From Bacteroidota bacterium (lineage in GTDB: Bacteria; Bacteroidota; Bacteroidia; 2-12-FULL-35-15), in assembly GCA_023251805.1 (NCBI GenBank), contig JAHEYB010000001.1, positions 104,384-168,383 on the forward strand: a stretch of DNA of 64,000 bases, given 5' to 3'. The notes under the pieces were generated by a model. The model made no database searches, was not told the DNA's origin, and saw only the letters and a program-made list of their open reading frames with translations. How positions within the stretch are numbered: position 1 is the stretch's first letter; each line of letters starts with the position of its first letter. This document shows, piece by piece, positions 1 to 64,000 of this stretch. The position numbers and the translations under genes were made by a program.

Positions 1-2093
1 GTTGATTTTGTAATATTAATGCTCGCTCCCAATTTTAGATTTCCAGCAAATGAAGATTTCTTTTTTGAATAACCTAAATTGGATGCGTCAATCTCATTGT
101 AAAATAAATTGCCGCTTAAATTCATTGTAAGTATTTTTTTGAACCTCCATGCAAATATCATTTCCAATCCGGCATACTGACTGCTGGAAAGATTTTCTAC
201 GGTTGTAAGCAAGGTTGTATCATTAATATATTTACTAACTTCTGTAAAACCATCGTATTTATATTTATAATAAATGCTGGGGACAAATGTGAATGTATCA
301 TTCTTAAATTGATAACCCAATTCGATAGAATGTATTTGTTCGGGCTTAAGCAAAGGATTTCCGGCATACAAATTTCTAGGGTCATCGTATTCAGGGAAAG
401 GATTCAGCTCATCTCCTTCTGGGCGCTCCACACGCTTACTATAACTTAATTGAACTTCTGCATTGTCACTCATCTCAAGTGAAAGATGTATTGTTGGATA
501 AAGTTTAAAATAGTTTTGTTTTACCACCGAGTCTAGCGTAATCAAATTTGATGTGATGTCTGCGTTTTCTCCTCGTAAACCAAGTTCAACTCCAAAATCC
601 TCAATCGACTGAGCATAGGTAATGTACCCCGAATTAATAATTTGTCCGAATTTAAATTGATTCGATTTTCCAATGTCTTTTATCCAAGTGTTCAAACTAT
701 CTTCAAAACGTTCACCATAAAAATTAAAATCCTGATTTATCCATTCAGTAGTATAGCCAATTTCAATTTCAACATCTTCATTTATTGCATTGGCATATTC
801 AACAACCGCTTCTCCTCCTTTTTCTTTTTGACCAATGATCGTATTGTCATAGGTGTTAGGCGATGATGGATTATAATAGATAGAAGTAAATTTATTGCTT
901 TCCTGTTCGTAATGGTCTGTAAGATTTAATTCAAAATTTAATGTGTGGTCTTCCTTTTTGAACTTGTGTTCTAAATAAGCAGCAATTTCTTTATCCCATT
1001 CATACTCGTTATTCAAACGATTACGATTAAAGTTATTTATAATCTGCTCGGAGCTATCAGAAATGCTAGTGTTCGCTTCTTCGGTTTGTAAAAAATCAAC
1101 ATAAAAATAATCACCCGAAACGCCAATAGTATTTTTACTGTTTATATCATAATCCATCCCTAAGCTGGCGGTATGTGACTGAGGGCGATAGTTTGCAACG
1201 TTGTTATAATCATATTTACTTATTAAATTTTGAGAGGAATCTCTAATCAAACGAAAATCAGTAGAAGTTCTTATTCGGTAATCTTGACGAAAACCATAAT
1301 TCCCATAAATGTTTAATTTCCCCGGTTTGTAGTTTAGAGAAATAGAAGAATTATAGCGATCGTTGGTCCCGGCATTTGCTGTTAAGGTTCCATTCAATCC
1401 CATTTTTGTGTCTTTTTTCAAAACAATATTTATGATTCCTGCTGTGCCATCAGGTTTGTATTTTGCCGATGGGTTGGTAATAATCTCAATTCGTTCAATA
1501 GTGCTTGCAGGAATTTGTTGTAATGCATTTGCTGAATTTAGTCGCATCATTGAAGAAGGTCTTCCATTAATTAAAATGGTAACATTGGCAGAACCTCTCA
1601 AAGTTACAATTCCATCAACACCAACTGAAACTGAAGGAATGTTTTCTAAAATCTGGCTAACAGAGCCGGATGTGCTCATGATATCCTTCCCTACATTGTA
1701 TATTTTTTTATCGATAGCTGTTTCCATCAGCGATTTTTCTTCACTTACTTCAACTCCACCTAAAGTATGAATGGAGGGACTGATTGAGATTATTCCTTTA
1801 TCGATTTGAACATCAGCTGCAATAGAAAAAATAGGAGTCTTAATGGTTTCGAATCCAATAAAACTGATTTCCAAAAAATAATTTCCTTCCTTAATATCGA
1901 AAATTGAAAATGCACCATCTTTATCACTTAACACGCCTTTTAAAAGTGTGCTATCCTGATACAAGGCAATATTCACAAATTCCATTGGTTCTTTGGTCGA
2001 CTGCTCAACAATTTTGCCCGTAACAACAGAAGAGTAGGAGGTAATTGTTGAACAGAAAAAAAAGAGTAAAAAGAATGTATATTTTGTTTTCAT
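1..2093 (-). CDS. TonB-dependent outer-membrane receptor, C-terminus beyond left edge
   Basis: Absent from the ORF track because no stop lies in the window. Own translation from ATG 2093..2091: MKTKYTFFLLFFFCSTITSYSSVVTGKIVEQSTKEPMEFVNIALYQDS (signal peptide plus carboxypeptidase-regulatory-like domain). Later come ..IPSVSVGVDGIVTLRGS.. (plug) and ..GNPLLKPEQIHSIELGY.. (barrel). The frame stays open to position 3. Confidence 0.85.
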   Translation of the reverse strand, partial: MKTKYTFFLLFFFCSTITSYSSVVTGKIVEQSTKEPMEFVNIALYQDSTLLKGVLSDKDGAFSIFDIKEGNYFLEISFIGFETIKTPIFSIAADVQIDKGIISISPSIHTLGGVEVSEEKSLMETAIDKKIYNVGKDIMSTSGSVSQILENIPSVSVGVDGIVTLRGSANVTILINGRPSSMMRLNSANALQQIPASTIERIEIITNPSAKYKPDGTAGIINIVLKKDTKMGLNGTLTANAGTNDRYNSSISLNYKPGKLNIYGNYGFRQDYRIRTSTDFRLIRDSSQNLISKYDYNNVANYRPQSHTASLGMDYDINSKNTIGVSGDYFYVDFLQTEEANTSISDSSEQIINNFNRNRLNNEYEWDKEIAAYLEHKFKKEDHTLNFELNLTDHYEQESNKFTSIYYNPSSPNTYDNTIIGQKEKGGEAVVEYANAINEDVEIEIGYTTEWINQDFNFYGERFEDSLNTWIKDIGKSNQFKFGQIINSGYITYAQSIEDFGVELGLRGENADITSNLITLDSVVKQNYFKLYPTIHLSLEMSDNAEVQLSYSKRVERPEGDELNPFPEYDDPRNLYAGNPLLKPEQIHSIELGYQFKNDTFTFVPSIYYKYKYDGFTEVSKYINDTTLLTTVENLSSSQYAGLEMIFAWRFKKILTMNLSGNLFYNEIDASNLGYSKKKSSFAGNLKLGASINITKS

Positions 2094-2193
2094 TGGATAT
2101 AAGACGAATTGCGATACAATAATAAAGAGTAATTCTGTTGGAATTCTGTGGCTGAACCTTCCGAATTCAAACTTCAGATTTCCGAATTTCCTT

Positions 2194-2283
2194 CAGTCCT
2201 CAATCCCAATATGAATCAAGGCATCACCTTGGTTTACCACTGATTGGTTATTGACTCCAACAACATAACCATCAGCTAGCTGG
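2194..2283 (-). pseudogene. Relic of the 3' end of an astE/aspA-family gene (duplicate of 3784..3873)
   Basis: Reverse-strand translation ..QLADGYVVGVNNQSVVNQGDALIHIGIED* matches the intact neighbour's C-terminus ..SPADGYIVGINNQPVVNQGDALMHIGIEE*. 70/79 nt are identical (2199..2277 vs 3790..3868). No upstream coding continuation. Confidence 0.7.
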
Positions 2284-2301
2284 AGAAAACTTTTTATGTA
2301 A

Positions 2302-3762
2302 TTAACTCTTTTTCATTCTAGTAAAAACTTTCTGAATATATTTTTCAGTAGGAAGTAAGCTCTTCTGTATTCTTCTTGCATAGTAGATACTATCAATAAT
2401 TTCTTTTTGTTTTTCTTCAATAATATCTCTCTGTAATTCAACTTCTTGTTTTTGAGCAGTGATAATTTCGTTTGATTTCTTTTTGTGGGTATATCCGCGA
2501 TAAACAACAAAAGCAAGTATAAGCATCAAAACAAATCCACCTGCAAAGGCCAGTTTCTGAATATTTTGTCTTTTCACTTCTGCTGATTGTTTTTCGATTT
2601 CTGATTGCTGAAGAGCTTTTTCGTTTTTTAAATTTATGATTTGTAACGCTTTTTTTTCTGTTTGATATTTTGTTTCCATTTCAGCCACTTGTTTGGAGCT
2701 TTCTCCGTTTAGAACGCTGTCTTTTACTTGAGTATAAAGCAAATGGTACTCGTAGGCGCCTTTATAGTCGTTGTATTTTTCAAATGTTTTAGCTAATGAT
2801 TGATAAACGTGTTGGATTAATAATATATATTTTAGTTGTTTCGCAAGCTCCAAGCTTTTTAAATAATTTTCTTTTGCTTTTCCGTAGTTTCCTTCGTTGT
2901 AATATTGTTCTCCTATATTTGCATATCCAACAGCAATGTTTTCTTTGTCTCCTAATTCTTCAAACAGTTCTAAAGAAAGAGCAAATAATTCATGAGCTTT
3001 TTTATTTTCCCCTGATTTGCCATGCGCCTCTGCAAGTCGGCTATAATTACCGGCAACTCCTCTTTTATCTCCTAAGCGACTTTTTATTTCTAATGCTTTG
3101 GTATAATTCGCAATTTGTTTTTTGTATTCACCTCTATTCCCAAAAATAATTCCTTGATTATTTAAGGCTGATGCAATTCCCAATGAATCGTTTATTTCTT
3201 CGGAAATAATTAATCCTTTAGATATATATTCCAATGCTTTTTCTTCATTGCCTTGTTCCGAAAAAATATTTGAAAGACCAATATATGCGTAGGCCATTCC
3301 TTGCTTATTGCCAATTTCTTCAAAGATTTTTATGCACTTCATATAATAACTTGTGCAAGTTTTATAATCTCCCTTTGAATGATATACTCCTGCTAAATTA
3401 TTATATCGTTTGGCTGCACTTTTTTTATCTTTAATAGATAAACAGATGTCTAAGGATTTATTGTAGTAGTCAATTGCTAGATCATAGTTTCCCGACTTTT
3501 CAGCAATCTCGCCCATTAAGTGATAAGATGCAATAAGTCCATTTGTAAACTTAACTTTTTGTGAGAGACTAAAACATTCTCTGGAATATTTACCGGCTTT
3601 AGTAGTATCAGAATAGGCATATTTAAAGCCAGCTCTGTACCATGCCATTGCTCTTAATGTATCATCTTTAATAGAATTTATTCTGAGAGAAGTGCTATCA
3701 GTAGTTGCTTTCCCTAATGTGCTTAGAAAAATAGCAAAGGAAAACAAAAAAATCTTTTTCAT
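2302..3762 (-). CDS. TPR-repeat membrane sensor protein, apparently truncated before its output domain
   Basis: 486-aa ORF with a signal peptide, many TPR-like repeats (..YNNLAGVYHSKGDY.., ..YSRLAEAHGKSGE..), a coiled coil and one TM helix (FAGGFVLMLILAFVVY). It ends 20 aa after IIDSIYYARRIQKSLLP. From memory, that motif opens SpoIIE/PP2C phosphatase domains in Bacteroidota sensors. Confidence 0.75.
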   Translation of the reverse strand: MKKIFLFSFAIFLSTLGKATTDSTSLRINSIKDDTLRAMAWYRAGFKYAYSDTTKAGKYSRECFSLSQKVKFTNGLIASYHLMGEIAEKSGNYDLAIDYYNKSLDICLSIKDKKSAAKRYNNLAGVYHSKGDYKTCTSYYMKCIKIFEEIGNKQGMAYAYIGLSNIFSEQGNEEKALEYISKGLIISEEINDSLGIASALNNQGIIFGNRGEYKKQIANYTKALEIKSRLGDKRGVAGNYSRLAEAHGKSGENKKAHELFALSLELFEELGDKENIAVGYANIGEQYYNEGNYGKAKENYLKSLELAKQLKYILLIQHVYQSLAKTFEKYNDYKGAYEYHLLYTQVKDSVLNGESSKQVAEMETKYQTEKKALQIINLKNEKALQQSEIEKQSAEVKRQNIQKLAFAGGFVLMLILAFVVYRGYTHKKKSNEIITAQKQEVELQRDIIEEKQKEIIDSIYYARRIQKSLLPTEKYIQKVFTRMKKS

Positions 3763-3783
3763 ATTATTTAATTTAAATAAACT

Positions 3784-4737
3784 CTACTCCTCAATCCCAA
3801 TATGCATCAAAGCATCACCTTGGTTCACCACAGGTTGGTTGTTGATTCCAACAATATAGCCATCAGCTGGGGAAATTAGTTTTTCATCGTGTTCCCCGTA
3901 TGGGTCACAGATGCGTCCAATGATTTCTCCTTTTCTGATATGAGAACCATTTGTTTTGGAAGTATGAAACAAACCGGATGATTTTGCTCTCACCCAAGTT
4001 GATTTATTTAAGAATACTGTTGGATTATTTGGAAGATCGGTCTTTAACATTTTTAAATGTTTCATCAAGCGAATACAACCATTCATTCCTTCGTTGATAG
4101 ATAAGTAATCGAAACGAGAAGATTCTCCGCCTTCAAATACCAAAATGGATTTCCCTTTTCTGGAAGCTTCTTTCCGTAGCGTATTATCACGGAAAGGAGA
4201 ATTGATAATCATTGCTGGAGAAAATTTTTTCCCCAAATCCAAATTCACTTTATTGCCAAATACACAACGCAACTGCGGGTAGTTGTTAATTTTTGCTCCG
4301 CCAGTATGAAAATCTATTCCAAAATCAATTTGTGGAATAATCTCATTCATTAAGTCGTAAGCAATTCTACCTCCCAATGAACCATTTTTTGTTCCTGGGA
4401 AACAACGGTTCAAATCTCTGCCATCGGGCAAATCGCGTGAGCCCGATAAAAACGAAATAATATTGATGACAGGAATCGCAATGATGCTTCCACACAAAGG
4501 TTTTTTTACATCATCACGTGTAATGAGCCTCCGTACAATTTCAATTCCATTAATTTCATCACCATGCATTCCTGCAAGAATCAATAGAGTAGGGCCTGGA
4601 TTTTTAGAACGAAAAACATAAACAGGGATTTCAATAACTGTTTTTGTTGGTAGTTGATACCAATTCAAACTCACCTGAGCATTTTGCCCAGGCTTAATAT
4701 CCATTCCGTTGATGTGTAAGTTTTTTGGTTCTGCCAT
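3784..4737 (-). CDS. Succinylglutamate desuccinylase/aspartoacylase (AstE/AspA, M14-like) family protein
   Basis: 317-aa ORF. LILAGMHGDEINGIEIVRRL zinc-ligand region and ..DFHTGG.. are typical of the family. Sits beside rimK. Confidence 0.85.
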   Translation of the reverse strand: MAEPKNLHINGMDIKPGQNAQVSLNWYQLPTKTVIEIPVYVFRSKNPGPTLLILAGMHGDEINGIEIVRRLITRDDVKKPLCGSIIAIPVINIISFLSGSRDLPDGRDLNRCFPGTKNGSLGGRIAYDLMNEIIPQIDFGIDFHTGGAKINNYPQLRCVFGNKVNLDLGKKFSPAMIINSPFRDNTLRKEASRKGKSILVFEGGESSRFDYLSINEGMNGCIRLMKHLKMLKTDLPNNPTVFLNKSTWVRAKSSGLFHTSKTNGSHIRKGEIIGRICDPYGEHDEKLISPADGYIVGINNQPVVNQGDALMHIGIEE

Positions 4738-4764
4738 TTGTAAATTCTAATTTTCATGAGTATC

Positions 4765-4940
4765 GTCATCCCGTGTCCGACACAGGACCACATTGTTGTG
4801 AGCAGTTATTAAGTAACAATTTTCCTCCCCCTGCTCCCTCCAGGGGGGGCATGCTCCGATTCAAATTAAATGTTAACAAACACAGATCTGCCTACAGCAG
4901 CCAGGTTCGTAAATTCGTTTTTTTTATTCGTAATTCGTAC
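4765..4940. repeat. Repeat-filled spacer between astE-like gene and rimK
   Basis: Contains gtcatcccgtgtccgacacaggac (4765..4788). Also tcctccccctgctccctccagggggggcatgctccg (4823..4858), the reverse complement of the family at 14127..14163. Also ttcgtaaattcg / attcgtaattcgtac words (4906..4940), related to 7588..7615 and 16127..16165. Confidence 0.7.
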
Positions 4941-5828
4941 TTATGGCTCATGATTAAACTCATTCCTCTCCACATACTCAATAATTTTTCCTGCAATATC
5001 CACACCTGTTGCTCCTTCAATTCCTTCCAATCCTGGAGATGAATTTACTTCCATCACCAATGGTCCGCGTGCCGATTGTAACATATCTACACCGGCAATT
5101 GCAAGCCCTAATTTTTTTGCAGCTTTGATGGCTGTTTCTCTTTCTTCTTTAGATAATTCTAGAACGTTTGCTTTTCCACCACGGTGTAAATTACTTCTGA
5201 ATTCACCTGGTGCTCCTTGACGCTTCATGGCACCAACAATTTTTCCATCTACAATGAATGCACGAATATCTGCTCCACCAGCCTCTTTAATAAATTCTTG
5301 TACGAGTATATTTGCTTTTAGTGCCAAAAAAGATTCAATCACCGATTTTGCTGATTTATGCGTCTCCGCTAAAATCACACCGATGCCTTGTGTTCCTTCT
5401 AATAATTTAATCACAACTGGAGCACCACCAACTTGTTCCAATACATTATCGATGTTTCTTGGCGCAGATGCAAATGCTGTTTTCGGCATTCCAATTCCTG
5501 CTTTCGCCAATAGTTGTAAGCTGCGCAATTTATCACGTGAACGAACCAATGCTTGTGATTCCACAGAAGAAAAAACTTTCATTTGTTCAAACTGACGCAC
5601 AACTGCCGCTCCGTAAAATGTTACCGATGTTCCAATTCTTGGAATAATCGCATCAATTCCAACCACCTCTTTCCCATTGTAAAAAATATGTGGATTGCCT
5701 TTTTCGATAACCAACACGCATTTCAAATGGTCGAGCACAACCACCTCATGCCCTCTTTGTTCCGCAGCTTCTACTAATCTACGAGTAGAGTAAAGTTTCG
5801 GACCGCGTGATAAAATTGCTATTTTCAT
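4941..5828 (-). CDS. rimK: Ribosomal protein S6 glutamate ligase-type ATP-grasp enzyme RimK
   Basis: 295-aa ORF starting [32 protein letters not shown]-grasp motifs ..[14 protein letters not shown].. and ..[26 protein letters not shown].. Confidence 0.92.
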
Positions 5829-5857
5829 TTTTTAACTATTGTTTTTATTATCTAAAA

Positions 5858-5901
5858 TTGCCCTGCGCCTACGCTGAAGCTTCTGCGAAAGCGTAAGGCA
5901 A
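5858..5901. repeat. Imperfect nested hairpin built from CTGCG words, in the rimK / protease spacer
   Basis: ttgccctgcgcctacgctgaagcttctgcgaaagcgtaaggcaa. The outer arms ttgcc..ggcaa pair, and gaagcttc is a central palindrome. Another atctgcg word lies at about 5975..5981. Confidence 0.5.
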
Positions 5902-6001
5902 TAAAATCTGTTTAACACTTAATTACGTTAGCAAAAAGTAAAAAATCATTTTTTATCATGAAAATCATAAAAAATCTGCGTTCCAATTCCACTCAGCTCA
6001 T

Positions 6002-6430
6002 TTATTTATTCAAAGGAGTCAAATTAAACAACAAACTCACATCCACAATAAATTTATTCTTCAACAACTTTCTTCCAATCAAAACAGGATAACGCATAGT
6101 CCCTCTATCGGTTAACGAAATTACTGATTTTATACGTTTCTTCCCAATTCTGATAATCGTTTTTATGATGTATCGTTTTTCAGATTCTCCGAACGAATTT
6201 TTTATTTCTTTTTGAGAATAGGCTGTGAATTTTTGTTCTTTTTCTGTATAGTCTGGATGTGAAGGATCTAATAATTTGAAATACAAAACTCCGTTTTCTT
6301 CCCTTATATCATGACAATGCAAAGCCGTTGTATAAGCACCCGTATCTATTTTTGCGGTGATGCCATACAATCCCAGTTCCGGGAAATCAATGTGTTCTCT
6401 TCTTCCTATTGTTAGTTTTGCCTTGGCCAT
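6002..6430 (-). CDS. Retropepsin-like protease (family annotated ATP-dependent zinc protease / DUF785, RimB-like)
   Basis: 142-aa ORF. ..IGRREHIDFPELGLYGITAKIDTGAYTTALHCHDI.. carries the DTG aspartic-protease signature typical of rimK-linked proteases. Confidence 0.8.
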   Translation of the reverse strand: MAKAKLTIGRREHIDFPELGLYGITAKIDTGAYTTALHCHDIREENGVLYFKLLDPSHPDYTEKEQKFTAYSQKEIKNSFGESEKRYIIKTIIRIGKKRIKSVISLTDRGTMRYPVLIGRKLLKNKFIVDVSLLFNLTPLNK

Positions 6431-6495
6431 TAGGATGCAAGATAAAAATTTTTAATCAAAGATTTAATACTAATTTTAAGGCTGTATTTAAGTAA

Positions 6496-7554
6496 ATGAA
6501 TAAAAAAACGGATTATATAATAGTCGGACAAGGTTTAGCAGGAAGCATTCTGGCTTTAACGCTTTTGAAAAGAGGGAAATCTGTTGTTGTAATAGATAAT
6601 GCCACGCAAAACACTGCTTCAAAAATTGCTGCTGGCTTGTACAATCCTGTCGTTTTTAAGCGCCTTGTTAAAAGTTGGTTAGCCGATGATTTACTTCCTT
6701 ATATGGATAAATTTTATCCTGAAATGGAAAAACAGTTGGGGACAAAATTTTACTTTTCAAAACGCATCTTAAAACCCTTTGCTGAAGAGCAAGAAAAAAT
6801 ACTTTGGCTAAAAAAAATAGAAGAACCTATTGGAAAATATTTGAATTCAACCATTTATACCGAAGATCTGAATGGCATTGTATATAACCCTTTGGGAATA
6901 TCTGAAGTGAAGCATGCAGGAAATTTAGATGCGATTAAGTTTTTGAATTCAAGCAAAGAATATCTTGTCAAAAATAATTTTTTTTCAGAAGAACAATTTG
7001 ATTATAACGCGCTTGTCTTGAATGAAAATTCTGTAACCTACAAAGAAGTTTCTGCAGATAAAATTATTTTTTGTGAAGGACAAAAAGCAACAGAAAATCC
7101 GCATTTCAAATGGCTTCCTTTTAAACTTACCAAAGGTGAAATCATCACCATTAAATTAGCTCCAGGATATTCAATTCCGGATGAAATTGTCATCAATAAA
7201 GCCGTTTTTATTCTTCCAATTGGAAATGATATGTATAAAGTAGGAGCGACTTACGAATGGAACGATCTTAGAGAGAACATCACTGAAAAAGGGAAGCTCG
7301 ATTTGATAGAAAAGCTCGAAAAAGTGCTAAAAATCCCTTATGAAATCATTCAACACCAAGCTGGAATTCGCCCAACAGTGAACGACCGCAGACCATTGAT
7401 TGGACTGCATCCCGAACATCCTCAATTGGCTGTTTTTAATGGAATGGGAACCAAAGGCGTTATGCTCGCTCCGTTTTTTGCCAACCAGTTTGCCGATTTC
7501 CTTGAAAATCAATCCCCACTTGATAAAGAGGTAGATATAGTCCGTTTCTTCTGA
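6496..7554 (+). CDS. FAD-dependent oxidoreductase (DAO/glycine-oxidase-like)
   Basis: 352-aa ORF. N-terminal Rossmann dinucleotide motif DYIIVGQGLAGSILA. Confidence 0.8.
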   Translation: MNKKTDYIIVGQGLAGSILALTLLKRGKSVVVIDNATQNTASKIAAGLYNPVVFKRLVKSWLADDLLPYMDKFYPEMEKQLGTKFYFSKRILKPFAEEQEKILWLKKIEEPIGKYLNSTIYTEDLNGIVYNPLGISEVKHAGNLDAIKFLNSSKEYLVKNNFFSEEQFDYNALVLNENSVTYKEVSADKIIFCEGQKATENPHFKWLPFKLTKGEIITIKLAPGYSIPDEIVINKAVFILPIGNDMYKVGATYEWNDLRENITEKGKLDLIEKLEKVLKIPYEIIQHQAGIRPTVNDRRPLIGLHPEHPQLAVFNGMGTKGVMLAPFFANQFADFLENQSPLDKEVDIVRFF

Positions 7555-7563
7555 TTTTTATTC

Positions 7564-7615
7564 GTCACCCTGAGCGGAGTCGAAGGGCGTAATTCGTAAA
7601 AATTCGTAATTCGTA
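7564..7615. repeat. Dispersed word repeats (GAGCGGAGTCGAAG family plus ATTCGTA words)
   Basis: gtcaccctgagcggagtcgaaggg (7564..7587) is followed by cgtaattcgtaaaaattcgtaattcgtag (7588..7615), directly after the stop at 7554. Confidence 0.75.
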
Positions 7616-7686
7616 GTCTTTCCCTTATGGAATTTTGAATTAAATTGCATCTAATGGTGGAACCATTAAAATTTAAATCAAAAGAT

Positions 7687-10600
7687 ATGAAATTGAGGAA
7701 GATTCTTTTAATCGCTATTGCTACTATAGCAACGATTGCAGGTGCTGTAACCCTTACAGCTTACCAAACAAACAACAAAAAAACCGTATTAATCTTCCCC
7801 AAAGGAAGCACTTATTCAAAAGAGTGGAAAAAGGTAGACTCTTTAGCTGCAAAAGGACTCACCAAATCGGCTTTGGAAGTAGTTGCCGGAATTTATGATA
7901 AAGCAAAATCCGAAAACAATGCTCCTCAATTTGTAAAAGCAATCATTCATCGAATGAAGTTTGAACAATATATGGAAGAATATTCTTTGGTAAAAGCACT
8001 CAATAAATTAAATGAGGAAGCTAAAGAAGCCAAATATCCTGTGAAACCAATTTTGCAATCCATGATTGCCGAAAGTTATTGGAACTACTACCAACAAAAT
8101 CGTTATCGTTTTTACAATCGTACCGAAACTGTAAATTTTGATAATGATGATATTACCACTTGGGATTTAAAAACGATTTTTACAAAAGTGCTTGAAAATT
8201 ATCAAGCATCACTCCAAAGTACCGACAGCTTAAAGCGGACTCCTTTAAATGTATATGATGAAGTATTAATAAAACAAACCAACTCCAGAAAATTTCGTCC
8301 AACACTTTACGACTTTCTTGCTCATCGTGCTGTTGATTTTTATTCTAACGAAGAACCGGACATTACCCGACCTGCATATAAATTTGAATTGAACTCCGAA
8401 AGCTATTTCTGGAATTTTAATGATTTTGTCAAAATAAATATTGAATCGAAAGATACACTTTCCTCAAAATTTTATGCAATTAAAATATTGCAAGATTTAG
8501 TCGCTTTTCACTCAAAAGATGCAAACCCACAATCGCTTATTGATGTTGAATTAAAACGATTGAAATTTGTAAAGAAAAATTCTATTTCTGAAATCAAGGA
8601 TAGTTTATATTTTTCTGCTTTGCAAAACTTAGAAGCAAAATTTGCAAGCGACCAATCTTCATCCGAAGTAAGTTATGAAATTGCACAAGTGTATTTCGAA
8701 AAGGCCGGAAAATATAATCCACTGCAGTCGGACGAGAACTTGTCCGAAGAAGCTTTAGCGAAGTCGGATAAGTGGATGAAAAAACAAGCTTTGGAGTTGT
8801 GTGAAGCAACAATAAAAAAATATCCTTCCAGTGATGGTGCTCAAGATTGCGAAGCGTTGAAAGGTAGAATAGTTGAAAAAACAGTTGATTTTATTACCGA
8901 TAAAGTATACGCTCCAAATGCTCCTTCTCGTGCCTTGGTGACGTACAAAAATTTAAAAACGGTTTATGTGCGTGTCGCACAAATGGATATTGACAAATAC
9001 AATAAATCCATTGAGCGTTATTATGGAGAAAATCTTATCAAACAATATTTAAAGTTAACTTCTGTAAAAGAATTTACTGTTGAATTGCCTGATGATGGAG
9101 ATTATCAACCTCATTCCACCGAAATTAAAATTCCTGAGTTACCTCTTGGCCATTATGTAATTTTAATTGGTTCCGATAAAACATTTTCCTACAAAAATCA
9201 GGGCGTTGCATATGCAGCAACGTGGGTATCCAACATTAGTTACATCAATCGTAGAATGACCAATGGCAGCTACGATTTTTATTTGCAACATCGCGAAACC
9301 GGAGCTCCGTTAAAAGGTGTTTCTGCACAATTGTATTACGAAAAATACAATTACACTTCTCGCAAATACGAATATGTAAAATCTGAAAAATATACATCCA
9401 ACGAATTTGGATATTTTAATGTTCCCGCTACAACAGAGTACAGAAATTTCACAATTGATTTTTCTTACAAAGCAATAAATGGTCCGACACCAATTTCAGA
9501 TGAAACCGACCATTTGCAAACAGAAAATGGAATTTATCAATACAGAACGTATGAAAAGGATAAAAATAAATATCCAAAAACATTTTTCTTTTTAGACAGA
9601 GGAATTTATCGCCCAGGACAAACGGTTTACTTCAAAGGGATTATGATTAAAACCGATGGCGAAACAAATGAGTTGATGACCAGTACCAATACAACAGTTA
9701 CATTTTATGATGTGAATTATCAAAAAGTAGCAGATGTAAATTTAACTACCAATGAGTATGGTTCTTTCAGTGGAACATTCACCGCTCCAATGGGTGTTTT
9801 AAACGGACAAATGAGTTTAGCTAACGGAAGCGGAACAGTATATTTTTCGGTTGAAGAATATAAGCGTCCGAAGTTTGAAGTGAAATTTAATCCGGTTATC
9901 GGAAGTTATCGCTTGAATGAAAATATAAAAGTAAATGGAAATGCAAAAGCTTATTCCGGAGCTAGTATTGATGGTGCTGAAGTAAAATACCGTGTGGTGC
10001 GAAATGCATCCTTCCCATATTGGTGGTATTGGTGGAGAGGTTATTATCCACAATCGGCACAAATGGAAATTGTAAATGGAACAACAGTTTCAAATGATAC
10101 AGGCGCTTTTTTTGTCGATTTTAAAGCAATTCCTGATTTGAGTATTCCTAAATCGTATCAACCAACCTATTCTTATACCATTTATGCAGATGTAACAGAT
10201 ATCAATGGTGAAACACATAGTTCGCAAACGTATGTAAGTGCAGCTTATACTGCTTTGAATTTAAGTGTGAACATTTCTTCTCTATTAGAAAAAGAAAGCA
10301 AAGAGGTGTTTGCTATTTCTACAACAAATATGAGTGGACAGTTTGAGCCTGGCAAAGGGAATATAGAAATCTACAAATTAATTGAACCTGAAAAAACATA
10401 TCGTGCACGTTCTTGGTCGCAACCCGATAAATATATCATTAGTAAAGAAGATTTTGAAAAATCGTATCCAAAAGATGAGTACAAGGATGAAAACAATATG
10501 TACAAATGGAAGCGAGGAGAAAAAGTATTTGAAAAAATATTTTCAAATACAACTGCAATGGTTCCATCAAAAACGGGTGGTTCCACAAAAGTAAACACCT

Positions 10601-13600
10601 ACGATTCTGTGAAATTTACCAACCTTAAAAATTGGAAATTGGGAGTATATATGATGGAAGCACATAGCAAAGATGCGTATGGTGAAGATGTAAAAGATGT
10701 ACGCTATTTTACTATGTATTCGAATTCGGGAACTGAAGTGCCAAGCAATACCATCAATTGGTTTAGCAATTTAACTCCGCAAGCACTTGAACCTGGTCAA
10801 AGTGCAAAATTTGTTATTGGAACAAAAGAAGAAAATGTGCAAGTGTTGTATGAAATTGAACACAAGGGAGAAATTATAAGCAAGCAGATGTTCACTATTA
10901 ATAAAGAACAAAAAGTAATTGACATTCCCATTGAAGAGAAGCACCGAGGTAATTTTTCTTACCATTATATCTTCATCAAAAACAATCGTGTGTATTCTCA
11001 GAATGCGGTTGTAACTGTTCCTTATACCAACAAAGAACTGGATATCGAATTTGAAACTTTCAGAAATAAATTGTTGCCGGGAGCAGAAGAAGAATGGAAA
11101 GTAAAAATAAAAGATAAAAAGGGAGAGAAGCTTGCTGCCGAAATGATGGCAACATTATACGATGCTTCTTTGGATGCTTTCAAACCTAACAACTGGTATT
11201 TTAATATTTATAACAGCTATTATTCCAATTTATATTGGGAAACCAATAGCGGATTTGGAGTGGTGAATGCACAATTATATAGTTACGACTGGAATAAATA
11301 TCCGACAGGAGCATATCGTTATTATGATCGCTTGAACTGGTTTGGATACAGCAATTATTATGGTTATTATGATGATTACGATGGAAACGGAAATGAATAT
11401 AACTACAGAGGGGCGAGAAGTAAAAGCAGTGGTTTCTTTAATTTATCTCCTGCAGCTACCGGAGCAGTTATGCCGGATGAAGAAAAATCTTTAGAGCGAG
11501 AAGATAGCGGGGCAAAAGATAAAAATATGAAAAAAGAAAGTACAAAAGGAAACAGATTTACCGGCACATTTGGTGGGAATACAATTTCGGATGTTACAAC
11601 AACAGCCACCACTGAATCGATGAACGGAGAATTTGAAACCGGAATTTCCGGCAAAATTGGTGGAAGAGGTGGAGAAGATATGTCGCAAATTGGAGCTCGT
11701 AGTAATTTTGCGGAAACGGCTTTTTTCTATCCTCAATTGGAAACTGATAAAGATGGAAATGTAATTATCAAGTTCACGATTCCTGAGGCATTAACAAAAT
11801 GGAAAATGATGGGTTTTGCGCATACCAAAGATTTAAAATTTGGAAACATCGAAAAAGAATTGGTAACACAAAAAGACTTGATGGTTATTCCAAATGCCCC
11901 TCGTTTCTTTCGTGAAAATGATAAAATGGAATTCAGTACAAAAATTTCTAATTTATCGGATGCTAACATTGTTGGGAAAGCGGATATTTTCTTTTACGAT
12001 GCCGTAACAATGAAAGAAATTACAACAAAATTAGTTGAGGCGGTACACGGGCAATTCAACACCATTGGCGAAAGAGATTTTACAGCTGAAAAAGGAAAAA
12101 GTACAGTTGTTACATGGAACATCGCTATTCCAGAAGGTGTTGGAGCAATCACTTATAAAGTTGTTGCAAAAGCAGGAAATTTTACGGATGGTGAAGAAAT
12201 GGCAATACCTGTTTTAACAAACAGAATGTTGGTGACCGAATCCATGCCATTGCCGATTCGTGGTAACCAAACAAAAACATTCCGCTTCGAAAAGCTAATT
12301 AATCAAAGCAATGGTTCAACCACTTTAAGAAATCATAAAGTAACTTTGGAATTTACTGCAAATCCTGCATGGTATGCTGTGCAATCACTTCCATATTTAA
12401 TGGAATATCCATACGAATGTTCAGAACAAACGTTCTCTCGTTTTTATGCAAACAGCATTGCTTCACACATTGCAAATTCATCACCCAAAATAAAAGCAGT
12501 GTTTGATTCATGGAAATCCACCCCGGATTCAAAAGCACTATTATCTAATTTGGAAAAAAATCAAGAGTTGAAATCTTTGATGTTGGAAGAAACACCTTGG
12601 GTATTGGAAGCAAAAGATGAATCGGAGCGCAAAAAACGTGTAGCATTATTATTCGACCTAAATAAAATGGGGAACGAATTGGCACGCGCACTTAAAAAGT
12701 TGGAAAAAATGCAAACACCAAATGGTGGATTTCCTTGGTTTGAAGGAATGCGTGATGATCGTTACATCACACAACACATTGTAACCGGAATGGGACATTT
12801 AGATAAGCTTGGAGTAAAAAATGTACGTGAAGATGCAAAAGTGTGGAAGATGGTGAAAGATGGAACGAAATATTTGGATAACCGAATTCGTGAAGACTAC
12901 GAATGGATTTTGAAACATGATAAAGAACACATCAACGAAAACCATTTAGGTTATTCTCAAATTCAATATTTGTATGCGAGAAGTTATTTCAAAGACATCT
13001 CCATTGATAATCGCAATCAAAAAGCATTCGACTACTATAAAGGTCAAGCGAAAAAATATTGGTTAGAGAATAGTCGATACATGCAAGGAATGATTGCATT
13101 GGCATTGAATCGTTATGATGATAAGGTAACTCCAAAAGATATTTTGAAATCCATTAAAGAAAACTCTTTGAATAGTGAAGAGATGGGAATGTATTGGAAA
13201 GAAAACTATGGAGGTTATTATTGGTATCAAGCTCCAATTGAAACACAAGCTTTATTGATTGAAGCATTTGATGAAATTAATAACGACAAAAAAGCGGTGG
13301 ACGATATGAAGGTATGGTTGTTAAAATCAAAACAAACTCAAAATTGGCAAACCACCAAAGCAACAACCGAAGCAGTGTATGCATTATTATTAAGAGGAAC
13401 AGATTGGTTGGCGACAGAAAGCAATGTGGAAATTACAATGGGTGATATGAAAGTTGATCCTAAAAAATTACCAGATGTTAAGGTCGAAGCGGGAACAGGT
13501 TATTTCAAAACATCGTGGAGTGGTGGCGACATTAAACCAATCATGGGAGAAATTACGGTTGTGAAAAAAGATGTTGGAGTAAGTTGGGGTGCAGTATACT

Positions 13601-14067
13601 GGCAATATTTCGAACAGTTGGATAAAATCACACCATCGAAAACACCATTGGTTTTGAAAAAACAATTGTTCTTACAAAAAAACACAGATGCCGGTCCGGT
13701 GATTGAACCAATTTCTGAGAAAACAATATTGAAAGTAGGAGACAAAATAAAAGTAAGAATTGAATTGCGTGTGGATAGAGATATGGAATATGTGCAAATG
13801 AAAGACATGCGCGCATCTGGTTTTGAACCTACCAATGTTATTTCAATGTATAAATGGCAAGATGGATTGGGTTATTATGAAAGTACAAGAGATGCAGCAA
13901 CCAATTTCTTCTTTGATAGATTACCAAAAGGAACATACGTTTTTGAATACCCCTTAGTAGTAACACACAATGGTGATTTCTCAAACGGGATAACCTCTAT
14001 TCAGTGTATGTATGCTCCGGAGTTCTCAAGTAACTCGGAAGGCATTCGGGTGAAAGTAGGGAAGTAG
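7687..14067 (+). CDS. Alpha-2-macroglobulin family protein (bacterial A2M, about 2126 aa)
   Basis: The ORF opens at 7645. ATG 7687 gives a signal-anchor start, MKLRKILLIAIATIATIAGAVTL. Thioester motif CSEQ in ..MEYPYECSEQTFSRFYAN.. (12418..12429, in frame). A low-complexity bait-like segment precedes ..FAETAFFYPQLETDKDG.. Size and repeated beta-sandwich-like sequence fit the MG-domain architecture. Confidence 0.9.
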   Translation: MKLRKILLIAIATIATIAGAVTLTAYQTNNKKTVLIFPKGSTYSKEWKKVDSLAAKGLTKSALEVVAGIYDKAKSENNAPQFVKAIIHRMKFEQYMEEYSLVKALNKLNEEAKEAKYPVKPILQSMIAESYWNYYQQNRYRFYNRTETVNFDNDDITTWDLKTIFTKVLENYQASLQSTDSLKRTPLNVYDEVLIKQTNSRKFRPTLYDFLAHRAVDFYSNEEPDITRPAYKFELNSESYFWNFNDFVKINIESKDTLSSKFYAIKILQDLVAFHSKDANPQSLIDVELKRLKFVKKNSISEIKDSLYFSALQNLEAKFASDQSSSEVSYEIAQVYFEKAGKYNPLQSDENLSEEALAKSDKWMKKQALELCEATIKKYPSSDGAQDCEALKGRIVEKTVDFITDKVYAPNAPSRALVTYKNLKTVYVRVAQMDIDKYNKSIERYYGENLIKQYLKLTSVKEFTVELPDDGDYQPHSTEIKIPELPLGHYVILIGSDKTFSYKNQGVAYAATWVSNISYINRRMTNGSYDFYLQHRETGAPLKGVSAQLYYEKYNYTSRKYEYVKSEKYTSNEFGYFNVPATTEYRNFTIDFSYKAINGPTPISDETDHLQTENGIYQYRTYEKDKNKYPKTFFFLDRGIYRPGQTVYFKGIMIKTDGETNELMTSTNTTVTFYDVNYQKVADVNLTTNEYGSFSGTFTAPMGVLNGQMSLANGSGTVYFSVEEYKRPKFEVKFNPVIGSYRLNENIKVNGNAKAYSGASIDGAEVKYRVVRNASFPYWWYWWRGYYPQSAQMEIVNGTTVSNDTGAFFVDFKAIPDLSIPKSYQPTYSYTIYADVTDINGETHSSQTYVSAAYTALNLSVNISSLLEKESKEVFAISTTNMSGQFEPGKGNIEIYKLIEPEKTYRARSWSQPDKYIISKEDFEKSYPKDEYKDENNMYKWKRGEKVFEKIFSNTTAMVPSKTGGSTKVNTYDSVKFTNLKNWKLGVYMMEAHSKDAYGEDVKDVRYFTMYSNSGTEVPSNTINWFSNLTPQALEPGQSAKFVIGTKEENVQVLYEIEHKGEIISKQMFTINKEQKVIDIPIEEKHRGNFSYHYIFIKNNRVYSQNAVVTVPYTNKELDIEFETFRNKLLPGAEEEWKVKIKDKKGEKLAAEMMATLYDASLDAFKPNNWYFNIYNSYYSNLYWETNSGFGVVNAQLYSYDWNKYPTGAYRYYDRLNWFGYSNYYGYYDDYDGNGNEYNYRGARSKSSGFFNLSPAATGAVMPDEEKSLEREDSGAKDKNMKKESTKGNRFTGTFGGNTISDVTTTATTESMNGEFETGISGKIGGRGGEDMSQIGARSNFAETAFFYPQLETDKDGNVIIKFTIPEALTKWKMMGFAHTKDLKFGNIEKELVTQKDLMVIPNAPRFFRENDKMEFSTKISNLSDANIVGKADIFFYDAVTMKEITTKLVEAVHGQFNTIGERDFTAEKGKSTVVTWNIAIPEGVGAITYKVVAKAGNFTDGEEMAIPVLTNRMLVTESMPLPIRGNQTKTFRFEKLINQSNGSTTLRNHKVTLEFTANPAWYAVQSLPYLMEYPYECSEQTFSRFYANSIASHIANSSPKIKAVFDSWKSTPDSKALLSNLEKNQELKSLMLEETPWVLEAKDESERKKRVALLFDLNKMGNELARALKKLEKMQTPNGGFPWFEGMRDDRYITQHIVTGMGHLDKLGVKNVREDAKVWKMVKDGTKYLDNRIREDYEWILKHDKEHINENHLGYSQIQYLYARSYFKDISIDNRNQKAFDYYKGQAKKYWLENSRYMQGMIALALNRYDDKVTPKDILKSIKENSLNSEEMGMYWKENYGGYYWYQAPIETQALLIEAFDEINNDKKAVDDMKVWLLKSKQTQNWQTTKATTEAVYALLLRGTDWLATESNVEITMGDMKVDPKKLPDVKVEAGTGYFKTSWSGGDIKPIMGEITVVKKDVGVSWGAVYWQYFEQLDKITPSKTPLVLKKQLFLQKNTDAGPVIEPISEKTILKVGDKIKVRIELRVDRDMEYVQMKDMRASGFEPTNVISMYKWQDGLGYYESTRDAATNFFFDRLPKGTYVFEYPLVVTHNGDFSNGITSIQCMYAPEFSSNSEGIRVKVGK

Positions 14068-14163
14068 TTGGGAGAGTGGAGTTGGTAGTTCGGAGAAAGG
14101 TGTTGGGAGAACTGAAAAATTTATAACGGAGCATGTCCCCCTTTGAAGGGGGCAGGGGGATGA
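14068..14163. repeat. 3'-UTR word repeats after the A2M stop
   Basis: ttgggagagtggagttggtagttcggagaaaggtgttgggagaact (14068..14113) is built from GGAGTT/GGGAGTT words, cf. the reverse complement at 54801..54838. cggagcatgtccccctttgaagggggcagggggatga (14127..14163) matches the reverse complement of 4823..4858. Confidence 0.7.
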
Positions 14164-14180
14164 GATAAATAAAGTGCAAA

Positions 14181-14217
14181 AGCGATTAGTTCATAGCTAA
14201 TCGCTTTTGTTTTTTTA
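14181..14217 (+). terminator. Intrinsic terminator of the A2M gene
   Basis: 9-bp stem agcgattag / ctaatcgct, 7-nt loop, then tttgttttttt. Confidence 0.8.
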
Positions 14218-14239
14218 TATTTGTGAAACAATCACATCC

Positions 14240-14629
14240 ATGAAAAAGATATTTCTTCTTCTATTCCTTTTTCCACTTTTCGCAACTGCGCAAAATCAAT
14301 CTCTGGATACAATTAAGGCTCCTCTTAACTATGACGGAATATATAGTAGAATGGTTGCCTCCGATTCACTAAGCAGCAGCTTCGTTATCTTTATCAAAAA
14401 GGAAGTCAAAAAGCACAAACATGCAAAGCATACCGAAAATGTATACATATTGGAAGGAACCGGAGAAATGCTTTTGGGTGATAAAACCTTTCTGGTAAAA
14501 AAAGGGGATATGATTTTCATCCCTATGAATACAGTTCATTCTTTAAAAGTAACGTCCTCTAGTCCAGTAAAAGTATTGTCGGTACAATCGCCACACTTTG
14601 ATGGGAAGGACAGGATATTCGTAGATTAA
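14240..14629 (+). CDS. Secreted cupin-domain protein
   Basis: The ORF opens at 14207 inside the terminator. ATG 14240 gives the signal peptide MKKIFLLLFLFPLFATAQ. Cupin core ..HKHAKHTENVYILEGTGEMLLGDKTFLVKKGDMIFIPMNTVHSL.. Confidence 0.8.
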   Translation: MKKIFLLLFLFPLFATAQNQSLDTIKAPLNYDGIYSRMVASDSLSSSFVIFIKKEVKKHKHAKHTENVYILEGTGEMLLGDKTFLVKKGDMIFIPMNTVHSLKVTSSSPVKVLSVQSPHFDGKDRIFVD

Positions 14630-14630
14630 C

Positions 14631-14954
14631 ATGATAGTAAAAACACCAAAGCCACCTTATTATGCTGTTATCTTTACTTCGATAAGTGAAGAAATAAGGG
14701 AAGGGTATGAAAATACATTGAACAGAATGTTGGAGTTGGCACAACAACAAGAAGGTTATTTAGGAATCGAATCCGCAAAGGAGGAAATAGGAATTACGGT
14801 TTCGTATTGGAGCAGTTTAGAAGCCATCCGAAATTGGAAAATGAATGCCGAACATTTAATTGCACAGGAAAAAGGAAGAAAAGAGTGGTATCAGAATTAC
14901 AAGACAAGAATTTGTTTGGTGGAGAGAGATTATGAATTTAACACTTCGACTTAG
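14631..14954 (+). CDS. Antibiotic-biosynthesis-monooxygenase (ABM)-like small protein
   Basis: 107-aa ORF starting 1 nt after the cupin stop. ..YYAVIFTS...GYLGIES....GITVSYWSSLEAIRNWK.. has the ferredoxin-like ABM pattern. Confidence 0.65.
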   Translation: MIVKTPKPPYYAVIFTSISEEIREGYENTLNRMLELAQQQEGYLGIESAKEEIGITVSYWSSLEAIRNWKMNAEHLIAQEKGRKEWYQNYKTRICLVERDYEFNTST

Positions 14955-15021
14955 TTTATCCTGAGCGTAGTCGAATTACTCAGTGTGACAATAGTACGTC
15001 AGACTGAGCGTAGTCGAAGTC
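14955..15021. repeat. Dispersed GAGCG(G/T)AGTCGAA repeats, two forward copies and a partial reverse copy
   Basis: atcctgagcgtagtcgaa (14958..14975), ctcagtgtgac (14979..14989), gtcagactgagcgtagtcgaagtc (14998..15021). The last codons and stop of the preceding CDS (acacttcgacttag) also resemble the repeat. Confidence 0.75.
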
Positions 15022-15054
15022 TTTAAAATTGGTAAACGATATTAAATAATATAA

Positions 15055-16065
15055 ATGAATAGTTCATCAGGTCTTTTTTCCAAATTTACTTCTGCCAACG
15101 GCATTAATTACCTCAATATTGGTTTGATGTTGATTAGTTTGGTTGCAGCCTATATTTTACCATTTGAAGTGTTTTTGTTTTCTTATGCTGTTTTGGGCCC
15201 CTTGCATTATTTAACAGAAATTTCCTGGCTTGAAAAAAAGAGCTACTTCATAAAATCGAAAAAAGACATATGGATTTTTGTGTTGATGGTGGTGGCGATA
15301 ACAATTGGAATGTTTAATGCGCATTCCAAAATAAACTCATTTATTGCTAGTTTTCTATTTTCCGGATTTATTTATGCTTTCGTGATTTTATATACTCAAA
15401 AAATCGCAATCAAGCTTTTGTTTGTTGTATTGGCTTTTATGGTTTCGATGATTTTCAGCTTTAATCAGTATCCCAATTTCCCATTTTTACTTTTTGCTAT
15501 TTGGTTACCCACCATTATTCACGTTTATTTTTTTACAGGAGGCTTTATCTTGTTCGGAGCTTTAAAATCGAAAAGCGCATCTGGGATTATCTCGTTTGTT
15601 GTTTTTGTTCTCTGCGGGATTATTTGTTTCATCTACCTGCCCGAAAATTTTGGAATGGCGGTGACCGAATATGGTAAAAAGGCCTATTCTTTTTTCAAAT
15701 TACTAAACACTACTTTATATAGTACTTTCGGATTTGGAAACATGTCCACTTCAGACGATTCATTATATTATGCACCCAATGCTTTAGCAATTATGCGATT
15801 TATTGCTTTTGCTTATACCTATCACTATTTAAACTGGTTTTCGAAAACAACGGTGATAAAGTGGAATGAGATTTCTAAACAACGAATGATCCTTATTATT
15901 GTATTGTGGATTTTATCGGTGGTATTATATGCATTTAGTTACCGAATTGGTTTTTATGCCTTATTCCTATTAAGTATGTTACATGTGTTTTTTGAGTTCC
16001 CACTCAATCATCAAACATTTATTGGAATCGGGAGAGAGTTAAAATCGATTACGAAGAAGGGATAA
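15055..16065 (+). CDS. Polytopic membrane protein, unknown function
   Basis: 336-aa ORF with about 9 hydrophobic helices. No motif recognised. Confidence 0.6.
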   Translation: MNSSSGLFSKFTSANGINYLNIGLMLISLVAAYILPFEVFLFSYAVLGPLHYLTEISWLEKKSYFIKSKKDIWIFVLMVVAITIGMFNAHSKINSFIASFLFSGFIYAFVILYTQKIAIKLLFVVLAFMVSMIFSFNQYPNFPFLLFAIWLPTIIHVYFFTGGFILFGALKSKSASGIISFVVFVLCGIICFIYLPENFGMAVTEYGKKAYSFFKLLNTTLYSTFGFGNMSTSDDSLYYAPNALAIMRFIAFAYTYHYLNWFSKTTVIKWNEISKQRMILIIVLWILSVVLYAFSYRIGFYALFLLSMLHVFFEFPLNHQTFIGIGRELKSITKKG

Positions 16066-16162
16066 TTTTCTTTGGGTCAATTTGAGTGTTCCACGGTCTA
16101 AGTATTCTGCAAATTAAAACTTCTTTATTCGTAATATTCGTCCTGATTCGCTATCCGAATCG

Positions 16163-16170
16163 TATATTTG
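16163..16170 (+). promoter_or_regulatory. Bacteroidota-type -7 promoter box TATATTTG
   Basis: Matches TAnnTTTG. It ends only 4 nt before the ATG at 16175, implying a leaderless or near-leaderless mRNA. Confidence 0.4.
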
Positions 16171-16174
16171 CACC

Positions 16175-17413
16175 ATGGCTAAAGAATTTTATTTAAAGCA
16201 CCATTCCTTTCATATCAAAGCGATTTTTACGGCATTGAAAGACATATTCGAAAAAAACGAATATGCCGACAAAGCAATTGAAAAAGTGATGAAAGCAAAT
16301 AAGTATTGGGATGTAAAAGAACGAGGTTTTGTTTCCGATGTTACTTATGACATGGTTCGTAATTGGAGGTTGTTATTTGTGTCGGCAGGCATAGAAGCGG
16401 ATGCAAAACTATCGGATAGAAACCTGTGGATGATATTTGGGACCTATTTGGTTTTTGATGGATACGATTTGCCGGAAAGCAATAATTACTTCAAAGGGCT
16501 GAGTGAAAAGAAAATTGTGTCACAGTTAGAGAAGTTCCATAAGATTAGAAAAATAAGAGAATCAATTCCCGATTGGTTGGATGAAATGGGCTCTAAAGAA
16601 ATTGGGAGTGATTGGGACAAAGTGATTCGAGCCTTGAATCAAAAACCAACGACAGTTTTAAGAGCCAATTCGCTAAAAACAAATCCCAAGGAGCTTCAAA
16701 CACTTTTGGAAGCGGAAAATATTACAGATAGCACATTGATATCTTGGTCGCCCGATGCGGTTGAATTAAAATTCCAGCGTAATGTATTTAGAACGGAAGC
16801 ATTTCATAAAGGCTTGTTTGAAGTACAAGATGCTTCTTCGCAAATGGTGAGTGAATTCTTAAATGTTCAACCGGGTATGCGGGTAGTTGATGCTTGTGCC
16901 GGAGCGGGAGGAAAAACATTGCATTTAGCATCTTTGATGAAAAACAAAGGACGCATCATTGCATTGGATGTAAAAGCAAGAAAGTTGGAAGAATTAAAAA
17001 AGCGAGCAGCAAGAGCCGATGTTCGAATAGTTGAAACACGAGCAATTGATTCTTCAAAGGTGGTTAAGCGCTTAAAAGATACTGCTGACAGATTGTTGTT
17101 GGATGTTCCATGTTCGGGTTTGGGAGTATTAAGAAGAAATCCGGATAGCAAATGGAAATTAACATTGGAAGAGATAGAAAGAGTAAAGACACTTCAAAAA
17201 GAGATACTCACTAGTTTTTCTGACATCACCAAAGTGGGTGGAAAAATGGTGTATGCTACGTGTAGTATTTTACCATCAGAAGGAGAAGAGCAAGTGAAGT
17301 GGTTTTTAAATTCAGTTGGAAATAAATGGAACTTGCTTGGTGAAAAACGTTATTCACCTGATGTATATCATGCCGATGGATTTTATATGGCACTGTTAGA
17401 ACGTGTGAAATAA
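16175..17413 (+). CDS. RsmB/NOP-family SAM-dependent RNA m5C methyltransferase
   Basis: 412-aa ORF. SAM motif VVDACAGAGGKT and catalytic Cys motifs LLDVPCSGLGVLRRNPD and VYATCS. Confidence 0.88.
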   Translation: MAKEFYLKHHSFHIKAIFTALKDIFEKNEYADKAIEKVMKANKYWDVKERGFVSDVTYDMVRNWRLLFVSAGIEADAKLSDRNLWMIFGTYLVFDGYDLPESNNYFKGLSEKKIVSQLEKFHKIRKIRESIPDWLDEMGSKEIGSDWDKVIRALNQKPTTVLRANSLKTNPKELQTLLEAENITDSTLISWSPDAVELKFQRNVFRTEAFHKGLFEVQDASSQMVSEFLNVQPGMRVVDACAGAGGKTLHLASLMKNKGRIIALDVKARKLEELKKRAARADVRIVETRAIDSSKVVKRLKDTADRLLLDVPCSGLGVLRRNPDSKWKLTLEEIERVKTLQKEILTSFSDITKVGGKMVYATCSILPSEGEEQVKWFLNSVGNKWNLLGEKRYSPDVYHADGFYMALLERVK

Positions 17414-17909
17414 AAAAATAAAATTCAAATAAATTTTGTTTTTATATTCAAATCACATTCTTTTTTATTTGTTTTTTGTTCTTTGACAATTGATTCAATT
17501 TTATTGAAAAACATAAAAAAGCATCATTTTCGGAAAATAATTCAAAATAATCGGAAAATAATTTGGTCCATTTAAGACGATATTTAGGCGCATTATTTAG
17601 CTGAATTAGTTGCTGTTTTTGAATGAATTATTTTTTATAAAATAATTTAAAATATAAAATAATTTTTTTATCATCTTCTGTACATATTGTAAAATATATA
17701 CATATAGAGATGATGAGAAAAAATAAAAAAATAATTTATTAAAATAAGACGGAAGAAATCTAAAAACTAAGATCTAAAAATCTAAAATCTAAGATGGAGG
17801 ATATTAACAATATGAACAATCCAATGTTAATAAAATAAACCCGGTTTTTTTCGTTTGTGTTAAATATTTTTCTTACTTCGTATCAAATAATTTAATAACC
17901 AAAAAAACC

Positions 17910-18029
17910 ATGGCAAAAAAAGCAAAAAAAGCTGCTCCAAAAAAAGCAGCTAAGAAAAAAGCAGCTCCAAAAAAAGCAGCTAAGAAAAAAGCAGCTCCAA
18001 AGAAAAAAGCAGCTAAAAAGAAAAAGTAA
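17910..18029 (+). CDS. 39-aa Lys/Ala-rich basic protein (histone H1-like tail type)
   Basis: Below the ORF-track size cutoff. ATG 17910: MAKKAKKAAPKKAAKKKAAPKKAAKKKAAPKKKAAKKKK*. Contains a 30-bp tandem repeat. A strong terminator begins 6 nt after the stop. Confidence 0.6.
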   Translation: MAKKAKKAAPKKAAKKKAAPKKAAKKKAAPKKKAAKKKK

Positions 18030-18034
18030 GAAAG

Positions 18035-18056
18035 AGCCCTTCGGGGCTTTTTTTTT
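18035..18056 (+). terminator. Intrinsic terminator
   Basis: agccc-ttcg-gggct hairpin followed by nine T. Confidence 0.85.
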
Positions 18057-18103
18057 GCTCTTTACTTTCCTATTATAGAATAGTTTGTGTTCTACTATGA
18101 AAG

Positions 18104-18159
18104 CCTTCGACTCCGCTCATCCTAACGAACGAGTCGTCACACTGAGCGGAGTCGAAGTG
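18104..18159. repeat. Inverted pair of the GAGCGGAGTCGAAG repeat forming a 15-bp hairpin
   Basis: cttcgactccgctca (18105..18119) is the perfect complement of tgagcggagtcgaag (18143..18157). Lies between convergent genes. Confidence 0.8.
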
Positions 18160-18176
18160 TGGATAATCGATAAAAT

Positions 18177-19205
18177 CTAATTATTCTCTTTAGGAGTCAC
18201 ACCAATACCGGACATATCACTCAACACAATCTTCCCGTCTGCAAATGTGATTCCTTCAAACAAATTGTTTTTGATTAATAAGGCGCCATCTAAGTCGGCA
18301 TAATCGGCAAACGGACTTAACTGAGCAGCAGCAGAAATTGCGCAAGAGGTTTCACTCATACATCCGATTAATACTTTTAAATTAACTTCACGAGCTTTTT
18401 GTATCATTTTAAATGCTTCATGCATTCCCGTACATTTCATCAATTTTATATTGATACCATGAAAACAAGCTTTCACTTTATCTATATCCGTATATCTCTG
18501 AATACTTTCATCGGCAAACAAGGGTAAAGGACTTTTCTCGAAAAGCCAATGCGCATCATCCCAATTGTTTTTTGCTAAAGGCTGTTCCACAAACAATACA
18601 TTTTTATCGGCTAACCATTGAATCATCTCCAGTGCTTCTTCTTTGTTTTTCCAACCTTGGTTCACATCAATTGCAATTGGTTTATTGCTAACGCTTCTTA
18701 TAGTATTAATAATGGCTTTATCATTTTCGCCATTCAGCTTTACTTTTAAAATCTTAAACTCATCACCATCCACAATCTTTTGCTTGATTATTTCTTGTTC
18801 ATCTATTCCCAAAGTGTAAGCAGTATATGGAGTAGTATTTTTATCAGCTTGGAACATTTGCCAGCAAGGTTTGTTTTTAATCTTGCCCATTAAATCGTGC
18901 AATGCAATATCAATGGATGCTTTTGCTGAAGTATTATTGGGAGCCAATAAATCAATCTCACTTAAAATAGCTTCCCACTCAAAAGGATTTTTGCATTGTT
19001 CAATAAGTGGCGAGGCAGACTTTAAAAAAGTAGCAACACTTTCGTGCGATTCACCTAAATAAGGTGGCATGCTCGCTTCTCCGTATCCAATTTTTCCATC
19101 GTGTTCCAATTGTACAATTACAATTGCTGTGGAACTCCGGGTTCCATGCGCGATTTTAAATGGTCTTTTAAAATAAAGTGTATGATTCGTAAATGAGAGT
19201 TTCAA
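18177..19205 (-). CDS. Dipeptide (L-Ala-D/L-Glu) epimerase, enolase superfamily
   Basis: 342-aa ORF. N-terminal capping domain ..FKIAHGTRSSTAIVIVQLEHDGKIGYGEA.. and barrel metal-ligand regions ..IAIDVNQGW.., ..FVEQP.., ..ADES.., ..IKLMKCTG.. Confidence 0.82.
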   Translation of the reverse strand: MKLSFTNHTLYFKRPFKIAHGTRSSTAIVIVQLEHDGKIGYGEASMPPYLGESHESVATFLKSASPLIEQCKNPFEWEAILSEIDLLAPNNTSAKASIDIALHDLMGKIKNKPCWQMFQADKNTTPYTAYTLGIDEQEIIKQKIVDGDEFKILKVKLNGENDKAIINTIRSVSNKPIAIDVNQGWKNKEEALEMIQWLADKNVLFVEQPLAKNNWDDAHWLFEKSPLPLFADESIQRYTDIDKVKACFHGINIKLMKCTGMHEAFKMIQKAREVNLKVLIGCMSETSCAISAAAQLSPFADYADLDGALLIKNNLFEGITFADGKIVLSDMSGIGVTPKENN

Positions 19206-19374
19206 GGAGCTTGCTTTTAAATCAGGGACTATTGGTTCAAGAGAGATACTACGAATGTAAATAGAATTCTGCTCTATTTTGCATTCCTGAGCTTGTTAAT
19301 TGTTTGTTAATAGATACGCTTGTCATAATCTATTAATGTTCTATATTTGTGTACTAAACTAACAAATCAATAAA

Positions 19375-19890
19375 ATGAAAAAGATACTTTTATTACTACT
19401 TGCTCCTGCAATGGTATTTTTAGCGAGTTGTGGTGGTTCAAAAACGGACGAGACAACAGCTAGCATCCCGGGCATGATGGAAACCCAATTAAAAATTAAT
19501 GGGAATGCACTTTCAATCATGGTTCCTGATTCTACTAAAGGGAAATTAGAAATGGTTGAACAAAGTTGGGGCGCTACAGAAATTAAAGTTGGAAAAGATT
19601 TTCAAATTTCAATTGAAGAAGGGGAAGGGGATATTGCCTTAACGAAAAGTGATATTTCCGGAAATGATGTAAATAAGTTCAAACGTTATGTAAAAGACGA
19701 ACCAACAACATTGCTTTGGGAGTCTGAAATTACTGCCCCTGAATTCCATTTTTATTCAATTGTTAAACCAGGAACGGTATCTTATATAGTAAAAGATATT
19801 GCCGGTGAAATGTTTGGAGAAAAAGCAACCGAAACAATGGTTGAAGCTGCTAAAACATTAAAAGCAAAAGGCGCTAAACCAGACGCATAA
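19375..19890 (+). CDS. Lipoprotein, unknown function
   Basis: 171-aa ORF. Lipobox in MKKILLLLLAPAMVFLASCGG. Confidence 0.65.
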   Translation: MKKILLLLLAPAMVFLASCGGSKTDETTASIPGMMETQLKINGNALSIMVPDSTKGKLEMVEQSWGATEIKVGKDFQISIEEGEGDIALTKSDISGNDVNKFKRYVKDEPTTLLWESEITAPEFHFYSIVKPGTVSYIVKDIAGEMFGEKATETMVEAAKTLKAKGAKPDA

Positions 19891-19910
19891 TTTTTAAATT
19901 GAATTTTAAA

Positions 19911-19949
19911 ATGCCTTGCTTCGATTTTTCTAAGCAAGGCATTTTTTTT
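19911..19949 (+). terminator. Intrinsic terminator
   Basis: atgccttgctt / aagcaaggcat 11-bp stem followed by eight T. Confidence 0.85.
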
Positions 19950-19960
19950 GAACCAAATTG

Positions 19961-21169
19961 ATGAATCGCTTATTATCACTTTACCTTGGCTCTTTTGCAA
20001 ATATTCAACGCAATGTTTGGATACTTTCTATTGCGATGTTCATTAACCGAAGTGGTTCAATGGTTTTGCTATTTACCTCCTTATACCTTACCAAAGATTT
20101 ACATTTTACAATTGCGCAAGCTGGTTTGGCACTGAGTTTTTATGGAATAGGTAGTGTGTTAGGCTCGTATGCGGGTGGTTGGTTAACTGATAGAAAATCT
20201 TTTTTCGACATTATGTTTTGGTCGCTGATTGTTAGCGGACTCATCTTACTACTATTATTGACAACAAAATCGCCCTATTTAATTTCATTGATTATTTTTT
20301 GTTATGCTTTTGCAGCAGATATATTTCGCCCAGCTAATTCAAAAGCAATCGCTGCATACAGTTCACCTGAAAACAGAACTCGCTCCGTTTCATTGGTACG
20401 TTTAGCTATTAATTTAGGTTTTTCAATTGGCCCTGCAGCAGGAGGGTTTGTTGCATTATATCTTGGATACAAATGGTTGTTTGTGATTGATGCCTGTACC
20501 GGTTTTTTAGCAGCTATTATGTTATGGATATACTTACCAAGATTAACAGATGAACCTACAACAATTGAATCGTCTGTTTTGAGCGATAGTTCAACATCCG
20601 CATACCGCGATATGCGATACTTGATTTTTGTTATTCTTGTAGCATTTTTTGGAATTTGTTTCTTTCAGCTATTTGCCAGTATCCCTCAATATTTTAGTAA
20701 AGATTGCCATTACACAGAAGATACGATTGGATTATTATTGGGTTTAAATGGATTGCTGGTGGTAATTATTGAAATGCCATTGGTGGCGGCATTAGAAAAA
20801 AATCAAAAAATGTTCTCTTTCATCATTGCAGGTGTTTTGTGTCTGCCATTTTCGTTCTTACTTTTATATTTAGGAAAAGGAATGATGATTTGGGCAGTGA
20901 TGTATACTTTGTTTATAACGCTTTCCGAAATTTTGGCTATGCCTTTTATGATGAATTTTGCTTTGTCCCGACCGGCCAAAGAACGACAAGGACAATATTC
21001 GGCATTGTATTCAATTTCATACGGACTAGCAAACATATTTGCTCCGTTATTAGGTTTGGGCATTGCCGATAAATACGGTTTTGATAAAATGTTTTATTTC
21101 TTCATCGGATTAAGTTTGTTAACCGCTTTTGGTTTTTGGATGTTGAAGAGGATGGAAGAAAGGTGTTGA
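19961..21169 (+). CDS. MFS transporter
   Basis: About 402 aa with 12 predicted helices. ..GGWLTDRKS.. is an MFS loop 2-3 motif. The track start 19958 is TTG and ATG follows at 19961. Confidence 0.8.
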   Translation: MNRLLSLYLGSFANIQRNVWILSIAMFINRSGSMVLLFTSLYLTKDLHFTIAQAGLALSFYGIGSVLGSYAGGWLTDRKSFFDIMFWSLIVSGLILLLLLTTKSPYLISLIIFCYAFAADIFRPANSKAIAAYSSPENRTRSVSLVRLAINLGFSIGPAAGGFVALYLGYKWLFVIDACTGFLAAIMLWIYLPRLTDEPTTIESSVLSDSSTSAYRDMRYLIFVILVAFFGICFFQLFASIPQYFSKDCHYTEDTIGLLLGLNGLLVVIIEMPLVAALEKNQKMFSFIIAGVLCLPFSFLLLYLGKGMMIWAVMYTLFITLSEILAMPFMMNFALSRPAKERQGQYSALYSISYGLANIFAPLLGLGIADKYGFDKMFYFFIGLSLLTAFGFWMLKRMEERC

Positions 21170-21203
21170 TGTTCTTATTTGATTATTCCGTAGGGACGAA
21201 AGG

Positions 21204-21665
21204 TCAAATTAATTCCTTAAAAATATATTTTTCATCATAATCTACTTCAAATTTTTGAAGAAAATCTAAATACTCTTCAACAAAGGTTTTTTTCTGGTGG
21301 TGCGATTCTTGATTTTCTATATATTTAATAACATTTTTTAGTTGTGATTTTCCATAAGAAAAAGCGCCATAACCCTCTTGCCATTCAAACTTTCCACTAA
21401 TAAACCTCTTTTCATTAATCCATTTAGATGAATTGCCTTTTATGTCCTGCATCAAATCGGAAATAGATTGACCTGGTCGCAAACCAATTAATATATGAAT
21501 GTGGTCAGGCATTCCATTTATGGCAATTAATTTATGTTTATTATTTTGAATGATGCCTGTGATGTATTTATATAATTCATCCTTCCACGAAATGTGAATA
21601 CATGAGGCTCTATATTTAACCGCGAAAACAAATTGAATGTGTAACTGTGTGTATGTGTTTGGCAT
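21204..21665 (-). CDS. IS200/IS605-like Y1 (HUH) transposase, REP-associated tyrosine transposase (RAYT) type
   Basis: 153-aa ORF. HUH motif in MPDHIHILIGL, with catalytic Tyr region QEGYGAFSYGKSQ. Flanked by inverted GTCCC..GGGAC hairpins. Confidence 0.8.
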   Translation of the reverse strand: MPNTYTQLHIQFVFAVKYRASCIHISWKDELYKYITGIIQNNKHKLIAINGMPDHIHILIGLRPGQSISDLMQDIKGNSSKWINEKRFISGKFEWQEGYGAFSYGKSQLKNVIKYIENQESHHQKKTFVEEYLDFLQKFEVDYDEKYIFKELI

Positions 21666-22125
21666 AACATGTTGCCCCTACGGGACTTTGGTTTGTGTGT
21701 TAGGGTTTCTTTTCAACCGATATTTAATCCCTACGGGATTATTTTCATAATAATTTTTCAAATGTAATTTATAAAGTCTAAAAGTATTGCTACGATTTGT
21801 AGTAATATTTTATGGAACAATAGTCAGGAGAGATGGCTAGAATTAATATTTTGTCCCGCAGGGACATAATATCGGTAGCATATAAATTTCAATTCCCGAA
21901 CCATAAGTCCCATGGGACGAAATATCGATAGATAAAATGTGATGAGTAAGTTTGTCCCGTAGGGACATAATATCGGTATGGCATAAGATGTCGTCCCTAC
22001 GGGACTTTGGTTTGTGTGTTAGGGTTTCTTTTTTTTACCTATACTTCATCCCTACGGGATTGTTTATAAAGGAATAAAACAAATATGCAGATTGAATAAG
22101 TTTGTCCCGTAGGGACGATATATTT
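21666..22125. repeat. Array of REP-like palindromes (GTCCCnnnGGGAC / ATCCCTACGGGAT) with two longer repeat units
   Basis: Hairpins at 21674..21686, 21727..21739, 21853..21865, 21907..21918, 21954..21966, 21993..22005, 22048..22060 and 22104..22116. An ~80-nt unit at 21671..21750 recurs at 21989..22070. The unit aagtttgtcccgtagggac(a/g)ata is at 21948..21975 and 22098..22125, with a variant at 21849..21876. Confidence 0.85.
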
Positions 22126-22133
22126 GAATTCTG

Positions 22134-22676
22134 CTAGCCGTTCTTCTTTCGTATCAGCTTTATAACAATCATATAAGCAACACAAGGAATTCCAATCCAA
22201 ATCACTTCACTTTTTATCACATTAATTCCCCATTCACTAAAAAAATGACTCGCACCAATTGGGGATACTTTAATTGGTCGCCATGGAAAAAAATAACGCT
22301 CATTATTAAAAGGCGAAAAAAATGCAACTCCTAATCCTCCCGATGTCATCGCATCCAATATTCCATGTGAAAGGGTACAAAGACTAAAGAATAAAATGTA
22401 ATAAATCCCTTTTCTAGTATTTAGGTGTTGTTTATAAAAAAGAAGTGAAACAACAGAGCCAAGGATAAATGCAAAAACAATAGAATGTGTAAATCCTCTG
22501 TGCCCCCAAAATGCTTCATATGCAATTCCTAATTTGAAAGAAATAACATCTGCATCTGGTAAAATGGAGCAAACAATTCCAATGAAAACAAACTTCCAAT
22601 TATGAATAGTCTTAGAAAATCCAGAACCAATTGCGATTGCCGTAAGTGCATGTCCGAATGCTGATGCCATGAACAA
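22134..22676 (-). CDS. Membrane-bound metal-dependent hydrolase (YdjM/DUF457 family)
   Basis: 180-aa ORF. ..LPDADV.. and ..WGHRGFTHSIVFA.. motifs, with 4-5 TM helices. Confidence 0.7.
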   Translation of the reverse strand: MFMASAFGHALTAIAIGSGFSKTIHNWKFVFIGIVCSILPDADVISFKLGIAYEAFWGHRGFTHSIVFAFILGSVVSLLFYKQHLNTRKGIYYILFFSLCTLSHGILDAMTSGGLGVAFFSPFNNERYFFPWRPIKVSPIGASHFFSEWGINVIKSEVIWIGIPCVAYMIVIKLIRKKNG

Positions 22677-22696
22677 ATATAATCAATTAGAAAAGG

Positions 22697-23494
22697 TTAT
22701 CCTTTCAAAAAAACATCATAGCCGTATCTCAAAATCATAATGGATACAATTACTAAAAATATAATTCTCACAAATCCATTTCCTTTCTTTAATGCAATTC
22801 TGCTTCCAATCACGCTTCCAATAATGTTAAATACCGACATGAGGATAGCAATCTCTATCAAATAATCTCCATTTTTGATAAATACAATCAATGCAGAGAT
22901 GTTTGTGATGCAATTGATGATTTTGGAGTAGGCAGATGCATTTACAAATTCAAATCCCAGAATCACAACAAATCCCAACACAAAAAAACTGCCCGTTCCC
23001 GGACCGAAAAACCCGTCATAAAATCCAACCACAATTCCAATTACGGAGCCTAAAAATAATTGTTTGTTTGCCGGAAGTTGTTTCGTTTGAACTGAGCCAA
23101 GATCTTTTTTAATAAATGTATAAATGGCGATTAGGATGAGAATGACTAAAATAACTGGCTTGAGTGTTTCTACTTTTATGAAACTGACGACTTTTGCTCC
23201 TGCGTAAGAAGACACAAATGAAAAGAAGGAAATAACCAGCAGAAGTTTATAATCAAATTTGATGCGTTTTGAATATTGATATGCAGCAACGGATGTTCCT
23301 GCTAATGCAGCAATTTTATTTGTTCCGAAAATCGTCAGTAAGGGTTGGTTGGGCGTGTTGATTAACAAAGCAGGTAATTGTATCAAACCTCCACCACCAA
23401 CAATTGCATCAATGAATCCCGCTACGAATGATAAAATAATGAGAGAGACAAGAACTGTTAATGTATAATCAGCAAACAGGTCTGAGAAATTCAT
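22697..23494 (-). CDS. TauE/SafE (DUF81) family anion exporter
   Basis: 265-aa polytopic ORF. N-terminal ..GFIDAIVGGGGLIQLPALL.. signature, repeated in the second half. Confidence 0.8.
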   Translation of the reverse strand: MNFSDLFADYTLTVLVSLIILSFVAGFIDAIVGGGGLIQLPALLINTPNQPLLTIFGTNKIAALAGTSVAAYQYSKRIKFDYKLLLVISFFSFVSSYAGAKVVSFIKVETLKPVILVILILIAIYTFIKKDLGSVQTKQLPANKQLFLGSVIGIVVGFYDGFFGPGTGSFFVLGFVVILGFEFVNASAYSKIINCITNISALIVFIKNGDYLIEIAILMSVFNIIGSVIGSRIALKKGNGFVRIIFLVIVSIMILRYGYDVFLKG

Positions 23495-23500
23495 TTCATG

Positions 23501-23529
23501 ATAGTATTAACAAAAACGTCCCGCAATTT
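23501..23529 (-). terminator. Intrinsic terminator after typA
   Basis: Minus strand reads acgtcccgcaaattgcgggacgt followed by ttttt. Confidence 0.8.
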
Positions 23530-23545
23530 GCGGGACGTTATATTA

Positions 23546-25360
23546 TTATTGAGAAACCATTTTTTTCTCTTGACGTTTGCGCTCTGTTTCATCCAAAATA
23601 ACTTTACGCATACGAATTGAACCTGGAGTTACCTCAACATACTCGTCAATTTGAATGTATTCCATTGCTTCTTCTAATGAGAAATTAATTTTTGGAGCAA
23701 TACGCATTTTATCATCTGTACCCGAAGCACGCATGTTCGATAATTTTTTCTCTTTTGTGATGTTCACCACAATATCATCCTGACGGTTATTTTCTCCGAT
23801 AACTTGTCCGGTGTAAATTGGTTCACCAGGGTCAACAAAAAATTTACCTCTGTCTTGTAATTTATCAATTGAATAAGCAATAGCTGTTCCCATTTCACCT
23901 GAAATTAAAACTCCGTTGTTACGGCTAGGAATCATACCTTTCCAAGGCTCAAATGCTTTAAAGCGATGTGCCATAATTGCTTCACCTGCAGTTGCGGTTA
24001 AAATGTTATTACGCAATCCAATAATTCCACGTGATGGAATTTCAAATTCTAAATGTTGTAAATCACCTTTCGGTTCCATCAATAACATATCGCCTTTACG
24101 CTGACTCACATACTCAATTACTTTTCCTGCAGATTCTTCAGGTACATCAACCGTTAAATATTCAATCGGCTCACATTTTACTCCATCAATTTCTTTGATG
24201 ATAACTTGGGGTTGTCCAACTTGTAATTCATATCCTTCGCGTCTCATGGTTTCAATCAAAACCGATAAGTGAAGAATTCCTCTTCCGAAAACCAAATAGG
24301 AATCAGCAGAATTTGTTTCTTCAACACGCAAAGCAAGATTTTTTTCTAATTCTTTAAATAAACGATCACGCAAGTGGCGAGAAGTAACAAATTTTCCTTC
24401 TTTACCAAAAAATGGAGAGTTGTTGATACAAAACAACATATTCATTGTTGGTTCATCAATTGCAATAGGTGTTAATCCTTCCGGATTTTCAAAATCAGCG
24501 ATGGTGTCACCAATTTCAAACCCTTCAATACCGGTAATCGCAACAATTTCTCCTGAGTCGATTGCTTCGCTTGTTTTTGCTTTTCCTAATCCTTCAAAAA
24601 TGAATAATTCTTTTATCCGTGATTTTATAATAGAGCCATCTCTTTTTACCAAAGAAACAGGCATATTTTCTTTTATTGAACCGCGGTGAACACGACCAAC
24701 TGCAATACGTCCTACAAAAGAAGAATAATCCAATGAAGTAATTTGCATTTGCAATGTTCCTTCATTTACAGGCGATTCTGGAAAGAAATCAATAATTGTA
24801 TCTAATAGATAAGTGATGTCAGTAGTAGGGTTTTTCCAATCCGGACCCATCCATCCTTGCTTGGATGAACCGTAAACAGTTTTAAAATCCAATTGTGTTT
24901 CTGTAGCATCTAGGTTAAAGAACAAATCAAATACTTGATCGTGTACTTCATCAGGACGGCAATTTGGTTTATCCACTTTGTTGATTACCAAAACCACACG
25001 TTTCCCTTGTGCTAACGCTTTTTGTGTAACGAAACGCGTTTGAGGCATTGCGCCTTCAAATGCATCCACCAACAAAACAACACCATCAGCCATATTCAAT
25101 ACACGTTCTACTTCTCCTCCAAAATCCGCGTGGCCGGGAGTATCAATAATATTGATTTTTGTTCCTTTATATCTTACTGAAACGTTTTTTGCCAAAATGG
25201 TAATTCCACGTTCACGTTCCAAATCGTTGTTGTCAAGAATCAATTCTCCCGATTCCTGATTATCGCGGAACAATTTCCCTGTATGTAAAATTTTATCTAC
25301 CAAGGTTGTTTTACCGTGATCGACATGGGCAATAATGGCAATGTTTCTAATATTTCGCAT
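23546..25360 (-). CDS. typA: Translational GTPase TypA/BipA
   Basis: The ORF opens at 25432. ATG 25360 gives the canonical MRNIRNIAIIAHVDHGKTTLVDKIL. G motifs DTPGHADF and NKVD are present. Confidence 0.95.
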   Translation of the reverse strand: MRNIRNIAIIAHVDHGKTTLVDKILHTGKLFRDNQESGELILDNNDLERERGITILAKNVSVRYKGTKINIIDTPGHADFGGEVERVLNMADGVVLLVDAFEGAMPQTRFVTQKALAQGKRVVLVINKVDKPNCRPDEVHDQVFDLFFNLDATETQLDFKTVYGSSKQGWMGPDWKNPTTDITYLLDTIIDFFPESPVNEGTLQMQITSLDYSSFVGRIAVGRVHRGSIKENMPVSLVKRDGSIIKSRIKELFIFEGLGKAKTSEAIDSGEIVAITGIEGFEIGDTIADFENPEGLTPIAIDEPTMNMLFCINNSPFFGKEGKFVTSRHLRDRLFKELEKNLALRVEETNSADSYLVFGRGILHLSVLIETMRREGYELQVGQPQVIIKEIDGVKCEPIEYLTVDVPEESAGKVIEYVSQRKGDMLLMEPKGDLQHLEFEIPSRGIIGLRNNILTATAGEAIMAHRFKAFEPWKGMIPSRNNGVLISGEMGTAIAYSIDKLQDRGKFFVDPGEPIYTGQVIGENNRQDDIVVNITKEKKLSNMRASGTDDKMRIAPKINFSLEEAMEYIQIDEYVEVTPGSIRMRKVILDETERKRQEKKMVSQ

Positions 25361-25446
25361 TGTAAAAGATGGTTGTTTGTTGTTTGTTGTGAATTGCTGG
25401 CTGTAAAATGACCAACAATTACTCGCTAACAACTAAAATTCGGGTG

Positions 25447-25454
25447 CAAAATTA
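25447..25454 (-). promoter_or_regulatory. -7 promoter box TAATTTTG upstream of typA
   Basis: Minus-strand TAATTTTG matches TAnnTTTG, about 85 nt upstream of ATG 25360. Confidence 0.4.
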
Positions 25455-25551
25455 GTCAATTTTATTCGTATTTGTGCATAAGCCGACCTTATATAATTGC
25501 TGTTTGTCGAATTTTTAGGGCTTAATTGACACAAATGCTGGTAAAATGCAC

Positions 25552-26517
25552 TCAGTTTTTAAAAAACGCTTCTGAGGAAATTGTTTTTGCGTTTTGTTTA
25601 TCGTCCGGACTAATTTTTAGTTCATAAGTAGAATATGAATCGATGGCTCCCTTTTTTTCTTTTTTCATAACAAGCGCATCTGCCCCATCATTTAATTGTA
25701 AAAATACGTTTTCGCTTTCAAATCCTCCTTTTATTTTTTCATTTGAAAATGTTTTTCCTGCATTCCAGTCTTTACCAAAATATATTTTTAAAAAATACTC
25801 TCCATCAGGAATTTGGTTCATTTTTATTTGTGTTTCGCTATTCATATAAACATTGCGTATGGTTTTGTTGGGAGTATTTTTTTCAACTAAGAAAACAACA
25901 GCTTCTGATTTGCTTCCATTTAAAAATGAAATACTGTTTTTGCTTTCCACATCATAAACTTCTTCACCGAAAAAAACACTGTATGGTGAATCGTAATTGT
26001 TGATACTTGTTTGGACTTCCGGTTCTTCAATTTTTTCAATTGCGGGGGCGGTTTTTAAATTTGATACTGTCGTTGTTTTTTCGGTAGAATAAGAAATAAT
26101 AAAATACAATAATACAAGTGCAATCCCAACGCTTACCAATATTTGCCAAGTGTCTTTCGCTTCAGTTTTTTCAGATTGTTTTTTTTGTGATTGAGTGTGG
26201 GCTTTTTGTTTGTATGCCGCTTGTTGCTGAGCAAATTGATATGCATTCCCACTATATTGCGGCCCAGAAGCATTTGCCTTCTGTGAGTGTGGACGGGAGC
26301 CAAACGATTGTTTTAAATCATATTTTTTTCTTTTTTCGGGATTGGATAAAATACCGTATGCTTGCTGAATTTCTTTAAAATATTCTTCGGCAGCTTTGTT
26401 TCCAATATTTTTATCGGGATGATATTTTTTTGCTAAAACGCGGTAAGCGGATTTTATTTCATCAAAAGTAGCGGTACTTTTTACTTCTAAAATGATATAA
26501 TAATTTTTTTCTGCCAT
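25552..26517 (-). CDS. J-domain (DnaJ-like) membrane protein
   Basis: 321-aa ORF. J domain [32 protein letters not shown], a Q/K-rich linker and one TM helix ([18 protein letters not shown]). Confidence 0.8.
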
Positions 26518-26556
26518 CGAGATTTCCAGCCACTAAATAAAAATAAAAAGATTTCA

Positions 26557-28242
26557 TTACAAAAATCTCACATTCATTTTCTTTTGTGTTTTTTGAATGT
26601 TTATTTTTGCATTTTTTGGATATTTTATTGCAAAAGAAAGTTCAATTTTTTTCACTTCCCCGGGTTGTAAGTTGTATTTCCAAACTAATTTTCCTGTTTT
26701 TACGTCCAATTCTGCCTTCGTTGTTTCAATTGCATCTACAGTAATATCGCTTTGTAATGAAACAGGCAATTGGTCTTCTACTTCAATCTGAATAGGAGTT
26801 TTGCGATTATTTTTCACAAGCATTTCATAAGCAAACGTTTCTTTGGTAGTATTGCCAATGAATTTTTTTGTACAATACTCTTTTACTTTGCTGCGGGTAA
26901 CTAACACTTTGTTATCGCGACCTAAAGATAAATCCAAGGTGTCATCCGCACTTCTGGTATAAATATAGGATTGACCAACATAGGTTCCACCGTAATATAC
27001 ATTTGCTTCTCCTTCCACTAAATCCAAATCTTCCCAACCTGTGATGCGAGCTAATAAAAATGCATCGCGATCTAATTTTGGAGCACTAAAATGCTGGAAT
27101 GTTGCCGGTAATTTATATTCGGTTACATCTACAATGTATGGTTTTGAGTCTGACGGGAAAGTGTAAGAGGTTTTGATTTCAAATTCAGCACTTAATTCAG
27201 CAATTTCTATTTCTACAAATTCTATTTTAGGTTTTGCTGCTTGCTGTTTTGCCATTTCACTTATGTCTGCATTATTCGAAATAGAATTTTGCATATAACC
27301 TTCACCTGATTGATAAGCAGGAGCGGCTGATTTCGCTTTTCCGTAATCGTATCGATTGCTATTAGTGGTAGTAATATAGGTTAAATCCCAGGGAAGTAAT
27401 TCTGGTTTTGCAGCACTTTTTGATGGGTCGGCTGTCGACAATTTTAATTTTACATCGTTCCAATCGATGCCTGTATTATTAAAAACTTTAGCACGATATT
27501 TCAATTCAATAGGTAAGTTAATGTCTTCTGCATGTAAGTCGTAGCTTGGAGCCCAGCCGGCATCGGCAACTAAATATTTTAAATCGATACTGGATGAAAT
27601 TTTAGCGGTGGAAGAAATTAAAATAGAAACTTCAGCTGTTGGTTGATTGTTTTTTGCATTCAATTCATATAACTGTTGATTTAATTTATTCAATGATTCT
27701 TGTAAAAGCGAATTTTTTTTGTCTAGTTTAGAGATTTCAATATTAATTTCCTTGATACGTGCTCGGTAAAAATCGGCTGCTAATTTTAGTTCTGCAATAG
27801 CAACACCTTTATCTTGTCCGCCAATCGATTCGTTTTTTAAGAGCATATTTTTCTCTATTACAAATGCATCTTTGTCGTTGTTTGACTGATTAATTCCATC
27901 AGATAAAATAGTGACAGAATCCTTTATTGTTTTTATTCTATCGCTTTCTTTTTGGTTTGCCAAATAATTGATTGCATCTGAAATTGCAAGAATAGCAACC
28001 TGTCCGGAAGCACTCACTTGAATACTTTTTGAATCAAGTTTAGGAGAAAGCCCAGTAAAAATTATTTTATTTCTTCCTGGATTAAGTGTTACGGTTTTAC
28101 TTTGGCTTACTTCTGCGCCATATAAATAAATGATTACAGATTGAACAGGAACATTCACTTCTTGCGAAGTTTCAGTAGTTTGAGCAAATGTGGTTGATAT
28201 ATTTGCAAAAATTAAAGTGAATACAACAGCGACTTTTTTCAT
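26557..28242 (-). CDS. DUF4139/DUF4140 (MuiA-like) secreted protein
   Basis: The ORF opens at 28278 but that region is a terminator hairpin. ATG 28242 gives the signal peptide MKKVAVVFTLIFANISTTFAQ. ..VIIYLYGAEVSQSKTVTLNPGRNKIIFTGLSPKLDSKSIQV.. plus a coiled coil fit the family as remembered. Confidence 0.65.
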   Translation of the reverse strand: MKKVAVVFTLIFANISTTFAQTTETSQEVNVPVQSVIIYLYGAEVSQSKTVTLNPGRNKIIFTGLSPKLDSKSIQVSASGQVAILAISDAINYLANQKESDRIKTIKDSVTILSDGINQSNNDKDAFVIEKNMLLKNESIGGQDKGVAIAELKLAADFYRARIKEINIEISKLDKKNSLLQESLNKLNQQLYELNAKNNQPTAEVSILISSTAKISSSIDLKYLVADAGWAPSYDLHAEDINLPIELKYRAKVFNNTGIDWNDVKLKLSTADPSKSAAKPELLPWDLTYITTTNSNRYDYGKAKSAAPAYQSGEGYMQNSISNNADISEMAKQQAAKPKIEFVEIEIAELSAEFEIKTSYTFPSDSKPYIVDVTEYKLPATFQHFSAPKLDRDAFLLARITGWEDLDLVEGEANVYYGGTYVGQSYIYTRSADDTLDLSLGRDNKVLVTRSKVKEYCTKKFIGNTTKETFAYEMLVKNNRKTPIQIEVEDQLPVSLQSDITVDAIETTKAELDVKTGKLVWKYNLQPGEVKKIELSFAIKYPKNAKINIQKTQKKMNVRFL

Positions 28243-28261
28243 GATAGTAGTTTTATAAAAT

Positions 28262-28290
28262 AGAAAACCCTGACACAAATGGTCAGGGTT
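28262..28290 (-). terminator. Intrinsic terminator after the SBP gene
   Basis: aaccctgac / gtcagggtt 9-bp stem. The minus strand continues ttttct. Confidence 0.7.
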
Positions 28291-28310
28291 TATAAGATGA
28301 AATGTGAAAA

Positions 28311-30068
28311 TTATTTTTTCTCTTCGTCTTTTTTAGCAGAAGCAGCAGGAACAACTTCTTTTAAATATACTTGAGAATAATCTCTGTAACGCATAGGGTT
28401 TGAAAACAAATTACGAACGTTTGATTTTACTAAACGATAATTCTCATCATACCACAACATCATCACAGGAGCATCGTTCATCATAATTTGTTCTGCTTTT
28501 AATAAATCAGCATATCCTTCTTCCTGTGTTTTAGCAGATTTTCCGGCATCAAACAATTTATCAAATTCTTCGTTTTTATAACGAGGGGTATTTGGATAAG
28601 AAGGCTGAGCAATATCGGCAGGAACAGTCGCTCCGTAAAGAATCCACAAGAAATTTTCGGGGCTAGGGAAATCGGCAATCCAAGCTGCACGAAAAATTTC
28701 AGCGCGGGCATATTTTGCATCATCCATTTTTTGTTTTTGTGGCACTACTTCAAAATCAACATTTACATTTAGTACTTCCATCAATTGTTTTTGAATTTCT
28801 AAAACAACGTTCGTGTTTTTTGCGCCACCGCTATTCAATTCAATTTTTACTTTTGGAAATCCTTTACCATTTGGATATCCAGCTTCAGCCAATAATTTTT
28901 TTGCTTTTTCAGCATCAAAATCATAACCGGTAATTTTAGTGATGTCGTATCCTTTAAAAGAAGGAGGGGAAATACCATTAATTGCAGGGCCATAAGCTTC
29001 GCCTTTTAATACGTCTTCAACAATTCTGTTTCTGTCAATTGCATATGAGAATGCTTGACGCACTTTGATATTATTGAATGGCTCTTTTGTCATATTAAAT
29101 TCGTAATACTGACTAGCCATTTCGGGTGAGCGCTCCAAAACATATTTTGGTGGCTTATTTTGAAAATCAGCGATTTGGCTCTCAACCATATCTTTAATAG
29201 ATTCAGATGGCAATCCAATAACCATATCCAAATTACCATTTTGAAAATTATCCAATTCCTGTTTTTTGGTAGGCAAGAAACTGATGACAACTGAATCTAG
29301 GAAAGGTAATGCGTTACCCAACGAATCCTTTCCGTGGTAATTATCATTGCGTTTTAATAATGCTTTGTCGGTAGAACCATTGTCAACATATATAAAAGGC
29401 CCAGTTCCTACTTTAATGTCTGCGCCATATTTATCATATGCTTCTTTTGCAAAAACGCTAGAAACGGGTGATGCCAAAGCAAATAAGAAAGAGGTGCTTG
29501 GAGAGGCTAAGGTAATGGAAATAGTATAGTCATCAGGTGTTTTGATTCCGTCAATAGAGCCATTGGGCTTGCCTTTGCTTGCGTCAAAGAATTTATTTGC
29601 TCCAACTACACGGTCTTTAAATGTAGCCGCAAAGTTTGAATTCTCCTTATTATCAGTACAAAGTAGCTCAAAAGCGAATTTAAAATCTGAAGATTTCACT
29701 TCTCTTCCTTTTCCATCAGGAAAACATTCATTATCCTGAAACATTACACCTTTTTTAAGGTGAAAAGTATAGGTGGTTCCTGCTGCATCAATCTCCCATT
29801 TTTCCGCTAAACTCGGCATAATGGAAAGGTCTTTAGGATTAAATTTTACCAATCCTTCATAAATTTGGTTGGCAATGTGCGCAGAACCTATGTCTGTAAT
29901 ACCTGCAGGATATAATGTTTGAAATTGTTCGGTTTCATTTATTCTCAGCGTCCCGCCATAAACTTTGTCGCCTTTTGCAACTCTGTCATTCCCGCCTTCG
30001 CCTGTAGAATTAGAGCAAGAGCTGAATAGAACTGCGACAGAGAGGATAAAGAAGAAGGATTTTTTCAT
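28311..30068 (-). CDS. ABC transporter substrate-binding lipoprotein, family 5 (peptide/nickel type)
   Basis: The ORF opens at 30143. ATG 30068 gives the lipobox start MKKSFFFILSVAVLFSSCS. About 585 aa with OppA/DppA-like sequence throughout. No permease or ATPase genes are adjacent. Confidence 0.8.
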   Translation of the reverse strand: MKKSFFFILSVAVLFSSCSNSTGEGGNDRVAKGDKVYGGTLRINETEQFQTLYPAGITDIGSAHIANQIYEGLVKFNPKDLSIMPSLAEKWEIDAAGTTYTFHLKKGVMFQDNECFPDGKGREVKSSDFKFAFELLCTDNKENSNFAATFKDRVVGANKFFDASKGKPNGSIDGIKTPDDYTISITLASPSTSFLFALASPVSSVFAKEAYDKYGADIKVGTGPFIYVDNGSTDKALLKRNDNYHGKDSLGNALPFLDSVVISFLPTKKQELDNFQNGNLDMVIGLPSESIKDMVESQIADFQNKPPKYVLERSPEMASQYYEFNMTKEPFNNIKVRQAFSYAIDRNRIVEDVLKGEAYGPAINGISPPSFKGYDITKITGYDFDAEKAKKLLAEAGYPNGKGFPKVKIELNSGGAKNTNVVLEIQKQLMEVLNVNVDFEVVPQKQKMDDAKYARAEIFRAAWIADFPSPENFLWILYGATVPADIAQPSYPNTPRYKNEEFDKLFDAGKSAKTQEEGYADLLKAEQIMMNDAPVMMLWYDENYRLVKSNVRNLFSNPMRYRDYSQVYLKEVVPAASAKKDEEKK

Positions 30069-30369
30069 AAGATTGTGTGATATTATTGATAAAAAGCTTG
30101 AAATTGTTGTTAAAATTAAGTGCAAGATTAGTGCATCTTTCACAAATGTGCAAGTAAATATACAAAAAAACTCGATTTTAAGCCAATCTTTGAAAATAAT
30201 TGATTTTGTTTACGAGAGATGTATTGTGTATGACAAATTTGTTTAAATTTGCGATGAATTCTAAAAATAATGATTTTTTATTTTGAAATTATTAAATAAG
30301 ATTATAATATTGCGTTCGAAAATGGAGAACGGCTCATTATAAGTTCTTGTTTTTATATAAAAAAGTACA

Positions 30370-31173
30370 ATGAAAAAAATATTGTTTACCGCTTTTAGTT
30401 TGATTGTTTCATCTTCAGTTTTTGCTGTAGGAGTAATAGTGTTGGAAGGAAACTACCAAGGAAAAAATCTTTATATTCAAAATCCATTTGCAGGATCAGG
30501 AGTTGGTTTTTGTGTACAGGAAGTTAGAGTGAACGGAAATGTTACAACAGACGAGATTGCATCAAGTGCTTTCGAAATTGATTTTAGAAACTTACAATTG
30601 AAGATTGGTGATAAAGTGGAAGTAAAAATTACTCACAAAGATGATTGCAAGCCCAAAGTGCTAAATCCTGAGGTTTTAAAGCCAAAAAGTACATTTGAAA
30701 TTGTTTCTATGGCAGTGGGTACGGATTTAACCTTCAAATGGTCTACAAAAGGTGAAACAGGAAAGTTAGCGTACGTTATTGAGCAGTTCCGTTGGAACAA
30801 ATGGGTGAAAGTAGGAGAAGTAGAAGGAAATGGTACACCAGATGTAAACAACTACTCTTTCTTAGTAGCACCGCATTCCGGTAAAAACCAATATCGTGTT
30901 AAGCAAGTAGATTATACGGGTCAACCTAAATTATCCAGAACTGTTGATTACAACTCAACATCCCCGGAAATTACATTCAGTCCTGCTAAAGTATCCAAAG
31001 AAATAGGCTTTTTCGCTGGAAGCACTCCAACCGAAACGATGTTTGAAATATATGACCAATTTGGTAATATTGTAAAACGAGGTTTCGCGTCAACTGTAGA
31101 TGCATCTAATTTGCCCAAAGGCGCATATTATTTGAACTACGACAATAAAATGGGCGAGTTTATCAAAAAATAA
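30370..31173 (+). CDS. Secreted protein, unknown function
   Basis: 267-aa ORF with a signal peptide. The beta-rich C-terminal ..LPKGAYYLNYDNKMGEFIKK resembles a T9SS sorting domain. Confidence 0.6.
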   Translation: MKKILFTAFSLIVSSSVFAVGVIVLEGNYQGKNLYIQNPFAGSGVGFCVQEVRVNGNVTTDEIASSAFEIDFRNLQLKIGDKVEVKITHKDDCKPKVLNPEVLKPKSTFEIVSMAVGTDLTFKWSTKGETGKLAYVIEQFRWNKWVKVGEVEGNGTPDVNNYSFLVAPHSGKNQYRVKQVDYTGQPKLSRTVDYNSTSPEITFSPAKVSKEIGFFAGSTPTETMFEIYDQFGNIVKRGFASTVDASNLPKGAYYLNYDNKMGEFIKK

Positions 31174-31175
31174 TT

Positions 31176-31197
31176 CTTCGACTCCGCTCGAAATGAC
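31176..31197. repeat. Dispersed repeat copy (reverse orientation)
   Basis: cttcgactccgctcgaaatgac lies 3 nt after the stop and before the terminator. Confidence 0.7.
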
Positions 31198-31206
31198 ATA
31201 ATTGAA

Positions 31207-31241
31207 AATAATCCCGGTATTTATATCGGGATTATTTTTTT
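31207..31241 (+). terminator. Intrinsic terminator
   Basis: aataatcccg / cgggattatt 10-bp stem followed by a T-run. Confidence 0.8.
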
Positions 31242-31262
31242 ATATTAACTAAACTATTGATA

Positions 31263-31685
31263 ATGTTAAAGATAGAGCATATTGGTATCGCAGTAAAGGA
31301 TATCTCAGCTTCCAACGACTTGTTCAGCAAGCTATTTGGAAAAGTACCCTATAAGCTTGAAAGAGTAGAATCGGAAGGTGTTTCTACCTCCTTTTTTATG
31401 ATAGGCGACAGCAAAATAGAGCTTTTAGAAGCAACTAGCCCTGATAGTCCGATTGCCAAGTTTATTGAGAAAAAAGGCGAAGGCATTCATCACATTGCTT
31501 TTGAAGTAGCCGATATTGATGCTGAAATGAAACGTTTACAAGCAGAAGGATTTACCTTATTGTCGGATATTCCCAAAAAAGGTGCTGACAATAAACGCAT
31601 TTGTTTCTTGCATCCAAAGGGTACAAATGGTGTATTAATAGAGCTTTGTCAATCTGTTAGGACTCCTTCTGAGGAGATGAAATAA
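31263..31685 (+). CDS. mce: Methylmalonyl-CoA epimerase (glyoxalase/VOC fold)
   Basis: ATG 31263: MLKIEHIGIAVKDI... followed by ..GEGIHHIAFEVADID.. and ..ICFLHPKGTNGVLIEL.. Confidence 0.85.
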   Translation: MLKIEHIGIAVKDISASNDLFSKLFGKVPYKLERVESEGVSTSFFMIGDSKIELLEATSPDSPIAKFIEKKGEGIHHIAFEVADIDAEMKRLQAEGFTLLSDIPKKGADNKRICFLHPKGTNGVLIELCQSVRTPSEEMK

Positions 31686-31687
31686 AA

Positions 31688-31713
31688 AAATCCTCCCAAA
31701 TTTAAGGAGGATT
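31688..31713. terminator. Bidirectional hairpin terminator (strong on minus strand)
   Basis: aaatcctcc / ggaggattt stem. On the minus strand it is followed by seven T. Closes the tRNA/GIY-YIG transcription unit. Confidence 0.75.
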
Positions 31714-31779
31714 TGGTGGGCCCACTTGGAATCGAACCAAGCACCCACAGCCCCGATAGCCATAGGGGGAGTCTGTTGC
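31714..31779 (-). pseudogene. 3' two-thirds copy of the tRNA(CAT) gene, anticodon loop replaced by an 18-nt imperfect palindrome
   Basis: Minus strand: gcaacagactc-cccctatggctatcgggg-ctgtgggtgcttggttcgattccaagtgggcccacca. Outside the 18-nt insert it is identical to the intact tRNA at 32111..32187. Confidence 0.85.
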
Positions 31780-31786
31780 ATAGTAT

Positions 31787-32071
31787 TTATAGTTCTTTCA
31801 ATTTTACAATTAATTCAGGATGAAGAGTTAAGTTTTTAATATAAGGTTTACTCTTCATTTTTTTAATATGTTTTTCAATTTTTATAGCTTGAGTAAAAGA
31901 CGAGCATTCTATATTTAAAAACAATTGCCAATCATCTGCTTTTGCTGTAAAACGATGCTGGCCATATGAGTGATTGTTATGCTTAATTAGGCGTGAATCT
32001 AGGTCCTCGTGGCAAACTCCAATATAAAACCGATTAAGCTTTTGGCTATGTATTATGTAACAAGAATTCAT
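31787..32071 (-). CDS. GIY-YIG nuclease family protein (catalytic-domain-only, 94 aa)
   Basis: ATG 32071: MNSCYIIHSQKLNRFYIGVCHEDLDSRLIKHNN..., giving GIY-like CYI, then YIG, a conserved Arg, and later IEKHIKKMKSK (Glu). The longer track ORF to 32137 reads through the tRNA gene and is not credible. Confidence 0.8.
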   Translation of the reverse strand: MNSCYIIHSQKLNRFYIGVCHEDLDSRLIKHNNHSYGQHRFTAKADDWQLFLNIECSSFTQAIKIEKHIKKMKSKPYIKNLTLHPELIVKLKEL

Positions 32072-32110
32072 TTTATAAAGAACCCCGAAGTTATTACTCC
32101 GGGGTTGACT

Positions 32111-32187
32111 TGGTGGGCCCACTTGGAATCGAACCAAGCACCCACAGATTATGAGTCTGTTGCTCTAACCGAATGAGCTATAGGCCC
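32111..32187 (-). tRNA. tRNA, anticodon CAT (elongator Met or Ile2/lysidine), CCA encoded
   Basis: gggccta-ta-gctc-attcggtta-gagc-a-acaga-ctCATaa-tctgt-gggtg-cttgg-ttcgatt-ccaag-tgggccc-a-cca folds as a canonical 77-nt cloverleaf. It lacks the three G:C pairs of initiator tRNA anticodon stems. C4:G69 and C5:G68 fit E. coli TilS determinants, but this is not decisive. Confidence 0.9.
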
Positions 32188-32213
32188 AAGTCACTATTTT
32201 TACTTTATCTTTA

Positions 32214-32275
32214 CACCCACAGTCCCGATAGCTATCGGGAGAGTCTGTTGCTCTAACCGAATGAGCTATAGGCCC
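32214..32275 (-). pseudogene. 5' two-thirds copy of the tRNA(CAT) gene, anticodon loop replaced by a perfect 18-nt palindrome
   Basis: Minus strand: gggcctatagctcattcggttagagcaacagactc-tcccgatagctatcggga-ctgtgggtg, after which homology ends. The T arm and 3' acceptor strand are missing. Confidence 0.85.
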
Positions 32276-32352
32276 TTTTGTATTGCTACAAAATTAGGAA
32301 TGCGAAATTAGATATTTACAACGAATTAACAAAACTCTACTCCCTTTATATT

Positions 32353-32985
32353 GTGGATATTTCAGAAAAACAAATAAAGAATATCATTTTTGATTTAGGG
32401 GGCGTCATTCTCAATATCGATTATAATTTATTGGTAAAATCTTTTTCTGAAATTGGATTACCACATTTTGAAGATTTTTTTTCTCAAAAAAAGCAAAAAA
32501 TTTTCTTTGATGAATACGAAAAAGGAAATATTAGCTCCAGCGAGTTTAGAAAAAAATTAAAAAAACAGTGTATTCCAAATACTTCTGATGAAGCAATAGA
32601 TAGCGCATGGAATGCAATGCTGCTTGACCTTCCCAAAGAACGATTGGATTTTCTGATGTTTGTTAAGAGCCGTTATAGGACTTTTCTTTTGAGTAATACG
32701 AATGAAATTCACATAAATTGTATTTATAATTATTTAAAAAAGAACTTTCAGAAAAATGATTTTTCTTCTTGTTTTGAGAAAGTCTACCTCTCGTATGAAA
32801 TAGGAATGAGAAAGCCGGATGCTGAAATATTTGAAAAAGTAATTAATGAAAATGGTTTGAATAAAATAGAAACATTGTTTATTGATGATTCAAGTCAACA
32901 TATTGAAAGTGCAAGAAATTTTGGGATTCAAACCTATTTGCTAGATGTAAAAAAGGAAAGTATCCAACATGTTTTTAAAACATAA
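32353..32985 (+). CDS. HAD-superfamily hydrolase
   Basis: The ORF opens at 32278, abutting the tRNA fragment. In-frame GTG 32353 gives (M)DISEKQIKNIIFDLGGVIL with HAD motif I (DxG). ..LLSNTN.. is motif II and ..FIDDS.. is motif IV. Start uncertain. Confidence 0.75.
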   Translation: MDISEKQIKNIIFDLGGVILNIDYNLLVKSFSEIGLPHFEDFFSQKKQKIFFDEYEKGNISSSEFRKKLKKQCIPNTSDEAIDSAWNAMLLDLPKERLDFLMFVKSRYRTFLLSNTNEIHINCIYNYLKKNFQKNDFSSCFEKVYLSYEIGMRKPDAEIFEKVINENGLNKIETLFIDDSSQHIESARNFGIQTYLLDVKKESIQHVFKT

Positions 32986-33040
32986 TCCCACATTTCGCTT
33001 TCAATTTTAAAATGATTATTTTTGTATAAATAAAAACAAA

Positions 33041-33742
33041 ATGAAATCGCTTTCAGAAAAAATAAATTCTTCTTTCGTATCATTTATATTTCTTTTGTTT
33101 TTAAGCAGTATTTCCTTCGCACAAACAAAAGATTCTATTATCGAAAAACCGGCAAAAAAAATTGCCGACCCCAAAGATCATATTGTAGTTGATTTTAGTT
33201 TTGATTCCTACCGAAACTGGCCTGATGGAATTGGACAAAAACCTTATTCATTGGGCGGAAATGCTTTTTTGATGTGGGATTATCCTTTTGGATACGGACC
33301 ATTAAGTTTAGCTATTGGCGCTGGGTTTAGTACGCACGATGTACATACAAACGGACAAATTACTTATTCCATCGATGGAAAATATACCACTTTTGTTCCC
33401 ATCACTACAAAATATAGTACTAATAAATTTTCTTGCAACTTTATGGAAATTCCTGTTGAATTAAGGATTCGTACAAGAGGAGAGAAAAGTTTTAAAATGG
33501 CTATTGGAGGAAAAATCGGATACGCCTATAATGTGCATACAAAATATGCCGATGAAGATGGGAAAATTAAAGTGTACAGAATTAAAAACATTGAACCTTT
33601 GCGATATGGGGTAACATTCAGAATAGGCTACAACAAATTTAATTTGCAAGGGTTTTATGCTTTATCCGAACTGTTTAAAAAGGGGAGAGGCGAGCCTGGG
33701 ATGATTCCTTTCTCTTTTGGTGTTGGGATGTGGTTGTATTAA
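33041..33742 (+). CDS. Outer-membrane beta-barrel protein (PorT/OmpA-beta-barrel-like size class)
   Basis: 233-aa ORF with a signal peptide ..SISFAQ, alternating beta-strand pattern and a C-terminal aromatic (..GMWLY). Confidence 0.6.
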   Translation: MKSLSEKINSSFVSFIFLLFLSSISFAQTKDSIIEKPAKKIADPKDHIVVDFSFDSYRNWPDGIGQKPYSLGGNAFLMWDYPFGYGPLSLAIGAGFSTHDVHTNGQITYSIDGKYTTFVPITTKYSTNKFSCNFMEIPVELRIRTRGEKSFKMAIGGKIGYAYNVHTKYADEDGKIKVYRIKNIEPLRYGVTFRIGYNKFNLQGFYALSELFKKGRGEPGMIPFSFGVGMWLY

Positions 33743-33755
33743 ATCTTGCATAATT

Positions 33756-33874
33756 TTCTCGCAGATTTCGCAAATTTTCGCTGAGAAAGGTTATTAGAAG
33801 GCATTAGATTCTAAACAAAAGCATTCAATAGTGTTTTTAATTCATCGGAAAAATATCTGCGGAATCTGCGAGAA
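33756..33874. repeat. 12-bp perfect inverted repeat of CTGCG-type words between convergent genes
   Basis: ttctcgcagatt (33756..33767) and aatctgcgagaa (33863..33874), with extra atctgcgg / tttcgca words beside them. Confidence 0.7.
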
Positions 33875-33877
33875 ATA

Positions 33878-34498
33878 CTAGTAATATAACATCAATCCTA
33901 ATTCAATAAAAAATCCCAATAAAAATCCTGTATAAACTTGTGCGGGAGTGTGAGCTTTTAATTTTAAACGAGCGTATCCAACTAATCCCGACACTAGAAG
34001 AATAGCTATAAAGGCGACACTTGTATCCATTTGTATGCGGTATATTAATCCGAGTGTAGCTCCCGCTATTCCTCCAATTCCAATAGTATGTGCACTTATT
34101 TTCCACTTGAAGTTAATGATAAAGGTTAACAAAATTGAAATTCCGGCACCGAGTATTACAATTTTAAAAATGCTGGGAAATTCTGCATCATAAAACAAAT
34201 AGAGCAAAGCAAAAAAGTATAAAGCTGTACTGCTAAATGGAATAATACGTTCTTGATTGGTTTCCATTTCCAAACTTTGAATGCGCTTCATCTTTAATAA
34301 AATTAAAGCGTTTACCGTTGGTAATAAAAAAGTAAATAAAAAGGTTACTCCTAAAATAATGAATTTTAAAATTTCAGGAATAAACGTAGAAATGTAATTT
34401 TCTGTAAAAAAAATAAAAGCAAATCCATAGGTTGGCATTAACAATGGATGAAAAAGGTAGGAAATAATTTTTGCGAATTTTGATTCTGTATCCACCAC
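33878..34498 (-). CDS. Polytopic membrane protein with degenerate PAP2-like motifs
   Basis: 206-aa ORF with 6 helices. ..KISAHTIGIGG.. and ..ARLKLKAHTPAQV.. resemble PAP2 motifs 2 and 3. Its start overlaps the rpoN stop by 1 nt. Confidence 0.5.
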   Translation of the reverse strand: MVDTESKFAKIISYLFHPLLMPTYGFAFIFFTENYISTFIPEILKFIILGVTFLFTFLLPTVNALILLKMKRIQSLEMETNQERIIPFSSTALYFFALLYLFYDAEFPSIFKIVILGAGISILLTFIINFKWKISAHTIGIGGIAGATLGLIYRIQMDTSVAFIAILLVSGLVGYARLKLKAHTPAQVYTGFLLGFFIELGLMLYY

Positions 34499-35958
34499 TA
34501 CAGTTCCTTTCTTAAACGTGCAACCGGAATATCAAGCTGTTCGCGGTATTTGGCGATGGTTCTGCGGGCAATGTTATAGCCTTTTTCTTTTAATATTTTT
34601 GTTAGTTTATCGTCCGTCAAAGGTTTCTTTTTGTTTTCTGCTGCAATACAATCTTCTAGAATTTTTTTCACTTCTCGTGTAGAAACTTCTTCTCCGCTAT
34701 CTGTTGAAAGTGATTCACTGAAAAATGATTTTAATAAAAAGGTGCCGAAAGCAGTTTGCACATATTTGCTATTTGCAACACGAGAAATAGTAGAGATATC
34801 CAAGTTCACCTTTTCGGCAATGTCCTTTAAAATCATCGGTTTTAAAAGTGTTTCATCCCCAGTCAAAAAATATTCTTTTTGATATTCCATAATTGCATTC
34901 ATGGTATATAATAACGTATAACTCCGTTGTTGTAAAGCATCAATAAACCATTTTGCACCTTCCAGTTTTTGTTTCACAAACATGGAAGCCTCTTTGCTAC
35001 TTTTGTCTTTTGATTTGGAATATTCTTCCAACATTTGTGAATATTCCTTGCTCACTTTTAAATCCGGAGAATTTCTGGAATTTAATGTAAGTATTAATTG
35101 CCCGTCTTCGTTCACCATCATAAAATCGGCAATCACCTGCTGGTGACTTTTTTGGCCATCTGCCATTGAGTTTCCCGGACGTGGGTTCAACTTTAAAATT
35201 TCCTGTATCACTTCTTTTAACGTTTCATCATCAATTTCTAATTTCTTAGAAATTTTATCATAATGTTTTTTAGAAAATTCATCCATTTGTTTTTCTACCA
35301 CTTCTGTAGCTAGTTCCACAATCATAGTTTGAACTTCTATTTTTCTTAATTGGATGAGTAAACATTCTTGGAGGTCGCGGGCGCCAATACCTGCGGGCTC
35401 AAAATCTTGTATGACTTTTAATAATTCGTTTAATTCAATTTCGGTAGTTGTAATATTTTGAGAAAAGGCAATATCGTCAACAATGGAAGAAAGTTCTCTT
35501 CTTAAATAACCATCATCATCTAAATTTCCGATGAGGTGAAGCGCAATCTGGTATTCGCGGTCATCCAAATCTTTCATTCCAAGCTGACTTTCCAGCATGT
35601 CCTGAAATGTTACGCCAACTGAAAATGGAATTTCTTTGCGTTCTTCATCCGGACTAGTATTATTTACTTTTAGTTTGTAAGAAGCGCCTTCATCATCATC
35701 CATGTAATCACTGATGCTAAAATCCTCTCTTTGATTTTCGTCATCATTGGTAGTATCATCAAACTCTTCGTCATTATCAAATTCATCTGCTGGTTCGTCA
35801 TCGGTATCTACACCTTCTTCAAGTGCGGGATTGATTTCCATTTCTTCTTTGATACGTTGTTCTAATGCGATAGTAGGTAACTGCAACAATTTCATCAATT
35901 GAATTTGTTGCGGGGATAATTTTTGTAGTAATTTCTGCGACTGAATCTGCCTTAACAT
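34498..35958 (-). CDS. rpoN: RNA polymerase sigma-54 factor
   Basis: 486-aa ORF. N-terminal MLRQIQSQKLLQKLSPQQIQLMKLLQLPT, an acidic region and the RpoN box ARRTIAKYREQL. Confidence 0.95.
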   Translation of the reverse strand: MLRQIQSQKLLQKLSPQQIQLMKLLQLPTIALEQRIKEEMEINPALEEGVDTDDEPADEFDNDEEFDDTTNDDENQREDFSISDYMDDDEGASYKLKVNNTSPDEERKEIPFSVGVTFQDMLESQLGMKDLDDREYQIALHLIGNLDDDGYLRRELSSIVDDIAFSQNITTTEIELNELLKVIQDFEPAGIGARDLQECLLIQLRKIEVQTMIVELATEVVEKQMDEFSKKHYDKISKKLEIDDETLKEVIQEILKLNPRPGNSMADGQKSHQQVIADFMMVNEDGQLILTLNSRNSPDLKVSKEYSQMLEEYSKSKDKSSKEASMFVKQKLEGAKWFIDALQQRSYTLLYTMNAIMEYQKEYFLTGDETLLKPMILKDIAEKVNLDISTISRVANSKYVQTAFGTFLLKSFFSESLSTDSGEEVSTREVKKILEDCIAAENKKKPLTDDKLTKILKEKGYNIARRTIAKYREQLDIPVARLRKEL

Positions 35959-35996
35959 AATCTTTCTCCTCGTTTCTACAAAAGTAACAAAAATTT

Positions 35997-36039
35997 AGCC
36001 AAAAAATAAGCTCGAAATGGTCTTCATTTCGAGCTTATT
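35997..36039 (-). terminator. Intrinsic terminator after the T9SS-cargo gene
   Basis: aataagctcgaaatg / atttcgagcttatt stem. The minus strand continues with a T-run. Confidence 0.8.
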
Positions 36040-36058
36040 ACAGGAATTTATCAACTTT

Positions 36059-37627
36059 TTACTTTTGCACAACAATGCGTTGTTTCCCAAGTATTTTGCT
36101 ATCATTTGCAATTACAATGGTGTACAATCCCGCAGCATAATCAGCAGTAGAAATCTTTTCCAATGATGAATTATTCAATTGTTTTTCGAAAATAATTTGT
36201 CCGGTTATATTATAAACAACAATTTTTGCATGGTGTAAATCTTCATTTTTAATGTTTCCTAATTCAATGTTTACAAAATCGTTTGCAGGGTTTGGGTAAA
36301 CAGTTAAATTAACAGAAGCAGTAGTTTCATTTATTGCAGCCATGTATGAGCAGAAATCATCGGACTCGTAATATTCTGTTGATGTTGAAGCTAAGCCAAT
36401 ACCAATGATATTTACGATTAGCGGATTGATGTTACAAGTTGAATCAACTTCTGCTGCCAAAATTTGTGCATCATCAGTAGTGTTTTCAGGTGCGTAGTTA
36501 TATGCGTTACAAAGTTCTGAAGGGTCTCCCGAAAATTTAAATGCAACAATTGTTGAATCATTTAGATTGGCTAAAAAGCTAACGTTTGTGCTAGGAGAAG
36601 TGGAAAATAGAGTTGTGTTATTGGTCATACCGATTCCTCCGGAAATTCCTCCAATTCCTCTGCTCCACAAAACATTTCCTGTAGCACCCATTTTCGTAAT
36701 CTTATAGTTTGGGGTTTTAGCCAATATAATTAATTCGTTTGAACTGGTTACAGTGGCATCCACATAAGTAATAGCTCCAGATAGGTTTTTCGCATAAATA
36801 AAATTTCCATTAGCGTCCATTTTTTGCACAAAGGTTCCTCCTGTACTTCCATAAGTACCCATAATATAAAAATTACCTAGATTATCTTCCTTAATTGATC
36901 TTGTCCAACGGTAGGAGAAATCTCCAAAAGATCGTGACCAGATTAATGTTCCATCCGGAGCAAAATTTATGATTGTTTCAAAACTATCATCCTTTAAGGT
37001 AGAGATGCAACCGCCACTTGCAGTTACTTCTGTACAAAAGCCCGGACATTTTCCAGTATCTCTTGGACCGGCCACTTTTTTATTCCACATTAAATTTCCG
37101 TTAGCGTCTACTTTAATCAGCCCCATAAAACTGTAAGAAGAAACAGTAATATAATATTCACCTGTAGCAGTTTCATTGAGAGAATGAGCATAATATACAG
37201 ACGCAACTTCCGGAATATTTAATGCCTTTTGCCAAGCAACAACTCCTGTACTGGTAAATTTCACAAGTTGCAAGTCTGCTAAATCGCCAAACAAACACGT
37301 AAATGAGCCAGTTGAAGAACAAGACAATCCTTTAAGACTATAGTTATAAGTAGAGGTTGAAGGAAAAATCAAATTTTTCAACGTAACAACACTTCCGTTT
37401 GAAAGAATCTTTTTAATATTAATAACATTTTCACCTGTTGCCAAACCAATATTAGAAGCAACAATGTTTTCACCGCTTGGTAATGTAGCAATAAAATTAT
37501 TGTCGGAACTTGAAGTAGCAATGCCGGTCATGGCATCACTAATATTAAGCATTACGCTTGCATCGGTTTGAGAATTAGAAGCGGATACACAAAGCACCGC
37601 AGAAAAAAGGAGTAGTAATTTTTTCAT
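36059..37627 (-). CDS. Secreted repeat protein with T9SS C-terminal sorting domain
   Basis: 522-aa ORF with a signal peptide and repeated ..DANGN(L/F)(M/I)W.. / ..PDGTLIWS.. / ..ATGNVLWS.. propeller-like units. CTD: LTVYPNPANDFVNIEL...GLYTIVIANDSKILGKQRIVVQK. Confidence 0.8.
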   Translation of the reverse strand: MKKLLLLFSAVLCVSASNSQTDASVMLNISDAMTGIATSSSDNNFIATLPSGENIVASNIGLATGENVINIKKILSNGSVVTLKNLIFPSTSTYNYSLKGLSCSSTGSFTCLFGDLADLQLVKFTSTGVVAWQKALNIPEVASVYYAHSLNETATGEYYITVSSYSFMGLIKVDANGNLMWNKKVAGPRDTGKCPGFCTEVTASGGCISTLKDDSFETIINFAPDGTLIWSRSFGDFSYRWTRSIKEDNLGNFYIMGTYGSTGGTFVQKMDANGNFIYAKNLSGAITYVDATVTSSNELIILAKTPNYKITKMGATGNVLWSRGIGGISGGIGMTNNTTLFSTSPSTNVSFLANLNDSTIVAFKFSGDPSELCNAYNYAPENTTDDAQILAAEVDSTCNINPLIVNIIGIGLASTSTEYYESDDFCSYMAAINETTASVNLTVYPNPANDFVNIELGNIKNEDLHHAKIVVYNITGQIIFEKQLNNSSLEKISTADYAAGLYTIVIANDSKILGKQRIVVQK

Positions 37628-37769
37628 GAGTCTAGGTTTTAAGTAACTAATATAGAAACAATTATGGAAGAAAGCAAATAATTGGGTAATTATTTTAAAT
37701 TCACTCCATAATTAGGGCAGACGCTGACTCTAAACACACTTTTAAATAAGCCTTTCGAGAGATTAAGAA

Positions 37770-39203
37770 TTAAAACTCAGCTGTTTTCGGAGCTCTGGGG
37801 AATGCGATTACATCACGAATATTTGTCATTCCAGTAACAAACAGCACCAATCGTTCAAAACCCAAGCCAAATCCTGCGTGAGGAGCGGTTCCAAACCTTC
37901 TTGTGTCAAGATACCAATACAATTCATCAGCAGGGATGTGCATTTCGTTCATACGTTTTTCCAAATAATCTAATCGCTCTTCACGTTGTGAGCCTCCAAC
38001 AATTTCGCCAATTCCCGGAAAAAGAATATCCATTGCAGCCACCGTTTTCCCATCTTCGTTTTGGCGCATGTAAAACGATTTAATATCTTTCGGATAATCG
38101 GTAAGAATAACCGGTTTTTTAAAATGTTTTTCTACCAAAAAGCGTTCGTGTTCGCTTTGTAAATCGGTTCCCCAATTTTCAATCAGGTATTTGAATTTTT
38201 TCTTTTTGTTTGGGGTTGAATTTTTTAAAATTTCGATTGCTTCAGTATAAGTTAAGCATTCAAAATTATTATTCAAACAAAAATTCAATTTTGAAATCAA
38301 GTCTAGTTCAGAACGCTCATCTTGTGGTTTTTGTTTTTCTTCTTCTTCTAATCGTGTTTTCAAAAATTCAATTTCATCTGCACAAGTAGCTAATGCATGC
38401 TTGATAACATATTTTAATAAATCTTCAGCAAGTTGCATGTTGTCTTTCAATTCATAAAAAGCCATTTCGGGTTCTATCATCCAAAATTCGGCTAGATGTC
38501 GGGTGGTATTCGAATTTTCAGCACGGAATGTTGGTCCGAAAGTATAAATATCGCCAAAGGCCATTGCAGCAAGTTCGCCTTCTAATTGTCCGGAAACAGT
38601 TAAGTTGGTTGATTTTCCGAAAAAATCTTGTTTAAAATCCACTTTCCCATCTTCGGTACGAGGAGGATTATCAAAATCTAAAGTAGTTACACGAAACATT
38701 TCACCGGCACCTTCAGCATCCGATGCGGTAATGATTGGTGTGTGCATGTATACAAATCCACGCTCATTAAAAAACTGGTGAATTGCAAATGCTAATGCAT
38801 GTCGAACTTTAAAAACGGCATTGAAGGTATTTGTTCTGAAACGTAAGTGTGCTATTTCTCGTAAAAATTCCAGACTATGTTTTTTGGGTTGTAGTGGAAA
38901 TTTTTCGGCATCACTATCTCCTAATATTTCCAACTGTTTCACTTTTATTTCAACTTTTTGCCCTTTTCCTAGTGACTCAATTAGCTCTCCCGTAACGCTT
39001 ACAGCCGCACCTGTTGTTAATCGTTTCAACAAAGTTTCGTCCATTGACGTAAAATCAACAACCGCTTGAATATTATTTATAGTTGAACCATCATTAATAG
39101 CGATAAATTGATTGTTGCGAAAAGTTCGCACCCAACCCTTGACAGTTACTTCCGTTCCATATGCTGTTGAATCCAACAGCGCTTTCACTTTTGTTCTTTC
39201 CAT
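37770..39203 (-). CDS. asnS: Asparagine--tRNA ligase
   Basis: ATG 39203 (the track start 39212 is TTG). Class II motifs ..[24 protein letters not shown].. and ..[10 protein letters not shown].. Confidence 0.93.
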
Positions 39204-39231
39204 GATTTTCAATGTTTCCTAAATAGGTGTG

Positions 39232-39239
39232 CAAATGTA
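39232..39239 (-). promoter_or_regulatory. -7 promoter box TACATTTG for asnS
   Basis: Minus-strand TACATTTG matches TAnnTTTG, about 30 nt upstream of the ATG. Confidence 0.45.
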
Positions 39240-39532
39240 CTAAAATAAAAAAAGCCACCCTTTTTGTTTGAGGTGGCATTTAAATATATCCTCTTATTAT
39301 TTGGTGGAGGTCATGAATCCATAAAAATTTGATGTGAAATAGTTGTATTTGATTCATTCTAAAATAGTCAATGATTTGCTCTTTAAAACAAAAGCGAAAC
39401 AAATTTTGAAATAAAACTTTCATTTTTTATTTGATAATCAATTAGTTAAATAAAAGTAAAGAAAATAATTGAAAGGAAACTTTGGGAATAAAAAATGTTT
39501 CCATAGTTTTGTCGCGATTTATAAAAAAAGCA

Positions 39533-40147
39533 ATGGAAACAAAAGACAGAATAGTGTTAGGTGCTGAAGAACTATTTTTTAAGTACGGGATTAAAAGTGT
39601 TACGATGGATGATATTGCAAAACATTTAGCGATATCTAAAAAAACGATTTACACTTTTTTTAATGACAAAAACGAATTGGTGGAAACATTAATGTCGATA
39701 AAATTAAAACAAGATGAATGTGAATTTAAGCAAATTCAGGACGAATCAGAAAACGTAATTGTGGAGGTGTTTAATATGATGAAACACATGGGCATTATGT
39801 TTTCTAAAGTCAACCCAACTATTTTTTACGACTTACAAAAGTATCATCCCAATGCCTGGAAACAATTTAAAGTGTTTAAACACGATTGTATGGCAAAAAT
39901 GGTGGAAAGCTCAATAGAACGTGGTGTAAAAGAAGGGTTGGTTCGTTCCGATTTAAATGCAAAAATATTGGCACGATTAAGAATCGAAGAAGTTGAAATG
40001 GGATTAAATTCAGATGTTTTTCCTCCTGATAAATTTAAAATGCTAGATGTACAAATTACAATGATAGATCATTTTCTTCATGGAATTTGTACACTAAAAG
40101 GGCATAAAATGATTAATAAATATAAACAAGTTACCGAAGAAGAATAA
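39533..40147 (+). CDS. TetR/AcrR-family transcriptional regulator
   Basis: ATG 39533: METKDRIVLGAEELFFKYGIKSVTMDDIAKHLAISKKTIYTFF (TetR HTH). Lies upstream of the efflux operon. Confidence 0.88.
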   Translation: METKDRIVLGAEELFFKYGIKSVTMDDIAKHLAISKKTIYTFFNDKNELVETLMSIKLKQDECEFKQIQDESENVIVEVFNMMKHMGIMFSKVNPTIFYDLQKYHPNAWKQFKVFKHDCMAKMVESSIERGVKEGLVRSDLNAKILARLRIEEVEMGLNSDVFPPDKFKMLDVQITMIDHFLHGICTLKGHKMINKYKQVTEEE

Positions 40148-40195
40148 GTTATGAAATGCAAAGTATTCATGAATTCATTTAGAGAAAAATCACAA

Positions 40196-41545
40196 ATGAG
40201 TAAAAAATTAATAATTATAATTGGACTTGGATTGTTTTCACCAAACTTTTTTTCTCAAGCAAAAGACAGTTCGGCATTTTCCTTTTCATTGCAACAAGCC
40301 GTTAATTATGCATTAGAAAACCAAAAGGATGTAAAAAATGCAATCATTGACGAACAGATTGCTCAGAAAAGAGTAAATGAAATTATGGGAATGGGGCTCC
40401 CTCAAATTAATTCCAGTTTTGATTTAAGAGAATTTATTGAAATTCCTACGTCCTTAATTCCAGCTGATTTTTTTGGCGGAGCGCCAGGAACATTTGCTGC
40501 CGTTAAATTCGGAACCAAATACAATGCAACAGCAGGGCTTGATGCATCACAATTAATTTTTAGTGGCGATTATTTTTTAGGAATAAAAGCATCAAAAGCA
40601 TTTGTTGAAATGTCTACAAAATCAACGCAACGAACAAAAATTGAAACAGCGGCAACCGTTTCTAAAGCATATTATACTGTTTTAGTAAACGATGAAAGAG
40701 TAAAGCTGATGAATGCAACTATCGAACGAATTAAAAAAACATTAGATGGAACAAAAATATTGTTAGACAATGGATTTGTAGAAAAGATAGATTACGATAT
40801 GTTAACTGTTACCTACAATAATTTATTGGTAGAACAAGAAAAAATTCAGCGATTGGTTACACTCAGCAGTTATTTGTTAAAATATCAAATGGGAATGGAT
40901 ATCAATGCAAGTTTAACTTTAACAGATAAATTGGCAGATATAAAATTAGATATTTCAAATTCCGCTTCCGCCCAAAAATTTGATTACGAAAAACGTGTGG
41001 AGTATAATTTGTTTCAAACACAATATAAATTGGCAAAGCTGGATTTTAAGCGCCAACGGCTTTCCTATTTACCCACAGCATTTGCCTATGGAAGCATGAG
41101 TGGTGGGGCACAACGGAATGAGTTTGACATTTTTGATACTAGCAAAAAATGGTATCCTACAAGTGTCATTGGTGCTAAAGTAACAATGCCCATCTTCACA
41201 GGTTTTCAACGCCATTCAAAAAATCAGCAAGCAAAATTGTCGGTGCAAAAAGCGGAAAATAATATTGAATTTATTAAAAAATCGATCGATTTGGAATTGG
41301 CATCTGCTACTACCATTTTACAAAATGCTTCTTCTTCACTTGAAAATCAAAAAAAGAATATCACCATTGCGGAAGATGTAGTGAGAGTTTCACGATTAAA
41401 ATTTGAGCAAGGGGTAGGAACAAATATTGAAATGATTACTGCTGAAACAAACTTGAAAGAAGCACAAACAAATTATTATAATGCATTGTTTGAAGCAGTA
41501 ATTGCAAAAATTGATTTTGATAAAGCCAATGGAAATTTAAAATAA
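40196..41545 (+). CDS. TolC-family outer-membrane efflux protein
   Basis: ATG 40196 gives the signal peptide MSKKLIIIIGLGLFSPNFFSQA. Two OEP repeats with ..YLPT..AFA.. and a coiled-coil pattern. Confidence 0.85.
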   Translation: MSKKLIIIIGLGLFSPNFFSQAKDSSAFSFSLQQAVNYALENQKDVKNAIIDEQIAQKRVNEIMGMGLPQINSSFDLREFIEIPTSLIPADFFGGAPGTFAAVKFGTKYNATAGLDASQLIFSGDYFLGIKASKAFVEMSTKSTQRTKIETAATVSKAYYTVLVNDERVKLMNATIERIKKTLDGTKILLDNGFVEKIDYDMLTVTYNNLLVEQEKIQRLVTLSSYLLKYQMGMDINASLTLTDKLADIKLDISNSASAQKFDYEKRVEYNLFQTQYKLAKLDFKRQRLSYLPTAFAYGSMSGGAQRNEFDIFDTSKKWYPTSVIGAKVTMPIFTGFQRHSKNQQAKLSVQKAENNIEFIKKSIDLELASATTILQNASSSLENQKKNITIAEDVVRVSRLKFEQGVGTNIEMITAETNLKEAQTNYYNALFEAVIAKIDFDKANGNLK

Positions 41546-41575
41546 AACATATAAAAACATAACAAAATAAAGCAT

Positions 41576-42715
41576 ATGAAAAAAGTAATTTTATTATTTA
41601 GTGTAATTAGTATTCTTTCCGCTTGTAGTTCAGGCCCTGATAAAACCACAAAGGAATTGGAAATACAAAAAAGGGTTGCAGAGTTGGGAGAGTTAAGAAA
41701 ATCGGAAGCCGAAATCAAAGCTAAAATTTCTGCTTTGGAAGCCGAAATTCAATTGTTTTCAGCAGATTCTGTTAAGAGCGGAATTGCTGTTGCAGTTTTA
41801 ACACTAAAAGCAGGAGTGTTTAAAAACTACATTGATGTGCAAGGTCATGTAGATGCCGATCAAAATGTGGCACTGAGCTCCGAAATGCCCGGAACAATTA
41901 CGAAAATAAACGTGAAAACGGGAGATGAAGTAAGTGTTGGTCAAGTGTTGGCAGAAACTGATGCACGTGCAATCAACCAACAAATTTCTGATTTACAAAC
42001 CAATGCCGATTTGGTAAATCAGATTTATGAAAAACAAAAAAATCTTTGGGAACAGAAAATTGGAACCGAGGTGCAATTTCTTCAAGCAAAAACCAATAAG
42101 GAAAGCATGGAAAAAAAATTAACAGCCATGCAAGAACAAATCCGTATGTCCAAAATTATTTCTCCAATAAACGGAACAGTAGATGCCGTAGATGTAAAAA
42201 TTGGGCAAGCAGTAGCACCCGGAATCCCTGCTATTCGTGTTATCAATTTTTCAAATTTAAAAGTGAAATCGGACATTGCCGAAAGTTACGCTTCCAAAAT
42301 TAAAAAAGGAAATGAAGTAATTATACATTTCCCCGATACACAAGATTCGGTTGTAGCAAAAGTAGATTTTGTTTCTCGCGCCATTAACAATTCGAGCAGA
42401 ACATTTACAGTAGAAGTTTTATTGGATAACAAAACAGAATACCATCCAAATATGGTTGCACGATTGAGTATCAATGATTACCAATCTGCTGAAACGGCTA
42501 TTAATATCCCTGTTCGGGCTATTCAAAAAGATGAAAACAATTTGGAATTTGTTTATTTGGCAAATGGAAATTCAGCTAAAAAACAATTAATTAAAGTGGG
42601 GAAAACGTACAACGGAAAAGCTGAAATTACAGAAGGTTTAAAAGCAGGTGATGTTTTGGTGACACTGGGTTACGATATTATTAATGACGGTGATGCTATC
42701 GTTTACAAAAAATAA
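41576..42715 (+). CDS. RND efflux periplasmic adaptor (MFP/HlyD family) lipoprotein
   Basis: 379-aa ORF with lipobox ILSACSS, a coiled-coil hairpin and ..ISPINGTVDAVDVKIGQ.. in the barrel-sandwich region. Confidence 0.88.
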   Translation: MKKVILLFSVISILSACSSGPDKTTKELEIQKRVAELGELRKSEAEIKAKISALEAEIQLFSADSVKSGIAVAVLTLKAGVFKNYIDVQGHVDADQNVALSSEMPGTITKINVKTGDEVSVGQVLAETDARAINQQISDLQTNADLVNQIYEKQKNLWEQKIGTEVQFLQAKTNKESMEKKLTAMQEQIRMSKIISPINGTVDAVDVKIGQAVAPGIPAIRVINFSNLKVKSDIAESYASKIKKGNEVIIHFPDTQDSVVAKVDFVSRAINNSSRTFTVEVLLDNKTEYHPNMVARLSINDYQSAETAINIPVRAIQKDENNLEFVYLANGNSAKKQLIKVGKTYNGKAEITEGLKAGDVLVTLGYDIINDGDAIVYKK

Positions 42716-42731
42716 GAACCCCTTTCCATAC

Positions 42732-42855
42732 ATTCGACTACGCTCAGTATGACAAGAGCGGGAATAATTATGAACAGGGTTAGAAATATAAAAATAATCT
42801 CTGCGAACTCTGCGCCTTCCCTGCCTGCCGGCAGGCAGGTCTGCGCTCTTTGCGG
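42732..42855. repeat. Repeat-filled spacer inside the efflux operon
   Basis: attcgactacgctcagtatgac (42732..42753). CTGCG words and the perfect 20-nt palindrome cctgcctgccggcaggcagg (42820..42839). Confidence 0.75.
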
Positions 42856-42870
42856 TAAAAAAATAGAGTT

Positions 42871-45800
42871 ATGAAATTTAAAGAATTTAAACCATCCAGT
42901 TGGGCAATTGATAATAAAATTAGTGTTTACGTGCTAACCATTATAATTACGTTTGCCGGATTAATGTCATACAACAGTTTGCCAAAGGAAAGTTTCCCCG
43001 ACATTGTTGTTCCTACCATTTATATCAATACGGTGTATGCAGGTAACACTCCAACCAATATCGAAAATTTAGTTACCAAGCCGATTGAAAAACAATTAAA
43101 ATCAATTTCAGGAGTTAAAAAAATTAATTCTACTTCCTTGCAAGATGTGTCGGTGATTATGGTTGAATTTAATACCGATGTGGAGGTTCCCGTAGCAAAG
43201 CAAAAAGTAAAAGATGCTGTAGATAAAGCATCCACCGACCTTCCGAAAGATCTTACAACTCAACCTAACGTAATGGAAGTGTCCTTTTCCGATTTGCCAA
43301 TTATGTATATCAATTTGGCCGGGAAAATGGATTTGAATAAATTAAAAAAATATGGCGACCAATTAAAGGATAGAATTGAAGGGATGAAAGAAATTTCAAA
43401 AGTTCAGATGGTGGGAGATTTGGAACGTGAAGTGCAAATTAATATCGACATGTTTAAAATGCAAGCTGCAAATTTTGCATTGTATGATATTTATAAAGCT
43501 GTTCACGAAGAAAACATGAACATGTCGGGAGGATTGGTTCCAATGGATGGAATGAAAAGAAATCTTTCTATAAAAGGTGAATTTACGGATGTGGATCAAA
43601 TTAGAAATTTGGTTGTTACATCCGGCTCCGGAGTGAAAGTTTATTTGAAAGACATTGCTGACGTTGTTGATGGAACAAAAGAGCAGGAAAGCTATGCCCG
43701 TTTAGAAGGAAAAAATGTAATCACCTTAAACATCGTAAAACGGAGTGGAGAAAATTTAATTCAAGCATCCGACAAAATCAACGACTTGATTAAAACAATG
43801 CAGGAGGAAAATTTTCCGAAAGAATTAAAAATTACTGTTACTGGCGACCAATCGGACCAAACACGTTTGACCTTGCACGATTTGATTAATACCATCATCA
43901 TCGGCTTTATCTTAGTAACATTTGTTTTGATGTTTTTTATGGGAGTAACCAATGCATTGTTTGTTGCGGCTTCTGTTCCGCTTTCTATGTTCATTGCATT
44001 TATGTTTATGCCAACCATTGGTTTTACATTAAATATGATTGTATTGTTCGCCTTTTTATTAGCACTTGGAATTGTAGTGGACGATGCCATTGTCGTCATC
44101 GAAAACACACATCGAATATTTGACAATGGGAAAAAAGACATTAAAACAGCCGCGAAAATGGCGGCAGGGGAAGTTTTTCTCCCCGTGTTGAGCGGAACAT
44201 TAACTACACTTGCTCCTTTTATTCCATTAGCATTTTGGAGTGGTATCATTGGTAAGTTTATGTTTTATCTCCCCATTACACTTATCATTACATTACTCGC
44301 TTCCCTAGCAGTAGCTTATATTATTAATCCAGTATTTGCGGTTGATTTTATGAAGCCTCATGATGAAGACAGCTCCAAAAACAAAAGATGGACGCGTGGA
44401 ACTTCTATTACAACTATTTTGTTCGTTGCAATTTCATTGTTATTACACATAGGAGGAAATCACGCAACGGCAAATCTTGCATTGTTTATTCTAGCGTTTT
44501 ATTTCTTGAATAAATTTTTCTTGAGTGTAGTGATTGAAAAATTTCAAACAAAAGTTTGGCCTGCAGTTCAAAAAAAATATGTTAGTCTATTACTGAGATT
44601 TTTGAAACGACCTTGGTTGGCGCTTTGCGGCACACTTTTACTGTTTGTATTTTCATTTATCTTTTTTATGGTGCGAAGCCCCAAAGTAGTATTCTTTCCT
44701 TCTGGTGATCCCAACTTTGTTTATGTGTATGTGAAATTGCCTGTTGGAACCGATCCAAAGAAAACAAATGATGTGATGATTCAAGCGGAAGAGAAAGTAA
44801 AAGCAGTGTTGGGCGACTCTAATAAAGTAGTGAAGTCAATTATTACAAACGTAACTAAAGGAACAAGCGATCCGCAAGATCAAGACCAAAGTGATTATCC
44901 TAACAGAGGAAAAATTGCCATTTCATTTGTTCAGTACGCTCATCGAAATGGTGAATCTACATCTAAATATTTATCGCAACTCCAAAATTTAAAATGGAAT
45001 ATTCCCGGAGCCGATATTACTGTTTCTAAAGAACAAGCCGGACCTCCCGTTTCAAAACCTATCAACATAGAAGTGAAGGGAGATGACTTTGATGAGTTGG
45101 TAAAAAATGCTGTTCGCTTAAAACAGTTTATTGAAGAACAACACATTGATGGAGTTGAAAATTTGAAATCTGATTTCGAAAGTAATAAACCCGAAATTGT
45201 ATTTAATATAGATAGAGAAAGAGCAAATCGTGAAGGAGTGAGTACGCAAGCGATAGCGTATGAAATCAGAAATGCTGTTTTTGGATGGGAAGTAAGTAAG
45301 TTTCGGGATGAGAATGATCAATACCCAATTCAGCTGAGATATAAATACGACCAACGTAACAATGTGGAAGCTTTGCGAAATTTAAAAATTACTTTCCGTG
45401 ATATGAATATGGGTGGAATTTTAAGAAGTGTTCCTCTTTCTGCCTTTGCCGATATTCAATATAGCAATACGTATGGAGGAATTAAACGTAAAATGCAAAA
45501 ACGTGTGATTACCCTTTCATCCAATGTCTCGGAAGGTTTTAATCCCAATGAGGTAGTTGCAAAAGTGCAGGAAGCTGCAAAAGGATTTAAAGCGGAAGGA
45601 AAAGTAATTGTTGATTTTACCGGAGAACAAGAAGAGCAAAAAGAAACCGGTGCATTTTTGGGCGGTGCCATGCTAACTTCTTTGGGATTGATTTTATTAA
45701 TATTGGTAACTCAGTTTAATTCTGTTGGAAAACCTTTTATCATTTTAACAGAAATTTTCTTCAGTATCATAGGAGTAATTTTAGGAACAGCCATTTTTAA

Positions 45801-46329
45801 AATGGATATGAGTATTGTAATGACCGGAATTGGAATTGTTGCCCTTGCCGGAATTGTTGTACGAAATGGAATTTTATTAGTGGAGTTTGCCGAAAGAGGA
45901 AGAGAAAATGGAATGACATTATGGGATGCAACCTTAGAAGCAGGTCGCACACGTATGACCCCCGTTATTTTAACTTCTATCGCTGCAATGTTGGGATTGA
46001 TTCCACTTGCTGTTGGACTAAACATTGATTTTGAAACCTTGTTCTCCTCCGGAAATCCGCATTTGTATTTTGGTGGTGACAGCGTTGTGTTTTGGGGCCC
46101 TTTATCTTGGACAATGATATTTGGATTAGGGTTCGCTACTTTTTTAACTTTGCTTTTAGTTCCGGCAATGTATTTAATTTCGGAGCGATTAAAACGTAAA
46201 TCGCAAATTATTTTAATACATTATGATTTACCGAATGTGTTAATGTATATGCCATTCTTTATTTTATTTATGAGATTTGTTTTGTATGTAAAAGGAACAA
46301 AATTGGATTATGGTAATTTAGATTACTAG
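42871..46329 (+). CDS. RND efflux permease (AcrB/HAE1-like, 1152 aa)
   Basis: 12-TM topology with two large periplasmic loops. ..GIVVDDAIVVIENT.. and ..GIVVRNGILLVEFA.. signatures. Confidence 0.92.
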   Translation: MKFKEFKPSSWAIDNKISVYVLTIIITFAGLMSYNSLPKESFPDIVVPTIYINTVYAGNTPTNIENLVTKPIEKQLKSISGVKKINSTSLQDVSVIMVEFNTDVEVPVAKQKVKDAVDKASTDLPKDLTTQPNVMEVSFSDLPIMYINLAGKMDLNKLKKYGDQLKDRIEGMKEISKVQMVGDLEREVQINIDMFKMQAANFALYDIYKAVHEENMNMSGGLVPMDGMKRNLSIKGEFTDVDQIRNLVVTSGSGVKVYLKDIADVVDGTKEQESYARLEGKNVITLNIVKRSGENLIQASDKINDLIKTMQEENFPKELKITVTGDQSDQTRLTLHDLINTIIIGFILVTFVLMFFMGVTNALFVAASVPLSMFIAFMFMPTIGFTLNMIVLFAFLLALGIVVDDAIVVIENTHRIFDNGKKDIKTAAKMAAGEVFLPVLSGTLTTLAPFIPLAFWSGIIGKFMFYLPITLIITLLASLAVAYIINPVFAVDFMKPHDEDSSKNKRWTRGTSITTILFVAISLLLHIGGNHATANLALFILAFYFLNKFFLSVVIEKFQTKVWPAVQKKYVSLLLRFLKRPWLALCGTLLLFVFSFIFFMVRSPKVVFFPSGDPNFVYVYVKLPVGTDPKKTNDVMIQAEEKVKAVLGDSNKVVKSIITNVTKGTSDPQDQDQSDYPNRGKIAISFVQYAHRNGESTSKYLSQLQNLKWNIPGADITVSKEQAGPPVSKPINIEVKGDDFDELVKNAVRLKQFIEEQHIDGVENLKSDFESNKPEIVFNIDRERANREGVSTQAIAYEIRNAVFGWEVSKFRDENDQYPIQLRYKYDQRNNVEALRNLKITFRDMNMGGILRSVPLSAFADIQYSNTYGGIKRKMQKRVITLSSNVSEGFNPNEVVAKVQEAAKGFKAEGKVIVDFTGEQEEQKETGAFLGGAMLTSLGLILLILVTQFNSVGKPFIILTEIFFSIIGVILGTAIFKMDMSIVMTGIGIVALAGIVVRNGILLVEFAERGRENGMTLWDATLEAGRTRMTPVILTSIAAMLGLIPLAVGLNIDFETLFSSGNPHLYFGGDSVVFWGPLSWTMIFGLGFATFLTLLLVPAMYLISERLKRKSQIILIHYDLPNVLMYMPFFILFMRFVLYVKGTKLDYGNLDY

Positions 46330-46336
46330 AAAAAAA

Positions 46337-46473
46337 GTAGACAGTTGGCAGTAGACAATTAAAAAATTAAAATTTTATCTACAAACAATTGTCTACTTTT
46401 TTATTTTTTGTCTATTGTCTACTTTTGGTTTTCCTTCCCAACTCCCTTGTTCTCGACTCCACTAGAACTGACA
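46337..46473. repeat. GTAGACA/TGTCTAC motif cluster plus dispersed repeat copy between convergent genes
   Basis: gtagaca at 46337 and 46351, tgtctac at 46390 and 46416, gtctat at 46410. An 11-bp inverted repeat agtagacaatt / aattgtctact. ttctcgactccactagaactgac at 46450..46472. Confidence 0.65.
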
Positions 46474-46493
46474 GGTATTTAATTGCCAGCTGT

Positions 46494-47594
46494 TTACTTC
46501 TTTTTCGCTTTTGCAGCAGCTTTCTTATCGTCTTTTATTTTTTGCTTAGCGGCCTTAGCGGCATCTTTTTTTCTTTTTTCTTCTTGTCTTATCTGCGATC
46601 CTGTTTTTGTTAGCGTGATTGCTCTTAGTCCCAGATAAACTCCATAAGTGTATTGAAATTGTTGGGTCTGCAAACTTTTTATCTTCGACTGATAATAATC
46701 AGCATTTGCAAAAACACCTCCGAAAAAAACTTTACCATTATAACCAGCACTTGTTTTTGCTCTCGCTGAAACGGGCACACCTATCCTGCTTTGCTGTTTG
46801 TTGGGAGATTGATAAACTTGATTTTGTAGGCCAACCCCAAGGAATATTGCATTGGAAAAATAAAAACTGTTTTTTACAAAATTATAAGCATAGCCCTGTT
46901 GAAAGACAAACGCATAATTCCGGTTTGACTGCAGATCGGGATAATCTTTAAAGTATTTTTTTACACTATCGGGAATAATACTGTTGCTACTGATTTCGTT
47001 GTATCTCAGCGCGAATACGGTGAGGGCAGATCCAGCAGATTTTTTCTGAAATTGACTCTGGTTGAATGCTGCATTGTAAGAGAATTTTTTCCAGTTATTA
47101 ATAAAAATCCCTGCTACACCAAATTGATAAGCACGAATATCGGCATTGTAATTTTTTGAGAGAATTTGATCGCCTTTGTAATGAAAATAAAATCTTGAAT
47201 AATCCTGGTAAAAGGCTTCGAAGCCGAATTTCCTTTTTCCATATATGTTTATTTGGAACTGCTTAAAACCGGATTTGATTCGGCTGGTTGTATCCAAATA
47301 ATCATCAGTGAATTTAAAAATATAGGTCAGTCCAATGCCTTTTACGTTCAAAGCAATTCCCGTTACAGGAGGAATGTTTGCCGTGTAAAACACCCGAGCA
47401 TCATTCAACTGCTTTTCGGTAAATGCATTGTTGTTCTGAGGCGTGATTATGTATTGCATGCCATTATTCAGGAAAAAGGTTTTTACAGAAAAAAGATTTT
47501 TGAATTTCTGTACATAATTCGTGTCGATCTCCCCTGCATTACTAATGCCTGAAATAAGAATTAGTGAAAAGAATAGGATTGCTTTTTTCTTCAT
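46494..47594 (-). CDS. Probable outer-membrane beta-barrel protein (DUF4421-like) with polybasic C-terminal tail
   Basis: 366-aa ORF with a signal peptide and a beta-strand-rich body. The C-terminal 35 aa are RQEEKRKKDAAKAAKQKIKDDKKAAAKAKKK. The family name is from memory only. Confidence 0.5.
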   Translation of the reverse strand: MKKKAILFFSLILISGISNAGEIDTNYVQKFKNLFSVKTFFLNNGMQYIITPQNNNAFTEKQLNDARVFYTANIPPVTGIALNVKGIGLTYIFKFTDDYLDTTSRIKSGFKQFQINIYGKRKFGFEAFYQDYSRFYFHYKGDQILSKNYNADIRAYQFGVAGIFINNWKKFSYNAAFNQSQFQKKSAGSALTVFALRYNEISSNSIIPDSVKKYFKDYPDLQSNRNYAFVFQQGYAYNFVKNSFYFSNAIFLGVGLQNQVYQSPNKQQSRIGVPVSARAKTSAGYNGKVFFGGVFANADYYQSKIKSLQTQQFQYTYGVYLGLRAITLTKTGSQIRQEEKRKKDAAKAAKQKIKDDKKAAAKAKKK

Positions 47595-47719
47595 CTAAAT
47601 AAATTGCTTTCTGCAAAAGTAAAACAATGTGTTAAATAATCTAAAAATTAATTCTTCTTTAAAACAAAAGGTCTGAACTGCCGTTTTTGGCTTGTTTTAC
47701 ATAGTATTAATAATTGTTT

Positions 47720-47727
47720 TATCTTTG
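47720..47727 (+). promoter_or_regulatory. -7 promoter box TATCTTTG for dxs
   Basis: Matches TAnnTTTG, 28 nt upstream of ATG 47756. Confidence 0.45.
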
Positions 47728-47755
47728 TATGAATATATTGTACTCTAAATTAGGA

Positions 47756-49687
47756 ATGGAATTTAAAGCAGGCAAACTACTGGATAAAATTGAGTATCCG
47801 GCCGATTTAAGAAAATTAAAAGAAGAACAACTTCCCGAACTTAGTAAAGAGCTTCGTCAGTTTATTATTGATGTGGTTTCGCAAAAAGGAGGGCACTTTG
47901 GCGCTAGTTTAGGTGTAGTTGAGCTTACCGTTGCCTTGCATTATGTTTTTAATACTCCGTATGATCAGCTGGTTTGGGATGTAGGGCATCAGGCTTACGG
48001 ACATAAAATCCTTACCGGAAGAAGAAAAATTTTCCATACAAACAGAGTTTATAAAGGAATAAGTGGATTTCCAAAGCGTTCGGAAAGTGAGTACGATACG
48101 TTTGGAGTGGGGCATTCCTCTACATCCATTGGTGGTGCGCTAGGAATGGCAGTTGCTTCTACCTACAAAGGGGAAAAGGATCGTCAACACATTGCTGTGA
48201 TTGGCGATGGTGCAATGACAGCCGGGCAGGCATTTGAAGCACTCAATCATGCCGGAATATCCAACTCAAATTTACTGGTTGTTTTAAATGATAATTGTAT
48301 GAGCATCGACCCGAACGTTGGTGCTTTAAAAGAATATTTAACGGATATCACTACATCACATACCTATAATCGCGTGAAAGATGAAGTGTGGAATTTGCTT
48401 GGTAAAATCAGCAAGTTCGGACCAAATGCTCAGGAAATTGCTTCTAAAATTGAGAATGGAATCAAAACATCTTTACTCAAACAAAGTAATATGTTTGAGT
48501 CGTTGAAGTTCCGTTATTTTGGACCTGTTGACGGACATGATGTGGAACGTTTAACAAAAGTATTGCAGGATTTAAAAGATATTCCCGGACCAAAAATTCT
48601 ACACATCTTAACACAAAAAGGAAAAGGATATAAATTTTCGGAAGAAGGAAATCAAACGGTATGGCACTCTCCAGGGCTTTTTAATAAAGACACAGGAGAG
48701 ATTATCAAAATTGTTCCCAAAGAACCACAGCCTCCAAAATATCAGGATGTTTTTGGATATACCATTGTTGAGTTAGCTGAAAAAAATTCGAAAATAATGG
48801 GAATCACCCCAGCAATGCCAAGTGGTTGCTCATTAAACATTATGATGAAAGCAATGCCCGACAGAGCATTAGATGTTGGTATTGCCGAGCAACATGCAGT
48901 TACTTTTTCAGCAGGATTAGCAACACAAGGATTAATTCCTTTCTGTAATATTTATTCGTCCTTCATGCAACGCGCTTACGACCAAGTGATACACGATGTT
49001 GCTTTACAAAAATTGCATGTTGTATTTTGTTTGGATAGAGGAGGATTAGCCGGTGCGGATGGTCCAACACATCATGGCGCTTTCGATTTAGCTTATTTCC
49101 GGTGTATTCCAAATATGATTGTTTCCGCTCCAATGAATGAAGAAGAGTTGCGTAACTTAATGTATACGGCTCAACTTCCTGAAACAAATGCTCCTTTTTC
49201 TATTCGTTATCCTCGTGGAAACGGTGTAATGATTGATTGGAAAACACCTTTTCAAAAAATAAAAATTGGTGAAGGAAGAAGACTACAAACAGGCGAAGAC
49301 ATTGCTATTTTAACAATCGGACATATTGGTAACAATGCTGTTGCTGCTTGCAAAACATTGGAAGCAAAAGGAATAAAAGCAGCACATTATGATATGCGTT
49401 TTGTAAAACCTATTGATGAAGAATTATTACACGAAGTATTTTCAAAATATACAAAAGTAATTACCGTAGAAGATGGCTGTATCATGGGCGGAATGGGAAG
49501 TGCTGTTTTGGAATTTATGGTCGATAATAATTATAATGCGCAAGTAAAACGTTTGGGTATTCCTGATAAATTTATTGAACATGGGGAGCAAAAAGAACTG
49601 TATATCGAATGCTGTTACGATGCTGATAGCATTGTAAAAACCGTTATTGAAATGGTTGGTTTCAAGAAAAACACTATGGTTGGGTAG
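47756..49687 (+). CDS. dxs: 1-deoxy-D-xylulose-5-phosphate synthase
   Basis: ATG 47756: MEFKAGKLLDKIEYPADLRKL. Also ..GGHFGASLGVVELTVALHYVF.., ..DVGHQAYGHKILTGRR.. and the TPP motif ..GDGAMTAGQAFEALNHAG.. Confidence 0.95.
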   Translation: MEFKAGKLLDKIEYPADLRKLKEEQLPELSKELRQFIIDVVSQKGGHFGASLGVVELTVALHYVFNTPYDQLVWDVGHQAYGHKILTGRRKIFHTNRVYKGISGFPKRSESEYDTFGVGHSSTSIGGALGMAVASTYKGEKDRQHIAVIGDGAMTAGQAFEALNHAGISNSNLLVVLNDNCMSIDPNVGALKEYLTDITTSHTYNRVKDEVWNLLGKISKFGPNAQEIASKIENGIKTSLLKQSNMFESLKFRYFGPVDGHDVERLTKVLQDLKDIPGPKILHILTQKGKGYKFSEEGNQTVWHSPGLFNKDTGEIIKIVPKEPQPPKYQDVFGYTIVELAEKNSKIMGITPAMPSGCSLNIMMKAMPDRALDVGIAEQHAVTFSAGLATQGLIPFCNIYSSFMQRAYDQVIHDVALQKLHVVFCLDRGGLAGADGPTHHGAFDLAYFRCIPNMIVSAPMNEEELRNLMYTAQLPETNAPFSIRYPRGNGVMIDWKTPFQKIKIGEGRRLQTGEDIAILTIGHIGNNAVAACKTLEAKGIKAAHYDMRFVKPIDEELLHEVFSKYTKVITVEDGCIMGGMGSAVLEFMVDNNYNAQVKRLGIPDKFIEHGEQKELYIECCYDADSIVKTVIEMVGFKKNTMVG

Positions 49688-49739
49688 ATTATATAAGGAA
49701 TCAAAAATAAAGTTTTGGGTTGGATGATGTTTATTTGCC

Positions 49740-49863
49740 GTCATGCTGGGCGGAGTCGAAGCATGTATTATTAGAAGCGATGTACATTCTTTATTTCAAC
49801 TATCCGCCCTTCGTCCTTCGACTTCGCCCTGGATGACCTCCCTTCGGTCGCGCTCAGGGGGAC
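49740..49863. repeat. Cluster of three dispersed-repeat copies
   Basis: gtcatgctgggcggagtcgaagcatg (49740..49765, forward). ccttcgacttcgccctggatgac (49815..49837) and ctcccttcggtcgcgctcagggggac (49838..49863), both reverse-type variants. Confidence 0.7.
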
Positions 49864-49978
49864 GTAAATTGGGTGTCATGTTGTTGAGAATGCTTTTTTT
49901 TCACAAGTTTTTAAGACTGCCGTCCTACCTAATGATATTGTATTATATTTGGGGGAAATTTCAAAAAACCCTAAAGAG

Positions 49979-50878
49979 ATGACTATTCAAAAAACAACAC
50001 TTTTCGCTTCTTATATTGCTATTTCAATGGCTTTTGTAGCTTGTGGCTCCTCAACGGAAGACACTACAGGTGAAACAGTTGATACAGCAGCTGATGCAAG
50101 TACTAAAGTGAGAGATGTAAAAGCACAAAATGTGTTTTATTCTATCCCGTCTCCAATTGAAACAACTACTCTATTAAAAGCTGCAGGGGCTAAATACAAT
50201 GCAAAAATTCTTAACCCAATTGAGAATGCTGCAAAATATGAAACAGTAGCCGCTAAAGCATTGAATTTAGGTGTTTATGGCTCCGATTTGAGTTTTACCA
50301 GCATCTTTGACCAAACACAGGAATCTATGTTATACTTGCGTTGTACCAATAAATTGGCTAGCGGATTGGGAATCAGCGGAGCATTTGATGAAACAACCAC
50401 TTCACGTATCGAAGCGAATATGCAAAATAGAGATTCTCTTCTTGCCATTATATCCGATTCTTATTGGAATGCTGATTCTTATTTGAAAGAAAACGGACAG
50501 CCGGGTGTTTCTGCTCTTATTGTTGCAGGTGGTTGGATGGAAGGTTTGTACATTGCTACTCAAGTTGCTGCAGCTACCAAAAATGAAGGAATTATTACCA
50601 GAATTGGCGAACAAAAACTTTCCCTAGATAATTTGATTGCTTTGTTGGAAAGCTATAAAGCAGAAAATGAATCAATCCCTGGCTTGTTAACTCAATTGGC
50701 TGATATGAAAAAGGTTTTTGATGCAGTTCCTAATACCGCTGCAGAAACAAAAACCACTACCGATACAGTAAAAGGCGTTTCTACTATTTCAAATGGTAGC
50801 AGTTTCAAACTTTCTACTGAGCAATTGAAGCAGATTACTGATAAATGTGCTGAAATAAGAAACAAAATCATTCAATAA
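49979..50878 (+). CDS. Lipoprotein, unknown function
   Basis: ATG 49979: MTIQKTTLFASYIAISMAFVACGSS (lipobox). The mature part appears helix-rich. Confidence 0.6.
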   Translation: MTIQKTTLFASYIAISMAFVACGSSTEDTTGETVDTAADASTKVRDVKAQNVFYSIPSPIETTTLLKAAGAKYNAKILNPIENAAKYETVAAKALNLGVYGSDLSFTSIFDQTQESMLYLRCTNKLASGLGISGAFDETTTSRIEANMQNRDSLLAIISDSYWNADSYLKENGQPGVSALIVAGGWMEGLYIATQVAAATKNEGIITRIGEQKLSLDNLIALLESYKAENESIPGLLTQLADMKKVFDAVPNTAAETKTTTDTVKGVSTISNGSSFKLSTEQLKQITDKCAEIRNKIIQ

Positions 50879-50894
50879 GGCGTAAAACGCCTTG

Positions 50895-51341
50895 ATGAAA
50901 CAAATTTACTCTGTAAAAACCATTATTGCCATTGGCATTTTGGTATTCTCTACTTCTTTGGCAAATGCCCAGTGCAACACCTTTTTAAAGAAAAAGTGTA
51001 TGCCCAAAATACAGCCTTTTACATTAAACGGAGAAGTTAACACCTCAACGCTTAGCTCGGGCCAAAAAACATCTCTTAACCTTACTTTTTATTCAGGACA
51101 AGATTATAGAATTGTTGTTTGCGGACAAGAACAACTGGGGGAGCTTACCTTTAAAGTGATGGATACCGATAAAAAGGTTGTTTTCGACAGTCAAAAAAAT
51201 GATTCCCCCGATTTCTGGGATTTCAAAGTAAAAAATACACAACAATTTATAGTAGAAGTTCAAGTTCCCGAATCAGAATCCACCAGCTCCGCTCTTCCAA
51301 GTGGATGCGTTTCTATTATGGTAGGATTTAAGAAAGGATAA
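50895..51341 (+). CDS. Secreted protein, unknown function
   Basis: 148 aa with signal peptide ..SLANAQ and four Cys. Starts 14-17 nt after the preceding lipoprotein gene. Confidence 0.55.
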   Translation: MKQIYSVKTIIAIGILVFSTSLANAQCNTFLKKKCMPKIQPFTLNGEVNTSTLSSGQKTSLNLTFYSGQDYRIVVCGQEQLGELTFKVMDTDKKVVFDSQKNDSPDFWDFKVKNTQQFIVEVQVPESESTSSALPSGCVSIMVGFKKG

Positions 51342-51378
51342 AAAATCAGATAAGAAGAAGGCTGTTAGTGGCTTAAAC

Positions 51379-51585
51379 TTATTCGATTAATTGAATATAG
51401 GATGAATCAACTGTAAATGTACTTTGATTATTATATTCGTAATTGCTTCCATCTTTCTTTACAAATTCAACTTCAAAAGCATTTTGGTTGTATAAAAGAA
51501 GTATAACGCCAATCATCCCCTTTCTTATTTCGGAATTTATATCTTTTGTCAAAATAAAAACTTGACATTCTTGGTATTCAATCAT
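51379..51585 (-). CDS. Small protein, DUF4926-like
   Basis: 68 aa. ..VFILTKDINSEIRKGMIGVILLLYNQNAFEVEFVKKDGS.. resembles the SH3-like DUF4926 pattern, from memory. Confidence 0.45.
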   Translation of the reverse strand: MIEYQECQVFILTKDINSEIRKGMIGVILLLYNQNAFEVEFVKKDGSNYEYNNQSTFTVDSSYIQLIE

Positions 51586-51640
51586 TCGAATCTTATTGGT
51601 TTGTTGAATTTTTTAGCTGTCACCGGTGTATCAAATATAA

Positions 51641-51680
51641 AAATAAAAAATCCCTCAACATATTTTTGATGAGGGATTTT
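51641..51680 (-). terminator. Intrinsic terminator after the M43 protease gene
   Basis: aaatccctca / tgagggattt stem. The minus strand continues ttttttattttt. Confidence 0.75.
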
Positions 51681-51747
51681 GAATTTAAATACACTATCAT
51701 TCCGAAGCCAACTCCCTCTCTTTTGGAGAGGGTCGGGGCGAGGTCGC

Positions 51748-53841
51748 CTACTTCACAATCAATTTCTTTGTAAAATTCTCTCCACCAACATTCAGTTTAA
51801 TAAAATAAACTCCTGCAGCTAATTTTGTTTTTTCTGCAATTGAAAATTGATGTTCTCCTACATTTAAATTTCCATTGTAAACGTTTGCAATTTCTTTTCC
51901 TACCACATCGTAAACAGCAATGTCTGTTTCTTTGTCTTCAATTAAATTGAAAGAGATAATGGTATTGTCTTCGGCTGGATTTGGATAAACATTAAAATTA
52001 AGGTTGTTGGCTAATTCATCGATACCAACATTACCCATAATATTAATATCATCCAAGTAGATATTATTTCCTGCATCGCTGGTGAACTTAAACATAACCA
52101 TTAAACTGGTTTCTGAGGCAACCGAACCTAAACTAATAGTTTTGGTTACCCATTGAGCAGCTGTTGGAACAAAAGAACTGCTTATTACTCCTGCAGTGGA
52201 AAGAGAAGCACCTGTGATTGTTTGACGTAAAGACCATGAAGCACCACATGTTCCTGAAACATAAATCTGCAATTTATCTGCAGAGGTAGATGTTTTTTGA
52301 GCATGTGCAACTTTGTATGTTAAGGAAGGTGTACCAACTATTGCAGTCATATCAATTGTTGGAGAAATTAATTCATCCACATGCGTATCATATGTACTTG
52401 CATTTACTATGCGCGCGGATTTTGTTCCGGATGCAGCAGCAGCGGTAGTTTGTACCCATGTATTTGAACCTGCATTTGCATTGCGCACGTTCCAGTCAGC
52501 GTTTGGAATTGCACTTCCTTCAAATCCTTCTGAATAAAAAGAAGCATTGTACAGTGCAGTGTTTGGAAACACAGTTATATAACCTGTTTTGGTTGCACTT
52601 ACAGTTCCCGAAGCATTTGAAACGGATAATGAAACATCATAAACACCGGGAGTATTATAAGTAATTACAGGAGAAGAAGCACCGGATGTTGAAGGCGTTC
52701 CTCCAGGGCATGTCCATGTCCAGCTTGTTGGCACTCCATTCCACGACAAATCAGTAAACGTTAAACTGTCACCCTGACAAACTTGATTTAATACATCACT
52801 TGACTCAAAGTCGGCCTTGCATAAAACTGCTGGTAAACTCACACCTGTTGCACTTAAATTAGTCGTAGTCCACAAATTACTTCGTGATGCTATTCCACTT
52901 GTAAGTGCTGAACGCATTTTTGTTTTTTGTCCGGCTGTAAACATATTACTGCAATACGCATACTCCATATAATTTTGAACATTTTCAATTGTTGGAGGAT
53001 TGCAAACAGCATCGGAAAGTAAACAAGCTGTATGTCCCATTGTTGTTGGCGTGTCGGATACACCATCACTTCCCGAACAATCTACTCCCGGATTATTTGT
53101 TCCTCCCCAAGTATGATCTAAATTAAGGTAATGACCTATTTCGTGCGTTAATGCGCGTGAACGAGATACAGAACCTGTTCCAATACTTCCAACATACGTT
53201 GATAAAATAATAATTCCATCAATAGTTGGGTCAATTACTGTTGCACCTGGTTTATAAGCATATCCAGCAGCACCACTTGAAATTACTTTCACCACCCAAA
53301 CATTTAAATATTTATTTCTTGGCCATTGATTTAACTTTGAACCATCATCACCAATATTCGTTTGTGCAGAATAAATACGGTCAATTCCATTTGTACAGTT
53401 TCCTGATGGATCTTTTTGTGCCAAACGAATTTGAATTTCGCAGTCGGCTGCTATGGCTGTAAAAGAAGGAACTACGGCAGAAATATCTGCATTTAGTTTA
53501 CGATAATCTTCATTTAAAATACGCACTTCGTCATATACTTGCGCATCAGAAATGTTTTCTGTTCCACCTTCATGAAGTATGTGAAAAACAATTGGAATAG
53601 TATAAATGGGTACCATTGCTTTTCCGTCACCTTCTTTATAACCCGTTAAAAATGCGGCTTTATCCAATTCTTCATTGGCCTTTTCATCGGCAAGAAATTG
53701 TGCTTTTAAAGATGGGTGTGCATCCAAATATTTATTCATCATTTCGGTACTGCCGCAAAATTTTTCATTTTGTGCAACAGCAACGTTTATCGTTAGCGTT
53801 GAAAATAATACAACACCTAAAAGTGTAGAAATTTTGTTCAT
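51748..53841 (-). CDS. Secreted M43 (pappalysin/cytophagalysin-like) zinc metalloprotease with PKD-like and T9SS C-terminal domains
   Basis: ATG 53841 gives the signal peptide MNKISTLLGVVLFSTLTINVAVAQ. Zinc motif HEIGHYLNLDHTW. PKD-like ..FTDLSWNGVPTSWTWTCPGGTPSTS..YNTPGVYDVSLSVSN.. CTD: FNVYPNPAEDNTIISF..GVYFIKLNVGGENFTKKLIVK. Confidence 0.88.
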   Translation of the reverse strand: MNKISTLLGVVLFSTLTINVAVAQNEKFCGSTEMMNKYLDAHPSLKAQFLADEKANEELDKAAFLTGYKEGDGKAMVPIYTIPIVFHILHEGGTENISDAQVYDEVRILNEDYRKLNADISAVVPSFTAIAADCEIQIRLAQKDPSGNCTNGIDRIYSAQTNIGDDGSKLNQWPRNKYLNVWVVKVISSGAAGYAYKPGATVIDPTIDGIIILSTYVGSIGTGSVSRSRALTHEIGHYLNLDHTWGGTNNPGVDCSGSDGVSDTPTTMGHTACLLSDAVCNPPTIENVQNYMEYAYCSNMFTAGQKTKMRSALTSGIASRSNLWTTTNLSATGVSLPAVLCKADFESSDVLNQVCQGDSLTFTDLSWNGVPTSWTWTCPGGTPSTSGASSPVITYNTPGVYDVSLSVSNASGTVSATKTGYITVFPNTALYNASFYSEGFEGSAIPNADWNVRNANAGSNTWVQTTAAAASGTKSARIVNASTYDTHVDELISPTIDMTAIVGTPSLTYKVAHAQKTSTSADKLQIYVSGTCGASWSLRQTITGASLSTAGVISSSFVPTAAQWVTKTISLGSVASETSLMVMFKFTSDAGNNIYLDDINIMGNVGIDELANNLNFNVYPNPAEDNTIISFNLIEDKETDIAVYDVVGKEIANVYNGNLNVGEHQFSIAEKTKLAAGVYFIKLNVGGENFTKKLIVK

Positions 53842-53884
53842 TGTAAATAGCATTTAATAATATATATAGTTTAGAGGGATGTTC

Positions 53885-54628
53885 TTAATCGTAATCTTTT
53901 ATGGATGATAGTACATCCTTGATATTGTTTATATTAGCTAAGATATTAATATATTTTTTAGAAACAAATTCCGGCTCCGATAATTGGTTATTTACCTTAT
54001 ATCCTATAAAGTCTTCTAAACGACTAAAATCTTCTTTTTGTGCAGCCCTTATTTCTTCTTGCATGCCTGTATTCACCACTCCTGGAGCAATTGAGAAAAT
54101 GTGAAACCTTTTATGAATGTTTTCCTGAGGCTTTTTTGCACGTATTTTTTGCTCCGAATCAACCACCCTGCTCAACATGTCAATACCTGCCTTTGATGCA
54201 CAATAAACAGCCCAGCCATCAATCGGACTTTTCCCTGCACCGGAACTTACATTCACAATCACTTTTTCGGCATCGGTAGAATCATAACGCTCGATAAAGG
54301 CATTGGTTAAAACAGTTGGTGCAATTAAATTTACGGTATAGTTTTTAATAATTGTTTGGGCGTCCAATTTTCCAATGGGCTTGATAAAACCCAAAACTCC
54401 TGCATTATTTATCAAATATACTTTTTGGGCATTGGCATGTAATTCAAACTTAAATTCTGCGATTGCTTTTACATCTGTCAAATCCAAATACGAATGTTTG
54501 TAATTGGGATGCTCAATACTTCTATGACGTGAAATCCCAATCACCCTGTTGCTTGGATTTTCCAACAAATGTTCGGCAAATGCTTTTCCAATTCCTCTAC
54601 TGGTTCCGGTTATATAATAATAGTTCAC
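53885..54628 (-). CDS. Short-chain dehydrogenase/reductase (SDR)
   Basis: 247-aa ORF. ITGTSRGIGKA cofactor motif and catalytic YCASKAG. Confidence 0.85.
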   Translation of the reverse strand: MNYYYITGTSRGIGKAFAEHLLENPSNRVIGISRHRSIEHPNYKHSYLDLTDVKAIAEFKFELHANAQKVYLINNAGVLGFIKPIGKLDAQTIIKNYTVNLIAPTVLTNAFIERYDSTDAEKVIVNVSSGAGKSPIDGWAVYCASKAGIDMLSRVVDSEQKIRAKKPQENIHKRFHIFSIAPGVVNTGMQEEIRAAQKEDFSRLEDFIGYKVNNQLSEPEFVSKKYINILANINNIKDVLSSIKDYD

Positions 54629-54674
54629 AATCGTGTGTTTTGTATACTATAAAGATAGCCAATTAAAACAAAAA

Positions 54675-54701
54675 AAGCAAGAGGTTTTAAGGCTCTTGCT
54701 A
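54675..54701 (-). terminator. Intrinsic terminator after the transsulfuration gene
   Basis: agcaagag / ctcttgct stem. The minus strand continues tttttttg. Confidence 0.75.
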
Positions 54702-54740
54702 CTTGAAAAATTACAAGAAAACTCTAGTAAAGAGGGCAAA

Positions 54741-54838
54741 CACTTCGACTACGCTCAGTGTGACGTTTTGTAAACAGAATAAATGTATTTGAAACGCTAT
54801 CCACTACGAACTCCCAACTCCCAGCTCCGAACTCCAAA
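54741..54838. repeat. 3'-UTR word repeats after the transsulfuration gene stop
   Basis: cacttcgactacgctcagtgtgac (54741..54764). ccactacgaactcccaactcccagctccgaactccaaa (54801..54838) is the reverse complement of the GGAGTT-word family seen at 14068..14113. Confidence 0.7.
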
Positions 54839-55996
54839 CTACCCCAAAGCCTGCTTCAAATCTGCAATCAAATCATCAATATCTTCAATTCCTACACTCA
54901 ATCTTAAAAGCGACTCTACAACCCCAGCTTTATCTCTTTCTTCTTTAGGAATAGAGGCATGTGTCATCGTTGCCGGATGATTGATTAATGATTCCACTCC
55001 TCCTAATGATTCTGCCAATGAAAAGACTTTCATGCTCGAAGCAATTTTAAATGCATCTTCTTGTTTATTCCCTTTCAAAGAAAACGAAATCATTCCACCA
55101 AAATCTTTCATCTGCTTTTTTGCAATGTCGTGATTCTGACTATCAGGGAAACCTGGCCAATATAATTTATCGATCTTAGGATGTGTTTTTAGGAATTCAG
55201 CAATCTTTCGTCCATTCGAACAGTGACGCTCCATACGGATGTGCAATGTTTTTAATCCGCGTAAAACCAAAAAGCTATCCATTGGACCTGGTGTAGCGCC
55301 ACAACTATTATGGATAAATGCCAATTGCGTATATAAACTATCATCACTTAAACAAAGTGCGCCCATAATAACATCACTGTGTCCACCCAAATATTTTGTT
55401 GCGGAATGCATAACAATATCTGCTCCAAGCGCCAATGGATTTTGTAAATACGGAGAAGCAAACGTATTGTCTACTGCACAAATTAATTTATTTTCCTTAG
55501 CAATTTTTGCACAAGCTTCTATGTCGATGATTTGCATCGTAGGATTGGTAGGCGTTTCCAGCCAAATCATTTTTGTATTTGCATTGAGGTGTTTTTTAAT
55601 CACATCCGTATCTTTCATATCAATGAAATGAAATTTGATTCCAAAGGGAGCAAACACTTTGGTAAACATGCGGTAGCTGCCACCATACAAATCATCACCG
55701 GTAATCACTTCATCACCCGGGCGAAGTAATTTCATCACCGCATCAATCGCACCCATTCCACTGGAAAAGCACAAACCATATTTAGCACCTTCTAATTCGG
55801 CCAAACATTTTTCCAAGGCCGTACGCGTTGGATTTTTCCCACGTGCATATGCATAACCTTTGTGCTTACCCGGACTTTCCTGCCAATAAGTTGATGTTTG
55901 GTAAATTGGAGTCATGATGGCTCCTGTAGTTGGATCAGGCTCTTGCCCTGCATGTATCGCTTTGGTTCCAAAGCCTAATTTTGTAGTATCTGACAT
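54839..55996 (-). CDS. PLP-dependent transsulfuration enzyme (cystathionine gamma-synthase/beta-lyase family)
   Basis: 385-aa ORF. ..HSATKYLGGHSD.. is the PLP-lysine motif, and family-typical sequence runs throughout. Confidence 0.9.
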   Translation of the reverse strand: MSDTTKLGFGTKAIHAGQEPDPTTGAIMTPIYQTSTYWQESPGKHKGYAYARGKNPTRTALEKCLAELEGAKYGLCFSSGMGAIDAVMKLLRPGDEVITGDDLYGGSYRMFTKVFAPFGIKFHFIDMKDTDVIKKHLNANTKMIWLETPTNPTMQIIDIEACAKIAKENKLICAVDNTFASPYLQNPLALGADIVMHSATKYLGGHSDVIMGALCLSDDSLYTQLAFIHNSCGATPGPMDSFLVLRGLKTLHIRMERHCSNGRKIAEFLKTHPKIDKLYWPGFPDSQNHDIAKKQMKDFGGMISFSLKGNKQEDAFKIASSMKVFSLAESLGGVESLINHPATMTHASIPKEERDKAGVVESLLRLSVGIEDIDDLIADLKQALG

Positions 55997-56046
55997 AGTA
56001 TTTTAATTGAGTTGTAAAGGTAGTAAATATTTGATTTTACAAATAT

Positions 56047-56379
56047 TTGATTGAACTTTACAATATGTTGATATGCATTTTTTTACCACTGGTCATTAGT
56101 TTTTTGTTTAAGTATTTCGGGTTTAAGCGAATATATGCTACCTATATTATAACCAGTGCAATTGTGATAGGATTGCCAGCCCTAGTGATCCTACTTACGT
56201 ATGTAACAGTTGATAATCCTCTTGTTGCACACTATCACAGCAACAGTTCATTAATAATAAATAGTGGAGGTTCGGTTTTATTATCACTTTTTATAGCCCT
56301 CTTTTTTCAATACATTTTTAATAAAACAATGGGGCTTTCCAAAACCCCAATCACTTGGAAGAAAAAGAAACCTTTTTAA
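56047..56379 (+). CDS. Small membrane protein, unknown function
   Basis: 110-aa ORF with 3 hydrophobic helices. Start uncertain. Confidence 0.4.
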   Translation: MIELYNMLICIFLPLVISFLFKYFGFKRIYATYIITSAIVIGLPALVILLTYVTVDNPLVAHYHSNSSLIINSGGSVLLSLFIALFFQYIFNKTMGLSKTPITWKKKKPF

Positions 56380-56413
56380 CACTTTTTTACATTATTCTCC
56401 GTTTTCATTTTTG

Positions 56414-56421
56414 TATCTTTG
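56414..56421 (+). promoter_or_regulatory. -7 promoter box TATCTTTG
   Basis: Matches TAnnTTTG and ends 8 nt before ATG 56430. Confidence 0.4.
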
Positions 56422-56429
56422 TAATGTAA

Positions 56430-56873
56430 ATGAACCTTTTCAAAAAAATAACAAGTCTCTTTTTAGCTGTAGTATTCTTACTATCAGGCTTTGGTTTTAC
56501 TATTGGCAAAATGGTTTGTTTGAAAAGTGGAAAGACAAAAGTATCACTTTCAATTGCTGAAGATTGTTGCAAAAAAATAAAAAAACAAAATGTTGCTTGT
56601 TGCGATGATGAAGCGCAAATTCAAGAAGAAATTACAATTATCAAAAAAGGAGAATGTTGTGATATCAGTAATACACATCTTCAGCTAAAAGATTTCAATC
56701 CATCTCAAAAAAATGGTGTTCCAGAAGCGAATTGCTTCTCCTTACCTTTTTCAGAAATCACTCTTGTTAACACGTCTTTAAATTCAACACACTCAAAATT
56801 GTTTTTTGCCGATTTGCCACCACATCTTCACGGCAGATCACTACTCAATTTTATTTCCATCCTTACCATTTGA
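56430..56873 (+). CDS. N-terminally anchored Cys-pair protein (HYC_CC_PP-like)
   Basis: 147-aa ORF. TM helix ITSLFLAVVFLLSGFGFTI, then MVC, three CC pairs (EDCCKK, VACCDDE, GECCDIS) and a late ..DLPPH.. From memory, this resembles the small family annotated HYC_CC_PP in Bacteroidota. Confidence 0.55.
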   Translation: MNLFKKITSLFLAVVFLLSGFGFTIGKMVCLKSGKTKVSLSIAEDCCKKIKKQNVACCDDEAQIQEEITIIKKGECCDISNTHLQLKDFNPSQKNGVPEANCFSLPFSEITLVNTSLNSTHSKLFFADLPPHLHGRSLLNFISILTI

Positions 56874-56874
56874 T

Positions 56875-56897
56875 TTCTCGACTTCGCTCGAAATGAC
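56875..56897. repeat. Dispersed repeat copy (reverse orientation)
   Basis: ttctcgacttcgctcgaaatgac, nearly identical to 31176..31197. Lies between the Cys-pair gene and the receptor gene. Confidence 0.7.
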
Positions 56898-56952
56898 AAA
56901 TGTGCGCATTAACATTTGTGTACATCAGTTAAAACAAGAAATCAAAAATCAA

Positions 56953-59172
56953 ATGAATCGATTATTTTATTTAATAATCTTTTTGTCCATTCTAAAGCCA
57001 ATTGCTGCCCAGCATTCAATGGGAAAAGTTTTTGGATTAGATGATAAAGGAAAAAAAGAAGCCTTGCCTGGAGCGAATGTCTACTGGCAAGAAACAACTA
57101 TCGGCACGTCAACAGATGCTGAAGGGGTGTTTTACATTGCCAATGCCGATACACTTCCATCGCATCTAATAATAAGTATGATGGGTTTTTTAAGTGATAC
57201 AGTATTGATATCAAAACCAAATGAAATGGATTTGCAAATCACTTTGAAAAATTCTGTTACACTTAATGCTGTGGAGGTGGCTGAAAAGCAAAACACTACC
57301 ATCAACAAATTATTTACGCCCATTAATACAGAAGTGATTGGAGGAAAAGAATTGTTGAAAGCAGCCTGTTGTAATTTATCGGAAAGTTTTTCTACCAACG
57401 CTTCTGTGGATGTTGCTTTTACAGATGCTGTTTCCGGAGCTAAAAAAATTCAAATGTTGGGATTAGATGGTATTTATACGCAAATCCTTTCTGAAAACAT
57501 GCCCATGCTTCGCGGATTATCTGCTACCTATGGCTTAAATTATATCCCGGGCACTTGGATTGAAAATATTATGGTCACCAAAGGAACAGGCTCTGTAGTG
57601 AATGGCTATGAAAGTATATCCGGACAAATCAATTTAGAATTTTTAAAACCACAGCATCAGAAAAAACGATTTTTTATAAATGTTTACGGAAATGAAAAAG
57701 GAAGAGCAGAAGCAAACATCCACTTGGCAAAAAAATTCAATACAAAATTAACCACTTTATTGTTTACGCATGCTAGCACAAATACACTAAAGCAAGATAT
57801 GAATAAGGATGGGTTTTTGGATATGCCTTTAACACAACAGTATTCTGCCTTTAACAGATGGGATTTTCACAACCAGAAAAATTTTGAAGCGCAATTTGGT
57901 GTAAAAGGATTGTATGAAAGTAGACAAGGCGGACAAACAAATTTTGTGTATTCAAGAGAGCGTGATACTACCAATCATTATGGAATAGGAATAAACACAA
58001 AGGTGATTGAAGCATTTTTGAAAACAGGATTTATGTTTCCTTCCAAGCCATATAAAAGTGTTGGGATTCAATATTCAGGGAAATGGCAACAGCAGGATAT
58101 GTTTTTTGGTTTGAGAGATTATAACGGGGAGCAAAAGAATTTATATGCCAATTTAATTTATGCAAACATTATTGGAACAACCGACCATAAATATAAATTG
58201 GGAGCCAGTTATTTGTATGATAATTACAATGAAAAATTTGTAGACACATCGTTTACAAGAATAGAAAGTGTGCCCGGTGTGTTTGCAGAATATACCTACA
58301 CACATGCCGAAAACTTTTCCTTGGTGGCTGGATTGCGTGCCGACTACCATAATAACTATGGACTGTTTTACACCCCTCGTTTGCACCTGCGTTATAGCCC
58401 AGGCAAAAAAACAACATTACGTTTGTCGGGCGGAAGAGGATTTAGAACAAGCAATATTTTTGTAGAAAACTCATCTATTTTTGCTAGTTCTCGTATAATT
58501 GAAATGAATGAAGAATTGAAACCGGAAATTGCATGGAATTATGGTTTGTCGGCTAACCAGCAATTTAAATTGTTTGGAAATGATGCTTTCATCAACTTAG
58601 ATTTTTTTAGAACTGACTTTGAAAATCAAGTGATAGTGGATTTAGATCAGAGTGTAGATAAAGTGGTGTTTTATAATTTAAACGGGCAATCATATTCGCA
58701 CAGTTTACAAGTTGATTTCGGTTGCGAACCATTGGAAGAGTTTGCTCTCAAATTGGCCTATAAATGGTACGATGTACAAGCTACTTACAATTATGAATTG
58801 ATGGCTAAGCCCTATGTTCCGCAACACAGAGTAATGCTCAACATGGCATACACTACTTACATGGAAAAGTGGAAATTTGATTTTACAACCAATTGGTTTG
58901 GAAAAAGTAGAATTCCAAGTACTGTTTTAAATCCTGTTGAATATCAATTGCCAAAGTATTCAAAAGAATATTTTTTGTTGAATGCACAAATCACCAAAAA
59001 ATTCAGAAAATTTGAAACATATTTGGGTTGTGAAAACATTTTAAATTACACACAAAAAAATCCAATCATAGATGCTGCAAATCCATTTGGAGAGAATTTC
59101 GATGCATCTATGGTGTATGCACCAATTGAAGGAAGAGTTGTTTATATTGGATTAAGAATGGAGATTAAGTAA
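56953..59172 (+). CDS. TonB-dependent receptor
   Basis: The ORF opens at 56806, overlapping the previous gene. ATG 56953 gives the signal peptide MNRLFYLIIFLSILKPIAAQ. Carboxypeptidase-regulatory-like N-terminus, plug (..ESFSTNASVDVAFTDAVSGAKKIQMLGLDG..) and a terminal ..VYIGLRMEIK. Confidence 0.88.
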   Translation: MNRLFYLIIFLSILKPIAAQHSMGKVFGLDDKGKKEALPGANVYWQETTIGTSTDAEGVFYIANADTLPSHLIISMMGFLSDTVLISKPNEMDLQITLKNSVTLNAVEVAEKQNTTINKLFTPINTEVIGGKELLKAACCNLSESFSTNASVDVAFTDAVSGAKKIQMLGLDGIYTQILSENMPMLRGLSATYGLNYIPGTWIENIMVTKGTGSVVNGYESISGQINLEFLKPQHQKKRFFINVYGNEKGRAEANIHLAKKFNTKLTTLLFTHASTNTLKQDMNKDGFLDMPLTQQYSAFNRWDFHNQKNFEAQFGVKGLYESRQGGQTNFVYSRERDTTNHYGIGINTKVIEAFLKTGFMFPSKPYKSVGIQYSGKWQQQDMFFGLRDYNGEQKNLYANLIYANIIGTTDHKYKLGASYLYDNYNEKFVDTSFTRIESVPGVFAEYTYTHAENFSLVAGLRADYHNNYGLFYTPRLHLRYSPGKKTTLRLSGGRGFRTSNIFVENSSIFASSRIIEMNEELKPEIAWNYGLSANQQFKLFGNDAFINLDFFRTDFENQVIVDLDQSVDKVVFYNLNGQSYSHSLQVDFGCEPLEEFALKLAYKWYDVQATYNYELMAKPYVPQHRVMLNMAYTTYMEKWKFDFTTNWFGKSRIPSTVLNPVEYQLPKYSKEYFLLNAQITKKFRKFETYLGCENILNYTQKNPIIDAANPFGENFDASMVYAPIEGRVVYIGLRMEIK

Positions 59173-59219
59173 AACCAAGTCGCAAGACACAAGAACTAAA
59201 AAATTAAAAGACTAAAAAA

Positions 59220-59570
59220 ATGAAAACAAAATTAATTTTAAGCTTGATAGCATTAATATTGATATTTAAAGCAAATGCTCAAGATGCAACAACAGCGGAA
59301 TTAAAAATTAAAACATCTGCAATCTGTAGCATGTGCAAAACTACTATCGAAAAATATATGGCTTTCGAAAAAGGAGTGAAGAAATCAAGTTTGGATGTAG
59401 ACTCAAAAATGTTAACAGTGAGTTATAACCCACAAAAAACTACTCCGGAAAAATTGAGAATAGCAGTTTCTAAAAGTGGTTACGATGCCGATGATGTGAA
59501 AGCCGACCCCAAAGCGTATAAAAAATTGGACGAATGTTGTAAAAAAGGAAAAGTATGTACCGATAAGTAA
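59220..59570 (+). CDS. Secreted heavy-metal-associated (HMA) domain protein with Cys-rich tail
   Basis: 116-aa ORF with a signal peptide. HMA CxxC in IKTSAICSMCKTTIEKYM. The tail is ..LDECCKKGKVCTDK. Confidence 0.85.
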   Translation: MKTKLILSLIALILIFKANAQDATTAELKIKTSAICSMCKTTIEKYMAFEKGVKKSSLDVDSKMLTVSYNPQKTTPEKLRIAVSKSGYDADDVKADPKAYKKLDECCKKGKVCTDK

Positions 59571-59606
59571 GATTTATTTGTATTTTTAATCGTACGAAGG
59601 ATTTTG

Positions 59607-59682
59607 CCAACAACCAACAACCAACAACCAACAACAACAACCAACAACCAACAACCAACAACCAACAACCAACAACCAACAA
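59607..59682. repeat. Heptanucleotide microsatellite (CCAACAA)n, about 11 units
   Basis: Four perfect units (59607..59634), one 6-nt unit caacaa (59635..59640) and six perfect units (59641..59682). It ends 22 nt before ATG 59704. Confidence 0.95.
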
Positions 59683-59703
59683 CTATCAACTAATAACTAG
59701 AAT

Positions 59704-60246
59704 ATGGCATTAATAAAACCGGTTAAAGGCGTTCATCCTAAATTTGGGGACGACTGTTATCTAGCAGAAAATTCAACCATCGTTGGTGATGTAATAATTG
59801 GAAATCAGTGCAGTGTGTGGTTCAATGCGGTGGTTCGCGGAGACGTGAATTCCATACGTATGGGAAATAAAGTAAATGTGCAAGACGGAGCAGTAATTCA
59901 TTGTACTTATCAAAATCTTGCAGCAGGTCAACAAGGAACAAAAACAGTAATTGGCAACAATGTGTCTATTGGCCACAATGCATTAGTACACGGTTGCACC
60001 ATTCATGATAATGTATTGATTGGAATGGGCGCCATTGTAATGGACAATTGTGAAATTGGAAGTAACACCATCATTGCTGCCGGTGCTGTAGTTTTGGAAA
60101 ATACAAAAGTAGAATCAGGAGTTATTTATGCAGGTGTTCCTGCAAAAAAAGTAAAAGACATCAATCAGGAATTAATCAAAGGAGAAATCAATCGTATCGC
60201 AGATAATTATATTATGTACAGTGGTTGGTTTAAGGAAGAAAAATAA
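59704..60246 (+). CDS. Gamma-carbonic-anhydrase-like left-handed beta-helix (hexapeptide repeat) protein
   Basis: 180-aa ORF. ..AENSTIVGDVIIGNQCSVWFNAVVRGDVNSIRMGNKVNVQDGAVIH.. plus the His triad region ..IGHNALVHGC.. Confidence 0.88.
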   Translation: MALIKPVKGVHPKFGDDCYLAENSTIVGDVIIGNQCSVWFNAVVRGDVNSIRMGNKVNVQDGAVIHCTYQNLAAGQQGTKTVIGNNVSIGHNALVHGCTIHDNVLIGMGAIVMDNCEIGSNTIIAAGAVVLENTKVESGVIYAGVPAKKVKDINQELIKGEINRIADNYIMYSGWFKEEK

Positions 60247-60278
60247 TGTACTGATTTCTGATGTGCTGATTGGTGGAC

Positions 60279-60310
60279 GTCATTGCGAGGAAGGAATGAA
60301 CGAAGCAATC
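60279..60310. repeat. Dispersed repeat variant (GTCATTGCGAGG...CGAAGCAATC type)
   Basis: gtcattgcgaggaaggaatgaacgaagcaatc lies between convergent genes. Confidence 0.55.
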
Positions 60311-60362
60311 TCATTCTTTTAAATATTTTCCGCGGTTCTTCACACTTTTCCGTAGTTAAATT

Positions 60363-60755
60363 CTAATGGGATATATCTTCAAAATAATTGTGGTTTAAAA
60401 TCATATATCTGGAACCGCTCTTAATCGTATCATTAATCCCTATGCCTAATACTATATCACTCGTTGCATTTGTTGGAAATTGTGAAATTTCTCCAAGGTC
60501 ATTAGCTACTCCGTAAAACAAATGATTGTTTTTGATTCTCCATTTTCTAAACTGTATGTCACCGCAATCTCCGGGATGGCAATCATAAAGAGTTCCGCTT
60601 CCGTTATTTTCGATGGCCAGTTTTGAGTATGTGTCTAAACCATTTATTTCCTTCCATGTTCCAACCAATTCAGGATGATTTTTTGAAATCTTTTCTTTTT
60701 TACAAGAAAAAAGAATGCAACAAAAAATTAGAAAGAAGGAGCCCCAGATTTTCAT
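60363..60755 (-). CDS. Lipoprotein, unknown function
   Basis: 130-aa ORF with lipobox ILFSCKKE. Its start overlaps the murI stop by 4 nt. Confidence 0.6.
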   Translation of the reverse strand: MKIWGSFFLIFCCILFSCKKEKISKNHPELVGTWKEINGLDTYSKLAIENNGSGTLYDCHPGDCGDIQFRKWRIKNNHLFYGVANDLGEISQFPTNATSDIVLGIGINDTIKSGSRYMILNHNYFEDISH

Positions 60756-61576
60756 AGCTCCAAATGTTTCGACTTAACTTCTTTCCCATAAAACATACTT
60801 CCAGCTTTGTCAAAATTTATTGTTGAGTCGGTTGTATAAAATTCAATCGTTTTTCCTTTGCTACATTTTTTTTCCATTTCGGGATGACGCTTTATATAAT
60901 CAACTAATCCTTTAGCAACAATTTCGCCTTGTGAAAGCAAGGTAATATTATCGGGTAAATGTTTTTTGATTTTGTTTATCAGTAAGGGATAATGTGTGCA
61001 ACCCAAAATAATGGTATCAATATTTTTATCTTTTGAAAGTAAGTTATTTAAGTTTTTTTCTATAATTGAATCTGCTTCTTTCGTTTCTATTTCATTGTTT
61101 TCCACAATTGGCACCCACATCGGACAAGCTTCTTGATTAACAATTAAATTAGGATAAAATTTTTCAATTTCAATAGGGTAGGAGTTGGAAGCGATGGTTC
61201 CGGGTGTGCCTAAAACTCCTATATGTCCTGTTTTACTGAAGTTCCCAACTATTTCCGTAGTTGGACGAATAACACCCAGTACACGTTTGTTGGGTGCGAG
61301 GGTAGGTAAGTCTTTTTGTTGAATGTTACGTAAAGCTTTTGCTGAAGCAGTGTTGCATGCTAAAATAACCAGTTCGCAATTCATCGCAAACAATTGCTTT
61401 ACACATTGCAAGGTGTAATCGTACACTGTTTCAAAGGAACGTGTTCCATACGGAGCTCGAGCATTGTCTCCCAAATACAAATAATCGTATTCCGGAAGTT
61501 GTTTCACTATTTCTTTTAAAACAGTTAGTCCTCCGAAACCGGAATCAAATACTCCTATTGGTTTTTTTGTGGTCAC
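60752..61576 (-). CDS. murI: Glutamate racemase
   Basis: ..IGVFDSGFGGLTVLKEI.., ..LACNTASA.. and ..LGCTHYPL.. The track start 61624 overlaps the upstream terminator hairpin. In-frame GTG 61576 ((M)TTKKPIGVFDSG) is more plausible. Confidence 0.9.
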   Translation of the reverse strand: MTTKKPIGVFDSGFGGLTVLKEIVKQLPEYDYLYLGDNARAPYGTRSFETVYDYTLQCVKQLFAMNCELVILACNTASAKALRNIQQKDLPTLAPNKRVLGVIRPTTEIVGNFSKTGHIGVLGTPGTIASNSYPIEIEKFYPNLIVNQEACPMWVPIVENNEIETKEADSIIEKNLNNLLSKDKNIDTIILGCTHYPLLINKIKKHLPDNITLLSQGEIVAKGLVDYIKRHPEMEKKCSKGKTIEFYTTDSTINFDKAGSMFYGKEVKSKHLEL

Positions 61577-61612
61577 TAATTTATTTTTTGATAGAACTCC
61601 GAAATTAATAAA

Positions 61613-61640
61613 TAAAAAAGCCAAGAACTAAATTCTTGGC
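61613..61640 (-). terminator. Hairpin terminator after skp
   Basis: gccaagaa / ttcttggc stem flanked by an A-run and a T-run, so it can work in both directions. Confidence 0.7.
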
Positions 61641-61660
61641 TTTTTAAAATCAATGATTTA

Positions 61661-62197
61661 TTATTTTTTCGGAGGGGTGTTTGCAGGAGCTGTAATCCCT
61701 AATTTTTTCATAACCGAATTAAAAAGGTCTTCTGTTGGTTCGCTATATAAAACCAATCCGGTACTTGTATCCAATACATATTTGTAACCAGCTTCTTTTG
61801 CAACTTGATCTATTGCTTTTTTCGCTTTTTCATAAACTGGTTTAGATAGGTCTGCACTCTTTTTTTGGTAATCAGCTTGTGCTTGTTGTTGGAAATCGGT
61901 GATGCGCTGATTTAGGTCATTCAACTCTTTTTCTTTTGTCTCCTTTACAATTGGTGCCATATTAGGAGAATCTTTTTGGAATGCCTCATATTTTGTTTGC
62001 AATTCGTTTTGCATTGCAGTTATTTGTTGTTCCAGTTGTTTTGCATAATCTTGTACAGCTTGCTGAGCAACTTTTGATTCAGGCATTAATGTAATTAATG
62101 AATCTAAGTTGATATGAGCAACTTTCTGCGCTGTAGCTGTATATGAACTTATCACTAATGCAACTCCTACAACAGCTATTTTAACAATATTCTTCAT
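61661..62197 (-). CDS. OmpH/Skp-family periplasmic chaperone
   Basis: 178-aa ORF with a signal peptide and coiled-coil Q/K/E-rich sequence. Sits downstream of bamA. Confidence 0.85.
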   Translation of the reverse strand: MKNIVKIAVVGVALVISSYTATAQKVAHINLDSLITLMPESKVAQQAVQDYAKQLEQQITAMQNELQTKYEAFQKDSPNMAPIVKETKEKELNDLNQRITDFQQQAQADYQKKSADLSKPVYEKAKKAIDQVAKEAGYKYVLDTSTGLVLYSEPTEDLFNSVMKKLGITAPANTPPKK

Positions 62198-62255
62198 AGT
62201 ATTTATTTTTTGGTTTTTAATTTGATTTGTAAAGGTAATTATTTATTTAAAATGT

Positions 62256-62834
62256 TTATTTTTTATTTGGACTAGTTGTTCCTCCACTTGTTCCACCTGT
62301 TTTTGTTCCGCTTCCACCTTTGTAACCCAACTGGGTTAATACATCATCACTTTTATCTAATTTTGAACTAGCATATAACATTGTTAAATCACTTGATTTA
62401 TCAAATATGATAGAGTAAGCACCTTTTTCAGCAACTGCTTTAATTGCGTTGTAAACTTTATCCTGAATAGGTTTTACAAGTTCCTGACGTTTTTTAAATA
62501 ATTCTCCATCCACACCAAAACGTTGCTTTTGAACATCTTTTGCATCTTTTTCTTTCGCAATGATATCTGCTTCACGTTTCTTTTTCATATCATCCGTCAA
62601 CAAAATTTGTTCCGCTTGATAGGCTTTATACATTTTGTCGATTTCAGCATATTTTGCTTCAATTTCTTTTTGCCACTGTATGGAAATTTTATCTAGTTCT
62701 GCTTGAGCCGATTTGTATTCAGGAATTTGTCCTAAAATATATTCTGTATCAACGTAGGCAAATTTTTGTGCAAAGGAAGCAAAACTTAGTGCTATCACCA
62801 TGCTTAATGTTAAAACTATTTTCTTCATTGTCAT
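62256..62834 (-). CDS. OmpH/Skp-family periplasmic chaperone (second copy)
   Basis: 192-aa ORF with a signal peptide. ..FAYVDTEYILGQIPEYK.. is a typical Skp start. Gly/Thr-rich tail. Confidence 0.85.
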   Translation of the reverse strand: MTMKKIVLTLSMVIALSFASFAQKFAYVDTEYILGQIPEYKSAQAELDKISIQWQKEIEAKYAEIDKMYKAYQAEQILLTDDMKKKREADIIAKEKDAKDVQKQRFGVDGELFKKRQELVKPIQDKVYNAIKAVAEKGAYSIIFDKSSDLTMLYASSKLDKSDDVLTQLGYKGGSGTKTGGTSGGTTSPNKK

Positions 62835-62887
62835 TTTTTTATTCGGTTTTAAAATCCGTCCAACAAGGTTACGAATTTAGTAAATTA

Positions 62888-64000
62888 TTATAATTCTCCA
62901 ATAGAAGCACCAATTGTGAAGTGGAACTGGCCTTTTTGCATCCCTAAATTCGATGGAACATCATCCAATCTCCAGCCATAATCAAAACCTAACAATCCAA
63001 ACATTGGTAAAAACACTCTCACACCAACTCCTGCCGAACGATAGACTTTAAAAGGGTTAAACTCTTTTGCATTCGACCACGAATTCCCTGCTTCTGCAAA
63101 CCCAAGTACGTAAATTGTTGCCTGAGGATTTAATGTAACAGGGAATCGTAATTCAGCCGAGTATTTTGTTATAAACGCTGCTCCTGTTCTTGGTGATAAT
63201 GATTGGTCATCATATCCTCTCAAAGCAATAATTTCTCTTCCATCTAAGGCAAATCCGGTTAAACCGCTACCACCTAAATAAAAGCGTTCAAAAGGTGATA
63301 TTCCCACTTTGTTATTATAAGAAGTTAGGAACCCAAACCCCGCTGATGTTTTCAGAATCAAATTACGTGCCTCTTTTCCATCAGCTCCACGCTTATTGGT
63401 AATTGGAGTAAAGAAGGTGGTAGTGAATTTATATTTTTGATATTCTACAAACTTGTAGCGTTGTTGATCAGTCAAATTTGGGTCGGTATAATCAACGCCA
63501 TTAAATAACGAATAGGGCGGAGTAAATTGCCCTGTTAAAGAAATTTGCGAACCTCTTGTTTCAAAAATGGGTTTGTCAACGTTGTTACGTTGAATGGATG
63601 CTTTGTAATAAATATTATTTGAATATCCTTTGCTGAAAGAGAAAATAGAATTGAAATTATTTAATGTGTAATATTGATAATTCAATTCCTGATACAAAGT
63701 AAAATAATCATCCGGTTTTTTCAAACGTTTTCCTAATCCAACCGACACGCCAAAAATATCCAAAGACTGACGCAAAGGATTTGCTACTTTTTCGCCATTG
63801 CTGGTAATCGTTTTCTTTTGTCCGTTTGTTTGAACCGAATAATAAGCTGTTACACTTAAAGAGTTTGGTTTTTTCCCTCCCAACCAAGGTTCAGTAAATG
63901 AAATATTATAAGATTGAAAATATAAACCATTTGATTGTGCACGAACACTTAGTCTTTGTCCGTCTCCGGAAGGCAAAGGGCGCCAAGCATCTTTCTTGAA
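62888..64000 (-). CDS. bamA: Outer-membrane protein assembly factor BamA, C-terminal barrel part (N-terminus beyond right edge)
   Basis: The reading frame is open to position 64000, and the track's M at 63976 is an internal TTG. Omp85 barrel sequence with ..FYLGGSGLTGFALDGREIIALRGY.. and a terminal ..FHFTIGASIGEL. Confidence 0.88.
   Translation of the reverse strand, partial: FKKDAWRPLPSGDGQRLSVRAQSNGLYFQSYNISFTEPWLGGKKPNSLSVTAYYSVQTNGQKKTITSNGEKVANPLRQSLDIFGVSVGLGKRLKKPDDYFTLYQELNYQYYTLNNFNSIFSFSKGYSNNIYYKASIQRNNVDKPIFETRGSQISLTGQFTPPYSLFNGVDYTDPNLTDQQRYKFVEYQKYKFTTTFFTPITNKRGADGKEARNLILKTSAGFGFLTSYNNKVGISPFERFYLGGSGLTGFALDGREIIALRGYDDQSLSPRTGAAFITKYSAELRFPVTLNPQATIYVLGFAEAGNSWSNAKEFNPFKVYRSAGVGVRVFLPMFGLLGFDYGWRLDDVPSNLGMQKGQFHFTIGASIGEL

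Follow-up and report, generated by a model that had tools for sequence, protein, structure and literature searches.

What is the gene for a very small GIY-YIG nuclease doing, together with an intact tRNA gene, between two partial copies of that same tRNA? The arrangement lies on the minus strand of a stretch of 64,000 nucleotides from a Bacteroidota bacterium (called the window here), which contains one tRNA and one GIY-YIG open reading frame (ORF). The original prediction, made from the letters of the sequence, had set out the order and positions of the elements, and every element was located as claimed, correct to the base (Table 1). In agreement with it, ARAGORN called one intact tRNA(CAT) with encoded CCA (32187..32111).

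Table 1. Elements of the locus, with their positions in the window.
Feature	Position	Strand	Remarks
5' partial tRNA copy	32214..32275	-	tRNA positions 1-35, palindrome, positions 41-49
Left palindrome (PAL), TCCCGATAGCTATCGGGA	32223..32240	.	Perfect 18-mer in place of anticodon-loop ATAAT
Leader spacer, 26 nt	32188..32213	-	Related to the spacer at L215 and to longer cassette spacers with GTTCTTTAAA
Intact 77-nt tRNA, anticodon CAT, encoded CCA	32111..32187	-	ARAGORN; Rfam tRNA 67.6 bits
Trailer hairpin, between tRNA and nuclease gene	32081..32106	-	Homologous to terminator-like trailers of other cassettes
94-aa GIY-YIG nuclease gene, catalytic domain only	31787..32071	-	Member of the UPF0213/Slx1 branch
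3' partial tRNA copy	31714..31779	-	Positions 25-35, palindrome, positions 41-77 including CCA
Right palindrome, CCCCTATGGCTATCGGGG	31751..31768	.	Slightly decayed copy
Intrinsic terminator	31688..31714	-	Where the original tRNA terminator stood
Presumed promoter of the original tRNA gene, TAATTTTG	32289..32296	-	Upstream region conserved with relatives

Alignment bore out the claim that both partial copies match the intact gene base for base outside the anticodon region. In the 5' copy, 35 nt and 9 nt match exactly with the palindrome between them; in the 3' copy, the exact matches are 11 nt and 37 nt (including CCA), separated by CCCCTATGGCTATCGGGG. Exact repeats this long (35 and 37 nt) greatly exceed the chance expectation for 64 kb. 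The two copies overlap by 38 nt (89% identity) and lie 472 nt apart from start to start, so that a segment of 434 bp is bracketed. Between the outer pieces, the insert reads PAL, 9 nt of tRNA, leader spacer, complete tRNA(CAT), trailer hairpin, nuclease gene, 11 nt of tRNA and PAL. The palindrome (18 bp, consensus T/C-CCCGATAGCTATCGGG-A/G) matches twice in the window against 0.02 expected, both times at the locus; in the near-identical strain L001 the right copy is CCCCGATGGCTATCGGGG. The intact tRNA is of the elongator type (Met or Ile2), with a G1-C72 pair and an anticodon stem without the three-G-C run. The presumed promoter TAATTTTG fits the published Bacteroidetes -7 consensus, TAnnTTTG, and alignment shows that the upstream block is kept in L217, L211 and L215. 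The idea that the tRNA halves enclose a group I intron or some other known RNA was rejected, as an Rfam scan of 31000-33000 returned the tRNA and sub-threshold noise, with no match to Intron_gpI or another ribozyme at E up to 1. PAL cannot be a tRNA intron either, because it replaces the anticodon and none would remain.

Relatives with the same neighbours show what the site looked like before. These neighbours are an SBP_bac_5 gene, a 267-aa gene, and the glyoxalase, HAD, OMP, PAP2 and sigma-54 genes, and the relatives have a single uninterrupted tRNA(CAT) gene at the site, which is the empty site that the prediction had called for. With the same flanking genes, L211 has a clean plain tRNA, L217 has a plain tRNA plus a decayed trace of the 5' module, and L215 has the 5' piece, PAL and the tRNA without a GIY-YIG gene. 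The full block is present in the window and, with the same neighbours, in L001. Presence/absence polymorphism at one conserved genomic site, a criterion for homing endonucleases, is thus seen here. Since the same-neighbour relatives carry the plain tRNA (L211) or the 5' piece only (L215), the block was inserted into what had been a normal tRNA gene. It sits within a former single tRNA(CAT) gene, whose positions 1-35 and 41-77 survive as the outer partial copies; in the alignment, the 5' copy starts and the 3' copy ends where the plain tRNA gene of the relatives does.

Insertion into a tRNA-derived gene had been proposed, and that part stands; the proposed target, a "palindrome allele", was an ordinary tRNA gene. 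The cassette had also been said to bring its own replacement tRNA. A complete tRNA does lie inside it, but a whole tRNA and the part needed to rebuild one are indistinguishable by sequence alone, and the cassette may bring either. Partial tRNA copies in relatives that have no GIY-YIG gene had been named as evidence against a cassette; such a copy (5' piece and PAL) is found at L215, and L211 is plain. PAL-bearing 5' pieces without any GIY-YIG gene also occur at L014, L047, L094 and L100, and the two kinds of partial copy act like modules that can be separated.

The same layout is found again throughout the phylum Bacteroidota. A profile search returned 894 clusters at 50% identity (E up to 1e-10). 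A same-strand tRNA lies at most 400 nt upstream in 38 of 58 non-redundant homologues, and PAL starts within 50 nt after the ORF in 47 of them; for control ORFs, each figure is 1 of 149. The prediction had suggested a tabulation of GIY-YIG paralogues beside tRNAs with partial copies; across the homologues, the linkage to tRNAs is strong (38/58 against 1/149). The upstream tRNAs are of the Met, Asn, Leu, Arg and Pro types, and partial copies of the neighbouring tRNA flank the family. In the canonical arrangement a tRNA is followed by the trailer, the GIY-YIG gene, 10-23 nt of tRNA, PAL and the remaining tRNA, the commonest form among the homologues being tRNA, GIY-YIG gene and 3' piece. Loci that differ in their tRNAs or flanks share cassette-type parts, namely the trailer hairpin and the spacer motif GTTCTTTAAA, the latter found at 5 of 20 tRNAs with PAL upstream versus 0 of 76 without. 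Near-identical cassettes with unrelated flanks are seen in the pairs L177/L180 (91% over 432 nt), L157/L171 (94.7% over 432 nt) and L175/L195 (95.6% over 459 nt). Two ectopic Asn-type copies both begin at tRNA position 31, and no decayed GIY-YIG gene was found upstream of the ectopic copies L180 and L171. Some loci have tandem GIY-YIG copies and arrays of units without the ORF, and the distribution of the cassette is patchy. Between the window and L003 the GIY-YIG proteins are 74% identical and the HAD proteins 46%; between L003 and L008 the values are 66% and 74%, respectively. The GIY-YIG and HAD histories thus disagree, which, like the cassettes with unrelated flanks, would speak for horizontal or ectopic spread. 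Groups in the GIY-YIG tree follow the tRNA type, with few switches. Taken together, these loci look like a family of selfish DNA cassettes that has not been described before. L002 (same cassette, unrelated 134 nt upstream) was considered as a second insertion site. It was left out as evidence because it is a 1.1-kb metagenome contig, and metagenome contigs among the sampled loci can be chimeric.

The 94-aa ORF matches the Pfam GIY-YIG family (PF01541) with an E value of 4.7e-11 and 43.3 bits (cut-off 22.6). Among 36 homologues, residues Y16, G18, H31, E66 and N80 do not vary, and at least 90% of the sequences keep Y5 and R27. The dN/dS ratio of 0.04-0.07 indicates purifying selection. The AlphaFold2 model (pLDDT 94.4) adopts the GIY-YIG fold, with a three-stranded sheet flanked by helices. 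A separate DNA-binding domain is absent; PF01541 is the sole domain, and the model shows a single compact domain with additional C-terminal helices. The (nearly) invariant catalytic residues, the low dN/dS and the modelled fold indicate that the nuclease is functional. The best fold matches in Foldseek were 1zg2, Slx1 (6sei/6seh) and I-TevI (1ln0), with a probability of 0.99 and an rmsd of 2.9 Å to Slx1. The ranking agrees with that of the profile search against the PDB (1zg2 3.9e-5, 1ywl 0.007, SLX1 0.07, I-TevI 0.74). Judged by profile and model, the protein belongs to the UPF0213/Slx1 branch and not to the Seg/I-TevI branch. A known defence system or curated family was rejected: the PADLOC defence library gave a marginal DitB match alone (E 4.4e-4), and no NCBIfam model was found that covers the family. 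In current annotation, such small proteins have no assigned function or bear the wrong name "excinuclease ABC subunit C".

We consider the block to be, with a probability of roughly 0.55, a copy of a widespread Bacteroidota cassette of the homing type that targets tRNA genes and restores the tRNA it splits. The nuclease would break a tRNA gene, or a PAL lying in one, and the break would be repaired by copying from a cassette-bearing locus, with the highly conserved tRNA halves (approximately 35 nt) acting as homology arms. The process would be homing, or a segmental amplification like that by phage SegB, and the cell would stay viable thanks to the complete tRNA that the cassette carries. The 18-bp palindromes interrupt the direct repeats and would hinder both cassette deletion and conversion of the working tRNA by recombination; they probably serve the nuclease as cis sites, too. 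Recombining repeats would yield the 5' piece with the tRNA only, the tRNA with the GIY-YIG gene and 3' piece, the plain tRNA, and the tandem arrays. The tandem GIY-YIG copies and the arrays without the ORF match the nuclease-driven, recombination-dependent segmental amplification demonstrated with SegB (PMC13096335).

Some observations speak against homing. The protein is without the DNA-binding domain that gives classical homing enzymes their specificity, and its nearest relatives (UPF0213, Slx1) are structure-specific nucleases. Self-cleavage is left unexplained, since the cassette's working tRNA and the presumed target are identical in sequence. A tblastn search for carriage by phages or plasmids gave no match in INPHARED or PLSDB and one weak match in IMG/VR. 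The window and its nearest cassette relatives are saturated at synonymous sites, so that no recent transfer into the lineage of the window is seen. The block in the window does not appear to be a recent insertion, given that the same architecture is present in cassettes with synonymous saturation relative to it. An old insertion with later losses could account for part of the pattern. Partial tRNA copies with PAL also occur at tRNAs without a GIY-YIG gene nearby, and approximately 97% of the sampled PAL copies are not beside one.

The main rival to homing is a link between PAL and the nuclease of the REP/RAYT kind. PAL would be the mobile or maintained unit, the nuclease would be its cognate enzyme kept beside it, and the tRNA fragments would be collateral, as hairpin-rich, dispensable duplicates in which PAL lands or persists. 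We regard this account, including the role it gives to the fragments, as doubtful, although much about PAL speaks for it. The palindrome had been taken for a private allele of the tRNA. It is instead a repeat found throughout the Bacteroidota and tied to the cassette boundary, multi-copy and extragenic in the sampled genomes and mostly intergenic (28 of 137 copies inside ORFs, against 1882 of 2400 random positions). Its variation consists of symmetric double changes that keep it perfectly palindromic (pair 1-18: TA 85, CG 70; pair 2-17: CG 134, TA 21, GC 7; pair 7-12: TA 149, AT 22), and it stays the same where synonymous sites have reached saturation. In the GIY-YIG tree the variants lie scattered, as if they were genome-specific versions; one variant per clade, as in co-evolution of protein and site, was rejected on this ground. 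GIY-YIG is the sole recurrent non-housekeeping gene family within 1 kb of PAL, which lies just downstream of 49 of 58 GIY-YIG genes and on both sides of 23. Single-stranded, the left PAL forms a hairpin with a stem of 7 bp and the loop AGCU (-9.1 kcal/mol); PAL frequently sits in the loop of a larger hairpin, tRNA loops included, and the closest structural relatives of the nuclease cut branched or hairpin DNA.

Against PAL as the driving unit stands the window itself, with no copy outside the locus. PAL replaces 3-6 nt and leaves no target duplication, and the copying of an 18-bp palindrome by a GIY-YIG enzyme has no known mechanism. Taken alone, a PAL-centred account leaves unexplained why the gene lies behind a tRNA in two thirds of cases, and why the tRNA is rebuilt. 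Two other identities for PAL were rejected. The published Bacteroidetes SOS boxes (CTAA-N5-TTAG and GGA-N5-TCC) differ from it, and a terminator-type element is not indicated by its placement, which relative to intergenic length is barely commoner between convergent genes and rarer between divergent ones. We tentatively entertain a broader proposal, in which PAL and the 94-aa protein would form a new repeat-plus-nuclease system in Bacteroidota that functionally parallels REP/RAYT. An Slx1-like structure-specific nuclease would recognize PAL in cruciform or hairpin form and would maintain it in the genome or spread it there, and tRNA genes would be the anchored, self-restoring homes of the nuclease gene.

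The block might instead work at the level of RNA, which we consider improbable. The palindrome-capped tRNA fragments would then be transcribed decoys or processing signals, as in type III toxin-antitoxin systems, or 3'-UTR stabilizers for a nuclease that acts on tRNA. To our knowledge, GIY-YIG enzymes are DNases in all characterized cases. The order of promoter, repeated tRNA-like units, terminator-like hairpin, nuclease gene and further unit would suit such a device, and is loosely similar to the repeat-terminator-gene order of type III systems; PADLOC, however, gave no ToxN-type match, and the marginal DitB match was its only defence hit. PAL replaces loops that are cut by anticodon nucleases and similar enzymes, and a G.U-compatible variant palindrome is found at a T-loop position. 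Yet the PAL mismatches have no strand bias (approximately 15 sense-wobble against 16 antisense-wobble cells), on which basis RNA-level selection on PAL was rejected, and PAL itself aside, the fragments fold no better than shuffled sequences (z = -1.3 and 0.0). The empty sites, ectopic copies and tandem arrays are events at the level of DNA. In favour of an RNA role, a prokaryotic member of the Slx1 branch has been noted as a fusion to a TrmH-type tRNA methyltransferase (PMC1564403).

A decayed tandem tRNA array, with the partial copies as duplication debris and the nuclease gene as a bystander, was the alternative set by the original prediction itself. Tandem tRNA duplicates do exist (L142, L143, L148, L168), as do PAL-bearing fragments without a GIY-YIG gene. 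The family-wide survey nevertheless largely refutes it, and we find it very improbable: one ordered architecture occurs at five tRNA types and at 1 of 149 control ORFs, the fragments are identical base for base to the working gene, the junctions carry the same 18-mer throughout the phylum, and strong purifying selection acts on the nuclease gene. The remnant of an integrase-mediated island, with the partial copies as attL and attR, is barely credible: a direct repeat of the 3' part of a tRNA at the far end of the insert is the classical island signature, but there is no recombinase gene in or beside the block, the neighbouring HAD and glyoxalase genes are as at the empty sites, the insert has just 434 bp with similar small size and content at dozens of loci, and a 5' partial copy is present too.

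Among described systems, phage SegB had been named as the nearest analogue of the cassette, and the comparison holds up. In phages T4 and T6, as here, a free-standing GIY-YIG nuclease gene lies among or behind tRNA genes. According to the T6 study, SegB cuts within tRNA genes with the preferred motif RAWTSGAAC and drives recombination-dependent tandem amplification of a segment with a tRNA gene and segB, including truncated segB copies (PMC13096335); the tandem GIY-YIG copies and the units without the ORF resemble this. The differences are clear. SegB is a phage protein with a truncatable C-terminal part according to the same study (PMC13096335), whereas the cassette nuclease is chromosomal, has 94 aa and is the catalytic domain only. 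It groups with the UPF0213/Slx1 branch and is absent from the phage collections searched. Palindrome-capped partial tRNA copies and tRNA-restoring insertion, as found here, are not described in the SegB sections consulted (PMC13096335).

The UPF0213 proteins (BH0048, EF2693; YhbQ type) and Slx1 are closest by profile and fold, and the bacterial members are equally minimal in size, but their identity to the cassette nuclease is approximately 20%. No report known to us describes them as linked to tRNAs, flanked by palindromes or variably present. REP/RAYT systems (REPINs) share a short, extragenic, hairpin-forming multi-copy repeat that flanks a nuclease gene and has variants that differ between genomes. 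There, however, the enzyme is an HUH/Y1 (IS200-like) transposase and not a GIY-YIG protein, and RAYT genes are single-copy, whereas the gene here is often tandem and is anchored at tRNAs. PAL is moreover a perfect 18-bp palindrome without a GTAG or CGTC tag (PMC3733652). Integrative elements that target tRNA genes (attL/attR) likewise insert inside the gene, keep a functional tRNA and leave a displaced partial copy at the far end; the block differs in having no integrase, a size of 434 bp, partial copies on both sides and a conserved palindrome that interrupts the repeats. Short palindromic DNA also occurs inserted in RNA genes and hairpin loops in the form of Rickettsia palindromic elements, mitochondrial GC clusters and double-hairpin elements. 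PAL is much shorter than such insertion elements, is here found only in dispensable tRNA copies and is linked to a specific nuclease gene. The Rickettsia elements (RPE) are mentioned in PMC3733652.

That no such cassette had been described was part of the original prediction, and we found no published description; the literature search gave no paper with the palindrome string or on tRNA-linked small GIY-YIG genes in Bacteroidota. Nor did we find a description of a phylum-wide perfect 18-mer palindrome with compensatory variation. If the homing account is true, the tiny "GIY-YIG nuclease family proteins", a very large family, would gain a concrete role and a substrate that can be tested. Bacterial chromosomes would join phages and organelles as places where homing-type mobility occurs, through an element that splits an essential tRNA gene yet carries the means of rebuilding it. 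The nearly invariant tRNA would supply the homology arms and so allow crossing between distantly related hosts. PAL may be the Bacteroidota counterpart of REP elements and the natural recognition site of a minimal nuclease. Partial and palindrome-bearing tRNA copies also have practical consequences: they can mislead tRNA annotation, some being called as genes by ARAGORN, and they can break assemblies.

Every element that the original prediction had listed at 31688-32277 was found on the minus strand, at the coordinates collected in the table below. The 94-aa ORF matches its domain family with 43.3 bits, against a cut-off of 22.6. The two partial tRNA copies have a 38-nt stretch in common, 472 nt apart, and both are interrupted at the junction by a palindrome. 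This palindrome has two matches in the 64-kb window against 0.02 expected, none of them outside the locus, and the window holds one tRNA and one GIY-YIG ORF. A terminator hairpin after the 267-aa ORF, at 31207-31236 (AATAATCCCGGTATTTATATCGGGATTATT), has the TCCCG/CGGGA arms of the palindrome, probably by coincidence; it gives weak sub-threshold Rfam matches to STnc430 and the greA leader. Opposite the tRNA, at 32113-32187 (+), a sub-threshold Rfam match to the Plastid-ycf2 5'UTR (44 bits; gathering score 65.7) is an artefact of tRNA-like sequence.

Elements of the tRNA and GIY-YIG cassette in the window
Element	Coordinates	Strand	Description
5' partial tRNA copy	32275..32214	minus	35 nt identical to the intact gene, then palindrome, then 9 identical nt
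Palindrome in 5' partial copy			perfect 18 nt TCCCGATAGCTATCGGGA; replaces ATAAT of the anticodon loop
Spacer	between 5' partial copy and intact tRNA	minus	26 nt
Intact tRNA(CAT)	32187..32111	minus	77 nt, CCA encoded
Hairpin	32106..32081	minus	
ORF	32071..31787	minus	94 aa, GIY-YIG domain (PF01541)
3' partial tRNA copy	31779..31714	minus	11 identical nt, CCCCTATGGCTATCGGGG, then 37 identical nt including CCA
Intrinsic terminator	31714..31688	minus	

Contigs of relatives were found via homologues of the neighbouring HAD hydrolase (67-71% identity), and they keep the gene order SBP_bac_5, 267-aa gene, glyoxalase, tRNA, HAD, OMP, PAP2, sigma-54. At the site, L211, L217, L218, L219 and L214 have one uninterrupted tRNA(CAT) followed by a terminator, and both the GIY-YIG gene and the palindrome are absent from it. 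In the alignment, the window's 5' piece begins and its 3' piece ends exactly where this plain gene does, and the putative promoter region upstream is conserved between the window and the relatives. Compared with a normal tRNA gene, the window thus has an insertion. The original interpretation is supported in part. These plain-gene relatives with the same neighbours bear out the predicted insertion and supply the empty sites that had been proposed as its check; the predicted rescue of the tRNA holds as well. L211 is a clean empty site, with no trace of the 5' piece in the alignment. L217 retains a decayed 5'-module trace, GGTTAATACAACCCAACTCTCCG, between the putative promoter and the tRNA (2385-2425, minus, in the site alignment A2). 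The trace resembles tRNA positions 18-35 together with the start of the palindrome, and some empty sites are therefore secondary losses. Intermediate states of the site also exist among the relatives, and each could be derived from the full form through recombination between the repeats. L215 has a palindrome-bearing 5' piece, a related spacer and the intact tRNA; the nuclease gene and the 3' piece are absent from its site. The view of the two partial copies as one unit has to be revised.

Homologues of the protein, 93-100 aa long, are numerous in Bacteroidota, and a profile search gave 894 clusters at 50% identity (E up to 1e-10). Several members of 93-97 aa are labelled 'excinuclease ABC subunit C' in public records (e.g. 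P0037 and P0083, Flavobacterium), a mis-annotation via the common GIY-YIG domain. In contexts fetched via the proteins, one order recurs throughout: a tRNA, a terminator-like trailer hairpin and the GIY gene, behind which a stretch of 10-23 nt from the adjacent tRNA, the palindrome and the remaining tRNA to its 3' end follow. The association was counted for 58 non-redundant GIY genes with full context from an unbiased metagenome set, with other ORFs in the same loci as the control. A same-strand tRNA lies within 400 nt upstream of 38/58 GIY genes versus 1/149 control ORFs, which confirms the predicted tRNA linkage of the paralogues. A palindrome starts within 50 nt after the ORF in 47/58 versus 1/149; it lies downstream of 49/58 genes and flanks 23/58 on both sides. 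In the full set of 95 genes that have 250 nt or more of upstream sequence, redundant ones included, the tRNA is Asn-GTT in 27, Met-CAT in 24, Leu-TAA in 7, Arg-CCT in 3 and Pro-CGG in 1. In a neighbour-joining tree the proteins group by tRNA type, with a few switches. The palindrome position differs by lineage (anticodon loop, D-loop, variable loop, T-loop or acceptor strand), and multiple palindromes in one fragment split its homology to the working tRNA into short tracts. Amplification in tandem is seen both as GIY copies at some loci and as ORF-less arrays, whose units join a palindrome-bearing 3' piece to a terminator and the final ~19 nt of the ORF. Upstream of an intact GIY gene, L141:1-660, L136:1850-2480 and L160:1-400 have four to seven units in a row, each about 95-115 nt long; the first two have such units, and L160 has a similar fragment-plus-terminator repeat.

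The nuclease is conserved and under selection, with catalytic residues invariant or nearly so across homologues and dN/dS of 0.04-0.07. The AlphaFold2 model is confident (pLDDT 94.4). In both sequence profile and fold, the solved proteins closest to it are BH0048 and EF2693 (UPF0213) and Slx1, with I-TevI behind them. The protein therefore falls in the structure-specific branch, as a minimal putative enzyme that consists of the catalytic domain only. Unlike the Seg/I-TevI type, it has no separate DNA-binding domain and comes from a different superfamily branch, and phage collections yielded no copies.

Our preferred reading, to which we give a probability of about 0.55, is a homing-type cassette inserted in a tRNA gene, with the tRNA restored and the tRNA halves serving as homology arms. 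The nuclease would break a tRNA gene, or the palindrome inside a tRNA copy. Repair would then copy the cassette from a locus that bears it; the tRNA halves, which are nearly invariant, would act as the arms, and the tRNA or tRNA part of the cassette would restore function. The palindromes would interrupt the repeats, leaving only short homology for deletion or conversion, and are probably also sites for the Slx1-like enzyme. By analogy, the locus may work like a free-standing homing endonuclease cassette. Phage SegB is the best-studied analogue, and the comparison made originally holds: SegB cuts inside tRNA genes, and tandem amplification of the tRNA-segB segment depends on its nuclease activity as well as on two recombination genes of the phage, uvsX and uvsY (PMC13096335).

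The palindrome had been described as an allele of this locus; it is not private to it. A scan for CCCGATARYTATCGGG in one genome per species matched at least 120 stretches, listed in undefined order. Among the matches listed, all record titles are Bacteroidota (Flavobacteriales, Chitinophagales, Sphingobacteriales, Cytophagales, Bacteroidales and Saprospiraceae), which indicates strong enrichment there, exclusivity not being proved. Also among the matches listed, T and A flank 111/137 copies, giving the 18-mer; the copies are mostly intergenic (28/137 inside ORFs of at least 100 aa, versus 1882/2400 random positions) and often sit in the loop of a larger hairpin. In the same listed matches, only 4/137 copies have a GIY gene and 15/137 a tRNA within 1 kb, and the sole recurrent non-housekeeping gene family nearby is GIY. 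For tRNA-Ser, Val, Arg, Asn and Ala, palindrome-bearing partial copies adjoin the intact gene with no GIY gene in reach. At loci selected via the protein, variation consists of symmetric double changes that keep the palindrome perfect (pair 1-18, TA 85/CG 70; pair 2-17, CG 134/TA 21/GC 7; pair 7-12, TA 149/AT 22). The variants are scattered over the GIY tree, and mismatches show no strand bias. Since the palindrome is identical between homologous positions in comparisons where synonymous sites have reached saturation, it is constrained or actively renewed, most likely as DNA. Its sequence was not found in the literature searched.

Tentatively, the palindrome and the nuclease may form a new kind of system. 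The main rival to the homing-type cassette, and less likely than it, is that the palindrome is itself the maintained or mobile unit and the nuclease its cognate enzyme, as in REP/RAYT, with tRNA fragments as tolerated landing places. The relationship between repeat and gene is similar, but the enzyme is another one and the palindrome lacks the GTAG/CGTC tag. RNA-level readings fit the data poorly and are improbable, and a decayed array with a bystander gene, an equally poor fit, is very improbable. Like tRNA-targeting islands the cassette restores the tRNA, but it has no recombinase, and an integrase-island remnant fits the data poorly and is the least credible reading.

Some palindrome-bearing genes are full-length and can mislead annotation: a tRNA-Asn-like gene (L136, about 2150-2240) and a tRNA-Lys-like gene (L081:5638-5722), with the palindrome at the variable-loop position, are still called as tRNAs by ARAGORN (88 and 85 nt). 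At L114:500-700, three palindrome-bearing tRNA-Ala pseudo-copies lie directly downstream of a tRNA-Ile(GAT)/tRNA-Ala(TGC) pair; this 2-kb contig has no GIY gene. A second palindrome, TCCGCCTAGG(T/C)GGA, occurs at the T-loop position of the 3' piece (L003:3331-3344, L004:401-414) and twice in another repeat of a Flavobacterium MAG (L079:6966 and 7147), hinting at more than one palindrome family.

Returning to the homing-type cassette, there are signs of mobility: copies 91-96% identical occur in unrelated flanks (L177/L180, L157/L171, L175/L195, L178 versus L190-L194). Ectopic units in L180 and L171 (each about 2400-2480), two different Asn-type cassettes, start in non-tRNA DNA at the same tRNA-Asn position 31 (…at followed by GACTGTTAATCAGAGGGTCC), suggesting that the left end is discrete or that the anticodon stem holds a break point; a search upstream of both units found no decayed GIY gene. 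Of 20 intact tRNAs that follow a palindrome-bearing 5' piece, 5 have the motif GTTCTTTAAA in the intervening spacer, among them a tRNA-Met of another sequence type (L009) and one Arg-CCT tRNA (L073); of 76 tRNAs lacking a palindrome upstream, none has it. The trailer hairpins are homologous across Met-type cassettes. Because of this common motif and these trailers, leader and trailer are parts of the cassette rather than of the host locus. The GIY and HAD protein trees disagree: between the window and L003, GIY is 74% and HAD 46% identical; between L003 and L008, 66% and 74%. The window and its nearest cassette relatives have diverged to saturation at synonymous sites, no cassette copies were found in plasmid and phage collections, and viral contigs gave one weak match only. 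What is seen is thus a long association with gain, loss and rearrangement and no recent transfer into the window's lineage, and the recency implied originally has to be revised. In L002, the upstream 134 nt (1-134) are unrelated, tRNA positions 6 and 15-17 differ, and the cassette is 99.5% identical from the tRNA onward; this contig reflects either chimeric assembly of the metagenome or a second site of insertion.

Follow-up and report, generated by a model that had tools for sequence, protein, structure and literature searches.

This locus raises the question of what took the place of an anticodon loop in a tRNA gene that now lies in two halves around an intact copy. In the 64-kb window (the whole stretch of Bacteroidota DNA analysed), both partial copies of a tRNA(CAU) gene carry an 18-nt palindrome, hereafter PAL, in place of ATAAT, between ...acagactc and ctgtgggtg.... 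PAL1 (32223..32240, unstranded) is a perfect 18-bp palindrome, TCCCGATAGCTATCGGGA, standing for ATAAT of the anticodon loop, and PAL2 (31751..31768, unstranded) reads CCCCTATGGCTATCGGGG on the minus strand and begins 18 nt past the stop codon of a small GIY-YIG gene. The two are identical at 14 of 18 positions; the outer pair differs in a compensatory way (T:A in PAL1, C:G in PAL2) and two inner changes weaken the stem of PAL2. On re-reading, all positions and sequences agreed with the initial annotation. Its statement that joining the two halves would yield a gene unable to decode also holds, since ATAAT, with two of the anticodon bases, is gone.

Chance does not explain the two palindromes: the 16-nt core, searched with at most three mismatches, occurs in only two places in the 64 kb, both in the cassette (0.02 expected), and none of 100 shuffled sequences gave two such matches. 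PAL1 has the canonical form of a repeat found throughout the phylum, and its segment folds as single-stranded DNA with -8.0 kcal/mol (z = -3.1). The PAL2 segment folds with -4.1 kcal/mol (z = 0.2), no better than shuffled sequence, and a less mutated version, CCCCGATGGCTATCGGGG, is kept at the PAL2 position in the same species from another sample (locus L005); PAL2 is therefore regarded as a decaying copy of the palindrome.

All tRNA-derived parts of the locus lie on the minus strand. The 5' partial copy, T1 (32214..32275), consists of positions 1-34, PAL1 and ctgtgggtg, ending 9 nt past PAL1; it shares 35 identical nt with the intact gene, and its upstream flank matches what precedes the uninterrupted gene of L285 on the promoter side. 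A 26-nt spacer follows (32188..32213, minus strand, taaagataaagtaaaaatagtgactt), which belongs to the insert described below and whose start resembles that of L192 (taaagataaataat) and, less closely, L288 (ctattaagataaaatacct). The intact tRNA(CAU), T2 (32111..32187), is recognized by ARAGORN as tRNA-CAT and by the Rfam tRNA model with 67.6 bits, the tRNA itself being the only Rfam match at this locus; compared with approximate E. coli sequences it shows 76% identity to Met vs 72% to the lysidine-type Ile2. A hairpin read from the sequence 3' of T2 (32081..32106, minus strand, aaccccggagtaataacttcggggtt) likely ends the tRNA transcript or signals its processing, and an equivalent hairpin stands behind the intact tRNA in L001, L003, L008 and L192. 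After the GIY-YIG gene (31787..32071, minus strand) comes the 3' partial copy, T3 (31714..31779), which starts 11 nt before PAL2 (gcaacagactc), continues through the T arm, the acceptor strand and CCA, and is 98% identical to the intact gene over 41 nt. The original intrinsic terminator of the ancestral tRNA gene (31688..31714, minus strand) today lies behind T3, followed by a flank like that of L285.

Two related loci, L285 (with the same synteny) and L287, have a plain tRNA(CAU) gene with neither PAL nor nuclease gene. Since related genomes with the same gene order retain the plain gene, the window must carry an insert of 434 nt, and sequence comparison identifies the ancestral locus as a single tRNA(CAU) gene. 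The insert, composed of the spacer, the intact tRNA, its hairpin and the GIY-YIG gene, lies between direct repeats of 38 nt (left 32214-32251, right 31742-31779, unstranded; 89% identical, 472 nt start-to-start), each formed by the 5' side of the anticodon stem, PAL in place of ATAAT, the 3' side of the anticodon stem and the variable loop. The repeats that flank the insert are alike in size in L003 (about 41 nt), L192 (38 nt) and the window. The initial annotation had taken the equal boundaries in both halves as a sign of one defined replacement event or element; the defined element with sharp boundaries holds up, whereas a single replacement event does not, the boundaries being the same because the 38-nt segment was duplicated at the ends of the insert and not because of two equal replacements. 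Apart from the tRNA and the GIY-YIG gene, the insert contains no integrase or recombinase gene, unlike an integrase-driven island at a tRNA. A tRNA intron (bulge-helix-bulge or group I) was also considered and rejected, as removal of the insert restores no anticodon loop (ATAAT is absent) and PAL elsewhere sits in D, variable and T loops and in stems.

Viewed across the phylum, PAL is a discrete 18-bp unit, N-CCCGATAGCTATCGGG-N', spread across Bacteroidota. A genome scan gave at least 120 loci, and all 80 titles among the matches listed were Bacteroidota. The same 18-mer was found in five tRNA types, at differing positions of the tRNA, and at non-tRNA sites that are unrelated to each other (terminator loops, the hairpin of a reverse transcriptase-associated RNA, other PALs and rRNA spacers). 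The initial annotation had named dispersal at many unrelated sites as evidence against its own reading, and across Bacteroidota such dispersal is what was found. At each site 3-6 nt, most often 5, are replaced, mostly in a loop. A hairpin context is not a general rule, as outside the 18-mer the two flanks do not pair in register; 24 sites had inverted matches of 6 nt or more in their flanks vs 5 expected, so only a subset lies in longer hairpins. A derivation of PAL from the 5' end of a tRNA (acceptor stem plus U8-A9-G10-C11) was rejected as well, none of the 34 tRNAs in the loci starting in this way. The loss of a few nucleotides per site would suit a repair scar of a break in the anticodon-loop DNA, one of the initial proposals, but the inserted sequence is constant across Bacteroidota orders and unrelated to the local flanks; because of this constancy the scar is excluded as an explanation, and we give it practically no weight.

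The protein encoded next to PAL2 has 94 residues and consists of a single predicted GIY-YIG domain (Pfam PF01541, residues 2-75, E = 4.7e-11, 43.3 bits vs a cutoff of 22.6). Residues Y5, Y16, G18, R27, H31, E66 and N80 show little or no variation among 28 relatives, and the profile match together with these conserved catalytic residues places the protein in the GIY-YIG superfamily. Searches of Pfam, NCBIfam and PHROGs revealed no second family and no separate DNA-binding domain; NCBIfam and PHROGs gave no match for the protein at all, PADLOC one weak match (E = 4e-4), and tblastn against plasmids none. One homologue, P0036, is labelled 'Rickettsiales', probably by a binning error, because its contigs carry neighbouring genes typical of Bacteroidota.

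The linkage between PAL and this protein family was assessed in 80 loci (462 kb) gathered by protein family alone, without regard to PAL. In this set 129 of the 131 PAL-like sites lay within 650 nt of a family gene, corresponding to 1.12 per kb inside this distance and 0.006 per kb outside it, a 195-fold difference. PAL was present near the gene in 86 of 102 cases, within 100 nt downstream in 77 and on both sides in 34, the last being the arrangement in the window, where PAL1 and PAL2 bracket the gene. Among distinct gene ends, PAL started 4-20 nt past the stop codon in 55 of 88, a rule with which PAL2 agrees, and the stop codon sometimes fell within PAL or within the anticodon loop of a tRNA. 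The PAL behind the stop codon usually lies in a displaced tRNA fragment. Variants with two-fold symmetry turn up repeatedly beside many distinct proteins of the family (CCCGAAAGCTTTCGGG beside 13, TCCGATAGCTATCGGA beside 11 and GCCGATAGCTATCGGC beside 3), which, like the conserved catalytic residues, speaks for a link to the nuclease. Among the four ideas offered by the initial annotation, a recognition site of the adjacent nuclease fits best, judged from this association with the family genes.

These numbers have to be weighed against the PALs that stand alone. PAL could be an independent miniature palindromic mobile element that enters hairpin loops anywhere and is enzymatically independent of the GIY-YIG protein, and would pile up in dead tRNA halves because these are neutral and rich in hairpins. 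Consistent with this, no family gene was found in the stretch around the locus for 117 of 120 genome loci (among the matches listed) and for all 74 viral loci; PAL occurs within PAL, in terminator loops and in the RNA hairpin mentioned above, and L183 (4.6 kb) has PAL-bearing partial tRNA copies and no GIY-YIG gene in the stretch. L117 also has a PAL-bearing partial tRNA copy, in a sequence of only 538 nt, too short to judge the presence of a GIY-YIG gene. Nor do PAL variants track nuclease clades: symmetric variants scatter over the protein tree and mix within single loci, so a co-variation of PAL type with nuclease clade was rejected and no argument for specificity can be drawn from it. An independent element leaves unexplained, however, the 195-fold enrichment beside one gene family, the fixed spacing from the stop codon and the coupling of PAL to the points at which tRNA copies are truncated. 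Moreover, no other protein family recurs beside solo PALs (when ORFs within 1.2 kb of PAL at 194 loci were clustered, no family was represented at more than 8 of them). We therefore regard an independent element as improbable, though worth keeping in mind.

A role of PAL in RNA, either as a hairpin that stabilizes or terminates the 3' end of the nuclease mRNA or as part of a tRNA-like non-coding RNA, might be suggested by its place directly behind the stop codon, by its occurrence at the tip of many terminator hairpins and by L210, in which ARAGORN accepts a complete tRNA-Asn whose long variable arm is PAL. At the window locus there is no U-tract behind PAL and no Rfam match to it; in 14 solo-PAL loci the sole Rfam match involving PAL was the RT-17 RNA, with PAL at a variable hairpin. 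The single-change variants CCCGATGGCTATCGGG and CCCGATAGCCATCGGG are about equally frequent on the sense strand of the gene, so G-U pairing in the sense RNA is not favoured. The tRNA-shaped RNA with an extended anticodon arm proposed at the outset is not supported here, as the gene is not contiguous, no cloverleaf can form from the T1 and T3 fragments, and the 90-mer made by joining them does not take that fold either. Action at the RNA level thus seems very unlikely.

The closest known system is that of the Ssn nucleases and their hairpin repeats (NTS/SRM), described only in 2025 (Chenal et al. 2025, PMC11893778). SsnA of Neisseria meningitidis has 94 aa with catalytic residues Y6, Y17 and E64, binds hairpin repeats found both beside its own gene and scattered over the genome, and cuts only single-stranded DNA, a few nt upstream of the repeat; among Ssn homologues, 71% lie close to one or more repeats and 42% are bracketed by them (PMC11893778). 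SRM repeats and Ssn genes are reported to co-occur strongly, in 81% of repeat-rich genomes. The Bacteroidota protein resembles it in length, in its single domain and in the nearly identical positions of the catalytic Tyr, Tyr and Glu. Its gene likewise stands between short inverted repeats, GC-rich and able to form hairpins, further copies of which are scattered at other sites, a similar share of the genes has repeats nearby, and both repeat cores start TCCCG...CGGGA. A cut a few nt 5' of the hairpin would agree with the junctions, as on the truncated side the tRNA-derived sequence reaches about 6-19 nt past PAL wherever PAL sits in the tRNA. An hhalign comparison with an NTS-flanked Ssn-type ORF gave a probability of 94.8% at 26% identity, and the family HMM scored such ORFs with 23-32 bits (E = 6e-8 to 2e-5) and UPF0213 structures similarly (21-27 bits). 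The differences lie in the repeat and its setting: recognition of the NTS is directional and the published SRM motif has an oriented HGTCWY flank (PMC11893778), whereas PAL is a perfect 18-bp palindrome without an oriented flank of the GTCA type. The full published motif matched none of about 410 PAL sites, and its hairpin core alone matched 110 of 412, essentially the C...G-flanked variants; the published motif thus misses the entire Bacteroidota branch. Unlike the Ssn loci, the Bacteroidota cassettes are lodged in tRNA genes; they duplicate part of the gene and either bring along or regenerate an intact copy, and PAL takes the place of 3-6 nt, mostly in tRNA loops. The Ssn paper names neither tRNA genes nor Bacteroidota (PMC11893778), and our literature search turned up neither this palindrome nor a GIY-YIG gene linked to tRNA in Bacteroidota.

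Other systems share single features with the locus. REP/REPIN repeats with RAYT genes also combine a small gene between its own short palindromic repeats with non-autonomous copies genome-wide, often at the 3' ends of genes (PMC2817692, PMC3116915); RAYT is an HUH tyrosine (Y1) transposase there, whereas the insert here has GIY-YIG only, and REPs are imperfect, with GTAG or CGTC tags, and have not been described as plugging tRNA loops. SegB, a free-standing GIY-YIG homing endonuclease in the tRNA clusters of T-even phages, is comparable in that a GIY-YIG gene has tRNA genes as neighbours, DNA containing tRNA genes suffers breaks, and short homologies give rise to tandem amplification of tRNA-plus-nuclease segments (PMC13096335; compare the tandem arrays at L210, L215 and L234). 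The alleles without a nuclease gene at the same site and the tRNA homology flanking the insert (34 nt in T1, 46 nt in T3) are also as in a free-standing homing endonuclease. SegB differs in having no hairpin repeat and in being a phage gene, the gene here being chromosomal; unlike enzymes of the SegB/I-TevI type, the protein here, a catalytic domain only, has no domain for a long asymmetric double-stranded site. SegB is larger than the 94-aa protein and possesses a DNA-binding region. Rickettsia palindromic elements and the GC clusters and double-hairpin elements of fungal mitochondria are small self-complementary inserts that, like PAL, are tolerated in the loops of RNA genes and can nest; unlike PAL, they are longer (about 30-150 bp) and belong to other lineages, and none is known to have a linked GIY-YIG gene at a fixed spacing.

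From the sequence associations and the analogy with Ssn, we think it reasonably probable that PAL is the hairpin repeat of the adjacent nuclease gene, and that the pair is the Bacteroidota counterpart of Ssn and NTS/SRM. By the same analogy we infer how the cassette may have formed. The nuclease would bind the PAL hairpin on single-stranded DNA and nick about 10 nt 5' of it, and since PAL is symmetric, both strands could be cut. Cuts on both strands would give a staggered break with overhangs of roughly 38 nt, and filling-in of the overhangs, with the cassette joined or copied in, would duplicate the segment. The nuclease, acting in this way and mostly close to its own gene, might also seed PAL into other exposed loops and yield partial tRNA copies and tandem arrays; as most solo PALs have no family gene nearby, action in trans must be assumed. 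For the staggered cut to work, the target must already bear PAL in its anticodon loop, which would make it a dead essential gene unless PAL insertion was coupled to the arrival of the cassette or a second tRNA copy existed, and the entry of PAL with replacement of 3-6 nt is not explained by this model.

If the two repeats recombined, the remaining tRNA gene would have no anticodon, and the cell would therefore be selected to keep the cassette. This bears on the initial idea of a nuclease-resistant immune allele, in which PAL would persist in both halves chiefly to confer immunity or addiction, the cleavage site being destroyed and loss of the cassette costing the anticodon. That both repeats have PAL, that the sole intact copy at the locus is carried inside the insert, and that the donor allele is usually a poor substrate for free-standing GIY-YIG homing endonucleases (PMC13096335) speak in its favour. 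For immunity any mutation would serve, yet the same 18-mer recurs in five tRNA types, at differing positions, and outside tRNAs; the internal intact tRNA has the wild-type loop, and PAL2 is decaying. As the main explanation we consider it unlikely, and resistance is not supported except as a possible secondary selective benefit.

A wider version of the repeat-and-nuclease reading, which we hold only tentatively, is that PAL and the nuclease form a self-propagating two-part element that makes nicks about 10 nt 5' of PAL, copies PAL into loops and holds the tRNA hostage, its long staggered breaks duplicating the target, capturing the cassette and spawning partial tRNA copies. If true, the loci would provide the first natural before-and-after footprints of the multiplication of an Ssn-type repeat. 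They permit comparisons of uninterrupted with split genes, of intact with plugged loops and of single units with tandem arrays, provide testable numbers (about 10 nt between hairpin and junction, about 38 nt duplicated, 3-6 nt turned into 18 nt per site), and exemplify a selfish cassette, which breaks up a tRNA gene while bringing a substitute copy. For annotation, PAL-bearing tRNA fragments and look-alikes can be miscalled as tRNA genes. The window may also hold a diverged relative of PAL, aTCCCGGTATTTATATCGGGAt (31211..31232, plus strand), whose membership, compared by eye, is uncertain; it lies at the tip of the upstream gene's terminator and has the outer TCCCG...CGGGA as in PAL, one arm being one base off.

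On the minus strand of the window, the locus consists of a 5' partial tRNA copy (T1, 32275-32214; tRNA positions 1-34, a palindrome, then ctgtgggtg), a 26-nt spacer (32213-32188), a complete tRNA(CAU) gene (T2, 32187-32111), a hairpin (32106-32081), a GIY-YIG gene encoding 94 aa (32071-31787), a 3' partial copy (T3, 31779-31714; gcaacagactc, the palindrome, ctgtgggtg, the T arm, the acceptor strand and CCA) and a terminator (31714-31688). The palindrome, hereafter PAL, reads TCCCGATAGCTATCGGGA in T1 (PAL1, 32240-32223) and CCCCTATGGCTATCGGGG in T3 (PAL2, 31768-31751), and in both copies it takes the place of ATAAT of the intact gene, which confirms the initial annotation. T1 and T3 overlap in a 38-nt direct repeat (89% identity; 472 nt start-to-start) that brackets the cassette of spacer, T2, hairpin and nuclease gene. 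No site besides PAL1 and PAL2 matched the 16-nt core with up to three mismatches in the 64 kb (chance expectation 0.02).

The relatives L285 and L287 (fetched loci, as are all L numbers; HAD protein 68-71% identical) have a single intact tRNA(CAU) gene, flanked on both the promoter and the terminator side, and neither a palindrome nor a nuclease gene was found at this locus in either of them; the gene order glyoxalase, tRNA, HAD is common to L285 and the window. Because the gene of the relatives is uninterrupted and its flanks have their counterparts upstream of T1 and downstream of T3, the window holds, in what was a plain tRNA(CAU) gene, an insert of 434 nt with a copy of a 38-nt segment on each side (from PAL1 through PAL2, ATAAT is replaced by 490 nt). 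The equal boundaries of the palindrome in T1 and T3 reflect the duplication of this segment. A decaying version is present in L288, in which the GIY-YIG gene is broken and is preceded by T1 with its PAL, a spacer and the intact tRNA.

The same layout was found at L001, L003, L007, L008 and L009, the GIY-YIG proteins of which are 55-74% identical to that of the window; there, PAL also replaces parts of the D loop, variable loop, T loop and acceptor strand of partial tRNAs, and other tRNAs (e.g., tRNA-Asn) are involved. In 80 metagenomic loci chosen by protein alignment alone, 129 of 131 PAL-like sites lay within 650 nt of a gene of the nuclease family, a density of 1.12 per kb compared to 0.006 per kb outside (195-fold). 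PAL was located no more than 100 nt downstream of the gene in 77 of 102 cases, upstream in 43 and on both sides in 34, and when 88 distinct gene ends were aligned at the stop codon, it started 4-20 nt after the stop in 55. Two-fold-symmetric variants (CCCGAAAGCTTTCGGG, TCCGATAGCTATCGGA and GCCGATAGCTATCGGC, adjoining 13, 11 and 3 distinct proteins, respectively) did not sort by protein clade. This distribution identifies PAL, at the level of sequence, as a repeat that accompanies the GIY-YIG nuclease family of the window. Copies without the gene (solo PALs) are also frequent: the gene was present in the fetched stretch of only 3 of the 120 genome PAL loci listed and in none of 74 viral PAL stretches within the fetched DNA, and no other gene recurred near solo PALs. 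Such solo copies would fit an unrelated, hitch-hiking palindrome, a reading we consider improbable, as it leaves the 195-fold enrichment, the fixed spacing and the coupling to the junctions unaccounted for.

At several gene ends the stop codon itself lies within PAL (CCCGATAG) or within a tRNA-derived anticodon loop (ctgacTGTTAAtcagag; GTTAA of tRNA-Asn), often so in the loci examined (L231, L243, L245, L258, L263; L242, L250 and others), and therefore the C-terminal codons of these nucleases are repeat-derived or tRNA-derived.

Scanning one genome per species with CCCGATAGCTATCGGG gave at least 120 matches, and all 80 record titles among the matches listed were of Bacteroidota, from several orders; viral contigs contributed the 74 further stretches. 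The bases flanking the 16-mer were complementary in 97% of 185 distinct instances (T/A in 150) and complementarity fell to background beyond this pair; since it ends one base beyond the 16-mer, PAL is a discrete 18-bp unit. Solo PALs occupy tips of terminator hairpins, other PALs, rRNA spacers, the variable hairpin of an RT-17 RNA and positions between short low-complexity repeats. The initial annotation had favored one defined replacement event or element, unless the palindrome proved to be dispersed at unrelated sites; the solo copies in genomes and viral contigs reveal such dispersal, so the one-off event has to be given up, and the defined element, now linked to the nuclease, stands. A repair scar is excluded by the constancy of the PAL sequence, and an allele that conferred immunity alone would not account for the recurrence of one conserved 18-mer in five tRNA types and at non-tRNA sites.

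Several solo sites deserve mention. PAL was found within the center of another PAL, replacing CTA or GAT (L061 2640-2720, L067, L075, L117 440-500, L163, L201), so its own tip appears to be a target. Many solo PALs lie in low-complexity DNA of short repeated words such as attgataattgataattgataatt and acgaatgtacgaatg (L020, L061, L094, L162, L182, L195 and others), and direct repeats of 6 nt or more in the flanks number 28 (3.5 expected). In L165 (500-700), the rRNA operon spacer between tRNA-Ala and 23S rRNA contains three PALs along with partial copies of tRNA-Ala. An Rfam RT-17 RNA adjacent to a reverse transcriptase gene has PAL in its variable central hairpin in the viral contig L079 (3531-3621), and likewise in L078, where the distance to a downstream 320-aa reverse transcriptase is about 28 nt; reverse transcription of this hairpin, if it occurs, would yield PAL as a single-stranded hairpin, which might serve as a decoy for the repeat or as its source. 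The PAL-bearing RT-17 RNA could not be linked to the UG27 systems of a 2026 preprint.

Forty-one PAL/tRNA contexts were mapped, each against the intact tRNA of its own locus. PAL replaced 5 nt in 26, 3 nt in 6 and 6 nt in 6 of them, and was positioned in the anticodon loop (13), variable loop (11), D loop (about 8), 3' side of the D stem (5) or T loop (3-4). On the truncated side, tRNA-derived sequence extends only about 6-19 nt past PAL, at any tRNA position. Where 5' and 3' partial copies bracket a cassette, they share 11-13 nt left and 8-10 nt right of PAL (in total, 38 nt for the window and for L192 and about 41 nt for L003). Tandem arrays with a period of 95-115 nt, their unit being a partial tRNA, PAL, the terminator and the final ~15 nt of the nuclease gene, look like cassettes from which the nuclease gene was deleted; they reach up to seven units (L215 1-670; L210 4390-5450; L234 1-420). 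L210 also contains (4626-4713) a full-length tRNA-Asn gene in which PAL substitutes for the 5-nt variable loop; the gene was called by ARAGORN as a tRNA with a long variable arm and could be a functional allele, a cassette landing site or an annotation trap.

A role of PAL at the RNA level is weakened by single-change variants that show no strand bias and by the state of PAL2: folded as DNA, PAL1 gives a stable hairpin (-8 kcal/mol, z = -3.1) but PAL2 gives none (z = 0.2), and in L005, another sample of this species, PAL2 carries one mutation less than in the window; PAL2 is thus decaying. Furthermore, T1 and T3 are mere fragments, and the hypothetical joined 90-mer, suggested earlier as a tRNA-shaped RNA with an extended arm, did not fold into a cloverleaf.

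The closest described system is SsnA of N. meningitidis, a single-domain GIY-YIG protein of 94 aa (catalytic Y6, Y17 and E64) whose binding to the NTS hairpin repeat CGTCATTCCCGCGMAVGCGGGAATCYRG is confined to single-stranded DNA, which it cuts a few nt upstream of the repeat; Ssn homologues occur across phyla with related hairpin repeats (SRM), at least one nearby in 71% and on both sides in 42%, with no mention of Bacteroidota or of tRNA genes in the paper (PMC11893778). The window protein also has 94 aa, with Y5, Y16 and E66. Three NTS-flanked Ssn-type ORFs from viral contigs (L329, L391, L294) were matched by the family HMM (E = 6e-8 to 2e-5, although UPF0213 structures score similarly), and hhalign of the window family against an NTS-flanked Ssn-type ORF gave 94.8% probability at 26% identity. 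PAL and NTS have the stem ends TCCCG...CGGGA in common, but PAL is fully symmetric and lacks the oriented GTC flank, and the published SRM motif matched none of about 410 PAL sites. REP/RAYT systems are another analogue, and SegB, a phage tRNA-cluster endonuclease, drives tandem amplification of tRNA-plus-nuclease segments (PMC13096335). By sequence and by analogy, we regard the window object as a variant of the recently described Ssn-type nuclease with its hairpin repeat; its residence in tRNA genes, the replacement tRNA it carries, the plugged tRNA loops and a repeat outside the published motif appear to be unreported, and we found nothing in the literature on this palindrome sequence or on tRNA-linked GIY-YIG genes in Bacteroidota.

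If the family protein acted like SsnA, it would bind the PAL hairpin on single-stranded DNA and nick about 10 nt 5' of it. PAL is identical on both strands, so both would be nickable, and nicking of both would produce a staggered break with overhangs of about 10 + 18 + 10 nt; fill-in together with cassette joining or copying would then generate exactly the direct repeat observed, and one-sided nicks would account for the arrays and the one-sided junctions found with tRNA-Asn. As proposed, the mechanism would require a tRNA(CAU) target already PAL-bearing and non-functional, unless insertion and rescue were coupled, and the first entry of PAL into the loop (3-6 nt removed) falls outside its account. 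The arrangement plausibly has a secondary benefit: the product of recombination between the two repeats would be a gene lacking the anticodon, so loss of the cassette would cost the cell the tRNA. These loci make the spread of such repeats directly testable.

Other palindromes were noted as well. Loops of partial tRNA copies are plugged by GTCCGCCTAGGTGGAC, TCCCGACATGTAATGTCGGGA, TCCCGCCAATGGCGGGA and TCCGCCAACTGGCGGA (L001 2828-2845, L122 7720-7790, L199 930-1180), some of which also have the outer TCCCG...CGGGA of PAL. These ends recur in aTCCCGGTATTTATATCGGGAt (window 31204-31239, ~500 nt from the cassette), at the terminator tip of the gene upstream of the glyoxalase gene, which may be a diverged PAL (one arm differs by a single base). 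A second perfect GC-rich palindrome of the window, CCTGCCTGCCGGCAGGCAGG (42820-42839), is intergenic between two long ORFs and surrounded by short repeated words (ctgcg...); the related gcctgccggcaggc and cctgtctgccgacaggcagg are found in L199 and L122, where they plug the T loop of partial tRNA copies, and beside solo PALs in L174 and L119, which suggests further families of such repeats.

Follow-up and report, generated by a model that had tools for sequence, protein, structure and literature searches.

A DUF8199 protein at the head of a TonB-dependent receptor and HMA protein operon of Bacteroidota is a candidate cis-acting metal-sensing leader

Three genes on the forward strand of contig JAHEYB010000001.1 of a Bacteroidota bacterium encode first a 147 aa cysteine-rich protein of the HYC_CC_PP/DUF8199 type, then a TonB-dependent receptor and last a secreted HMA protein. 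They lie in a 64,000 nucleotide stretch of DNA that was analyzed as a whole (the window), and their features are listed in Table 1. Drawing on gene order, conservation, motifs, fixed spacing and an RNA helix between the first two genes, and taking the three as one transcription unit, we propose that the first protein is a CutF/CruR-like cis-acting translational metal sensor gating a metal relay formed by the other two. We give this joint reading an even chance of being correct. A sequence-only reading of the same DNA had already grouped these genes: its trio, strands and intergenic gaps of 79 and 47 nt (56874-56952 and 59173-59219) were reproduced exactly by ORF calls in the window, and its gene types (an anchored, Cys-rich 147 aa protein, then the receptor and the secreted HMA protein) were recovered following ORF and Pfam searches.

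Table 1. Positions of the genes, protein motifs and RNA elements of the operon in the window
Feature	Position	Strand	Basis
Predicted -7 promoter box, Bacteroidota type, TATCTTTG	56414..56421	+	Sequence; 8 nt upstream of the leader ATG
Leader ORF, 147 aa HYC_CC_PP/DUF8199 protein	56430..56873	+	N-terminal export anchor (predicted), conserved Cys, PP and conserved C-terminal tail
Codons of vicinal pair C76-C77, proposed exported metal-sensing thiols	56655..56660	+	Unchanged in alignments of 44 and of 146 family members
Codons of P130-P131, candidate motif for ribosome pausing, 16 residues from the C-terminus	56817..56822	+	PP in at least 90% of members
Helix 5' strand CAUUUGAUUU, includes leader stop UGA (56871-56873)	56867..56876	+	MFE fold
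Inner hairpin ACAAAUGU-(8 nt)-ACAUUUGU within the intergenic region	56896..56919	+	Sequence, fold
Helix 3' strand AAAUCAAAUG, includes receptor start AUG (56953-56955)	56946..56955	+	MFE fold
TonB-dependent receptor, 739 aa (signal-peptide start to end of stop): CarboxypepD_reg N-terminal domain, plug, 22-strand-type barrel	56953..59172	+	Pfam; distinct subfamily
Codons of plug pair C139-C140, motif AACCNLSESF	57367..57372	+	Homologue alignment
Secreted HMA protein, 116 aa: C36xxC39 (59325-59336), tail C106-C107 (59535-59540) and C113	59220..59570	+	Pfam, alignment

The gene order is identical in 19/19 related genome loci, where the clade-wide neighbours of the trio are housekeeping genes (metC, SDR, gamma-carbonic anhydrase and murI). 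No exporter was found near the trio in the source genome or in the 19 clade loci, and no merA, ars or metallophore-synthesis genes were found nearby in the window or in these loci. Upstream of the leader is TATCTTTG, which we take to be a Bacteroidota -7 box. Because this box is only 8 nt before the leader ATG, the transcript is predicted to be near-leaderless; most of the 19 clade loci have a TAnnTT(T/C)G box at this spacing from the leader ATG. Position 56414, given as the start of the cluster in the sequence-only reading, is the first base of this box and not a gene start.

The leader protein begins with a basic n-region, after which 17 residues (7-23) are hydrophobic, together a predicted export signal. 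Next come M28-V29-C30, CC pairs at C46-47, C57-58 and C76-77, C102 and P130-P131, in agreement with the three CC pairs, MVC and PP noted previously. Only C30, C46, C76 and C77 are invariant family-wide, with PP close behind, and the middle CC pair (C57-58) sits in a variable insert. The distance from CC to PP is 52-61 residues overall and 53-57 residues in 110/125 family members, with an unconserved linker sequence, while the distance from the first proline of PP to the C-terminus is 17-18 residues in 91/125 members; 16 residues follow PP in the window protein and 15-16 in most of the family. The conserved CC-PP spacing could also reflect a folded domain. AlphaFold2 modelling of the leader with 146 sequences gave a pLDDT of 54.9 (a low value that is no proof of disorder), with only the N-terminal helix (residues 2-21) predicted confidently. 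Identity among close relatives is 37-62% for the leader, 66-83% for the receptor and 88-98% for MetC, and the leader evolves about twice as fast as its partner genes.

On sequence criteria, this protein is a divergent member of the HYC_CC_PP/DUF8199 family. Its score with HYC_CC_PP (NF047658) is 17.7 bits (E = 0.0039), below the NCBIfam cut-off of 28, and it scored 14.3 bits when the genome was searched with the HYC_CC_PP profile. A precomputed PF26622 (DUF8199) match exists for this exact protein and for 41/51 homologues, and a profile built jointly from the window-clade proteins and the HYC_CC_PP family retrieves both groups. The window leader shares with the family a predicted N-terminal anchor, C30, C46, the invariant CC (76-77), PP (130-131) and a C-terminal tail that is hydrophobic and has Ile as its last residue (the family signature is F-[LR]-I). 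It differs in having M-V-C (as throughout its clade) instead of H-Y-C, CC instead of CG at the second motif, an extra CC-containing insert, and PPH where relatives have PPP. The family is named in databases (DUF8199 in Pfam) but has no assigned function, and our literature search for HYC_CC_PP/DUF8199 found no paper, which agrees with the earlier view that this protein class is uncharacterized.

Across 80 Bacteroidota genomes of different genera, DUF8199 is always the first gene of its unit and is followed by a gene in the same orientation. The genes that it heads include Cus/Czc-type RND efflux genes (38/85), this receptor subfamily (23/85, rising to 26 once spurious ORF calls were corrected) and other HMA/HMBD/ATPase genes (15). 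Heading both exporters and a receptor fits a single regulatory logic poorly if the receptor is an importer. In the reverse direction, 104 subfamily receptors from 401 genomes were chosen without regard to the leader, and in 79 of these a DUF8199 HMM match lies directly 5' of the receptor. In 12 more, the leader slot is taken by a different small, anchored ORF rich in Cys; seven of these ORFs end in WQPPxxx-stop, resembling the RAPP of CruR. DUF8199 was found in approximately 29% of sampled genomes and 45% of genera. This arrangement is far from random, given the 19 loci of identical order and the 79/104 receptors, and we conclude that the trio is a genuine operon that is spread over Bacteroidota. 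Elsewhere, the receptor-HMA module also adjoins HMA/HMBD P-type ATPases and AraC regulators, and related units contain HMBD proteins, CusA-type pumps and CopA-like ATPases, some ending in a multicopper oxidase. Based on these neighbouring genes, the metal is probably copper. The earlier view of a conserved, extracytoplasmic module for a thiophilic metal is upheld. Its claim of acquisition rather than detoxification is not established, as relatives of the module often have P-type ATPases, RND pumps and a multicopper oxidase as neighbours.

Downstream of the leader, predicted RNA structure covers the translation start of the next gene. A predicted 10-bp helix pairs the leader stop codon with the receptor start codon, and the region from 56862 to 56960 has an MFE of -24.2 kcal/mol (z = -4.17), with 0/200 shuffles as stable. 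This helix is kept in 18-19/20 clade loci. The median duplex energy in the clade is -11.05 kcal/mol for true pairs vs -6.6 for mismatched pairs (p = 9e-6), and 73% of cells are paired in register vs 38-47% when the strands are slid. In four loci (three distinct sequences), ATT-TGA...TCAAATG is changed to ATC-TGA...TCAGATG, a double change at one pair only; fixed-register covariation within the clade did not exceed the shuffle control (91/500 for percentage paired). Across the phylum, the median duplex energy is -8.2. For comparison, it is -4.65 in other gaps between genes of one strand (p = 2.5e-6) and -4.6 when pairs are mismatched (p = 3e-10). Gaps after the leader are also more structured (median z of -3.0 vs -0.7, p = 1e-9) and longer (median of approximately 100 nt vs 37). 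Bacteroidota largely lack Shine-Dalgarno sequences.

By analogy, the features of the leader are those of the metal-sensing leader ORFs CutF and CruR, which are exported, PP-ended proteins of approximately 120-145 aa with Cys motifs encoded in copper operons, including operons with TonB-dependent transporters (PMC9973294, PMC9426467, bioRxiv 10.1101/2025.02.05.636593). In Bordetella pertussis, CruR (Bp2923, DUF2946) precedes bfrG and bp2921 (Roy et al. 2022, PMC9426467). CruR and the window leader are both approximately 145 aa long and have a Cys metal motif at a fixed distance from a C-proximal PP, as well as an export signal at the N-terminus (predicted for the window leader), and in both operons the leader is first and a TonB-dependent transporter second, with a long gap between them. 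CruR regulates post-transcriptionally and in cis, as we propose for the window leader. The two are nonetheless dissimilar in several respects. PF11162 (DUF2946) did not match the window leader at E ≤ 0.1 and matched 0/146 family members at E ≤ 1. The metal motif of CruR is CXXC, while the window leader has a vicinal CC and single Cys residues, and neither CXXC nor CXXXC is a conserved motif among the aligned DUF8199 members. PP is 3 residues from the end in CruR and 16 in the window leader, and the Cys-PP spacing is 45 ± 2 in CruR (PMC9426467) and about 54 in the window leader family. CruR acts via Rho-dependent termination, whereas the gap in the window is predicted to form a stop-start helix in which the start codon is concealed, and the third gene encodes a PepSY protein in the CruR operon and an HMA chaperone here.

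The CutF-cutO-cutG operon of Rhodobacter capsulatus provides a parallel for the RNA (Ozturk et al. 2023, PMC9973294; bioRxiv 10.1101/2025.02.05.636593). CutF acts as a sensor while nascent and exported and carries four cysteines and a proline motif, similar to the window leader (for which export is predicted). The start region of the next gene is covered by an mRNA stem-loop until a ribosome at the leader end opens it, as we propose here. The CutF helix masks a Shine-Dalgarno sequence, whereas in the window the AUG itself pairs with the last codons and stop of the leader; the downstream gene encodes a multicopper oxidase in the first case and a TonB-dependent receptor in the second. In the survey of PMC9973294, OEP, ACR_tran, HlyD_D23 and TonB-like genes follow "CutF-like" proteins in Bacteroidota. 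The window leader falls outside the filter of that survey for PP within 15 residues by one residue; at 147 aa it is within the size limit of <150 aa, and it has a fixed Cys-PP spacing, the first position in a metal operon and RNA structure over the next start. A third comparison is available in Pseudomonas fluorescens, where DUF2946 is in an operon and cofit (by mutant fitness) with an OprC-type copper TBDT and a CopZ/Cox17-like chaperone (Price et al., bioRxiv 10.1101/072470). Like the trio, this operon combines a TonB-dependent receptor with a small Cys protein and a small metal chaperone, although it occurs in a different phylum with an unrelated leader family. The window receptor has a plug CC instead of the OprC-type features, and the window chaperone is a secreted HMA protein with an extra CC tail.

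The receptor matches CarboxypepD_reg (PF13715), Plug (PF07715, 32.9 vs a cut-off of 23.9) and the barrel (PF00593, 86.6 vs a cut-off of 27), all above the Pfam cut-offs. TIGR01778 (OprC/NosA-type copper TBDT) is not among its 11 NCBIfam matches, and the CxxxM-HxM site of the OprC type was not found in it; its conserved cysteines are the plug pair. This CC is invariant in 43 close homologues and in 28/28 subfamily members sampled across the phylum, and was not found in three unrelated TBDRs from the same loci. In the receptor model, the barrel has a pLDDT of 70-88 and the plug a pLDDT of 25-45, such that the CC cannot be placed on either face. The HMA domain of the third protein scores 33.6 bits (cut-off of 24.8) and follows a signal-peptide site (A-N-A|Q); the C-terminal CC is kept in 18/18 aligned receptor-adjacent HMA proteins. 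The best NCBIfam matches of this protein include MerT/CopZ fusion-like and MerP models and are all under cut-off (MerP 33.5 vs 92.55, CopZ 31.9 vs 91). In several species, HMA is naturally fused to the N-terminus of the receptor. Because of these fusions and the invariant CC in both the plug and the HMA tail, hand-over of metal between receptor and HMA protein in the periplasm is predicted.

We propose that the N-terminal anchor would bring the nascent leader chain to the Sec translocon during synthesis, such that C30, C46 and C76-C77 would emerge in the periplasm before the conserved last 18 residues (PP-x16-stop) have passed out of the ribosome tunnel. Since the receptor start codon is locked in the helix with the leader stop codon, receptor translation would require a ribosome that sits on the leader end or has just moved off it. 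A thiophilic metal, most likely Cu(I), bound to the exported thiols may alter the dwell time of the ribosome at this end, which would set the output of the receptor and probably that of the HMA protein. These two would form a relay from the outer membrane to the periplasm, in which the plug CC may pass metal to or from the HMA chaperone (through its CxxC and CC tail) docked on the N-terminal side of the receptor. We infer that the more likely direction is copper import into the periplasm. The stall site could be PP or the stop codon; its position is uncertain because PP is 16 residues from the end and a ribosome paused there would be short of the helix.

The direction and the substrate of this relay could each be otherwise. 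Nearly all TonB-dependent receptors of known function import their substrates, and the exporter-free position of the trio among housekeeping genes in the source genome and its whole clade suits constitutive supply. It is unlikely, although several contexts favour it, that the leader and RNA would switch as proposed but with excess metal turning on the receptor and HMA protein for periplasmic detoxification, by sequestering or by TonB-energized expulsion. DUF8199 mostly heads Cus/Czc-type RND exporters, the receptor-HMA module adjoins P-type ATPases and AraC regulators elsewhere, a multicopper oxidase closes related units, and a single logic in which metal switches expression on, as for CutF (PMC9973294), would suit every context; however, the proteobacterial analogues with a TBDT, CruR-bfrG (PMC9426467) and DUF2946-OprC-type, are copper-repressed or uptake systems. 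As for the substrate, a different thiophilic species (Hg(II), Ag(I), Cd(II) or As(III)) or a metal bound in a chelate (metallophore) complex, with Cys used for ligand exchange or redox, is very unlikely in place of free copper ion. Vicinal CC pairs are a hallmark of Hg(II) relays (MerT and the MerA C-terminus), and chelates, rarely bare ions, are the usual cargo of TonB-dependent receptors. The sub-cut-off MerT/CopZ fusion-like and MerP matches of the HMA protein and the missing OprC-type signature of the receptor point the same way. Against this, merA, ars and metallophore-synthesis genes were not found nearby in the window or the 19 clade loci, the neighbours elsewhere are of copper/silver type (CusA-like pumps, HMBD proteins, multicopper oxidase and CopA-like ATPases), and the module is too widespread and its placement too housekeeping for a mercury system.

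The sequence-only reading had all three proteins capturing a metal and handing it on. The step from receptor to HMA protein is retained in our proposal, with the HMA fusions and the CC of plug and tail in its favour, but the 147 aa protein is unlikely to be a third capture link because it is always first, fast-evolving, tied to the helix and without a confident fold, and heads RND efflux more often than the receptor (38 vs 23 of 85). We therefore consider it quite improbable that the leader is a stable, inner membrane-anchored periplasmic metallochaperone taking metal from the HMA protein, with the helix only coupling translation for stoichiometry. Four invariant cysteines, a predicted membrane anchor, conservation phylum-wide and a vicinal CC common to all three proteins would suit such a chaperone, and CusF-type periplasmic chaperones likewise accompany efflux pumps. 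Its length of 130-150 aa is long for a leader peptide, but CutF and CruR are equally long and yet regulatory (PMC9973294, PMC9426467). A long structured gap always follows the leader, the CC-PP and PP-stop distances are fixed while the intervening sequence is free, and unrelated Cys-rich ORFs ending in WQPPxxx fill the same slot before the same receptor. Furthermore, the trio encodes no inner-membrane transporter to take the metal.

The sensing leader that we favour can be extended to a more specific model, which is doubtful as a whole. DUF8199 would be a new class of arrest peptide, non-homologous to DUF2946, whose conserved tail of 18 residues (PP-x15/16-stop) would hold the ribosome on the stop codon according to the metal state of its exported vicinal thiols. 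The helix would then hand the ribosome, or the freed start codon, to the next gene, providing Shine-Dalgarno-independent coupling across a copper/silver regulon of Bacteroidota, and the receptor would move metal by thiol exchange between its plug CC and the CC of the HMA protein docked on its periplasmic N-terminal side.

To our knowledge, metal regulation in Bacteroidota is poorly understood, and we know of no characterized system for copper passage across the outer membrane of this phylum. If the proposal is correct, the phylum would have in DUF8199 its main metal switch at the post-transcriptional level, acting over both efflux pumps and a receptor-chaperone pair. A second phylum would then use sensing by an exported nascent chain, known from only two proteobacterial cases, with a different type of RNA read-out, whether this sensing arose there or has diverged until no longer recognizable. 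The CC-plug receptor subfamily and the CC-tailed HMA protein are a defined candidate for copper passage over the Bacteroidota outer membrane, and annotation could treat DUF8199, this TBDR subfamily and the neighbouring HMA proteins as a single metal module.

The three genes of the trio lie on the same strand, separated by gaps of 79 nt (leader to receptor) and 47 nt (receptor to HMA protein), and the ORF listing confirmed this arrangement as described in the sequence-only reading. Every cysteine and proline motif claimed there was also found at its residues: in the leader, MVC at 28-30, CC at 46-47, 57-58 and 76-77 and PP at 130-131; in the HMA protein, CxxC at 36-39 and CC...C at 106-113. Pfam assigned CarboxypepD_reg, Plug and TonB-dependent barrel domains to the receptor and an HMA domain to the third protein, while a Pfam scan of the leader returned no match. 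In NCBIfam, the leader scored 17.7 bits against HYC_CC_PP, below the cut-off of 28, and the HMA protein had only sub-threshold matches to MerP/CopZ models.

Features of the trio, its promoter and the stop-start helix (positions in the window)
Feature	Position	Strand	Detail	Source
-7 promoter box	56414-56429 region	leader strand	TATCTTTG; ends 8 nt before leader ATG	sequence
Leader ORF	56430-56873	same as other two genes	147 aa	ORF listing
Helix 5' strand	56867-56876		CAUUUGAUUU; stop UGA 56871-56873	fold
Helix 3' strand	56946-56955		AAAUCAAAUG; start AUG 56953-56955	fold
Receptor ORF	signal-peptide start 56953, stop 59172	same as other two genes	739 aa	ORF listing
HMA protein ORF	59220-59570	same as other two genes	116 aa	ORF listing

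An in-frame ATG at 56893 would give a 759-aa form of the receptor (catalogued as P0148) and would place the inner hairpin and the 3' strand of the helix within the receptor coding sequence. We favour the start at 56953 on the basis of its signal peptide, the alignments of homologues and the conserved AAATCAAATG context. A very hydrophobic 110-aa ORF (56047-56379) separates metC from the leader and may not be a gene; it was rejected as part of the module, being weakly conserved (32-36%) in just 2 of the 19 related loci that share the order of the trio. In the other related loci, metC directly abuts the leader promoter. A tandem CCAACAA-type repeat (59590-59703) lies in the interval separating the HMA stop codon from the gamma-carbonic-anhydrase gene, and its minus-strand ORFs repeat VVGCWLL.

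The leader belongs to a named family. A precomputed match to PF26622 (DUF8199) was present on 41 of 51 close homologues, which share an N-terminal hydrophobic segment, K-M-V-C-L-K-S-G-K, two CC pairs, A-D-L-P-P-P and an extreme C-terminal tail, G-R-x-L-L-x-F-I-S-x-L-x-I. The view that the HYC_CC_PP-like class is uncharacterised still holds: it has a family name with no assigned function, and a literature search for HYC_CC_PP/DUF8199 found no paper. When 401 Bacteroidota genomes were scanned with the HYC_CC_PP model (NF047658), the family was found in 115 genomes and in 80 of 179 genera. Regions of 7 kb on either side of one match per genome were then retrieved from 80 genomes and their genes called as naive longest ORFs. 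In all sampled loci the small leader gene came first and was co-directional with the genes downstream.

Three types of downstream unit were distinguished by Pfam scans of representatives: CusA/CzcA-type RND pumps with OEP and HlyD_D23 adaptors carrying HMBD domains; a TonB-dependent receptor (TBDR) with an HMA protein, in variable order; and sets of HMA, HMA-MauE, DUF3347 and AraC proteins, often adjoining HMA/HMBD P-type ATPases. Among 85 leader genes, 38 preceded an RND unit, 23 a receptor, 15 other metal proteins and 9 nothing recognised, several of these 9 being artefacts of spurious antisense ORFs in the gene calls. A separate look-up gave the order DUF8199, HMBD, DUF3347, split CusA, OEP and multicopper oxidase. 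This order is seen in locus L131 (7001-14438), where CusA is encoded by two genes (429 and 641 aa) and the unit is preceded by two AraC regulators and an HMA-MauE fusion; split CusA was seen again in many loci (such as L054, L061, L063-L065, L067 and L087). The mixture of downstream units indicates that the leader family is linked to metals but is not specific to uptake. Metal acquisition, which had been put forward as the candidate role of the trio, is not established by its leader, since the same family also heads RND pumps (38/85).

The association was also examined in reverse, by searching the same 401 genomes with the window receptor so that loci were not chosen by their leader. This search gave 104 matches at ≥32% identity, with a clear break from paralogues at ≤30%. 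Fifty-seven of these receptors adjoin an already listed HYC_CC_PP match; the other 46 receptor loci were fetched and scanned with our own HMMs, which placed DUF8199 directly upstream of 22 more. Co-occurrence of the leader and receptor families across Bacteroidota is thus borne out by neighbourhood statistics, with DUF8199 upstream of 57 + 22 of 104 receptors. Twelve of the remaining receptors have, by eye, a different anchored small ORF with many cysteines in the leader slot, and seven of these twelve ORFs end in W-Q-P-P-x-x-x-stop, the geometry of the RAPP motif of CruR. The WQPP-ended ORFs (upstream of the receptor in L142, L144, L145, L165, L168, L173 and L175) are 113-138 aa in length, Cys-rich and anchored, and matched no Pfam or NCBIfam family. 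Nothing recognisable was found upstream of 13 of the 104. Overall, approximately 88% of receptors of the subfamily follow a Cys-rich, anchored, PP-bearing small ORF from one of at least two sequence families. That two unrelated leaders occupy one slot argues for a positional role, namely regulation. Three loci from high-G+C lineages (L163, L170 and L174), in which a recognisable leader is absent, share ...ELPFDFAWKYC(N/R)V(T/N)CTA... on the receptor strand, right before or fused to the receptor N-terminus; this stretch may represent either an RNA element or a small Cys-containing ORF.

Most of the 19 related loci have a TAnnTT(T/C)G box with the spacing to the leader ATG that is found in the window. 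Because this -7 box is only 8 nt 5' of the ATG, the leader probably heads the transcript, and the 5' UTR of the mRNA may be just a few bases long, with a predicted start at about 56425-56429. The gap that follows the DUF8199 gene is comparatively long (median of ~100 nt vs 37 nt between the remaining co-directional genes of these loci) and more structured relative to shuffles (median z of -3.0 vs -0.7; Mann-Whitney p = 1e-9). Its predicted folds contain a recurrent long-range helix in which the 5' strand begins on or just past the leader stop codon and the 3' strand ends on or just ahead of the start codon of the next gene. In the window, the two strands pair perfectly and enclose an inner hairpin (56896-56919); the fold of 56862-56960 has an energy of -24.2 kcal/mol (z = -4.17), and 0 of 200 shuffles were as good. 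An Rfam search of 55900-59800 identified no family and gave two chance-level matches only.

The stop-start helix is kept in 18-19 of the 20 loci of the clade (the 19 related loci and the window), the rest of the gap being unalignable. Duplex energies in the clade have a median of -11.05 kcal/mol for true stop/start pairs and -6.6 for mismatched pairs (p = 9e-6), and four loci have ATC in place of ATT as the final Ile codon, accompanied by a change from TCAAATG to TCAGATG. With the register fixed, 73% of cells were paired, compared to 38-47% in slid registers. A fixed-register covariation test did not exceed its column-shuffle control (91/500) because the columns vary little, and the case for the helix is therefore based on the slid registers and the locus-specific duplex energies. 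At 61 loci from across the phylum, pairing of the stop region with the start region that follows gives a median duplex energy of -8.2 kcal/mol, against -4.65 for other same-strand gaps (p = 2.5e-6) and -4.6 for mismatched pairs (p = 3e-10), p-values that overstate the evidence as related genomes are not independent. Duplexes of -8 kcal/mol or lower make up 52% of true pairs, 19% of other gaps and 10% of mismatched pairs. The mismatched-pair control does show that the two strands fit one another locus by locus.

The leader protein itself evolves rapidly: among close relatives its identity is 37-62%, compared to 66-83% for the receptor, 61-78% for the HMA protein and 88-98% for MetC. The spacing between the invariant CC and the PP is 52-61 residues (53-57 in 110 of 125 members) with an unconserved intervening sequence, and the first proline lies 17-18 residues from the C-terminus in 91 of 125 members. 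AlphaFold2 modelling with a 146-sequence alignment gave an unreliable model (pLDDT 54.9, pTM 0.28) with a confident helix at residues 2-21 only. At 56817-56825 the window leader has L-P-P-H in place of the L-P-P-P found in almost every close relative, so that the strong PPP pausing motif is reduced to PP in this genome only.

This anatomy resembles that of two known leaders, CruR, with CXXC-45-RAPP and a spacing constant to 1-2 residues (PMC9426467), and CutF, with a signal peptide, four cysteines and PPP (PMC9973294; bioRxiv 10.1101/2025.02.05.636593). Like CruR, the family of the window leader has a fixed Cys-to-PP spacing; it also has an N-terminal hydrophobic segment and conserved cysteines. 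Membership of DUF8199 in DUF2946, the family of CruR, was rejected as there is no detectable homology. Ozturk et al. (2023; PMC9973294) describe 'CutF-like' proteins in Bacteroidota before OEP, ACR_tran, HlyD_D23 and TonB-like genes, and the general idea has thus already been published. The window leader misses the filter for CutF-like proteins (PP within 15 residues of the end, PMC9973294) by one residue. To our knowledge, four elements have not been described previously: a stop-start helix in which the AUG itself is base-paired, the leader tail of the form PP-x16-stop, the CC-plug receptor subfamily with its CC-tailed HMA partner, and the second, WQPP-ended leader type.

Beyond the anatomy of the locus, we infer each mechanistic step. 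The receptor AUG would stay hidden in the helix until leader translation arrives at its final codons, so that ribosome dwell time at the leader end would determine how much the receptor is translated. The cysteines of the exported leader would, by analogy with CutF, report periplasmic metal to the ribosome via the nascent chain. The ribosome might stall at the stop codon while the conserved 18-residue tail acts inside the exit tunnel, in which case the helix would be held open and a stall would mean on. Alternatively, the ribosome might pause on the PP, 17 codons upstream and too far away to melt the helix; fewer ribosomes would then reach the stop codon and a stall would mean off. Given these two variants, the sequence does not reveal the sign of the metal response, which matters because a single leader family heads both exporters and this receptor.

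The receptors that follow a leader are 35-47% identical to the window receptor across the phylum, compared to ~19% for unrelated TBDRs in the same loci. A vicinal pair, C139-C140, in the plug motif AACCNLSESF is present in 28/28 subfamily members and 43/43 close homologues. All receptor-adjacent HMA proteins have a signal peptide, CxxC and a conserved C-terminal (P/H)-x-C-C. Several species (for example, L140-L145) carry the HMA domain as an N-terminal fusion to the receptor, before CarboxypepD_reg. As N-terminal extensions of TBDRs are periplasmic, these fusions place the chaperone on the periplasmic side of the receptor. The suggested hand-over of metal along the trio is accordingly supported by natural fusions for the receptor-HMA pair. 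In the AlphaFold2 model of the receptor, the barrel and N-terminal domain are good and the plug (103-228) has a pLDDT of 25-45, so the model does not show whether the CC pair faces the cell exterior or the periplasm. A PDB sequence search with the receptor retrieved remote CirA/PirA barrels only. No paper was found on a Flavobacterium TBDR, HMA and copper together; the receptor in a Bizionia paper is OprC-like and falls outside the subfamily of the window receptor.

We favour copper as the metal. Among the neighbours of the leader family are a multicopper oxidase, CusA-type pumps, HMBD proteins and CopA-like ATPases; the analogues known so far handle copper, and one of them, in Pseudomonas, is an operon of cofit genes for a DUF2946 protein, a copper TBDT and a CopZ-like chaperone. 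The direction that we favour is import into the periplasm, since TBDRs are importers in almost all known cases and the trio of this clade lies amid housekeeping genes with no exporter nearby.
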